This document shows positions 1 to 37,480 of a DNA stretch of 37,480 nucleotides, one piece after another; positions within the stretch are counted from its first letter, which is position 1, and each line of letters starts with the position of its first letter. The notes under the pieces were generated by a model. That model made no database searches. It was not told where the DNA came from and was given only the letters and a program-made list of their open reading frames with translations. The DNA lies in assembly GCA_048882325.1 (NCBI GenBank), contig JBHLRS010000015.1, positions 1-37,480 on the forward strand, read 5' to 3'. Origin of the DNA: Candidatus Thorarchaeota archaeon. Its GTDB lineage: Archaea; Asgardarchaeota; Thorarchaeia; Thorarchaeales; Thorarchaeaceae. The translations under genes and the position numbers were made by a program.

Positions 1-1
1 C

Positions 2-763
2 ACCAAAGACTCCCTCTCCTGCAGATCCATAGCGAAAACGGAATCCAGTTATGATCTCGTCAAATACTAACAAGATGCCTCTAGCCTCTGTTTCTTCTCG
101 TAGATATGTCAAAAAGTCTTCTTTAGGTCCGATTGCTCCTCCTGCCCCAATCACTGGCTCAACCACAACAGCTGCCAAGTCCTTTCCGTATTTCTTGAGC
201 ATTTCATCCAGACTCGCTGGGTCATTATAATCGAACGAGACTCCATTGAAGAAAGACTCATCCGTGTATGGGTGGCTCATGTGATACGCCAGAGCATCAT
301 TCCCACCATGCCACCCACCTAATGCTTTCCCTACAAGTTTTCGACCAGTGAAGAGTCTTGATAATCGAACGGCATACATGGTGGATTCTGCACCTGTAGA
401 TGTGAACCGCATCTTTTCGAGCAAGGGTACAGCCTCATTTAGTTTCTCTCCATATTTGACCTGATGCTCATTTGGTGCGCCATAGTGTATTCCTGATTCA
501 AGTTGATCAGTTATCGCCTTCTTTACTTCTGAATTATTATGTCCTAGAATTTGAGAGTAATGAGTGATCCACCAATCGACATACTTGTTTCCATCCACAT
601 CCCAGATGTGTGCACCATCACCATATGCGATGTACGGGGGATACGCACCTGACCCTGGTAGACCAAACTGCCTGATGTTGTGGCTCACGCCTCCTGGAAA
701 CAACTTTGTGGCTCTATCCCACAATTCCTTCGACTTTTGTGTTGACGATTTGTAGCGTTCCAT
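2..763 (-). CDS. Class III PLP aminotransferase, glutamate-1-semialdehyde aminomutase-like (3' end runs off the window)
   Basis: Not in the ORF track; read manually from ATG at 763 (upstream GAGGGG RBS): MERYKSSTQKSKELWDRATKLFPGGVSHNIR...GAHIWDVDGNKYVD...MRFTSTGAES...GGWHGG...VVEPVIG...LVFDEIITGFR. Confidence 0.9.
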   Translation of the reverse strand, partial: MERYKSSTQKSKELWDRATKLFPGGVSHNIRQFGLPGSGAYPPYIAYGDGAHIWDVDGNKYVDWWITHYSQILGHNNSEVKKAITDQLESGIHYGAPNEHQVKYGEKLNEAVPLLEKMRFTSTGAESTMYAVRLSRLFTGRKLVGKALGGWHGGNDALAYHMSHPYTDESFFNGVSFDYNDPASLDEMLKKYGKDLAAVVVEPVIGAGGAIGPKEDFLTYLREETEARGILLVFDEIITGFRFRYGSAGEGVFG

Positions 764-781
764 TATTTTACCCCTCGATAT

Positions 782-1810
782 TCAGCTTCTATAGATTCGT
801 TCAGTATTTCTTGGGACGGGTATGTCCTTCATTGTTACAAGCCCGGGACCAGATGATTGAATCATTGGAATCAAATTCAGAATCATTGCAATCGTCGCGT
901 AATCTCCCTGTACTCCACCTTCTATTCTTTGATGAATCTTGGGGACTCCCTCAATAATGATTTCATCATATTGTGGGTCTGCCTCCGCATAGGCAAGGAA
1001 GTCCAACTTGATTATAGTTTTCCCATTTCTCTTACCCAGTCCAGTGCTTTTTAGACCAAGTACATCTCCCTTTTTGATTGTAGCAAACGAGTTTGTGACA
1101 TCACCATTGGCAATGATGGCTTCTGGTGGAAGTTCCTCAATCTTATCCAAACTTAGATTTAATGCAGAATCGACCATCCTTATAGATTCAACGAGACCCA
1201 CATGTCCCGTAATATCCCCTTCATCAATCTTCTTTCTGAACTCACTTTGTGTCATGCCAGTCCCAATCTTCTTCTGGAAGGAGAATCGTCTATGGCTTGA
1301 ATTCATGTGTCGGGTGACAGCAATTGAGTTGACACTTTGACAGGGAGCTGTTAAGACGATTGGTAAGAGGTCCATTAAAAATCCGGGATTTATTCCAGTC
1401 CCAAGAACTGTCTTGTCCAGTTTCTTTGCCTCCTTATCAATCTCTGAAGATATCTCTGGATGACGATTAAATGGGAACGACAGCTCTTCGCAGATTGAGA
1501 TGACATCCATTCCTGCTCTCAAACACTCGAAGATAGATGGTTTTACTGATTCAAGGGAAGAGGATGTCGCAATAATTGCAACAGTAATTTCGCCCTTGCT
1601 ATCTTTCAGGAGCCCGTGTAACGCTTGGTCGATTCTGGTTTGAGTATTTTTCGAAATTGACAGAAAGTCTTCAACAGTCTTTCCAATATACTCGGGTTCA
1701 ACATCCACAACTCCTGCATGATGCAGGTTATCACGCTCAATGATTGCCTTCGCAATCGATTTACCTAGTGATCCAAACCCAAACTGAACTACAATGAATG
1801 GTTTTGACAT
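782..1810 (-). CDS. NAD(P)-dependent amine dehydrogenase, 2,4-diaminopentanoate dehydrogenase (Ord)/DapB-like family
   Basis: Rossmann GFGSLG; SICEEL; GTGINPGFLMDLLP; GHVGLVES; C-terminal GDYATIA. Confidence 0.82.
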   Translation of the reverse strand: MSKPFIVVQFGFGSLGKSIAKAIIERDNLHHAGVVDVEPEYIGKTVEDFLSISKNTQTRIDQALHGLLKDSKGEITVAIIATSSSLESVKPSIFECLRAGMDVISICEELSFPFNRHPEISSEIDKEAKKLDKTVLGTGINPGFLMDLLPIVLTAPCQSVNSIAVTRHMNSSHRRFSFQKKIGTGMTQSEFRKKIDEGDITGHVGLVESIRMVDSALNLSLDKIEELPPEAIIANGDVTNSFATIKKGDVLGLKSTGLGKRNGKTIIKLDFLAYAEADPQYDEIIIEGVPKIHQRIEGGVQGDYATIAMILNLIPMIQSSGPGLVTMKDIPVPRNTERIYRS

Positions 1811-1833
1811 AGCCTCAAGACTGTCAAGCTTCT

Positions 1834-1841
1834 ATATATAA
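1834..1841 (-). promoter_or_regulatory. Putative archaeal TATA box for the amine dehydrogenase/aminotransferase pair
   Basis: TTATATAT on the minus strand, 24-31 nt upstream of the ATG at 1810. Confidence 0.5.
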
Positions 1842-1917
1842 TGCCCAGAAAGGATAGTTCTAGACGCCACACCAATCGATAAGAGTATCAACTAGTTTCT
1901 TAAACAGAACGTCTAAC

Positions 1918-3258
1918 TTAATTCTTCATCTCCTTAAGCACTTCTTCAGTGACTCTGAGGATCCTCTCAATATCGTCCTTAGCATGTTCTGTCGAGACAA
2001 ACAGAGGATGTGGACTTGCCATTATTCCTTTTGCTCTAAGGCCTAAATGAAAAGCTTTGGCCATGTTCTTGTCTGCTTTCATTGCATCGCGTTTGTTCCT
2101 AATGTTTTCAACACCAAAATGAATTTGAAGAATAGATGCGACTCCTGTCACTAACAAATCAATCCCATATTTCTCTCCAAGGCTAGAAATTTCATTTCGA
2201 AGTCTCTCAGTAGCAGAATTTAGACGGGAGTAGATATTCCTCTTTTCGAGCGCCTCTAATACGGCTAAACCTGCGTTCATAGAAACCGGATTACCGGAAA
2301 AACAACCAGATTGGAAGATTTGCTCCTTTAGATCCCATAAACCCGTTTTTGGTGTGACCATCTTTTCCATTATATCCTGTCTTCCTCCATATCCACCAAT
2401 TGCGAATCCGCCTCCAATTATCTTTCCGAGGCAAACGAGATCGGGCTTTACACCAAAATACTCTGTCGCTCCTCCAAGTGCTATCCGAAAGTTAGTGACA
2501 ACTTCGTCAAAGATGAGTGGAATATCATGCTTCTCTGTTATTTCTCTGATAGCTTTGAGAAACTCTTTATCAGCTGCAACACAACCGAGACCGAAAGCTG
2601 ATACAGGTTCAATAATAAGCGCTCCAAGATCATTTGCGTTTTCTCCAATCAATGACAATGTACCATCTATGTCGTTATATGGAAGGATTATAACATCCTG
2701 CGCTGCCGCCTCAGGAATACCGGCACTATCGATATGTGGAAGAAGATTGTTAGACTCTCCAGCTGTACTCAAAGTGCTAATTAAAACGGACTCATGTTGC
2801 CCATGGAAGTTGCCCTCAAACTTTGCTATTTTGCTCTTTTTCCTAAATGCTCTTGCAGTTCGCAAAGCCATTTGTGTTGCTTCTGAGCCAGTATTTACAA
2901 AGCGGACCATTTCAATTGAAGACATGAGCTGACAGACTTTTTTGGCGAGTTTCACTTCTGCTTCTGCTGGCATATAGTAGTGAACTCCTTTCTCCAACTG
3001 ATTCATCACCGCATCAAGCACAGTCTTGGGAGAATGTCCCAGAATGTGAACTCCGCCTCCCATGAGTAAATCTACGTATTCATGACCGTCAATATCCCAG
3101 AGCTTTGAGCCTCTAGCATCCCGCACATAAATTGGATAAGGCTCAAGGAATTTTCCATTCCCCGCAACTCCGCCGGGCAGAAATTTCCCTGCATTTTGGA
3201 ACATGTTGTATGATTTCTCAGTTCGTGCTCTATACTGCTCATCGAAAATCGTCACCAA
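1918..3258 (-). CDS. Class III PLP aminotransferase, GSA-aminomutase-like paralog
   Basis: LPGGV, WDIDGHEYVD, RFVNTGSEAT, KFEGNFHG, LIFDEVVTNFR, PLP lysine in CLGKIIGGG. ORF is open from 3327; TTG at 3258 after GGTG is the more plausible start. Confidence 0.9.
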   Translation of the reverse strand: MVTIFDEQYRARTEKSYNMFQNAGKFLPGGVAGNGKFLEPYPIYVRDARGSKLWDIDGHEYVDLLMGGGVHILGHSPKTVLDAVMNQLEKGVHYYMPAEAEVKLAKKVCQLMSSIEMVRFVNTGSEATQMALRTARAFRKKSKIAKFEGNFHGQHESVLISTLSTAGESNNLLPHIDSAGIPEAAAQDVIILPYNDIDGTLSLIGENANDLGALIIEPVSAFGLGCVAADKEFLKAIREITEKHDIPLIFDEVVTNFRIALGGATEYFGVKPDLVCLGKIIGGGFAIGGYGGRQDIMEKMVTPKTGLWDLKEQIFQSGCFSGNPVSMNAGLAVLEALEKRNIYSRLNSATERLRNEISSLGEKYGIDLLVTGVASILQIHFGVENIRNKRDAMKADKNMAKAFHLGLRAKGIMASPHPLFVSTEHAKDDIERILRVTEEVLKEMKN

Positions 3259-3485
3259 ATGAACACCATTTTTCAGGTTTGCTCCCTCGCTTAAATTCTT
3301 TCTGGACAAAATTGAATTCAATGTCATAATAGTTGGAAGAGAAACAAAAATTCAGTAAGCTTTTAGAAATTATACGGAATTCCTAAAGTTTGTTCCCGGA
3401 CCTATTAATATCTCATATATAACGATTAAATACCCAAATGCGTAAGCGTAATCTTGCATTTTCCGATCAAAAGGAGATGAATTAG

Positions 3486-5123
3486 TTGGAACAGTTTGAT
3501 CTTCTCATCAAGAATGGATTAGTCGTTGATGGTGATAAGTATGACTGTTCGATGGTCAATATTGGAATACGTAATGGGAAGATTCAATCTATTCAGTCGG
3601 AACTCAGTGCTCCTGCACAGACAGTGATAGATGCACAGAGTATGATAATCACACCAGGTTTCATTGATATGCACTCTCACTCTGATTTCATGATACCAGT
3701 TACAGGTTCAGCGGATTCTTTTATCAGGCAAGGCATCACTACTTCTGTTGTTGGGATGTGTGGATCCAGTCTTGCTCCGATTAACCCTGCCAAACATAAT
3801 GAATATGTAAAGGAAATTGTGAAAAGTGTGCCACTGCTTTCAGATGTGGAAATCTCTTGGAACTCTTATGATGAATACTTAGATGAAATGGAGCGAGTCC
3901 AGACTTCCATAAATTTCGCATTCGTGGTTGGCTACGAGAGTCTAAGAATAGCCTGTGGCGCTGGATTCGAGAATCGCCTTCCAACAAAAAAGGAAGTCAA
4001 AGACATGAAAATCCTGTTGGCTAATGCGATGAAGGCAGGAGCCTTTGGGATGAGTACAGGGCTTATTTACGCTCCCCAGGTTTATGCTGAAACTTCCGAG
4101 TTAATCGAGATATCGAAGGTGCTAGCCCTCCATAACGGTCTATACTTCTCCCACATTAGAGGAGAAGGAGCTTCGGTATTTGACGCTATCAAGGAAGTCG
4201 CACAAATAGTTAGTGAATCCGGTTGTAGAGGCGGCCATATTGCTCATCATAAAATAGCTGATAGAGGTCTATGGGGCAAGAGCATAGATTCACTGAAACT
4301 AATCCACGAAATGAACGAAAAAGGAATTAGTATCACAATCGATTCCTACCCCTATGATAGAGGTTGCTCATCGTTAATCACCGCATTACCACCATGGGTT
4401 CGTGTAGGTGGAATAGAAGAAACACTCACAAGGATCAGGGATGAAGAAACTAGAAAGATAATCATTGCTGAAGTCGAGAATGATCTGCATGGAGATGAAC
4501 CAGCAGTTTGGGAGAACTGGATTAAGACAGCAGGTTTTGAGAACATCTTCATGTCAACTATTGAAACTGAAAAATGGGCAAATGCGACTGGTTCGAGTAT
4601 AAATGAGATAGCTGAGAAACAAGGCTTAGATGAATGGGAAGTGTTCTTTAGCATCCTACTTGATGATGCTGGCGCGACCATGGTTACTTTACGATTTATG
4701 AGTGAAGAGGATATCCAACGAATAATGACAAGTGAACATCAGATGTTTGGAACTGATGGCATGGCCACTACTCCCAAACTAAAGAGTGGAATTGATCATC
4801 CACGGTCCTACGGGACGTATCCCAGAGTTCTGGGGAAATATGTAAGAGAGGAAGGAACTATCTCTCTGACGGATGCCATTAGAAAGATGACCTTTACACC
4901 CGCGAATCGTCTGGGAGTCACTGATAGGGGAAGAATAGAAACTGGTGCCTGGGCTGATTTAGTGATTTTCGATCGAGAAACTGTTGCTGACATGGCAACT
5001 TATGAAGAGCCAAACCTGTTTCCTGTGGGTATCCACTATGTTCTGGTAAATGGTGAGATAGTGGTTGATAATGGCAATCAACGTCGCGTCTATCCTGGTA
5101 GGGTCATCCGCTCTCAGAGGTAA
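3486..5123 (+). CDS. N-acyl-D-amino-acid deacylase (D-aminoacylase family amidohydrolase)
   Basis: PGFIDMHSHSD, QGITTSVVGMCG, GMSTGLIYAP, SHIRGE, GTDG, HPRSYGTYPRVLG; TTG start after AGGAG. Confidence 0.9.
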   Translation: MEQFDLLIKNGLVVDGDKYDCSMVNIGIRNGKIQSIQSELSAPAQTVIDAQSMIITPGFIDMHSHSDFMIPVTGSADSFIRQGITTSVVGMCGSSLAPINPAKHNEYVKEIVKSVPLLSDVEISWNSYDEYLDEMERVQTSINFAFVVGYESLRIACGAGFENRLPTKKEVKDMKILLANAMKAGAFGMSTGLIYAPQVYAETSELIEISKVLALHNGLYFSHIRGEGASVFDAIKEVAQIVSESGCRGGHIAHHKIADRGLWGKSIDSLKLIHEMNEKGISITIDSYPYDRGCSSLITALPPWVRVGGIEETLTRIRDEETRKIIIAEVENDLHGDEPAVWENWIKTAGFENIFMSTIETEKWANATGSSINEIAEKQGLDEWEVFFSILLDDAGATMVTLRFMSEEDIQRIMTSEHQMFGTDGMATTPKLKSGIDHPRSYGTYPRVLGKYVREEGTISLTDAIRKMTFTPANRLGVTDRGRIETGAWADLVIFDRETVADMATYEEPNLFPVGIHYVLVNGEIVVDNGNQRRVYPGRVIRSQR

Positions 5124-5133
5124 CTAGCCGATT

Positions 5134-6918
5134 TCACTTCAATGAATTCAGTGGATTCTTTTCCATTCTTTTTGCTGGAATCACTTGCCCATATGATACG
5201 AATAGAAATTCATTGACTTCCCCGGATTCGTTAGCCTTGAATGTAACGGTGAAAAAATCTGAATCTTTTGACTTGAACCTCAATCCTTTCACAGGTTCGA
5301 GTTGTGTCGATTTTTGACCACTTGGGGCGAATCTAAGAGTATTGTTCTCCTTCATCGAAATCTCAACAGCTTGACCTGCGAGCTTATAAAATCCTACTAG
5401 TTCTTTGAGAAATTCTGTACTAAACATCCTTTCATCTGGGAGCCTTTTGAACTGAATTGGAGGTAGCAACTCCTCAATCTTGATTGCCAGTCCGGAAATA
5501 TCACCGTAGGGGTCTGTTTGAAACGTAAGTAGTTCCCTGAACTCCCATCTGGTAATCTTGTACTGAAATGTTTCGAAATGATAATGCTCTAGAGGATATT
5601 CAGCTGTTCCATGTTTGAGTCGTAGCATTCCATCCCCTTGGATAATCTCCAATACTCCATATCCAGGGTGATGATATTTGCCTACATAGTTCTGCAAACT
5701 GTGCTGTGGAGAGGTGTTGTCCTTACGAAGTAGTCGTGAGTTTTCCCCGGTTTCTCTGATTACTGTATGAAGATGTTTCTCAATGGGCTCGAACACACCT
5801 CGCCAATCAACAGGATCCAGTCCTAGCAGTCTATCGAGTATAGAGTAGGAGATAGCTGGAGTAAGAAACGTGTCACTCTGGTTAACAATCACATTGACTC
5901 CAATTCCCTTAACTGAATCGAATATCATCAGGGATCTTGATCCATCAAGTATCCCCCCATGAGAAATGATCTTGTTCCCTCGATATATCTGATTCATCCA
6001 ACCGAGAGCCCATGCATCCATACTGAACCAGTTTTGATCGGGGATATATTTACTTAGAATTGTTTTCATCGATTCGGGACAGCCTGATGCGTCAAGTCCC
6101 GGCATATAGGTTATCCAAAGATTCTCTAGTGAAACAAGTCGTTTCCCTCCAACTTCCCCCTTGTTTAGATGAAATCGCAACCATTTTCCTACATCATTAG
6201 TGCTTGCATTGATACTTCCTGCCCCCGTCAATGAGTCATATACGACATGCTCGCACTCAATGAGTTCAGACCTATCTGTCTGATAGTCTATTGTATAGGG
6301 AGTGGCATGATCATTGTCTTTTCGCATCTTGTCCACTGAGAAATTGGATCTACTCATACCAAGCGGTTTGAAAATCCGCCTTGTTATGAAGTCGTTAAAT
6401 TTCAGTCCTGATAGTTCTTCTACGACCATTGAGGCGGCAATAAATGTGAGGTTACAATATTGCAGCTGTTTTCTAATATCAGCTGTTAAATCCAAATGAG
6501 GTAATCTTTCTAGAATTTCGCTATACTTGACAACATTGTCGACCCATATCATGTCGTGCCGAGGTAATCCCGTTCTGTGTGACAGCATATCTGCAATTGT
6601 TACAAGTCTTGATGTTACAGGGTCCTTCAGTCTGAAATGTGGCAGATATTCGACTATGGGAGTGTTCCAGTCTAATTTGCCTTCGTCTACCAACATGGCA
6701 ATTGTTGTGCTTGTAAATGATTTCGAACATGATGCAATAATATGCATTGTATCCCTTGTCATCTGTAAATTTCTCTTGATGTTTCGATATCCGAATCCCT
6801 CAGAGTAGATTATTTCGTTCTCATTAAGGATGGTAACTGCTAGACCTGGCGCACCCCACTGTTTCAACATGCTAGAAATCAGTGATTCCCAATCCCCACT
6901 ATTTATTTCAAGACTCAT
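5134..6918 (-). CDS. Beta-lactamase/D-peptidase-fold serine hydrolase with C-terminal DUF3471-like domain(s)
   Basis: SxxK (ASCSKSF), LSHRTGLP, YxN (QYCN), HGG box; YVGKYHHPGYG opens the C-terminal domain; no signal peptide. Confidence 0.88.
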   Translation of the reverse strand: MSLEINSGDWESLISSMLKQWGAPGLAVTILNENEIIYSEGFGYRNIKRNLQMTRDTMHIIASCSKSFTSTTIAMLVDEGKLDWNTPIVEYLPHFRLKDPVTSRLVTIADMLSHRTGLPRHDMIWVDNVVKYSEILERLPHLDLTADIRKQLQYCNLTFIAASMVVEELSGLKFNDFITRRIFKPLGMSRSNFSVDKMRKDNDHATPYTIDYQTDRSELIECEHVVYDSLTGAGSINASTNDVGKWLRFHLNKGEVGGKRLVSLENLWITYMPGLDASGCPESMKTILSKYIPDQNWFSMDAWALGWMNQIYRGNKIISHGGILDGSRSLMIFDSVKGIGVNVIVNQSDTFLTPAISYSILDRLLGLDPVDWRGVFEPIEKHLHTVIRETGENSRLLRKDNTSPQHSLQNYVGKYHHPGYGVLEIIQGDGMLRLKHGTAEYPLEHYHFETFQYKITRWEFRELLTFQTDPYGDISGLAIKIEELLPPIQFKRLPDERMFSTEFLKELVGFYKLAGQAVEISMKENNTLRFAPSGQKSTQLEPVKGLRFKSKDSDFFTVTFKANESGEVNEFLFVSYGQVIPAKRMEKNPLNSLK

Positions 6919-6950
6919 AATGTTCCACTCCCCATACTGTGGTAATCCAC

Positions 6951-7418
6951 CTATGGTATCTCAATGCGTGGATCTTCTCTAATTACTTGAGCAACAACTT
7001 GGGTTGAAGTTCTGGTAATCCCCTTTGTTGCCATTAGTGTTTCAAGAATCTTCATGTATTCGTCTCTGTTTTTTGATCTAGTAAGGACGAAGAAGTCGGT
7101 TTCGCCAAGCGTGAAATACACCGCCCACACCCCTGGTAGTTTCGAAATCCTTTTCCCGATGCGGTCACCGAATCCTGGTCCATAAGTAGCTTGGACCTTT
7201 ATTACTGTTATATAGTCCATACCAAATTTCTCTGGATTTATGTGCGCATAATAGCCATCAATAACTCCCTCCCGTTCTAATCGCTTCACACGATAGTGTA
7301 CAGTCGAAGTTGGTGCACCTACTTTCTCTGCGACCTCCTGCAAAGGTGTCCTACAATCTTTCTGTAACTCCCTCAGGATTTTGCAATCTAGTTCATCAGG
7401 TTGGTTGTTCTTTGACAT
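6951..7418 (-). CDS. Lrp/AsnC family transcriptional regulator
   Basis: DELDCKILRELQKDCR...STVHYRVKRLEREGVIDGY helix-turn-helix plus RAM domain (TLGETDF); ATG at 7418 avoids overlap with the upstream ATPase gene. Confidence 0.92.
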   Translation of the reverse strand: MSKNNQPDELDCKILRELQKDCRTPLQEVAEKVGAPTSTVHYRVKRLEREGVIDGYYAHINPEKFGMDYITVIKVQATYGPGFGDRIGKRISKLPGVWAVYFTLGETDFFVLTRSKNRDEYMKILETLMATKGITRTSTQVVAQVIREDPRIEIP

Positions 7419-7422
7419 ACTA

Positions 7423-8421
7423 TTATTCTCCCTCTTCATGACATGCAACCATTCGTCCATCTGACTTCAACTGAAGTGCAGGTTCACTATGCGCACACTC
7501 TGCCTGAGCAAACGGACAACGTGGATGAAACCTACACCCAGTCGGAAGTTTTATGGGATTCGGAGTTTCTCCTGTTAAAAGAATCTTTTCCCGCGTATCT
7601 GTTGGGTCTGGAACTGGAACAACAGAAATCAGGGCCTTTGTATAAGGATGATTGGGTTTTTCTATTATCTGTTGAGCCTCTCCAGTTTCTACAATCTTTC
7701 CTAGATATGTGACTGCAATACGGTCAGCCATCTGTTTAGCTACAGCCAGGTTGTGAGTTATGAACAAGATGGTGATTCCCATTTTTTCCCTGAGTTCCAG
7801 TAGAAGCTTCAGAATCTGACCCCTCATTGAAACATCCAGCATTGACACAGGCTCATCTGCTATGAGAACATGAGGATCTAAAGCCAATGCGGCCGCGATA
7901 GCAACTCGTTGTCGTTGACCACCCGAGAGTTCATGTGGATACCTCTGAAGATAGTCCTCTGCAGGAACCATCCCAACATTCTCAAGTGCCTCTCTTACTT
8001 TCTCCAATTCTTCCTCTACAGTAGGATAGACATTTTGGATTCTGAGGGGCTCAGCGACAATATCACCAATTCTCATGCTAGAATTAAGTGAACCGTAGGG
8101 ATCCTGAAAGATCATTTGAATTCGGGTGCGATATTTTCTGAACTCATGTTGTGGCATATCAGATACCTTCTCACCTTCAAACCAAATCTCACCATCAGTG
8201 GGTTCTTCTAGCCTCAGTATCAATCTGGCCAAGGTGGTCTTTCCACATCCACTCTCTCCCACAACAGCAAAAATCTCTCCCTTTCTAAGCTGTATACTCA
8301 TTCCGTCTACAGCTTTGATGTAATCTTTTGGACTTGATGAAAAGAGACCTGAAAGGAATCCACCTCTGACTGCAAACCATTTCTTTATGTCACGGGTTTC
8401 AAGTATTACATCGGAACTCAT
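7423..8421 (-). CDS. Oligo/dipeptide ABC transporter ATP-binding subunit (OppF/DppF-like)
   Basis: GESGCGKT, QMIFQDP, LSGGQRQR, ADEP, HPYT, GCRFHPRCP. Confidence 0.93.
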   Translation of the reverse strand: MSSDVILETRDIKKWFAVRGGFLSGLFSSSPKDYIKAVDGMSIQLRKGEIFAVVGESGCGKTTLARLILRLEEPTDGEIWFEGEKVSDMPQHEFRKYRTRIQMIFQDPYGSLNSSMRIGDIVAEPLRIQNVYPTVEEELEKVREALENVGMVPAEDYLQRYPHELSGGQRQRVAIAAALALDPHVLIADEPVSMLDVSMRGQILKLLLELREKMGITILFITHNLAVAKQMADRIAVTYLGKIVETGEAQQIIEKPNHPYTKALISVVPVPDPTDTREKILLTGETPNPIKLPTGCRFHPRCPFAQAECAHSEPALQLKSDGRMVACHEEGE

Positions 8422-9380
8422 ATTTCATCACTCCTTAGACAGGCAACTCGGATTCCATTCTTACTCTCAAGTGGCGGCACTTGTGATTTGCATATATCTA
8501 CTGCATAATCACACCTGGGATGATACGGGCACCCTTCAGGGGGGTTGATTAAATCTGGAGGATTTCCAGGGATGAAATCAATCTCTCTGTCACCCAATAC
8601 ACTTGGAAAGGATGATATTAACTTCCGAGTGTAGGGATGAGCAGGATTTTGGAATAGTGACAGAACAGAGGCTTCCTCCATAATCCGGCCAGCATACATT
8701 ATGACTACCTTATCACAAGTTTCAGCAATCACTGAAAGGTCATGAGTAATCAGAATCAGAGAGAGACTTGTCCTCTCTCTTATCTGTTTGAGAAGCTCAA
8801 GAATCTGTGCTTGAATCATCACATCCAAAGCTGTTGTAGGTTCGTCAGCTATCACTAGCTGCGGATGACAAGTAAGCGCTAAAGCAATCATTGTTCTTTG
8901 CCTCATACCACCACTTAGTTCGTGTGGGTATGAGTTTCCCCTTGACCTTTCAATTCCCATTGCCTCTAAAAGGTCGAGTGATCGTTCAATAGCCTCTTCC
9001 TCAGAAATGTCCTCATGCAGAAGGATTGCATTCTTCATTTGGTCAATCACTTTATGAACAGGATTGAGTGCATTCATCGAGCCCTGGAAAATCATGGATA
9101 GGTCCTTCCATCGGAGATCTCTTAATTCTGGATTAGAGAGTCCCAAGGTTTCCTGACCATTGAAACGAATGGATCCATTATCCACAATGCCTTCTCTTGG
9201 TAAAAGATGCATAATTGCCATGGCCGTGGTTGTTTTCCCGCAACCACTTTCACCACTGATTCCAACAAACTCTCCACAATTAACTGTGAAACTCACATCT
9301 TGAACAGCTTGCACGTTACCTTTTCTAGTTTCATAATGCACGGTCAGGTTCTCGACATCTAGTAAGGAATCTATTGTCAT
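8418..9380 (-). CDS. Oligo/dipeptide ABC transporter ATP-binding subunit (OppD/DppD-like)
   Basis: GESGCGKT, LSGGMRQR, ADEPTTALDV, GCPYHPRC; 4-nt overlap with the next gene. Confidence 0.93.
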   Translation of the reverse strand: MTIDSLLDVENLTVHYETRKGNVQAVQDVSFTVNCGEFVGISGESGCGKTTTAMAIMHLLPREGIVDNGSIRFNGQETLGLSNPELRDLRWKDLSMIFQGSMNALNPVHKVIDQMKNAILLHEDISEEEAIERSLDLLEAMGIERSRGNSYPHELSGGMRQRTMIALALTCHPQLVIADEPTTALDVMIQAQILELLKQIRERTSLSLILITHDLSVIAETCDKVVIMYAGRIMEEASVLSLFQNPAHPYTRKLISSFPSVLGDREIDFIPGNPPDLINPPEGCPYHPRCDYAVDICKSQVPPLESKNGIRVACLRSDEI

Positions 9381-9384
9381 GACT

Positions 9385-12054
9385 TCACCTCCGACGGAGT
9401 CGTGGGTTCGTTACCTCATCCAAACCAAAGCCAAGGAATGAGATTCCAACTAGGAATGCGATAATGGCATACCCCGGAGACATTACCAGCCAATCCATTC
9501 CCAGAGATATTCCCTGATTGTAGGCCAAAAACAACAGTGATCCCCAGCTGACTATTGCAGGATCTCCAAGACCAACGAAGTCCAGAGATATCTCAAAGAA
9601 TATCGAGTTCATGACAAGCAATACCGTCTGGACAATGATTAGTGGGAGAACTGCAGGAAGCACATGTCGTGTCATTATATAGAAATTCCCACCTCCGACT
9701 GAACGAATTCTTTCAATGTATCCTCTCTCCTTGATTGAAAGGACCTGTCCCCTCACAATTCTTGCGGTAGTTGCCCATGAGAAAATTCCTATCACAATGA
9801 GCATTGTTGTGAGCGAAGGTCCAACAACTGCTGCAACTATGATCATCAAGACGAAGCTGGGAATTACAAAGAACAGGTCTGTGAAGCGCATAAGGAGTGA
9901 GTCAACTCTTCCACCATAATATCCAGAAACCAAGCCTATGGTTGCACCTATCGAGATGGAAATGATTGTGGCTAAGATGCCTATCATGAGTGTGATTCTC
10001 GTACCAATTATTATGCCGCTGAACAGATCATGTCCTAACTGGTCAGTTCCAAGCAGATGAAAATCTGTGATGCCAGTAGGCTGATAGGTCATGAGTTGAT
10101 ACAGGCTGAAGATCAAGACTGATCCACCAATTAGCAATAAAGAGAATGAACCAAGTCTTGAGCGAAGCTGGCTCATCGAAGGCCTGTCTTTACCTCTGTT
10201 TTTCAGTATTTGCCTTATGCCAATGAAAGCTCCAAAACAGAGTATGAACAGAGCTCCGACCAAAGAGGGTATTTTCCCCTTTTGTAGTGATGCCAGTCCT
10301 AACACGACTCCCAATTCACAAAGAAGTAGGCCATAGCCGATGCTTCGCATAGGTCCTGGAAGTTGTGATATGCGTCTTCTGTTTGAGTAGAACCATAGAA
10401 ATCCTCCAAGGACTAGAATTAACAGCGCAATCATCAGAGTAAGTCCTATTTCAAATGGTAGAGGGGTGGGTGGAGAGAACGGAAGTCCAGCTAGGATCTG
10501 CTGTGGGTCGTACGGAGCAATAATATCACCAAATACTGCAATCCCAGCAAAAATCCCTACAACAATAAGCCCCGCAAGACCAAGTCTGTTTGCAGCAATT
10601 TCTCCATACACTGAACCTACTCTGTCTGGTCGTTCTACGATTGTTCCAACTAATCGGAGGGCTACACCCACCAGCATCAGGTTTATTCCAATTCCCCATG
10701 TCCCTCCACTGAACCAAACTATGTTTAAAATAATGGAAACCACCAACGTTGAGAGCAGAAAGAACCCAATCAGGAGTAGAAGGTTTGCTAGTCTCTCAAT
10801 CAGTTTCACCCGTCTTTTTCTCCATGTGAACTTGAGATTCGCTAATCTATATGGGTAAAACAATATCCGCAGGTAGCCAAGCACACGCCTTCGTTCGATT
10901 ATTATTACTGCAACAGAGGTTAAGAGAATCAATTCCAGTATTATTCTCGGAGTGACAACTAGCGCAAAGATATCGATCAATACAAGACAGATAAGAAAGA
11001 TGACTGTGAGAGTAGGTCGCTTCCGTGCAATCACCGACTTACCCTGCTCGGTGAGTTTTGTTGGCCCCTCTACACGAATTCTAGGATCCATATAGTAGTA
11101 CAAGAAATCTGCTATGACATTTGTGACTACAAGGACCACTGTGAATACAAAGAACGTTGCTTGCAACAGAGGATAGTCTCTATGCACAACAGCATCCCAA
11201 ATGAGACGTCCAATACCATGATAGTTGAAGACAATCTCAATGAGTAAGGCTCCAACGACGGAGAATCCTATTTGAATAGCGATGACTGTTGCAACAGGAA
11301 TCCTAGCATTGGGTACAGCCTCTTTGTTGAGTTGGTCCTTATCAGACAGACCTTTTGCCTTTGCAGTGAGCATATAATCCTCACTTATGACATCTAGGAG
11401 AGAGTTTCTCATGATTAAGGTGAATACTCCAAAAATGACAATCGCAAGAATCAACACTGGTAAGAAAAGGTGAGCTATTGCATCCACCGCAAAACCAAGT
11501 ATGTTGCTCCCATAATCTTCGAACGACCCTACGAGGTTGTACGGATCTGTGGGGACAATTTGGAGTCTGAAACCAAAGATAAGAACTGCAATCATGGCTA
11601 GCCAAAATCCAGGGATTGCGTATGTGACAAGTGAAATGAAGAGTCCAACAACATCACGGAGCTTTCCTCGATGCCATGCAGAATTTTTGCCAATCCATAT
11701 GCCTAAACCTATGGCAATTAAATCAGCAGGAATCATCAAGAATAGAGTGTTAATCAATCGTTTTCCTATAATTGCCCCGATTGCAAACTCTTCACCATAG
11801 AAAAACGAGACACCAAAATTGCCTTGTAAGAAATTTGATATGAATCTAACAAACTGAATGTGTAAAGGTAAATCTAGTCCGAATTGTCGTATTATCTGTT
11901 GAATTACTCCCGCGCCGAGGTTAGGATTGTTAGCAAGTCGGTCCACAATACTACCTGGCATTAAATGAAAAATGGCGAAATCGATTGCTAGTACAACGAA
12001 AATCGTGACTACTGCTTGTAATGTTCTTTTTACCAATAAATCTCTCAAAGCCAC
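9385..12054 (-). CDS. Fused DppB-DppC (OppB-OppC) ABC permease with extra transmembrane insertions
   Basis: N-terminal half has DYMLTAKAKGL...RDYPLLQ...DPRIR (DppB-like); C-terminal half has APYDP, LLGTDQLGHD, YIERIRSVGG, SWG, NPRLRRR (DppC-like). Confidence 0.9.
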   Translation of the reverse strand: MALRDLLVKRTLQAVVTIFVVLAIDFAIFHLMPGSIVDRLANNPNLGAGVIQQIIRQFGLDLPLHIQFVRFISNFLQGNFGVSFFYGEEFAIGAIIGKRLINTLFLMIPADLIAIGLGIWIGKNSAWHRGKLRDVVGLFISLVTYAIPGFWLAMIAVLIFGFRLQIVPTDPYNLVGSFEDYGSNILGFAVDAIAHLFLPVLILAIVIFGVFTLIMRNSLLDVISEDYMLTAKAKGLSDKDQLNKEAVPNARIPVATVIAIQIGFSVVGALLIEIVFNYHGIGRLIWDAVVHRDYPLLQATFFVFTVVLVVTNVIADFLYYYMDPRIRVEGPTKLTEQGKSVIARKRPTLTVIFLICLVLIDIFALVVTPRIILELILLTSVAVIIIERRRVLGYLRILFYPYRLANLKFTWRKRRVKLIERLANLLLLIGFFLLSTLVVSIILNIVWFSGGTWGIGINLMLVGVALRLVGTIVERPDRVGSVYGEIAANRLGLAGLIVVGIFAGIAVFGDIIAPYDPQQILAGLPFSPPTPLPFEIGLTLMIALLILVLGGFLWFYSNRRRISQLPGPMRSIGYGLLLCELGVVLGLASLQKGKIPSLVGALFILCFGAFIGIRQILKNRGKDRPSMSQLRSRLGSFSLLLIGGSVLIFSLYQLMTYQPTGITDFHLLGTDQLGHDLFSGIIIGTRITLMIGILATIISISIGATIGLVSGYYGGRVDSLLMRFTDLFFVIPSFVLMIIVAAVVGPSLTTMLIVIGIFSWATTARIVRGQVLSIKERGYIERIRSVGGGNFYIMTRHVLPAVLPLIIVQTVLLVMNSIFFEISLDFVGLGDPAIVSWGSLLFLAYNQGISLGMDWLVMSPGYAIIAFLVGISFLGFGLDEVTNPRLRRR

Positions 12055-12123
12055 GTCTGTTTATCTCCAGTTTTTTTGGGTAATTATGACTCACTAGACC
12101 AAAGACAAGTTTTGCTTTTGAAA

Positions 12124-12138
12124 TTGCAAATCATCCAA
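12124..12138. promoter_or_regulatory. Candidate Lrp-type operator (variant)
   Basis: TTGCAAATCATCCAA, 12/15 match to the palindrome at 14349, about 70 nt upstream of the permease start. Confidence 0.35.
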
Positions 12139-12183
12139 CTCATAAGTCTTTTCTTAGGAATTTAATCAAAAAAAGAAAAGTCA

Positions 12184-12216
12184 ACAGTAAAAGGAGATTA
12201 AATCTCCCTTTACTGT
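12184..12216 (-). terminator. Stem-loop terminator/mRNA-stabilising hairpin after the substrate-binding protein gene
   Basis: Minus strand ACAGTAAAGGGAGATT-T-AATCTCCTTTTACTGT (16-nt arms, one G-U) followed by TGACTTTTCTTTTTTT. Confidence 0.7.
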
Positions 12217-12230
12217 ATTATTTTTGAATA

Positions 12231-14219
12231 CTATTTTCGCTTTGTCCAAAGAACTCCAACTATCACCACGACCACAATCGCAGCCCCTCCGATGATAGCA
12301 ATCATCTCTATAGGGATTGGTGGGGGTGGTGTCGTAGTTGCTTCTGCGACATCAACATGCATCCATGCTTCTTGATTGTGGACAGAGAATATTCCACTAG
12401 TCCAATTAAGATCCTGAGGTCTGAAATCCCATCTGTCACTTCTATAGATCTCAACATCTTTGTAGTAAACAAGAGGAATGATACTCGAGTCGTCGTACAC
12501 AATCTGCTGGAACTCATCTACAAGTGCCTTCCTTGCTGTATAATCAGGCTCCTGTTGTTGCTCTTTGAAGAGATCATCTAGACGTTGAAGATGAATGCCA
12601 TTGGGATTCAAAGCACTGGTCGATCTAAGATACCAGATATAGTGATTGGGATCTCCCAGTTGAGTCCAGAAGTCAGTCGCTAGATCAAAATTCCATGTCC
12701 CCGTTGTCATGTCAGAAACAAAGGTAGACGCTTCCTCTGGAATGGTTCTGATTGCTATTCCTGCAGCCTCAAGGTGCTCTTCTAGGAGTTGAGCTTCAAC
12801 AAATGCAATCGGGTCTCCAGCAACATACTTCAGGTCAAAGGACAGAGTTTCGTTGATTCCATCTATCTCCTTTTGCCAGAGGTCTTGGGCGTTCTTGGTC
12901 CATCCTGCCGCTTGCAGGGTTGCAATTGCTTCTTCCGAGCCATATGCATACTCAACTATCGCATCATTGTGCCACATCAATGAGTCATGGATAGGCGAAT
13001 CAGCAATCCTCGCAGTACCCAAGTATGCAACATCAGCTATCTGTTGCCTGTCAATAGCTTGATGTATTGCTTTCCTGACAGCCTGTTCTTTTAGAGCATT
13101 ATGTTTGGGTCCAGGACGTCCATCATACATTCCTGAAGCGTTTAGGTAGTCATCAAACTGGTTGCAGAAGAGCATACGATATCCCATGAAGTCATTCTCA
13201 ACGACATTAATGTTTGGTCCAAAATCTGTTAACTCCGTGAAGGTAACACTTGTCGAGGTAGCATCAAGGTCACCAGCAACAACGCCTTGAGTCATTGTTT
13301 CAAGTGTTGAATAGGTGATAAACTCGAGTGCATCAATATTGGGTCTGCCATAATGGTAGTCTTCGTTAGCGATGAGTCTGACCTTTTCACCTGGTATCCA
13401 TTCGTCAAACTTGAACGGTCCAGTTCCAATTCTTGGTTCAGCCCAGGTATAGTCTATCACACCCCACGAAATCCCATCATACCAGTAAGAATCCCAGTAT
13501 GAAGTCGGAATCCAAGTTCCATTTTCCAAGTAGTATCCATAGTAGTCTGGACTATCAACACCAAAAACTGGGTCGTGCCACATCAATGGATCCCAGAGAT
13601 GCATTGGAAAGATCGGCAGATATGGGATTGTCATCATAAAGTAACTTTGAGCAATCTCAACAGCAGTGTTATTGTAGCCAGTCCTCGTATGCCAATATGG
13701 GGTTGAATCCCAAATGGAATCCCAAACTGGTATGTCTGGTAAGCCCCAGTCTACAAAGTTGAAGACGATTGTATAGTCGTCAAGAACTTGAATAGCATTA
13801 TGATCAGTATGGCTCTGAGACGATATCCACCATCCAAGCCAAGTCCATGTAAAGATTGTCCAGTTTACATCAGCAGCAGTAAATGGTGTGCCATCATGCC
13901 ATGTTGAATTTTCCACGAGATGAAATGTTACTTGCGTACCATTGTCAGCCCACTCCCAACTCTGCGCCATTCCTGGTACGACTCGCCAATCTCCTCCTCC
14001 AGAGATGTTCCATCGTACAAGAGGCTCATAGATTAATGGTATCAGCGCCCATGCAAATTCAGTCCAGGCAAGAATAGGATTGAGACTCTCTAGGTCTCCT
14101 AGCACACCAACCTTGAAGACTTTCTCTTCTTGGGCGGATGCTATGTTTGGAAAATAACCTAAGCCACCTGCGACCATCAGAAACGCTAGCATGCACGCTA
14201 CGAGTTTCATATGTTTCAT
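12231..14219 (-). CDS. Peptide ABC transporter substrate-binding protein (family 5, DppA/OppA-like), C-terminally membrane anchored
   Basis: Signal peptide; SLNP, IYEPLV, WHDGTPFTAADV, IGTGPFKF, VRKAIHQAIDR; TTTPPPP linker + TM + KRK. Confidence 0.92.
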   Translation of the reverse strand: MKHMKLVACMLAFLMVAGGLGYFPNIASAQEEKVFKVGVLGDLESLNPILAWTEFAWALIPLIYEPLVRWNISGGGDWRVVPGMAQSWEWADNGTQVTFHLVENSTWHDGTPFTAADVNWTIFTWTWLGWWISSQSHTDHNAIQVLDDYTIVFNFVDWGLPDIPVWDSIWDSTPYWHTRTGYNNTAVEIAQSYFMMTIPYLPIFPMHLWDPLMWHDPVFGVDSPDYYGYYLENGTWIPTSYWDSYWYDGISWGVIDYTWAEPRIGTGPFKFDEWIPGEKVRLIANEDYHYGRPNIDALEFITYSTLETMTQGVVAGDLDATSTSVTFTELTDFGPNINVVENDFMGYRMLFCNQFDDYLNASGMYDGRPGPKHNALKEQAVRKAIHQAIDRQQIADVAYLGTARIADSPIHDSLMWHNDAIVEYAYGSEEAIATLQAAGWTKNAQDLWQKEIDGINETLSFDLKYVAGDPIAFVEAQLLEEHLEAAGIAIRTIPEEASTFVSDMTTGTWNFDLATDFWTQLGDPNHYIWYLRSTSALNPNGIHLQRLDDLFKEQQQEPDYTARKALVDEFQQIVYDDSSIIPLVYYKDVEIYRSDRWDFRPQDLNWTSGIFSVHNQEAWMHVDVAEATTTPPPPIPIEMIAIIGGAAIVVVVIVGVLWTKRK

Positions 14220-14296
14220 GGTCGAAACCTCTAAATTTAGTAGTAGTTCATTAATGAGAGGCAGTTTAAATATATTTCCAAAGAAGGTTGTGCTTT

Positions 14297-14363
14297 TTGG
14301 ATATTGTGCAACTTATATGTTGCACTTCTGTAATCCATTGACATACCATTGGATATTATCCAA
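14297..14363. promoter_or_regulatory. Cluster of operator-like inverted repeats upstream of the ABC operon
   Basis: Perfect TTGGATA-T-TATCCAA (14349-14363); 13/15 copy TTGGATATTGTGCAA (14297-14311); overlapping GTGCAAC-TTATAT-GTTGCAC (14306-14325). Confidence 0.55.
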
Positions 14364-14377
14364 ATGTAGATTGTTCT

Positions 14378-15328
14378 CTATTTCTGTTTGAACCATATGA
14401 AAGAGAGGGTCACCAGCGCCGCAATAGCAATGCCAGTAATCAAGACAGGATAGATTGATTCCTGCGTTGTGGATACAGTTACGGATGCCAGCCATAGTGA
14501 GACGTCCTTACACAATTCCCACTCGGAACCATTGTCTTCGAGGTAATTATCCCAAACGGAACCATCTCGAAAACTGTCCTCTTCCCATTCAGGATGTGGT
14601 CCAGTCAAGAAAACTCGCCCTTGCTCGTATTCAAATGCAATCATGGCTGGTTTACCATTGATTGAGTAGGTAGCAATTGTTGCGATTCCGTTCACTCCCT
14701 CTGTTTCAAAATATGGGCCGCCATAATACATCGTGCTATGAGTTGTTTGTTCATGAGAAAGATCAATTAATCCGTTTGATGAATTCAGCTGAATTTCAGT
14801 CATGGCAATATTTGGCCAATCTGCTATGGCGCTGATTGGACCTACTCCTCTTCCAGGAAATAGTCCGAGACCATAATAGTACGTACCGGTTTGTCCATAC
14901 TCGGTCCATTCAAATTCATCAAGGGCATAATATGCTCCTGCGCAGCTTCCCCAATATGCGCCTCCTTCTGCAACAAAGTCGCGAATCGCATTTGCGCCGC
15001 TATAGCTTAGATCGAGGTAGTAGTCGTATGCATATCCTCCTGGTATTGCGATTACTTGGAAATTATCCAAAGTGCCTTGTTTTATAGCTGAGGAATTTAC
15101 CATCTCGACAGTTGCATTCATCCATCGAAACATCCAGAAAAGTGCAGCAGCACTACTTTCCCGAGGTTCAGCTGAAATCCCGGCACCACCATCATACACA
15201 GCTACCCTGATTTCACTCAGGTCATTGTTGGATGTTGCTTTCACCATGGGAGGTCGAACTTGTGTGAGAGTAATTAGTAATATCAGAGCACAAAGTATTA
15301 CTGTCGGTGTAGAAACCATTCTGTTCAT
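14378..15328 (-). CDS. Secreted, membrane-anchored BPL_N / class I glutamine amidotransferase-fold hydrolase
   Basis: N-terminal signal, IPGG oxyanion strand, nucleophile elbow GSCAGAY, GPHPE His-Glu, C-terminal TM + KQK. Confidence 0.82.
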   Translation of the reverse strand: MNRMVSTPTVILCALILLITLTQVRPPMVKATSNNDLSEIRVAVYDGGAGISAEPRESSAAALFWMFRWMNATVEMVNSSAIKQGTLDNFQVIAIPGGYAYDYYLDLSYSGANAIRDFVAEGGAYWGSCAGAYYALDEFEWTEYGQTGTYYYGLGLFPGRGVGPISAIADWPNIAMTEIQLNSSNGLIDLSHEQTTHSTMYYGGPYFETEGVNGIATIATYSINGKPAMIAFEYEQGRVFLTGPHPEWEEDSFRDGSVWDNYLEDNGSEWELCKDVSLWLASVTVSTTQESIYPVLITGIAIAALVTLSFIWFKQK

Positions 15329-15373
15329 CTCTTAACAAATGTTCGAATTTTTGGGCAAAGAATATATCTGTGT

Positions 15374-15388
15374 TTGGATTTTATTCAA
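15374..15388. promoter_or_regulatory. Candidate Lrp-type operator in the divergent promoter
   Basis: TTGGATTTTATTCAA, 13/15 match to TTGGATATTATCCAA, lying upstream of the TATA at 15411. Confidence 0.45.
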
Positions 15389-15410
15389 TATAGATAATAA
15401 TTAATTGGAA

Positions 15411-15418
15411 TTTATATA
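15411..15418 (+). promoter_or_regulatory. Putative TATA box of the aminotransferase/hydrolase operon
   Basis: TTTATATA 33-40 nt upstream of ATG 15451; GGAG RBS in between. Confidence 0.55.
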
Positions 15419-15450
15419 TAACAGTGCTCTGGAGATGGAGATAGAGTAAT

Positions 15451-16746
15451 ATGTCCGAGTCTGACAAGATAATGGATCTGGATAGGGAATACTATCAACA
15501 GGGGTATGCAAGAGTACCTATTGTGATTGTGGAAGGAAAAGGTGCAATACTCAAAGACATTGAGGGAAATGAATACATAGACTGTTTTGCAGGTATTGCT
15601 TGTGCTAATGCAGGACATGCACCTGATGCTCTCATTAAAGCTGGAACAGAACAGATGAAGAAGCTGTTCCATGTATCAGGTAGGTATCATACAGTTCCAC
15701 AAGTTAGACTTGCGAAGAAACTCGCTGAAATTACACCTGGAGATCTCACTAAGTCATTCCTATGTAACTCGGGAACTGAGGCAGTGGAGAATGCAGTGAA
15801 ACTCGTGAAGAAATATGCCTTCTCTAGAGGCTTGACGGGTGGAGCTATGATCAGTCTTGAGTGTGCATTTCATGGGCGACTTGGAGTTTCATTCAGTCTG
15901 ACTGCGAATGCATCCTACAAGAAAGGATTCGGGTCCTACTCAAACTCTCCTGGAGTGAAACATGCCCCAACACCATATAGCTATAGATCCAAATTCTCTG
16001 AGGAGGATTGTGGCTTAGAGACTGCAAACCGTTTAGAGGAAGTCATTGACAGACAGACAACAGGGGACGTGGCTGCTTTCATCATGGAACCAATTCTTGG
16101 GGAGGGTGGCATCATAGTTCCTCCTGACTCATACTTTTCTGAAGTGGTCAGGATTCTCAAGGAACGTGAAATACCGTTCATTATTGACGAGGTTCAGACT
16201 GGATTTGGCAGAACTGGGAAACTACTAGCATCAGAGTATTGGGGATTGAAGCCAGATGTGATGACTCTCGCGAAGGGAATGGGTGGAGGAATTCCAATTG
16301 GTGCGTGTATAGGTTCAGACCAGATTACTTCATGTGTTGAATCAGGTGACTTCTTCTCTACGTACGGAGGAAACCCTGTCACTAGTGCAATCTCCTTGGC
16401 TAATATTGATTACATACAGAAAGCTGGACTTGTTGAGAATTCGACGAGAGTTGGGAAGGTCTTCTTGGATGGGCTTGTGGATTTGCAGAAGAAGAGACCA
16501 CTCATTGGCGATGTGAGAGGAAAAGGGCTGATGATTGGAATTGAACTAGTCAAGAATCTCTCATCCAAAGAGCCTGCGCAAGATGAAACAAAGAAGGTTG
16601 TTGAAGAGCTACAAAAGGCAGGAGTGATCATCGGTCTTGGAGGGATTTTCAAGAATGTACTTCGACTCCAACCACCACTAGTCATCTCAGAGGAGCAGGC
16701 AAAGACAGTTCTCGGAAAAATGGATGATGTATTTTCGAAGATTTGA
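15451..16746 (+). CDS. Class III aminotransferase (4-aminobutyrate/acetylornithine aminotransferase-like)
   Basis: NSGTEAVENAVK, AFHGR, EPILGEGG, IDEVQTGFGRTG, PLP lysine in LAKGMGGG, STYGGNP, DVRGKGLMIG. Confidence 0.92.
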   Translation: MSESDKIMDLDREYYQQGYARVPIVIVEGKGAILKDIEGNEYIDCFAGIACANAGHAPDALIKAGTEQMKKLFHVSGRYHTVPQVRLAKKLAEITPGDLTKSFLCNSGTEAVENAVKLVKKYAFSRGLTGGAMISLECAFHGRLGVSFSLTANASYKKGFGSYSNSPGVKHAPTPYSYRSKFSEEDCGLETANRLEEVIDRQTTGDVAAFIMEPILGEGGIIVPPDSYFSEVVRILKEREIPFIIDEVQTGFGRTGKLLASEYWGLKPDVMTLAKGMGGGIPIGACIGSDQITSCVESGDFFSTYGGNPVTSAISLANIDYIQKAGLVENSTRVGKVFLDGLVDLQKKRPLIGDVRGKGLMIGIELVKNLSSKEPAQDETKKVVEELQKAGVIIGLGGIFKNVLRLQPPLVISEEQAKTVLGKMDDVFSKI

Positions 16747-16755
16747 GGTGGTTAC

Positions 16756-17643
16756 ATGTCAAGAAAGCTTGGTGTTGCTGGTCTTCAACTGCTCAAGAGT
16801 GAAGACGGAAAAGCAAACTTAGAGAAATTTGAACGAGTAGCAAAGAAGACAAAGGCGTCGTTTCCATGGATTGATCTCATCTTCACTGGCGAATTCTACC
16901 TTCAGCAGTATGGAAAACTGGATTGGAAGGAAACCGCTGAATCACTTCCCAATAAACTCACAGATAGACTTGGTGAGCTAGCAAAGCACTTAGGCTGCTG
17001 GTTGATGCCCGGCTCATTCTTTGAGAAAGATGGTTCAGATGTCTACAACACAGCTATAGCCTTCAATCCTGATGGAGAGATAGTTGTAAAGTATAGAAAG
17101 ATGTTTCCCTGGGCGCCATATGAAAACACAGCATGGGGAACAGGATTTGACACATTTGATATTCCAGATATAGGTCGAGTTGGAATTGCAATATGCTATG
17201 ATATATGGTTCCCCGAGTTGTTGCGATCTCTTACTTGGAAGGGAGCAGGACTGATTCTTTATCCTTCATTAACATACACCTCAGATAGACCTGCAGAGCT
17301 TGTTCTAGCTCAAGCCCAAGCTATAATGCATCAATGTTATGTTCTTGGTGTTAACACAATTTCTCTACAAGGTGGAGGGGAGTCGATCTGGGTTGGTCCA
17401 GAGGGTCACATACTTGAGAAAACTGGTACACATGAGGCTATCATTACGAACATTGTTGATTTCGATAGGGTGGATTGGGTAAGACAAAACGGGTCTATCG
17501 GCTTGGATCAAGTTTGGAAGAGTCTTAGAGACTCTCCACTGAAGGGCCGATTTCCACCTTATGAGAATATGTCAGCAGGAGAGATTTTCAAGAAGTTAGG
17601 GAAGTTGAAGACATCAAGAAGTGTTCGAGAATGGAAAGACTGA
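16756..17643 (+). CDS. Carbon-nitrogen hydrolase (nitrilase/amidase superfamily)
   Basis: Glu-Lys-Cys triad contexts FTGEFY, KYRKMFPW, ICYDIWFPE; GAGGTG RBS. Confidence 0.9.
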   Translation: MSRKLGVAGLQLLKSEDGKANLEKFERVAKKTKASFPWIDLIFTGEFYLQQYGKLDWKETAESLPNKLTDRLGELAKHLGCWLMPGSFFEKDGSDVYNTAIAFNPDGEIVVKYRKMFPWAPYENTAWGTGFDTFDIPDIGRVGIAICYDIWFPELLRSLTWKGAGLILYPSLTYTSDRPAELVLAQAQAIMHQCYVLGVNTISLQGGGESIWVGPEGHILEKTGTHEAIITNIVDFDRVDWVRQNGSIGLDQVWKSLRDSPLKGRFPPYENMSAGEIFKKLGKLKTSRSVREWKD

Positions 17644-17659
17644 GGGATGTGAATATTGG

Positions 17660-18655
17660 TTGATTGAGATTACACTGAAAGGTAGCCATTTCGAAATTGG
17701 CGTTGAGATAGGCAAACTATTCCGCAAAGCAGGATACTCCCCTCCGCCGTTGCCACCTGAGAGAAAAGAACTGGCTTCAGAGTGTGAAAAGCTTGTTCAG
17801 AAATACACACCAACTCTCTGGGAAGAAATTGAGGGATTTATGAAAGGAGGAGATTTCAAAGAGGCAGGGCAGTTTGAACTGACTCTACTTCCTCTGCCCC
17901 GTCGTGGGTGCACAATCTTTGCTATCGCTCCAGAATACACATCATCTGGAAAAACTATCTTTGCTCGAAATTATGACTGGGCAATAAACTTTCAAGAACT
18001 CTTCACATTAATTAGAACTTACCCTGATGACGCCTTCTCAAATCTTGCTTGCACTGATCTTGTTGTGGGAAGATACGGTGGTATTAATGAAGCAGGATTA
18101 TCAATTGGACTTACTGCAATCTCTGGATACCCTGATGATAAACCTGGAATAGCTCTCCACCTAGCAACAAGATGGATACTTGATAACTGTTCAACAACGA
18201 AAGAAGCTGTAGCATTCATGAAGCGTATCCCACACTTTCGGGGGAACAACTATCTCATTGCTGACAAAGATGGTGACATAGCACTTGTCGAAGCGTGTCC
18301 AGAGAGAGTGATGGTGACTCCTGCAAAGAATGGTCTAGCCTTTGCTGCAAACAGATTTCAATCCCCCGAGATGCTTGAACTCGAAGTGGAGAAGTGGGCG
18401 AATCCAACAACCATTCAAAGGCATAAGATCATCAATGATTGGTTTTCTAATCAGAACGGTGGTATCGAGGAGGTGTCAGCACAGCAAATACTCTCTGGAG
18501 TATTCGAACAGGGTGAAGGTGTCTGCTGCAAATACACAGATGGTCCAGAGGAGTGGGGTACAATATGGTCATGGACAGCACTCCTAGGTGACGGAACTAT
18601 GAATATCGCGGATGGTGCACCAAGTAATAATGAATACAAATCATACTCCTTCTGA
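17660..18655 (+). CDS. C45-family Ntn-hydrolase (isopenicillin-N acyltransferase-like, autoproteolytic)
   Basis: G|CT cleavage/nucleophile site, FARNYDW, GGINEAGL, NYLIAD. ORF is open from 17621; TTG 17660 is the likelier start. Confidence 0.85.
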   Translation: MIEITLKGSHFEIGVEIGKLFRKAGYSPPPLPPERKELASECEKLVQKYTPTLWEEIEGFMKGGDFKEAGQFELTLLPLPRRGCTIFAIAPEYTSSGKTIFARNYDWAINFQELFTLIRTYPDDAFSNLACTDLVVGRYGGINEAGLSIGLTAISGYPDDKPGIALHLATRWILDNCSTTKEAVAFMKRIPHFRGNNYLIADKDGDIALVEACPERVMVTPAKNGLAFAANRFQSPEMLELEVEKWANPTTIQRHKIINDWFSNQNGGIEEVSAQQILSGVFEQGEGVCCKYTDGPEEWGTIWSWTALLGDGTMNIADGAPSNNEYKSYSF

Positions 18656-18680
18656 CTTGGTATTCAACGAGGTGTAGAAA

Positions 18681-20288
18681 GTGTTTGCTGATTTCGTGAT
18701 TCACAATGGAAAGATAATCACGATGGATGAGAACGAATCAATTGCTGAAGCTATAGCCATAAAATTTGAGCGAATAGTCTTCGTTGGATCAAATACTGAT
18801 GTTAAAGCGTTCATTGGGGATGGCACAGAGGTTCTCGATCTCAAGGGAAAAGTGGTTATTCCTGGACTAATCGATTCTCATGCTCACTTCATGGATGTTG
18901 GTTCCGCCCGAGAAATCTATGTGGACCTCAGTGAGGAAGCTGGAGTTCGATGTATTGCTGACATCCAGTCTAAGATAAAAGAGAGGATTGCAAAAACTTC
19001 CAAGGGAGAATGGATTTTCGGGTACCAAGAAGATGACTCGAAACTTGAGGAGAAACGACATCCCACACGGTGGGAGCTGGATGAGATTTCAACTGAACAT
19101 CCAATCATAGTGACCACAGTTGGTGGCCATTTCTGGATGGCCAACTCAAAAGCCTTCGAGATAGCTGGCGTCACAAAGGAATCTCCAGATCCAGTGGGAG
19201 GGAAATTCGATAGAGATCCTGAAACTGGAGATCTTATTGGATACCTCCATGAAGAGGCTTATAATGTTCTCCGACCAGATGGTCCTCCAGAACCAACTCG
19301 AGGAGAGTCCTACGTTGGAGCCAAGGATATTCTAATGGAATGTGCTTCTGTGGGACTAACCTGTGTTTACGATCTCGTAGACAAACCTGAGATGCGTGCA
19401 GCTATAGATCTCAAGAATAATGGTGAGCTTCCAGTTCGTGTAAGAGTTGATGTCATCATCGATTTAGTAGAAGAGCTCGACAAGTTGGGAATATATCGAG
19501 GTCTTGGTGATAACTGGCTTCGAATCTGCGGTGTGAAATTCTTCTTCGATGGAGCAATATCCGCCAGAACTGCTGCAGTTTCTAAACCTTATCTCAATCA
19601 TCCAGACTTCTATGGAGTCTTTGCTACAACAGAAGAGATTGCCAGAGAAACCCTGACAAATGCATATGAGAAAGGATACAGAATCTCTGCTCATGCTAAT
19701 GGAGATCGAGCTATCGATCTGTATCTTGATATAATAGAGGAGCTCCAGACTATGTACCCTCGTGAGGATCCTAGAAACAGAGATATCCATTGCACTGTCG
19801 TCAATCCCAAGATTGTGGAACGTATCAAAAAACTAGGAGTTCTTCCAACGATTTTTGGTCCCTATGCCTACTATCACGGCGACAAGCTTATTCCCGCATT
19901 TGGAGAAAAACGTTTAGAATGGATGTTTGCCGCACGTTCTTTCTTAGATGCTGAGGTCAAGATTGCAGCACATAGCGATCACCCTTGTGCACCCTACCCG
20001 CCATTGATGGCAATTTATGCATTAGTTAATAGGACAACAAAGGCTGGAACTCCGATAGGAAGAAGTCAGAGAATCTCTGTCTTTGAAGCTCTGAAATTGT
20101 ATACTATCAATGCGGCGTATCATCAGTTCGACGAGGACAAGCTAGGTTCTCTGGAGGAAGGAAAACTTGCCGACTTTGCAGTGCTTTCAGAAGACATACT
20201 TTCCGTTCCAATTGAGAATATTATTGATATCGAGGTTGATATGACAGTTATCGATGGAAGGGTGGTCTATCAAAGACAAGGCGGCTGA
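18681..20288 (+). CDS. Metal-dependent amidohydrolase, YtcJ-like (Amidohydro_3)
   Basis: PGLIDSHAH, ANSKA, VKFFFDG, HANGDRA, SDHP, GSLEEGKLADFAVL; GAGGTG RBS. Confidence 0.9.
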   Translation: MFADFVIHNGKIITMDENESIAEAIAIKFERIVFVGSNTDVKAFIGDGTEVLDLKGKVVIPGLIDSHAHFMDVGSAREIYVDLSEEAGVRCIADIQSKIKERIAKTSKGEWIFGYQEDDSKLEEKRHPTRWELDEISTEHPIIVTTVGGHFWMANSKAFEIAGVTKESPDPVGGKFDRDPETGDLIGYLHEEAYNVLRPDGPPEPTRGESYVGAKDILMECASVGLTCVYDLVDKPEMRAAIDLKNNGELPVRVRVDVIIDLVEELDKLGIYRGLGDNWLRICGVKFFFDGAISARTAAVSKPYLNHPDFYGVFATTEEIARETLTNAYEKGYRISAHANGDRAIDLYLDIIEELQTMYPREDPRNRDIHCTVVNPKIVERIKKLGVLPTIFGPYAYYHGDKLIPAFGEKRLEWMFAARSFLDAEVKIAAHSDHPCAPYPPLMAIYALVNRTTKAGTPIGRSQRISVFEALKLYTINAAYHQFDEDKLGSLEEGKLADFAVLSEDILSVPIENIIDIEVDMTVIDGRVVYQRQGG

Positions 20289-20291
20289 ATC

Positions 20292-22031
20292 ATGGAAGTG
20301 TCTATAGAACGGATAAAAGAAACTGTGGACGGCCTCTGTAAATACAGGAACCGAATCGCAGGAACAAAAGCTGAGCGACAGGCTGCTGACTATCTAAAGC
20401 GTATTCTGGGAAACATTGGGTACGAAGTTCTGGAGCATGAGTTTCCTATTATCGCATGGGAACCTAAAGAAGCATACATTTCTGTCGCGAAACCAGATGA
20501 ACGGCCAATTGAGTGTGCTTTGTTCCCTAACTCCCCAGATGCAGAGCATAAAGCAGTACTCGTTGATCTAGAATCGATACAAGAAGATGGAGAAAGGAAT
20601 TTTCCGTTATTTGGTTTTGCAGAATGGGGGGAAAGTCTGTATACATCACCAGATACTCCATACAACAAAGCAATTGATGCAGGTCTTGACGGATTAGTAA
20701 TCTCTAGCCCTGATGAAGGAGAGCTACTTAAGGTCAGAGTTGGTAATCGTGGAAGACAACTACAGATACCAATCTTCAGTGTATCCAAAGAAAGTGGTAT
20801 CATCCTTAAAGAGATGATGAAGAAGGGTGAAGTAATTCTGGATACAAAATGCATTTCTAAAAGAGGGCCATCAAAATCATTCAACCTAGAAGCTAATCTG
20901 GAAGGAAGTGAACCCGATTTCGACATTATAGTATCAGCTCATTATGATGCTTGGTTTTCAGGAGCATCAGACAATGCTGCTCCTGTTGCTATAGTGATTG
21001 AGGCTGCGCGACAACTAAGGGAGTATGTACAACAAGGTGGAACACTCAAACGAACTGTTCGATTTCTTCTCTATGGAGCTGAGGAGAGTGGCTCAGAAAG
21101 GTTCTATTTCTGGCTGAATGGTTCAAGAAGCTATGTTGAAAGCCAAGACTCTCTTGACAGATTTGCAATGGTTGTGAACTTGGATTCGGTAGGCTATCAC
21201 GCTACGAATTTCGTTGGAGCGACATATGAATTGTTGGACTTCGCACAGTCAATAACCTCTACAATCAAGCAAGAAGAAAGATTCAGTCACTACTGCCCAC
21301 CTGCTGATGGGAGTGACCACTGGTTCTTTACGATTGGAGGTGTTCCCACCATATACTTGATCTCTTGGCCTAGTCATCTGTATCACACACAGAATGATGT
21401 TCCAACAGCTCTAGACTTCGAATCTATTCACGCATACGCCAAATATGTTGTACAGTCAGTGACGAAGTTCTCTAATTCCAAAGTAATGCCTTTAGATATA
21501 ATGACACAATTCAAATTTGTAAAGGAAGGAATTAATGAATTCAGTAAGATTGAGGGCAATCCCTTTGGGACTCAAGAAGTGTCCGATCTGTTGACAAATA
21601 TTCTCAATAACAAGGATGCATTAGAGCAATTGGTACTGGACGCTAACGAGTCAGGCTTAAAGGAAGATTCAGCTCGAGTGAATGATTTCTTACTCACCAC
21701 ATCTCGGCGGTTGAATAGAACTATTGGTCAGGTTGGCGGAGTACATGAAGCTAGCTATCTATCACGTCTGACTTTGGTTCAGGAATATGTTGAGCTTGAC
21801 TCTATTATTCGGGATTTAGAGGAAAAGCCGTACATGAAGGTTCATCCACGAGTCCTTGATAGTCTTAGAACATACGATGATACTCCTTCCAAGCTTTTAG
21901 ACATAACAAATGCTGGCATTGAACTGAGGATGCAGTGCGACAAACTTGGTGAGCAGATAAAAGAGGAGATAATTAACCTAGCAAATCACCTGAGAGAAAT
22001 ACAATCGGACTTGGATGATTTGATGACCTAG
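20292..22031 (+). CDS. M28 family zinc peptidase with PA-like insert and helical C-terminal domain
   Basis: SAHYD, GASDNAA, GAEESG, NLDS, SDH, YHTQND. Confidence 0.85.
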   Translation: MEVSIERIKETVDGLCKYRNRIAGTKAERQAADYLKRILGNIGYEVLEHEFPIIAWEPKEAYISVAKPDERPIECALFPNSPDAEHKAVLVDLESIQEDGERNFPLFGFAEWGESLYTSPDTPYNKAIDAGLDGLVISSPDEGELLKVRVGNRGRQLQIPIFSVSKESGIILKEMMKKGEVILDTKCISKRGPSKSFNLEANLEGSEPDFDIIVSAHYDAWFSGASDNAAPVAIVIEAARQLREYVQQGGTLKRTVRFLLYGAEESGSERFYFWLNGSRSYVESQDSLDRFAMVVNLDSVGYHATNFVGATYELLDFAQSITSTIKQEERFSHYCPPADGSDHWFFTIGGVPTIYLISWPSHLYHTQNDVPTALDFESIHAYAKYVVQSVTKFSNSKVMPLDIMTQFKFVKEGINEFSKIEGNPFGTQEVSDLLTNILNNKDALEQLVLDANESGLKEDSARVNDFLLTTSRRLNRTIGQVGGVHEASYLSRLTLVQEYVELDSIIRDLEEKPYMKVHPRVLDSLRTYDDTPSKLLDITNAGIELRMQCDKLGEQIKEEIINLANHLREIQSDLDDLMT

Positions 22032-22057
22032 GAATGTAAAGGAGGAATGTGAAAAGA

Positions 22058-23347
22058 ATGAAGGAAAAGGAAGAATTAGCAATCTTGGGATGGATAAAAG
22101 ATAATCAAGGTAAACTCGTCACTCTTCTACAAGACTTGGTGCGAATACCAAGTGTTTCAGGTGAAGAGCTGGCAGTACAGAAACGGCTTCATCAGGAATT
22201 TGATAGAATGGACCTTAATCCAGAGATGTTCTATCCCGATGAGAGAAAGCTCCGAAAAAAAAAGGACTTCTTCGAAACCACATCATTTCAGAAGTATGGA
22301 TACGAAGACCGACCAAACGTTGGTGGTTTATTGAAAGGTACAGGTGGTAGGAGGTCAATGTGTCTGAGTGGTCATGTAGATGTAGTGTCGCCAGAACCAT
22401 TGGACCAGTGGACAAGAGATCCTTGGTCTGGTGATGTTGTTGATGACGAATTGCATGGACGAGGAGCGGGAGACATGAAAGCTGGAGTTGCTGCAATGCT
22501 CTTCGCTGTGAAGGCACTTCAAGCGAATGGAATCAAGTTGAAGGGGGATGTCCAGGTCGAAACCACCATTGAAGAGGAGGATGGTGGTGTAGGCGGAGTA
22601 CTCTATATGCGGACTATCCAGCCAAAGACTGATGCCGCTTTTGTTCCAGAACCAAGTACACTTACAATCACTGTTGCTAGTGCTGGTGTGATGTATTTCC
22701 GAGTCATTGGCCCAGGTATCCCAGCTCATGCAGCTCGAGCTCATGTTGGGGTCAATGCAATACAAAAGATGATGCCTATCATTTCAGCTATCCAAACTCT
22801 CCACGAAGAACGACAGGCTAGAATACATTATAGCTTCGCTGAAACAGATCCTAACAACATAGGTAGAGCCACAACCATTAACATAGGCACCATAAATGCT
22901 GGTGATTGGCCCTCTACCGTGCCTGGTTCATGCATAATAGAGTGTAGAATTGGATTTCCTCCTGGAGAAACTAATGAAGAAGTCATGAAAGAAGTTGAAG
23001 AAGCTGTAAAACGCGCCGCTAATGAAGACACTTGGCTGAAAGAGAATCAACCTATTGTTGAGTGGTTTGGATGGAGAGCTCGACCTCACGAATTAAAACC
23101 AACAAATGAATTCGTCCAACTTGTTAAACAGAGTGTCATTGATGTAGTTGGACATGAAACAGCATTCATTGGAGGATCTGCCGGGTTAGATACAAGATAT
23201 TTCGTACATAATGGAACTCCTGCTGTGACATGCGGGCCTCACGCTGAACGCATACACTCGTTTGATGAAGTAGTGAATATAGAGTCCATTGTAGTGACTT
23301 CTCAAATCATTGCTAAGACACTTCTGGAATGGTGTGGTGTTTCCTAG
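22058..23347 (+). CDS. ArgE/DapE family (M20) deacylase/peptidase
   Basis: GHVDVV, GRGAGDMKAG, EEEDGG, VPEP, GDWPSTVP, HSFDE; start 22049 (GTG) or 22058 (ATG). Confidence 0.9.
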   Translation: MKEKEELAILGWIKDNQGKLVTLLQDLVRIPSVSGEELAVQKRLHQEFDRMDLNPEMFYPDERKLRKKKDFFETTSFQKYGYEDRPNVGGLLKGTGGRRSMCLSGHVDVVSPEPLDQWTRDPWSGDVVDDELHGRGAGDMKAGVAAMLFAVKALQANGIKLKGDVQVETTIEEEDGGVGGVLYMRTIQPKTDAAFVPEPSTLTITVASAGVMYFRVIGPGIPAHAARAHVGVNAIQKMMPIISAIQTLHEERQARIHYSFAETDPNNIGRATTINIGTINAGDWPSTVPGSCIIECRIGFPPGETNEEVMKEVEEAVKRAANEDTWLKENQPIVEWFGWRARPHELKPTNEFVQLVKQSVIDVVGHETAFIGGSAGLDTRYFVHNGTPAVTCGPHAERIHSFDEVVNIESIVVTSQIIAKTLLEWCGVS

Positions 23348-23407
23348 TCTACTCAAAGAATTAGGAATCTTTTTCCACGAAAGTGTTAAGGAAGATGAAG
23401 GTGCTAG

Positions 23408-24238
23408 ATGATGGAGTGGAAAGATGGAGCTAGATGTGCAGTTTGCTTTACTTTCGATTTTGATGCCGACACATCTTGGAGAAATATACTTCGACGACAC
23501 AAAATTGAGCAGGACAATCCTGTTGTCCTATCCATTGGTGAATATGCGCCACGAGCGGCATTACCTCGTATCTTGAAACTTCTCAAGAACCACGATGTGA
23601 AGGCAGGCTTTTTTGTTCCTGGAGAAGTGGCGAACAAATTCCCGGACTCAGTAAAGGCTATTCATGAAGCTGGCCATGAAATCGGACATCACGGATATCA
23701 TCACAAGAATCCAGCTCGGTTATCTCCTTTGGAAGAGAACGAGGAGCTTGAGCGAGGATCAATAGCGTTAGAGACAATTGTAGGATACAAACCTGCAGGC
23801 TATCGTGCACCTGCCGCTGATATGAGTCCCAACACCTATTCTCTGTTAATTGAACATGGTATGCTTTACAACAGCACAATGATGAATGATGATCTCCCTT
23901 ATCTTGTCGAGATTAATGGCAAGAGAATCGTCGAGCTCCCAATTCGATGGATGTTGGATGATTGGGTCCATTTTGGTTTCAATATGTTTCCTGCTCTCTC
24001 CTATCAGAGTGGCATAAGTAGTCAGGAAAAGGTCTTCGAGATCTGGTCTGCTGAGTTTGAGGGAGTGCACGAAGAGGGTTTGTACTTCATGTTGACCATG
24101 CACCCTCAGATAATGGGTGTTCCATCAAGAAGCAGGATGCTTGGGAGATTGATAGAGTTGATGAAATCGAAGGGTGATGTCTGGATCGCAACTCCGAAAG
24201 AAGTTTCTGAATATTGGCTTCAGCATGGAGGAGAATAA
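23408..24238 (+). CDS. CE4 polysaccharide-deacetylase-fold protein (PuuE/PgdA-like)
   Basis: TFDFD, HEIGHHGYHH, GYRAP, DDLPY, WMLDDW, MHPQ. Confidence 0.88.
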   Translation: MMEWKDGARCAVCFTFDFDADTSWRNILRRHKIEQDNPVVLSIGEYAPRAALPRILKLLKNHDVKAGFFVPGEVANKFPDSVKAIHEAGHEIGHHGYHHKNPARLSPLEENEELERGSIALETIVGYKPAGYRAPAADMSPNTYSLLIEHGMLYNSTMMNDDLPYLVEINGKRIVELPIRWMLDDWVHFGFNMFPALSYQSGISSQEKVFEIWSAEFEGVHEEGLYFMLTMHPQIMGVPSRSRMLGRLIELMKSKGDVWIATPKEVSEYWLQHGGE

Positions 24239-24240
24239 CG

Positions 24241-24999
24241 TTGAAGAAACTAGAAGGTAAAATCGTGGTCGTGACAGGAGTTGCTACTGGCATCGGTCGA
24301 GCTACAGCCAAACTTTTCGCTATTGAAGGTGCCCATGTTATAGGGGCTGATATCAATGAAGATGGTGGCATATCAATTGCTGAGGAAGTTCAAGCATCCG
24401 GTGGGGACTTGATATTCATGAAGACCGATGTTTCCTCGGAATCAGACATAAGGGCACTCTTCAAAGCTGCTAGTGAGGTGGGAGGCGTCGATGTTCTATT
24501 CAACAACGCAGGTGTTGAGGTCGCCAAGGGACTTCTAGACACAACTGAGGAGGATTGGCACAAGAATGTGAATGTCAACCTGAAGTCAGTTTTCTTTTGT
24601 TGCAAGTATGCCATTCAACAAATGAAGGAAAAGGGTAAAGGAGTGATTATCAATAACTCGTCTGTTGCAGGGTTAGTTGGTTCGTTCTCACCTGCGTATT
24701 CAGCGGCTAAAGGAGGAATCATAGCATTGACAAAAGCTCTTGCTGCGGATTTTGGCTCAGACAATATTAGAGTCAACTGTATCTGTCCTGGTGCAATTGA
24801 AACACCAATGTTGGAGCGGGTGATCGACTTTCAGGGAGAACCTGCTGAGGTTCGAAAGAGAAGAATGAAGAACTATCCACTTGGTCGTTTCGGCCATCCC
24901 GATGAAGTTGCCCGTACAGCACTGTTCCTTGCTTCTGAAGACTCTAGCTTTGTGACTGGTGCAGCTATTATGGTTGATGGAGGATTCACAGCGAAATAA
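24241..24999 (+). CDS. Classical short-chain dehydrogenase/reductase
   Basis: TGVATGIG, NNAG, YSAAK, IRVNCICPG; TTG start at 24241 after GGAGGAG. Confidence 0.92.
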   Translation: MKKLEGKIVVVTGVATGIGRATAKLFAIEGAHVIGADINEDGGISIAEEVQASGGDLIFMKTDVSSESDIRALFKAASEVGGVDVLFNNAGVEVAKGLLDTTEEDWHKNVNVNLKSVFFCCKYAIQQMKEKGKGVIINNSSVAGLVGSFSPAYSAAKGGIIALTKALAADFGSDNIRVNCICPGAIETPMLERVIDFQGEPAEVRKRRMKNYPLGRFGHPDEVARTALFLASEDSSFVTGAAIMVDGGFTAK

Positions 25000-25101
25000 C
25001 CAACTCTGAACAATTATGAAGTGTTTTAAAGCTTTAAATCACGAATAAAGCGTTATGATGCCTCTTCTTGCATCCATTTTTGTTAGAATAGTTAACATAC
25101 G

Positions 25102-25109
25102 TTATATAT
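25102..25109 (+). promoter_or_regulatory. Putative TATA box
   Basis: TTATATAT 30-37 nt upstream of ATG 25139. Confidence 0.5.
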
Positions 25110-25138
25110 AATTTTGACAGAATCGTGTACGTGATTCA

Positions 25139-26158
25139 ATGATGAAGCACGCTACTCTTAACAAAGTCATTCTTGGAATGCTTCTATTCCTTCTAGTGTC
25201 CTCAGTGGTCAATGTCAAAGCTTCGACAACCACTGATGATGAGTCTGAGACAGACACCTCCGGTGAGGATGATGACGATTCCAATGATCGTGAGGTCACA
25301 ATTAATGCGACACCTACGTATGTAGAGATAGACTCCGAACTTGAGTCTGGTGGAGTTGAAGACTCATTCCAGATTGCGGTTGAGGTTGGTCCTAACGGTG
25401 CTGAGTTCAAGGTCGAGTTCGAAACCGAATCAGGAACCAGTGAAACCGAGCGCGAGTTTGAGGTTCAATTCGACGAGCTTATCGAGTTCATTGATGTCAA
25501 TGATAATGGTGTCTATGACGACTCTATTGACGATGATGTACAGACACTTGAGCTTGTCAGCTTTGATCCTATTGTCTATACAGTGGAGAATACAACTGAT
25601 GGACCAGTTCATATCATCGATGTTCTAACGACTGACGGTATCTTTGGTGCACGAGTCTATGCAGTTGGTGATTTTACCATGATCAACGGTAATGTCATTG
25701 CTCCTACTCAGGTGAAAATCGATGTCTTCATTCGAAATTTCAACTTCACTCAGGTTGACACACTTCTTGCATTGAAGGTTGAGTTGAGCACTGAACTGGA
25801 AACATCATTTGATGATAGTACTGAGGATGAAGTTGACGGTCGAGCAATCGACGAAGCTGAGATGGACGTCCTCTTAACCGATGTTACTGGTTTCTTCTCA
25901 TGGAAGGAGACAGCTGTAATTGATGGAGTGACTCATCTTGTGAACTCAAGCATTGATGAGGTCACCGCGACTGAGCAAGACATCTATCTGAGCTATCCTC
26001 AGGGTAATGAGATAGTCCACGATCCAAAGGTTGGATTCGAGAATCTTCTCATTGTTGGAGGGTCTCCTTTGGATATCCTGACAGATAATATCATACCAAT
26101 CTCGTTTGGTGTTGCTATCATCATCATTGGTGTGGTGGCAATGAGAATACGACGATAA
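25139..26158 (+). CDS. Very acidic exported protein with C-terminal membrane anchor, function unknown
   Basis: Signal peptide, D/E-rich N-terminus, DVNDNGVYD Ca-loop-like motif, HDPKVG, TM + RIRR. Confidence 0.8.
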   Translation: MMKHATLNKVILGMLLFLLVSSVVNVKASTTTDDESETDTSGEDDDDSNDREVTINATPTYVEIDSELESGGVEDSFQIAVEVGPNGAEFKVEFETESGTSETEREFEVQFDELIEFIDVNDNGVYDDSIDDDVQTLELVSFDPIVYTVENTTDGPVHIIDVLTTDGIFGARVYAVGDFTMINGNVIAPTQVKIDVFIRNFNFTQVDTLLALKVELSTELETSFDDSTEDEVDGRAIDEAEMDVLLTDVTGFFSWKETAVIDGVTHLVNSSIDEVTATEQDIYLSYPQGNEIVHDPKVGFENLLIVGGSPLDILTDNIIPISFGVAIIIIGVVAMRIRR

Positions 26159-26173
26159 TCTCTCTCACACTGC

Positions 26174-26204
26174 GATGGAGAAGAGATCCGGTCTCTTCCC
26201 CATC
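26174..26204. terminator. Hairpin between convergent genes
   Basis: GATGGAGAAGAGA-TCCGG-TCTCTTCCCCATC (13-bp stem; the single mismatch is G-U on the minus strand). Confidence 0.6.
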
Positions 26205-26322
26205 TATTATATTTTCGAATGTTGCTTATCGACCACTACCTTTTATCCACATCACGCTGAGTGAACTATTCCACGGACCGAATAGACACAGACTAGATCA
26301 TCTTCGTAGACCTGATAGGGGT

Positions 26323-26886
26323 CTATGATGGCCCAGTTCGAATCGCCAGTATGAAGTATACTAGTTTTACAATCCCAAGGATTGTTTCTGCTACAGATCG
26401 CAGCTGGTAGAAGAACAAGTCTTCTGTCACAGCGACTCCGTATCCGACTCCTATCCGGAGAAACGCCCAGATGATAAAGAGAATCCCTGCGATAAGAGCA
26501 ACCACTCCAACCTTTTCACGAGTCATGTAAAAGGAATATCCAGCAAACCCGAATGCAATCAGCATGATGCTCCAATTTACCAAATATGCTGGTGTGAAGT
26601 ATCCAAGGTGTAGATAAGGTTGCAATAGCATTCCTATGATTTGATATAGGTTGAAGAAGAGGAATGGAATGATAGGTATATAGCTTTCAGTATCACGGTA
26701 GATTCCCAAATAGGCGAAGCTTGCGATGATCGATCCGCTTGCCATGAGCACTCGATCAATGGGCAGTAATTCTGTTCCAGCCCACACAAAACCGCTGATA
26801 AGGATGTAAGCGCCGCCAATCAAAAACATGATTCCACCAATAATGCCCAAACCATACAGGATATTGGATGTTCTGTCTTTTCCCAT
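26323..26886 (-). CDS. Hypothetical polytopic membrane protein (about 6 TM)
   Basis: Successive hydrophobic segments; ATG 26886 preceded by GAGGTGA RBS. Confidence 0.75.
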   Translation of the reverse strand: MGKDRTSNILYGLGIIGGIMFLIGGAYILISGFVWAGTELLPIDRVLMASGSIIASFAYLGIYRDTESYIPIIPFLFFNLYQIIGMLLQPYLHLGYFTPAYLVNWSIMLIAFGFAGYSFYMTREKVGVVALIAGILFIIWAFLRIGVGYGVAVTEDLFFYQLRSVAETILGIVKLVYFILAIRTGPS

Positions 26887-27112
26887 TACTTCGTTCACCT
26901 CATTACAAGAGTACAGTATCTTAATTCAAACTACTATTTATGTAGTTCCAATATTGAATCATCTATCATTTTTATATTTCAAAATGAAAGAGCAGCAGAT
27001 ATTGTATAACTGCAATAATTACAATCGATAATGCCCACAAATATTATTACTTACAACTTGAAATCATTTGTAACATATGTTCAAAAATCGCGATGGATTT
27101 GGACGTGGTTAG

Positions 27113-28846
27113 ATGAGATTTAGAAATGGACTGAGAGCACTAGTAGTGGTATCTCTATTGGTATCACTTACGATTTCGTTAACCGCTTATGAAACAGAAT
27201 CTAGGAGTTTGGTTCATGGTTTCTCTATCCAAGACAACCTTGGTTATGCCATAACTGGATCGAGATATGATGGTGATCTTGGAGCTCACTTTAGTTGGAT
27301 TGATGATGTCAATGGCGATGCGATAGATGACTTCATCGTGAGTGCACCTTCGTTCACATATGCTAATGACCCAGGAAGAGTGTATTTGTTTCATGGAAAA
27401 CATGACCTATTATGGAACGAAATGACTTTAGCAGACGCTCAAGCCTCCTTCATTGGAGAAGTAGATGACGATTGGTTTGGAAGGTGGACTACAGGGCTTG
27501 GGGACATTGATGGGAACGGGTTTTCAGACTTCGCAATCTCAGCTATACGCAATGATGAAGTGGCTTTACATTCAGGAAAAGTCTACATCTATTTCGGTGA
27601 TTCGAATGTAAGTTGGGCATTAGATACGCCAGCAAACAAGTGCAACATCTCCATTACAGGAGAAGCAGCTGAAGATGCTTTGGGACATGGGGTATATGGC
27701 GTTGGTGACATGAATAATGATAGTTTTGACGATTTTATAGTATCCTCATTTTCAAATGAAGGAGGTACATTAGCTGGACAGCTCTATCTCTTTTATGGAC
27801 GGTCCCAGAGTAAGTGGCTAAGCACTTATTCAGCAGCTGATGCAAATGCGTCTTGGATTGGGAATCCCGGTGATTATGTTTCGTTGGACGCAGCTGGAGT
27901 GGGAGATATCAATAATGATGGATTTTCTGATTTTGCAATTGGCGCTTGGTCTAATGCGGATTCAGTGTCTTATCGTACAGTGTATTTAATTCTCGGAAAT
28001 GATGCAAACAACTGGTCAATGGATCAACCCATATCATTGTCAAATGCCTCCTTTGTCGGTAGTAATGATACTAACCTGGCTGGAATGCCTTACTTCTTAG
28101 ACTGGATATCAGGAGCTGGCGATGTGAATGGAGATGGATTTGATGATGTGTTAATAGGTGCTCATGATGAGGACAAGGAGGGGATTGATTCTGGAACAAC
28201 ATACCTCTTCTTTGGACGCTCAACTGGCAAGTTGAAACACAACATCACGTTCTCGGAGGCAAATGCTTCCTTTGTTGGTGAGGCTGCAAATGATTGGTCA
28301 GGCTCTTCCGTTGGTATAGTTGGTGATGTAAACAATGATACGTTTTCAGATTTCGTTATTGGTGCGCCAACAGAATTTGATCTTGTTAGCGCAAATGGTA
28401 GAGGTTCTGCCTACCTCTTCTTGGGAGGTCCTTCAGGTACTTGGGCAATGAACACATCAGTCCTTCTAGCAAACTACACATTCAGTGCGGAAACTGTTAA
28501 TGATGGCTTTGGCTTCCATGTGCGTGGAGTTGGCGACGTCAACAATGATAGCATGGATGATTTTGCCATCGGAGCACCATACTTCGACGCAGGTTATAGG
28601 AATGTTGGCAAGGCTTACATTATCCTTCATTATGACCAACCATCGACATGGACTGTGACCACAACAACTTCAACAACCTCAACCACTTCATCATCAACAT
28701 CCACAAGCACAACTACCACCACTACTACTACATCTAATCCAACAGAAACTCCGCCACCATTTGATATGACAACATTGTTGATGATCGCGGTGCCAGTCAT
28801 ATTGGTTATAATTGTGGGTATCGTCGTACTGGTGAAAAGAAGGTAA
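27113..28846 (+). CDS. FG-GAP repeat (integrin-alpha-like beta-propeller) cell-surface protein
   Basis: Seven D[VIM][ND][GN][DN]xxxD[FV]x[IV][GS][AS] repeats; signal peptide; Thr/Ser stalk; TM + KRR; many N-x-S/T sequons. Confidence 0.9.
   Translation: MRFRNGLRALVVVSLLVSLTISLTAYETESRSLVHGFSIQDNLGYAITGSRYDGDLGAHFSWIDDVNGDAIDDFIVSAPSFTYANDPGRVYLFHGKHDLLWNEMTLADAQASFIGEVDDDWFGRWTTGLGDIDGNGFSDFAISAIRNDEVALHSGKVYIYFGDSNVSWALDTPANKCNISITGEAAEDALGHGVYGVGDMNNDSFDDFIVSSFSNEGGTLAGQLYLFYGRSQSKWLSTYSAADANASWIGNPGDYVSLDAAGVGDINNDGFSDFAIGAWSNADSVSYRTVYLILGNDANNWSMDQPISLSNASFVGSNDTNLAGMPYFLDWISGAGDVNGDGFDDVLIGAHDEDKEGIDSGTTYLFFGRSTGKLKHNITFSEANASFVGEAANDWSGSSVGIVGDVNNDTFSDFVIGAPTEFDLVSANGRGSAYLFLGGPSGTWAMNTSVLLANYTFSAETVNDGFGFHVRGVGDVNNDSMDDFAIGAPYFDAGYRNVGKAYIILHYDQPSTWTVTTTTSTTSTTSSSTSTSTTTTTTTTSNPTETPPPFDMTTLLMIAVPVILVIIVGIVVLVKRR
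28652..28735 (+). repeat. Low-complexity Thr/Ser codon run (stalk of the FG-GAP protein)
   Basis: ACx/TCx run encoding TVTTTTSTTSTTSSSTSTSTTTTTTTTS. Confidence 0.75.
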
Positions 28847-28848
28847 TT

Positions 28849-28883
28849 GTGAAGGAGAAGAGTAAATGCTCTTCTCCAATCAC
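28849..28883. terminator. Probable bidirectional terminator hairpin between convergent genes
   Basis: GGAGAAGAGT-AAAT-GCTCTTCTCC (28854-28877), outer GTGA/TCAC, then CCTTTTT. Confidence 0.65.
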
Positions 28884-28889
28884 CCTTTT

Positions 28890-30782
28890 TCACATAAGGT
28901 GTAACTCATCGATATCCACTTGAGATTCTGAATCTCTCAGAGCAAGCTGGTAGGCTGGTTGCACCATCTCCGAACTACTCTTCTTGGTGAACCTGAATGG
29001 ACTTGCAGTCTGACGAATTAGACCTCTCTCAACGAACTCCACCATATCAAGAGGAAGCCAGATATCACTGAAGTGAACCTTTAGGTCATAGTAGGGAATC
29101 TCACGCTCTTTCTCAAGCAAGCGAATGATTGGTTTCACAAATGTCGTAAGATGTTCGTCTAAGTAGTTCTCCATCTTCTCTAGAACCTCATTTATCACAT
29201 CCCAAGTTTTCTCAGGGGTATGGATCATATCTGTGAATATCGTCTTGAAGAATTCTGGATTGAACTTCAGAGCTTGTTCAGTTGACTCTCTCAAGGGTAT
29301 TGTTCGATTCATGAACACTTCTATGTTCGCCATGCGTCGTATCCCTGACATCATGAAGTTCAGTGCAAAGTGAGGATCATCCTTCACATAGAGTGCTTTA
29401 TGCGCCTTATTGATGAGATCTTTGCAGAAGACATAGTTTAGTAAGAGAAGATCCTCAACATCACGTGTACCAATATTCTGGACATCCTCGTAGAGGTCCA
29501 AAATGGTATCATCTCGCGAGAAAAGGAGCTTGCTCTTCGAGAAATATGAGTGGAAGATACTACCATCTTTGACTCTGTGAGTTCCCTTTCGGAAGTAGTC
29601 TCTGGTCAATACCTCTCCTTCGATGAAGACATCTTTCTCGATAAACACTCGCTGCAGACTGTAGGGTTCATCTCGAGTTACAATCATCACATCGATGTCT
29701 GACTTCTCCCAGACTGTGTCATAGGATAGACTACCTGCTAGCATTAGGTTGAGCACATATTCGTCCCTCTCAACCTTCTTAGTGAGTTCATCTATTGCAC
29801 TCTGGTAGTCTGTATGGACGCGCGATTGTTCGACATCAGAAGGTCCAATCCTAGTTGGAATCACATCGCTGGGATCGAATGAGTTCCAGCTAAAGTGGTA
29901 ATTTGGTTCGTTGTATTCAACTACTCCTTTCTTAGTGAGTTTTCTTGGTGACACAGTTCGCCTCAGGATTTTCCGTCTATGTAGGTGTTCCAATACAAAG
30001 AACCTAAGACCTCGTGGACCAAAGTACGTTTCCAGGTCTGTCTGAGTTGCTGAGCCCCCGTTCTCAGAAATGTAGTCTAATATCATCTTATGTGCATCGA
30101 TGTCGATAGAGTCCAAAAACTCGTAGGCTAACTTCAAAGTCCTCTCAAGCGACTCCTTTGTGACCTCGGTGTCTATCAGCTCGTCGAAAAGTATCGGAAA
30201 GAGTTCAGGTAGATATTCTCTCCCCTTGAGGATGACCTCCCGTGGTGGCCAGACATCGTTCAGATAACAGAGAAGGTAACCAAGCTCGCTCATGCCGTGT
30301 ATTACTGAGTGAAAGCTGTGTGCAAGATCATCCCGAATATAGAGGTACTTTTCAGCCTTCTCGAAGTCGTATCGAACTGCTCCGTGATAGATGATTTGCT
30401 GTAGTCTTCTGTCCCTAAGTCCGACCTTCTTACTGAGATTCTTGTAAAAGTCAGTAAATGAGCAATCTCTCGAAAACACAAGCTTGCTATAGGCAAGGGA
30501 CTGGAGTGCCCCTCTGCCTCGGGGACTTTGTATCCGTCGCATGAAGCCATCTCGACTATATACCTGAATGTCAATAGGTACTCCGTTTTCAATCAGACGC
30601 GTAGTCCTGTACTGTCCTTCATCCACGATGACAAAGGCGTTGATGTTCGATCTCTCAGTGACTTCATCATACGCCATGCTCCCATAGAGAATGATAGCGA
30701 GTACCCTGCTGTCTTGCTTCGCTCGCTCGATGAAGCTCGATAGTGCATCATCGAATTGCTTTCTGACCTGTGGATCTTCCAT
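28890..30782 (-). CDS. Internally duplicated Pol-beta-superfamily nucleotidyltransferase-like protein (2 x [NTase + helical domain + wHTH-like]; YgxA-like layout)
   Basis: Module 1 LYGSMAYDEVTERSNINAFV...SKLVFSRD...KLTKKG; module 2 LAGSLSYDTVWEKSDIDVMI...SKLLFSRD...RFTKKS; ATG 30782 after AAGGAG, 19 nt after the uvrA stop. Confidence 0.8.
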   Translation of the reverse strand: MEDPQVRKQFDDALSSFIERAKQDSRVLAIILYGSMAYDEVTERSNINAFVIVDEGQYRTTRLIENGVPIDIQVYSRDGFMRRIQSPRGRGALQSLAYSKLVFSRDCSFTDFYKNLSKKVGLRDRRLQQIIYHGAVRYDFEKAEKYLYIRDDLAHSFHSVIHGMSELGYLLCYLNDVWPPREVILKGREYLPELFPILFDELIDTEVTKESLERTLKLAYEFLDSIDIDAHKMILDYISENGGSATQTDLETYFGPRGLRFFVLEHLHRRKILRRTVSPRKLTKKGVVEYNEPNYHFSWNSFDPSDVIPTRIGPSDVEQSRVHTDYQSAIDELTKKVERDEYVLNLMLAGSLSYDTVWEKSDIDVMIVTRDEPYSLQRVFIEKDVFIEGEVLTRDYFRKGTHRVKDGSIFHSYFSKSKLLFSRDDTILDLYEDVQNIGTRDVEDLLLLNYVFCKDLINKAHKALYVKDDPHFALNFMMSGIRRMANIEVFMNRTIPLRESTEQALKFNPEFFKTIFTDMIHTPEKTWDVINEVLEKMENYLDEHLTTFVKPIIRLLEKEREIPYYDLKVHFSDIWLPLDMVEFVERGLIRQTASPFRFTKKSSSEMVQPAYQLALRDSESQVDIDELHLM

Positions 30783-30801
30783 ATGTTTCAACTCCTTTGG
30801 T

Positions 30802-33636
30802 TCAGGAAGATTCCACGACATTCTGGAGGTATTGACCTGTGTAGGACTGCTCACACTGGATGATGTCCTCGACTGTTCCTTCCACAATGACCTCGCCACC
30901 TTCAGCCCCGCCTTCAGGACCGAGATCGATCACCCAGTCTGCTGACTTGATGATGTCGAGGTGGTGTTCGATGACAATGACAGTGTTCCCCGCATCTACG
31001 AGCTTATTAATGGTCTTCAGGAGCATCTTAATATCCTCCATATGAAGACCCACACTGGGTTCATCCATGATGTAGAGGTTGTCCTTCAGTCTCTTGAGTT
31101 TCCCGAGCTCCTTTGCCAGCTTGATCCTCTGACTCTCACCGCCACTTAACGTGGGAGCTGGTTGACCAAGTTTCAAGTAACCGAGGCCAAGCTCCATCAT
31201 GGTCTTCGTCTTGTGATAGATGAGACGCGTGTCCTTGAAGAACTTGTTCGCCTCCTCGACTGTCATATTAAGAACATCGCCAATGTTCTTGCCTCTGTAC
31301 GTTACCTCCAAGACTTCTTCTGAGTATCTAGCGCCTTTGCAGATAGGACATACTGTCTGGATATCAGGCATGTATTGCAGCTCGATACGAACCAGTCCTT
31401 CCCCATTACATTCTGTGCATCTACCCTCTGTGGAGTTATAGCTGAACCTCCCTACCTTGTAGCCACGTTCCTTTGCTGTTTCGGCATCTGCAAAGAGTCT
31501 ACGTATCTTGTCGAAGAAACCGACATATGTGATTGGAGTCGAACGTGAATGCCTACCAATAGGCGACTGGTCCACAATTCGAACATCCACGATATTGTCA
31601 ATGCCTTCTAGTTTGTCCAATTTGCCGGGTATAACTCTAAGGTCCCTCATATCATGAATGAGCTTCTTTCCGAGGACATCCTCAATGAGTGTGCTCTTGC
31701 CAGATCCTGAAACCCCTGTTATACAGATGAAGACTCCAAGTGGGAATTCTACATCAATGCCCTTCAGATTGTTCTCTCGAGCTCCTATCACCTTGAGAAT
31801 CTTGCCATTAGGTTTCCGTGACTTCCCAAAGTAGGGTATCTTCTTCTTCCCAGTAAGGTAGTGACCAGTCAGAAACTTCGGGTCCTTCACTACTTCATCG
31901 TACTCACCCTGAGCTACTATCTTGCCACCATGCGCACCTGGACCTGGACCTATCTCTATGATGTTATCTGCCTGTCTAATAGTGTCTAAATCATGTTCAA
32001 TGACAATGACCGTGTTTCCAGTGTCTCTTAATCGCTTCAGGATGTCCACGATTCTGTTACTATCACGCATGTGAAGTCCAATGCTGGGTTCATCTAAAAC
32101 ATAGAGCATCCCCATAAGCTCTGAACCCAGCTGGGTAGAGAGTTTGATTCTCTGGGCCTCTCCAGCAGATAAGGTACGAGCTCGCCTGTTCAGCCGCAGG
32201 TAGTAGAGTCCTATGTCCACCAGGAGTTGGATACGTTTCCGCAGTTCGAAAATGACCTGATTACCAGCCTTTTCCCTGTCTTTAGGAATCTTGACAGAGT
32301 CCACAAACTCAAGGAGATGGTTGACGAAGTACTCACCTAGTTCGTCAATGTTCTTGTCATCAACGGTGACCAACAAACGCTGAGGGATGAGTTTCCGGCC
32401 CTCGCAGTCCGGACATGTGTGTTCAGACATGAATCTCTTGTACCAGTCGTAGCGTTCTCCCTTTTTTCTATCATTCCTGTAGAATCTGTCTATGTAGTTA
32501 CAGATTCCCAGATACCTGACCTTTTTACCTGTGTCACGATGCCGATACTTGTTTGGCCAGTCAGGAGGCTCTTGAAGGATAAACTCCTCTTCAATACCAA
32601 AGAGTATCTGGTTCTGTACATCTTGTGAAAGTTCCCCAAATGGAGTATCCAAGTCAAATTTCAACTGCTTGCAGAGACTGTACATCCAATACTTCGGGTA
32701 CCACTGCAAGGCACCTTTTGGCAGAGTCTTCTTCGGGTCTACAATGACAAGTCTAGAATCTGCCTTCATGATTGTCCCAACTCCTAAGCAAGTGGAACAT
32801 GCATTTTCTGGAAGGTTTGCTGAGAATGCTCCTGGGAGAAGTGTGTGCATCACTATGCGATGCCTCTTACATCCAAAGTTCGAAAAGAACTTCTCCTTGA
32901 CTTCTTTGGATATCCGCTCATCTGAGAACTCAAACCGGATGAACCCACTTCCTACGTTCTTTGCGTTCTCTATTGATATTGCAAACTGATGATACAGATC
33001 CTTCTTGATGATAATCCGATCGACAAGAACTTCGATTCGATAGTCCTTTTCTTCATCAAGTTCGATCTTGTCACTGATGGAGAATGACTCACCATCAACC
33101 TTGATCCGCTTGTAGCCCTTCGTTCGAATGTCATCGAAGAGGTATGGATAGTCCTCATCATAGATCTTGTTCACAGGAGCAAGAATCTCAACACTAGTCC
33201 CCTCTGGGAGTGTCATGAGGTGATCAACAATTTGGTTTGCATTACGTGTATGGATCTTCTTGTTGCAGTATGGACAATGCGCCTGTCCGAGTACAGAGAA
33301 CAGGATTCTCATGTAGCTCGATATATCTGTCATACTGCCCACACTTGATCTCGGATTCTGTGTTCCAGTCCTCTGTTGGATTGCAACAACTGGAGATAGT
33401 CCAAGTATCGAGTCAACATCCGCTCGTTCCAACATCGGTAGCATGGTACGAGAGGTTGCTGACATGGACTCGAAGAACTTACGCTGTCCCTCTGAGAAAA
33501 TAACATCAAAAGCCAGCGACGTTTTCCCCGATCCTGACACACCTGTGACAACTGTCAGTTTGTCTCGGGGAATATCCACATCTATATTCTTTAGATTATT
33601 CGTCCTAGCACCCTTTACACTAATGTGTTCTCTCAT
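30802..33636 (-). CDS. uvrA: Excinuclease ABC subunit A-like ABC ATPase (divergent UvrA)
   Basis: [55 protein letters not shown] x2, Zn ligands CPYC..CKRH, CSTC..CPDC, CTEC..CPIC; ATG 33636 after GGGAGG. Confidence 0.92.
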
Positions 33637-33652
33637 GCAATCATGCCTCCCC

Positions 33653-33708
33653 ACATCAGTTCTACCATATGCCTCCATTCGCGATGAAGGGGCAGTATAG
33701 CCTGATGT
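33653..33708 (-). promoter_or_regulatory. Extended stem-loop in the 5' leader of uvrA
   Basis: Minus strand ACATCAG/CTGATGT, GCTATA/TATGGT, TGCC/GGCA, TTCAT/ATGGA closing loop CGCGA; ends directly before the RBS. Confidence 0.5.
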
Positions 33709-33718
33709 CAGCTTGAGG

Positions 33719-33737
33719 TTTCTCACGATATGAGAAA
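33719..33737. promoter_or_regulatory. Operator-like inverted repeat in the uvrA divergent promoter region
   Basis: TTTCTCA-CGATA-TGAGAAA. Confidence 0.45.
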
Positions 33738-33835
33738 GTAGTCACGACTCACAAGTGAACGGTATATACATTATTTGGTCTCAGTAGAAACCAATTACCA
33801 ATACATTGATATTCATAACTATAGTTAACTAACTG

Positions 33836-34120
33836 GTGATAACTATCTCAAAAGAGAAATTTGTTCGAGATAAACCTCACGTGAATATTGGATTATATGT
33901 GGGTCTCTTCATTGCTGTCTTCGCCTTAGCATCAGGATTAACATACTTTTATCCCGACACTATCCTACCAGGTTATTATCTCTTGACTCCGGGTACAAGT
34001 TCACTACGAGATCCTTTGCTGCTGACTGGTAGGATTCTCCTGAACGGTGGAGTCTACGGAGCTTTGGCGGTTGTCATTGGTACTATGATATTGAAAGGCA
34101 AGAAGATTCTTCAAAATTAG
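33836..34120 (+). CDS. Small two-TM membrane protein with EF-Tu-like N-terminal peptide
   Basis: SKEKFVRDKPHVNIG followed by two hydrophobic helices and a KGKK tail; start GTG 33836 or non-canonical ATC 33845. Confidence 0.7.
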   Translation: MITISKEKFVRDKPHVNIGLYVGLFIAVFALASGLTYFYPDTILPGYYLLTPGTSSLRDPLLLTGRILLNGGVYGALAVVIGTMILKGKKILQN

Positions 34121-34286
34121 ACCTCACTAGAGTGAACGTTACGTGCATGATTTGTTTTCAATGGGAACTGAAAGGTTTCGGTGAGATAATTCTCAATTCA
34201 GTGTCGCGTAGCAATATCGAAAATCATCATTTGGAATTAATAGAAACACAATACCATCTTAAGTGGAATTGACTTTGAGTTATTCG

Positions 34287-34724
34287 ATGTTCGATATAGA
34301 GGTTGCTACCCGGGAGGACTTGAAGGATATCAAGAAACTCCTAGAATCAATTGAAATCCCTTCTGATGAGATAGATCCGGAAGTTACAACGTTTTTTGTT
34401 ATGCGTGATGTCTCCAGAAGAATCATAGCATGTGTTGGACTTGAACTCTTTACAGACGCCGCATTAATCACCTCATTCGCCATTGAGCCCGCTCATCGTG
34501 GTGATGGACTTGGTGCAAGTCTTGTAGACAGGAGCCTGGAAGAAGCTTTGCAAGCCGGCTCAGATGCTGTGTACCTGTGCACAGCGCAAGCTCCTGAATT
34601 ATTCCTGAACATCGGTTTCGTCAACATCGACCGAGATGAACTACCACAAGAAATACGGGGATCGTATGTGTTTAAGAGTGACTGTCCCTTTGTTGCTGCA
34701 TACATGAAGAAGAGCACCTACTGA
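34287..34724 (+). CDS. GNAT N-acetyltransferase (ArsN2/ArgA-like), copy 1
   Basis: IACVGLE, HRGDGLG acetyl-CoA motif, VYLCT, C-terminal CP. Confidence 0.85.
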   Translation: MFDIEVATREDLKDIKKLLESIEIPSDEIDPEVTTFFVMRDVSRRIIACVGLELFTDAALITSFAIEPAHRGDGLGASLVDRSLEEALQAGSDAVYLCTAQAPELFLNIGFVNIDRDELPQEIRGSYVFKSDCPFVAAYMKKSTY

Positions 34725-34979
34725 AGTACAATAGAACATACTTTACCAATATTCACCTACAACGAAAGAGACTCACAAGAATATTCTATCCCCATAGAAT
34801 CCTGAACCAAAGAACACTGGACCTCCCCAAAGACCTACATCATCCACATCGTCATCGTACATAGGTGTTTCAGGCCAGCTATCATTGAGTGATGCAAAAT
34901 ATAACTCCCACTAAGTCAATTGAGAAAACCCTCCGTTAGAGATACCAAAATAAGTAGGAGTTCCATCGAGTAATGTGCA

Positions 34980-35417
34980 ATGCTTAATATTGAAACAGCA
35001 TCATTTGAGGATATTGAAGACATCAAAAACCTTTTAGACTCAGCTGAAGTGCCCTCAGATGATATAGACCCAGATTTCACTACATTCTTTATTGTGCGTG
35101 ATGACTCCAAGAAGATTATAGCTTGCATCGGTCTTGAAATATTCACTGGTACTGCACTACTGACTTCGTTTGCTGTTGACCCAGACCACAGAGGAGATGG
35201 AATTGGAGTTAATCTTGTGGACCGGTTATTGGAAGAGGCGTTCAAAAAAGGGTCTGAGACTGTATACCTCTGTACAGCTCAAGCTCCAGAACTTTTTCTG
35301 AGTATTGGATTTGTAGGAATCGATTTGGATGATGTACCAGAAGAGATACGTAGGTCTCACGTTTTCAAGAATGAATGCCCATTTGTAGCTGCGTACATGA
35401 GGAAGAGAACCTACTGA
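34980..35417 (+). CDS. GNAT N-acetyltransferase (ArsN2/ArgA-like), copy 2
   Basis: HRGDGIG, VYLCTAQAPELFL, CPFVAAYM; gapless alignment with copy 1. Confidence 0.85.
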   Translation: MLNIETASFEDIEDIKNLLDSAEVPSDDIDPDFTTFFIVRDDSKKIIACIGLEIFTGTALLTSFAVDPDHRGDGIGVNLVDRLLEEAFKKGSETVYLCTAQAPELFLSIGFVGIDLDDVPEEIRRSHVFKNECPFVAAYMRKRTY

Positions 35418-35433
35418 AAGAATGATTGACCGT

Positions 35434-36573
35434 TCAGGATAATACTTCACGTGCACTCCTGAGTTGTTCTATTATCTCAATATTTTGTGGACACTTCTCA
35501 AGACACTCGCCACATTCTTCACATGCAGAGGCATTATTACCGGGTGCCCATGGAGCTTTCCCAATCATCGAGTAGTAACGTTTTGCGCTCTCTCTGTCAC
35601 CATAGATTTGGTATCTTTGTAGAGCAGAGAAGATGAAACTGATACTAACCTCATTGGGACAGGGCTCACAATACTTACATTGTGTGCAGATGTTGTCACA
35701 CATCTCCTTGAACCTTGCAGCAATATTCTCGATTGATATTCTCTCTTTTTCAGTCATCTTATCGTAGTCGTCTCTTGAGTTGATACTTAGGTTGTCATTC
35801 AACATCTCTTCAGAACCCATACCTGAAAGTGCCACAGACACGTTAGGATTGCTCAATACGAACTTGAATGCCAAGTCTGCAAAGTTCTCCCTTCCAGGTG
35901 TCAACCATTGTTTCATCTCATCAGGCATGTCCTTGCCAGCTAATCTGCCTCCACCGACTGGTCCCATGATGGCTACTGCTAAACCCTTTTCCCCAGCATA
36001 ATTGATCATCTCATGGTTCACCTGGTCGACGATATTATACTGCACTAACATCAGGTCGAAATGCCCAGAATCAATAATCTCTTTCAGGACTTCTGGTTTG
36101 TCGTGGAAGGAGAATCCCAGGTGCCTTATCCTGCCCTCCTCTTTGGCTTTCTCTGCTCGCTCAATGAGGTTAAAGCCTTGAACCTTCTCTTCATACGACT
36201 TCTTGTTCAGGGCATGGAAGAGATAGAAATTCAGATACTCTTCGTTCAATCTTCCCAGTTGTTCTGTAAGGTGTTCATCGAAGTGCTCAGGTTTGGTGAA
36301 TTCTTTCCTACCAACAGGACACTTTGTGACGAGAGTCACCTTTTCACGAAATCCATCCTTCAGCGCCAGACCAAGGACCACCTCGCTCTCACCAGAGTGA
36401 TAGGTCCACGCAGTATCCACATAATTGATTCCACTGTCAATACCCTTCCTTAGAAGATGTATTGCTACATCTCGTTTGATCTTGCCACCTGGCTCATCGG
36501 TTGGGAGTCGCATGCAACCAAACCCGAGCGCTGATACCTTAGTGTCTAGTTTTCCTAGCTTTCTGTATTGCAA
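35434..36573 (-). CDS. Aldo/keto reductase with C-terminal 4Fe-4S dicluster domain
   Basis: LGFGCMRLP, GINYVDTAWTYH, GFSFHD, LSGM; CTQCKYCEPCP and CEECGECLEKCP; start TTG 36573 or GTG 36582. Confidence 0.9.
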   Translation of the reverse strand: MQYRKLGKLDTKVSALGFGCMRLPTDEPGGKIKRDVAIHLLRKGIDSGINYVDTAWTYHSGESEVVLGLALKDGFREKVTLVTKCPVGRKEFTKPEHFDEHLTEQLGRLNEEYLNFYLFHALNKKSYEEKVQGFNLIERAEKAKEEGRIRHLGFSFHDKPEVLKEIIDSGHFDLMLVQYNIVDQVNHEMINYAGEKGLAVAIMGPVGGGRLAGKDMPDEMKQWLTPGRENFADLAFKFVLSNPNVSVALSGMGSEEMLNDNLSINSRDDYDKMTEKERISIENIAARFKEMCDNICTQCKYCEPCPNEVSISFIFSALQRYQIYGDRESAKRYYSMIGKAPWAPGNNASACEECGECLEKCPQNIEIIEQLRSAREVLS

Positions 36574-36631
36574 CCTAATCACTCTCTAGGACTCTCTAAG
36601 AATGAAAAGGCTCATGTTAAATTCATGGGTT

Positions 36632-37480
36632 TCAGATTTTCAATTTGAGGTCGATTGAAAACTCCTGAGCTAAACCAGTCAGACTCTCTACAGTCTTTTC
36701 ATCCAATGGAATTCCTTGCTTCTCTCTTCTTTGATGCTCTTCGAATTCCTTCTCCCCGTGAACAAAGATTCTGCTTTGTCCCTCAGCCTTCTCAGCATTC
36801 TTGAGGTCAGTGATCATTTGATCCATCCTGGATTTAAAGGACTCAATATCGATAAAATATGACGGGTCCAATACCATAAAGAAATGCCCAACTCTCGGGA
36901 ATTTCGATTCTCCTCTGCGGAACGCTAAATCTCTTAGTATATTCGCGCCAGACATGACACCAGTTAGAATCTCGACCATTGCTGCTAATCCATATCCCTT
37001 GTGACCACTATGAAGCTCACCATCTCCACCAAGCGGAAGAATTCCCCCCTCTCCCAGACCTCGATACAAATTGTTAAGAACTCGTGTTGGATCAGTGGTA
37101 CTTCTACCATTTTCATCAGTTGCCCACCCCTCAGGTATATCCTGACCCTTCCTCTCATATACCTCGAGTTTACCGCTTGGAACGACACTCGTAGCTAAAT
37201 CCATCACCCATGGGTTCTCACTGCCAGTTGGAGCTGCAAAGGCAATCGGATTTGTTCCTATCATTGCATTCTTACTGAAGGTTGGAACAACCAAAGGCTC
37301 TGAATTTGTCATGGATATCCCGATGAGATTATGCTCTAGTGCCATCATTGCATAATAACCTGCAAAGCCATAGTGATTAGATCCGAATACAGTGACAATG
37401 CCTACACCCATGTTCAATGCCTTTTCAATTGCTAATCTCATTCCAAAGACACTGACTGGTTGTCCGAGTCCGTTTCTTGC
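36632..37480 (-). CDS. Ldh_2 family (malate/L-lactate/sulfolactate/ureidoglycolate dehydrogenase-like) oxidoreductase, 5' end outside the window
   Basis: Frame is open to the window edge (ARNGLGQPVSVFGM...); SNHYG, GTNPIAFAAP, DLATS, GHKGYGL, HGEKE. Confidence 0.9.
   Translation of the reverse strand, partial: ARNGLGQPVSVFGMRLAIEKALNMGVGIVTVFGSNHYGFAGYYAMMALEHNLIGISMTNSEPLVVPTFSKNAMIGTNPIAFAAPTGSENPWVMDLATSVVPSGKLEVYERKGQDIPEGWATDENGRSTTDPTRVLNNLYRGLGEGGILPLGGDGELHSGHKGYGLAAMVEILTGVMSGANILRDLAFRRGESKFPRVGHFFMVLDPSYFIDIESFKSRMDQMITDLKNAEKAEGQSRIFVHGEKEFEEHQRREKQGIPLDEKTVESLTGLAQEFSIDLKLKI

Follow-up and report, generated by a model that had tools for sequence, protein, structure and literature searches.

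Few DNA-damage sensors have been studied as thoroughly as UvrA, for which UvrB and Mfd are the known partners. Why, then, would a uvrA gene of a Thorarchaeota archaeon be followed almost immediately by a gene for a nucleotidyltransferase (NTase)? We addressed this question in a stretch of 37,480 nucleotides of Candidatus Thorarchaeota archaeon (assembly GCA_048882325.1, contig JBHLRS010000015.1, positions 1 to 37,480), referred to here as the window.

A uvrA-NTase gene pair in the window

The original prediction, made from the sequence alone, described a 944-aa uvrA product followed after 19 nt by a 630-aa NTase gene with its own ribosome-binding site, and direct reading of the sequence bore this layout out. 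A GGAGG motif lies 8 nt 5' of the uvrA start, the gene ends in TGA (30802-30804), and the NTase ATG at 30782 comes right after the spacer. The features of the locus are as follows (positions in the window).

33637..33835, no strand: upstream intergenic region of ~200 nt toward a divergent 94-aa ORF; presumably the promoter region
30802..33636, minus strand: gene for a 944-aa UvrA paralog (start, MREHISVKG) that belongs to the NTase-linked clade
30783..30801, minus strand: 19-nt intergenic spacer with an AAGGAG ribosome-binding site, read from the sequence
28890..30782, minus strand: tandem NTase gene, 630 aa, an ORF
28854..28877, minus strand: perfect 9-bp hairpin GGAGAAGAG-cattta-CTCTTCTCC, 3' of the NTase stop, read from the sequence

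The pair had also been described as bounded by a divergent promoter region and a hairpin. The hairpin is real and sits in the 43-nt gap between the NTase gene and a convergent gene ending at 28846, and the divergent ORF is present as well, but no promoter was shown. A sigma-70 promoter scan of the window was set aside because the host is archaeal and such a scan is not meaningful; Rfam and tRNA scans of the window returned nothing. As stated originally, neither uvrB nor uvrC was found within the window. The surroundings consist of peptide and amino-acid catabolism genes, the NTase gene is flanked by those for UvrA and an FG-GAP protein, and no sensor-regulator adjoins the pair at this locus.

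Conservation of the pairing

To see how widely the NTase keeps this neighbor, we looked at its loci in other genomes. An adjacent uvrA was present at all eight double-module and all 10 single-module NTase loci of Asgard genomes and on 3/3 metagenome contigs carrying this NTase family. Bacterial loci were retrieved with a 7-row alignment of NTase modules; among the 80 best, picked by the NTase motif alone, 72 had an adjacent uvrA, and in three of the eight exceptions the locus was cut by a contig end. In the converse test on 201 Asgard genomes, the NTase was found in 16 of the 17 that carry a UvrA domain of the same clade type, and in the sole exception the clade-type UvrA begins at a contig edge. 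The pairing thus extends over Asgard archaea and no fewer than ten bacterial phyla, and the original prediction, against which a lack of conservation would have counted, withstood this check. In the literature searched we found no publication describing a UvrA-NTase pair. The two proteins very probably work together.

Around the pair, little else was constant. Crude ORF calling in this high-GC DNA turned up no conserved regulator upstream of 67 bacterial NTase genes; the neighbors were heterogeneous, with ankyrin/globin at 10 loci, AAA-ATPase/PDDEXK at 4, and otherwise genes seen once each. Fusions of UvrA and NTase in one protein of more than 1103 aa were also sought, in a search that is weak evidence, and none was found.

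The NTase-linked UvrA is not the housekeeping copy

The NTase-linked UvrAs fell on one side of a branch with a support of 100 in a FastTree phylogeny (67 rows), and the same split received a support of 100 in IQ-TREE under the C20 mixture model (40 rows). Housekeeping UvrAs from these genomes lie outside this clade, as do the class II-like UvrAs of Paenibacillus. The original prediction, against which grouping with canonical UvrB-partnered proteins would have counted, withstood this check too. In all five bacterial genomes checked, the NTase-linked UvrA was an extra copy and the housekeeping UvrA scored better. The window UvrA shares only ~42% identity with the UvrA1 and UvrA2 housekeeping proteins of its genus.

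The idea that this UvrA is an orphan had to be given up. The source genome contains further UvrA genes, and one of its contigs (C10) starts within the 3' end of a housekeeping uvrA2, also encodes uvrC, and is syntenic with the uvrB-uvrA1-uvrA2...uvrC cluster found in another genome of the genus; it carries part of a canonical uvrABC cluster. We had considered the UvrA fragment at the start of C10 as the continuation of a gene on contig C59 and rejected this, since synteny identifies it as the 3' end of the housekeeping uvrA2. We did not find uvrB in the source assembly. Because the housekeeping cluster is broken by a contig edge, we read this as an assembly gap and not as a biological loss; UvrB occurs in 155/201 Asgard genomes, including all seven other sampled carriers of the double NTase.

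These data bear on the simplest explanation, an ordinary housekeeping uvrA next to an unrelated gene. The window UvrA does match TIGR00630 over its full length and above the cut-off (1105 bits; cut-off, 730) and has a domain of the UvrB-binding type; its score for NF001503 is just below the cut-off (1144; cut-off, 1147). However, this explanation is hardly tenable when the adjacency recurs in both archaea and bacteria, the trees set the clade apart from the housekeeping UvrAs that its genomes also encode, and the uvrB-uvrA1-uvrA2...uvrC cluster is located elsewhere.

An altered UvrB-binding domain

At both ATPase sites, GxSGSGKS, DEPS/T, and the signature residues are invariant among 44 clade members, as are zinc modules 2 and 3 in the clade, and the UvrA paralog should therefore still scan DNA for distortions. 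The LSAGE signature that had been singled out is present at the first site of the window UvrA but is lineage specific and no family trait, the clade consensus being LSGGE. The segment of UvrB-binding size noted between CPYC and CKRH proved to be a Pfam UvrA_inter domain:

32926..33240, minus strand: UvrB-binding-type domain of UvrA (aa 133-237), predicted NTase docking site; Pfam UvrA_inter, E value of 6e-25

The CKRH reading held as well, with His as the fourth ligand of zinc module 1 in 93% of the clade, in place of the Cys seen in 12/12 canonical UvrAs. Over the wider segment of aa 118 to 257, clade-type and canonical UvrAs were separated by a clear score gap. The Arg that contacts UvrB and Mfd (R216 in E. 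coli) is Gln in the window UvrA and lost in ~90% of the clade, and it is invariant in 12/12 canonical UvrAs; at the position of E. coli E222, the Glu is variable in the clade. In E. coli, the R216A E222A double mutation disrupts the UvrB/Mfd surface of UvrA (PMC3025350).

The window UvrA resembles class I UvrA: it is of the same length, its domains follow the same order, and it has both ATPase sites, zinc modules 2 and 3, the insertion domain, and a fold of the UvrB-binding type. It differs in its separate clade, the lost interface Arg, the Cys-to-His change in zinc module 1, and its constant linkage to an NTase gene and never to uvrB. With class IIa (DrrC, Ecm16, and Deinococcus UvrA2) it shares the status of an accessory paralog beside a housekeeping copy. 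Ecm16 acts without UvrB, UvrC, or UvrD against a DNA-binding drug and requires its ATPase, and class IIa proteins have neither the UvrB-binding domain nor the first zinc finger (PMC9328131). In contrast, the window UvrA has a UvrB-binding-type domain, zinc module 1 (with the Cys-to-His change), and an obligatory NTase partner. It may represent a third kind of UvrA, in which the partner-binding domain was kept and seemingly retooled for a partner of an enzyme fold, whereas class II simply lost the domain.

A tandem NTase with one intact site

The NTase was expected to be pseudo-dimeric, and it does consist of two modules in one chain, one with a dead and one with an intact site.

29847..30782, minus strand: module 1 (aa 1-312) with NTase domain, helical domain, and winged helix, and a degenerate metal site; alignment and AlphaFold2
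30639..30650, minus strand: degenerate metal-binding motif S-N-I-N (aa 45-48), from the sequence
28890..29846, minus strand: module 2 (aa 313-630, stop included) with NTase domain, helical domain, and winged helix, and an intact metal site; Pfam and alignment
29691..29702, minus strand: intact metal-binding motif S-D-I-D (aa 361-364), from the sequence
29460..29603, minus strand: predicted UvrA-docking surface of module 2 (aa 394-441), from the complex prediction

The AlphaFold2 model (pLDDT, 90; pTM, 0.88) contains two fused modules, each of which has a conserved C-terminal tail. Among 34 homologues, GS...SNIN of module 1 is nearly invariant, and in module 2 residues G350, S351, S361, and D362 are invariant, with D364 present in 30; aa 331 to 425 of module 2 matched Pfam Polbeta and NTP_transf_2. 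Conservation is poor for the third carboxylate of the NTase triad, and the live site may combine the DxD of module 2 with the helical K-x-E-K of module 1. Duplication occurred independently in Asgard archaea (dead-live order) and bacteria (live-dead), each keeping one intact GS...DxD. An intact DxD is missing altogether from some lineages: one Asgard clade combines SDIG with SNIN, and certain single-module forms read SNLD. Catalysis is therefore not universally required. In the Thorarchaeota archaeon, the NTase is somewhat more likely than not to be catalytic.

The best fold matches, both with TM scores of ~0.7 per module (Foldseek), were the YgxA-like protein 3c18 of Exiguobacterium sibiricum, which ranked first (whole module; E value, 1e-12; TM score, 0.70), and ANT(4')-Ia/KNTase (1kan, 6nmk, and 6un8, with 4ebj also among the ANT-type matches; E value, ~2e-9; TM score, ~0.7 of the target), which shares the order of NTase and then helical domain. 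The YgxA-like profile PF22339 gave a weak sequence match (E value, 2e-5). KNTase is a working homodimer, whereas the window NTase fuses two modules into a single-chain pseudo-dimer. The two share 13 to 16% identity, and the window NTase adds winged helices, tails, a dead site, and a UvrA partner; no link to an aminoglycoside substrate like that of ANT(4')/KNTase is known for it.

The NTase might modify a macromolecule, AMPylating the UvrA paralog or another protein or tailing DNA ends or gaps at UvrA-marked sites as a specialized repair. The Pol-beta superfamily includes protein-AMPylating and nucleic acid-tailing enzymes, HalB and CCA-adding enzymes are among the weaker fold matches, the winged helices could hold DNA, and direct contact with UvrA is predicted (see below). 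We nevertheless consider this improbable, as the top matches are small-molecule NTases (ANT(4'), LinB, ANT(6), and AadA), the helical domain has its match in a "substrate binding" family (YgxA-like), and no nuclease, ligase, or polymerase is conserved next to the pair.

A role in antiphage defense, with the UvrA-like ATPase sensing foreign or modified DNA and the NTase making a nucleotide signal or modifying phage DNA, would suit the patchy distribution (5/14 genomes of the genus) and the transfer between bacteria and archaea. It would also suit weak matches of the NTase to Hailong HalB and the PDC-S09 minimal NTases and of the C-terminal half of UvrA to mad3 of MADS. Its probability is very low: these library matches reflect generic domain similarity far under any cut-off (HalB NF051895, 26 bits against 190), the window pair is surrounded by catabolism genes and not by a defense island, and no conserved effector (nuclease, pore, or HEPN) lies nearby. 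The PADLOC defense matches were rejected as generic ATPase and minimal-NTase similarity only. A comparison with the MntA/MNT antitoxin ended similarly (23 bits; cut-off, 60), the neighbors being UvrA and FG-GAP genes and no HEPN toxin.

The NTase is predicted to dock on the UvrB/Mfd surface

Prediction of the complex of UvrA and NTase gave a score of 0.69, against 0.00 for the best of three controls. This mark was reached by 58/80 solved complexes and 2/110 mismatched pairs, a calibration that is only rough here due to the custom alignments. One of the three runs of the complex scored 0.01; between runs, contact agreement was at least 59%, and partner pLDDT was at least 69. On the UvrA side, the predicted interface comprises residues 162 to 224, on the UvrB/Mfd surface. 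Seven residues of the docking surface of module 2 (R394, R398, D406, D424, D429, G438, and D441) show no variation across the family alignment. The NTase is unlike UvrB domain 2 or the Mfd N terminus and is neither a helicase nor a translocase. The suggestion that the UvrB-binding surface was repurposed for the NTase gained support from the lost contact Arg and from the predicted placement on this same surface. The UvrA paralog and the NTase probably bind each other.

The same surface also matters for a different output, in which the NTase-like protein serves chiefly as a transcription factor or an adaptor. Its KNTase-like module would then sense a ligand or nucleotide or be held by the UvrA paralog, and the winged helix, or a sigma-70 or AraC domain where one is fused, would provide the output. 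In one variant, the UvrA paralog on damaged DNA frees or activates the factor, anti-sigma-like, for a damage or drug regulon; in the other, the NTase-like protein brings the UvrA paralog to RNA polymerase or DNA in an Mfd-like manner. Each NTase module ends in a winged helix in the model, fusions of the NTase to ECF-type sigma-70 or AraC-HTH domains exist directly upstream of a UvrA gene, and the predicted docking site overlaps the UvrB/Mfd surface. Because of these fusions and of the lineages that keep the protein without an intact DxD, a regulatory or adaptor role retains some probability, albeit a fairly low one. Against it, GS...WEKSDID is so well conserved that, as a search pattern, it brought up 436 loci, both independent duplications kept exactly one intact site, and few proteins are fused to DNA-binding domains (2 among the 80 best bacterial loci). 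Ada is a repair enzyme fused to an AraC domain, and with such enzymes known, the AraC-type fusions are compatible with catalysis.

Proposed function of the pair

The reading we favor, tentatively and at slightly less than an even chance, is a dedicated two-protein response to genotoxins or lesions that operates beside ordinary nucleotide excision repair and not within it. The UvrA paralog would detect a DNA-bound genotoxin or an unusual lesion, its former UvrB-binding domain would hold the intact module of the NTase instead of UvrB, and the target would be presented to the docked enzyme, which would use up an NTP in nucleotidylating that compound or lesion. That the substrate is a small-molecule genotoxin is possible, if somewhat doubtful. 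It is with similar reserve that we suggest that this UvrA clade swapped UvrB for the NTase and forms a UvrB-independent surveillance branch acting by nucleotidyl transfer in at least 10 bacterial phyla and Asgard archaea.

If confirmed, the pair would give UvrA-type damage sensing a new output, and microbes of soil, sediment, and sponges could prove to tolerate DNA-binding natural products by a mechanism not seen before. Direct tests are feasible, as the pair consists of two soluble proteins and the predicted interface gives specific residues to mutate. Culturable carriers include Paenibacillus and probably relatives of Chthonomonas, Armatimonas, and Gemmatimonas.

Two gene neighborhoods offer a genotoxin context of their own. 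An ArsR regulator that carries a GyrI-like small-molecule-binding domain heads the second cassette of the source genome, and the clade with an SDIG NTase has an alpha/beta-hydrolase gene between the NTase and uvrA genes.

Conservation of the uvrA-NTase pair

The uvrA paralog and the nucleotidyltransferase (NTase) gene lie on the minus strand of the window in the following arrangement.

Features of the pair and its flanks
33636-30802, minus strand: uvrA paralog (944 aa), GGAGG 8 nt ahead of the ATG, TGA stop
19 nt between uvrA TGA and NTase ATG, minus strand: spacer with AAGGAG, read from the sequence
ATG after the spacer to 28890, minus strand: NTase, 630-aa ORF
28854-28877: perfect 9-bp hairpin inside the 43-nt gap between the NTase gene and a convergent FG-GAP repeat gene
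200 nt upstream of uvrA: gap, then a divergent 94-aa ORF and two GNAT acetyltransferase genes

The original observation of a closely spaced uvrA-NTase pair proved real (short spacer, own AAGGAG, hairpin), and the association is far wider than was visible from sequence alone. We found no published description of a UvrA-NTase pair in a literature search. The window is contig C15 of its assembly, and its other genes belong to peptide and amino acid catabolism. An 889-aa ORF in this peptide catabolism neighbourhood (9385-12054, minus strand) fuses two binding-protein-dependent permease domains, one OppB-like and one OppC-like, and adjoins two ATPase genes and a family-5 solute-binding protein. The small GNAT genes (34263-34724 and 34980-35417, plus strand), divergent from uvrA, do not keep their adjacency to the pair in other genomes.

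The pairing itself is conserved elsewhere. Named NTase homologues come from Thorarchaeota and other Asgard archaea. Across 201 Asgard genomes, NTase genes with two modules were downstream of a uvrA at 8/8 loci, and single-module genes were upstream of a uvrA at 4/4 loci in one family (f5) and 5/5 in another (f22). The same pair occurs on three metagenome contigs (73%, 54%, and 48% identity) with otherwise different neighbours. The window's own genome holds a second cassette (contig C59:1-3089, locus L058), which starts with a 300-aa ArsR-HTH plus GyrI-like/Cass2 regulator. A single-module NTase follows, its length 312-325 aa according to which start codon is used, and then a UvrA; the three genes share a strand and overlap at their ends. 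This UvrA belongs to the NTase-linked clade and runs for 416 aa before the contig end cuts the gene.

Half-size bacterial homologues that carry an ECF-type sigma-70 or an AraC DNA-binding domain likewise have a UvrA immediately downstream. Scanning one genome per species for the motif [VI]WE[KE]SD[IV]D returned 436 related loci (Armatimonadota, Chloroflexota, Gemmatimonadota, Latescibacterota, Poribacteria, Acidobacteriota, Planctomycetota, Bacteroidota, Bacillota, and others). Among the best 80 of these 436, picked without reference to UvrA, 72 had UvrA directly downstream on the same strand; 8 had no adjacent UvrA, and contig ends interrupt 3 of those 8. In Clostridium sp. 19966, a 650-aa EF-G/Tet(M)-like GTPase gene (L062:5061-7013) follows an AraC-NTase and UvrA pair.

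A separate UvrA clade beside the housekeeping copies

In a tree of 67 UvrAs, the 50 NTase-linked proteins formed one side of a branch with a support of 100 and a length of 0.48. Opposite them stood 17 further UvrAs encoded in those genomes, comprising housekeeping, fused-double, and class II-like proteins, so the window UvrA does not group with housekeeping copies. A mixture-model IQ-TREE analysis of 40 rows recovered the identical split (SH-aLRT 100). Asgard members cluster together beside Bacillota members, which suggests transfer of the NTase-linked UvrA between domains of life. Five bacterial genomes each encoded a housekeeping UvrA that scored higher (1335-1500 bits) than the NTase-linked protein (1130-1200 bits), which was an extra copy in every case, and within the window's genus the NTase-linked copy was found only where the NTase was present. 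Conversely, we searched the 201 Asgard genomes using only the UvrB-binding-type domain as query; clade-type domains scored at least 116 bits, versus at most 90 bits for canonical ones. The NTase was present in 16 of the 17 genomes with a clade-type domain, and in the sole exception the UvrA starts 70 nt from a contig edge.

Two other UvrA forms were observed. A 1633-aa single-chain tandem UvrA, conserved in the window's genus (contig C5:69981-74804 of the window's genome, L152; also genomes G087 and G146), lacks the insertion domain in unit 1 (family positions 272-403) and the UvrB-binding domain in unit 2 (127-246), and it forms a long separate tree branch. On Gemmatimonadota, Latescibacterota, and Poribacteria chromosomes (L144-L147), the housekeeping copy of UvrA is a fused double that spans about 1830-1920 aa, with two complete units in one frame in 3/4; the second unit of the Poribacteria copy (L147) is partial.

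The window UvrA had been called an orphan, a description contradicted by traces of a housekeeping cluster on another contig, C10. We found no uvrB in the window's assembly (3.6 Mb, 89 contigs, 93% complete), and uvrC is on C10. In the window's genus, housekeeping nucleotide excision repair is encoded by uvrB and, after it, a tandem pair of full-length uvrA paralogs; uvrC lies close by (G087:C4:104920-112552, L059; G103:C9, L151). Since C10:1-518 aligns to the uvrA2 3' end of the uvrB-uvrA1-uvrA2...uvrC cluster of a same-genus genome, the housekeeping cluster of the window's genome is interrupted by an assembly gap at the C10 start, which explains the missing uvrB. UvrB is encoded in 155/201 Asgard genomes, including 7/7 other sampled genomes with a double NTase.

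The UvrB-binding surface and its predicted partner

The window UvrA matches canonical UvrA from end to end (TIGR00630, 1105 bits against a cut-off of 730; NF001503, 1144 against 1147), with both the Pfam UvrB-interaction and DNA-binding insertion domains. The clade differs from class IIa accessory UvrAs, which lack the UvrB-binding domain (PMC9328131). All 44 relatives compared share, without variation, the Walker A and B motifs, the signature motifs, and the cysteines in zinc modules 2 and 3. The LSAGE signature originally singled out is real in the window protein and is lineage restricted, the clade consensus being LSGGE. In 93% of the clade, His replaces one cysteine of zinc module 1, and E150 and Y159 are invariant only within it.

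In E. coli UvrA, the double mutation R216A E222A disrupts the UvrB/Mfd interaction surface (PMC3025350). The arginine equivalent to R216 is invariant in 12 aligned canonical UvrAs. The window protein has Gln at this position, and about 90% of the NTase-linked clade has lost the arginine; the glutamate equivalent to E222 varies within the clade. We predicted a complex between the full-length NTase and UvrA residues 115-400, supplying our own alignments, which makes calibration of the scores only rough: the median was 0.69 versus 0.00 for the best of three controls, and one of three runs scored 0.01. The 0.69 mark was attained by 58/80 solved complexes and 2/110 mismatched pairs. Contact agreement between runs was at least 59%, and partner pLDDT was at least 69. 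We know of no solved UvrA-NTase complex, so the prediction is unlikely to be recall of a known structure. The predicted interface places NTase residues 394-441, in module 2, against UvrA residues 162-224, including positions 216-217, 220-221, and 224. Its NTase residues R394, R398, D406, D424, D429, G438, and D441 are family invariant, some even across single-module forms. The model supports binding of the NTase to the UvrA paralog, and the idea of a repurposed UvrB-binding surface holds up, given the arginine lost in the clade and the predicted docking over its position.

Enzyme or adaptor

The window NTase is built from two homologous modules, both about 315 aa long. In each, a Pol-beta-type NTase domain leads into a helical domain and then a winged helix, and a conserved tail, PxR[LI]TxKS...E.AY, comes last. 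Its AlphaFold2 model was confident (pLDDT 90.2; pTM 0.88). The top structural match was the NTase-like protein 3c18 (E 1e-12; TM 0.70 of target), which the family profile also retrieved by sequence (E 2e-5), followed by ANT(4')/kanamycin nucleotidyltransferase (E about 2e-9; TM about 0.7) and, lower, HalB, LinB, ANT(6), and AadA.

The original interpretation stands in part, for the partnership, the separate paralog, and the repurposed surface. It also had the NTase acting as an enzyme. Among 34 homologues, module 1 reads GS...SNIN in nearly all, and module 2 reads GS...SD[IL]D in all but four sequences, which belong to a single clade and have SDIG. Bacterial double-module NTases (L078, L080, L107, and L109) have an intact module 1 and a degenerate module 2, and this reversed order implies that duplication occurred independently in Asgard archaea, where the dead site comes first, and in Poribacteria-like bacteria, where the live site does. 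At L078 and L080, UvrA is absent within 4.5 kb. Exactly one intact site was retained after each duplication, and the GS...WEKSDID block is among the best-conserved stretches of the family; both features would point to catalysis. Against universal catalysis are the Asgard clade combining SNIN with SDIG, the SNLD site of some single-module NTases, and a third carboxylate of the triad that is not conserved.

In the SDIG clade, 2/3 loci have an alpha/beta-hydrolase gene inserted after uvrA and ahead of the double NTase gene; its 278-aa product has an intact GESYG nucleophile motif. The third locus has only a remnant, the first 10 or so codons.

Hydrolase or remnant positions in the SDIG-clade loci
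L016: 7164-8000
L024: 3352-4217
L023: 3376-3522

This anecdotal insertion is compatible with a small-molecule-inactivating role that another enzyme can replace, and the GyrI-like regulator on C59 likewise points toward such a role. For some lineages at least, the proteins fused to sigma-70 or AraC domains suggest a function in transcription.
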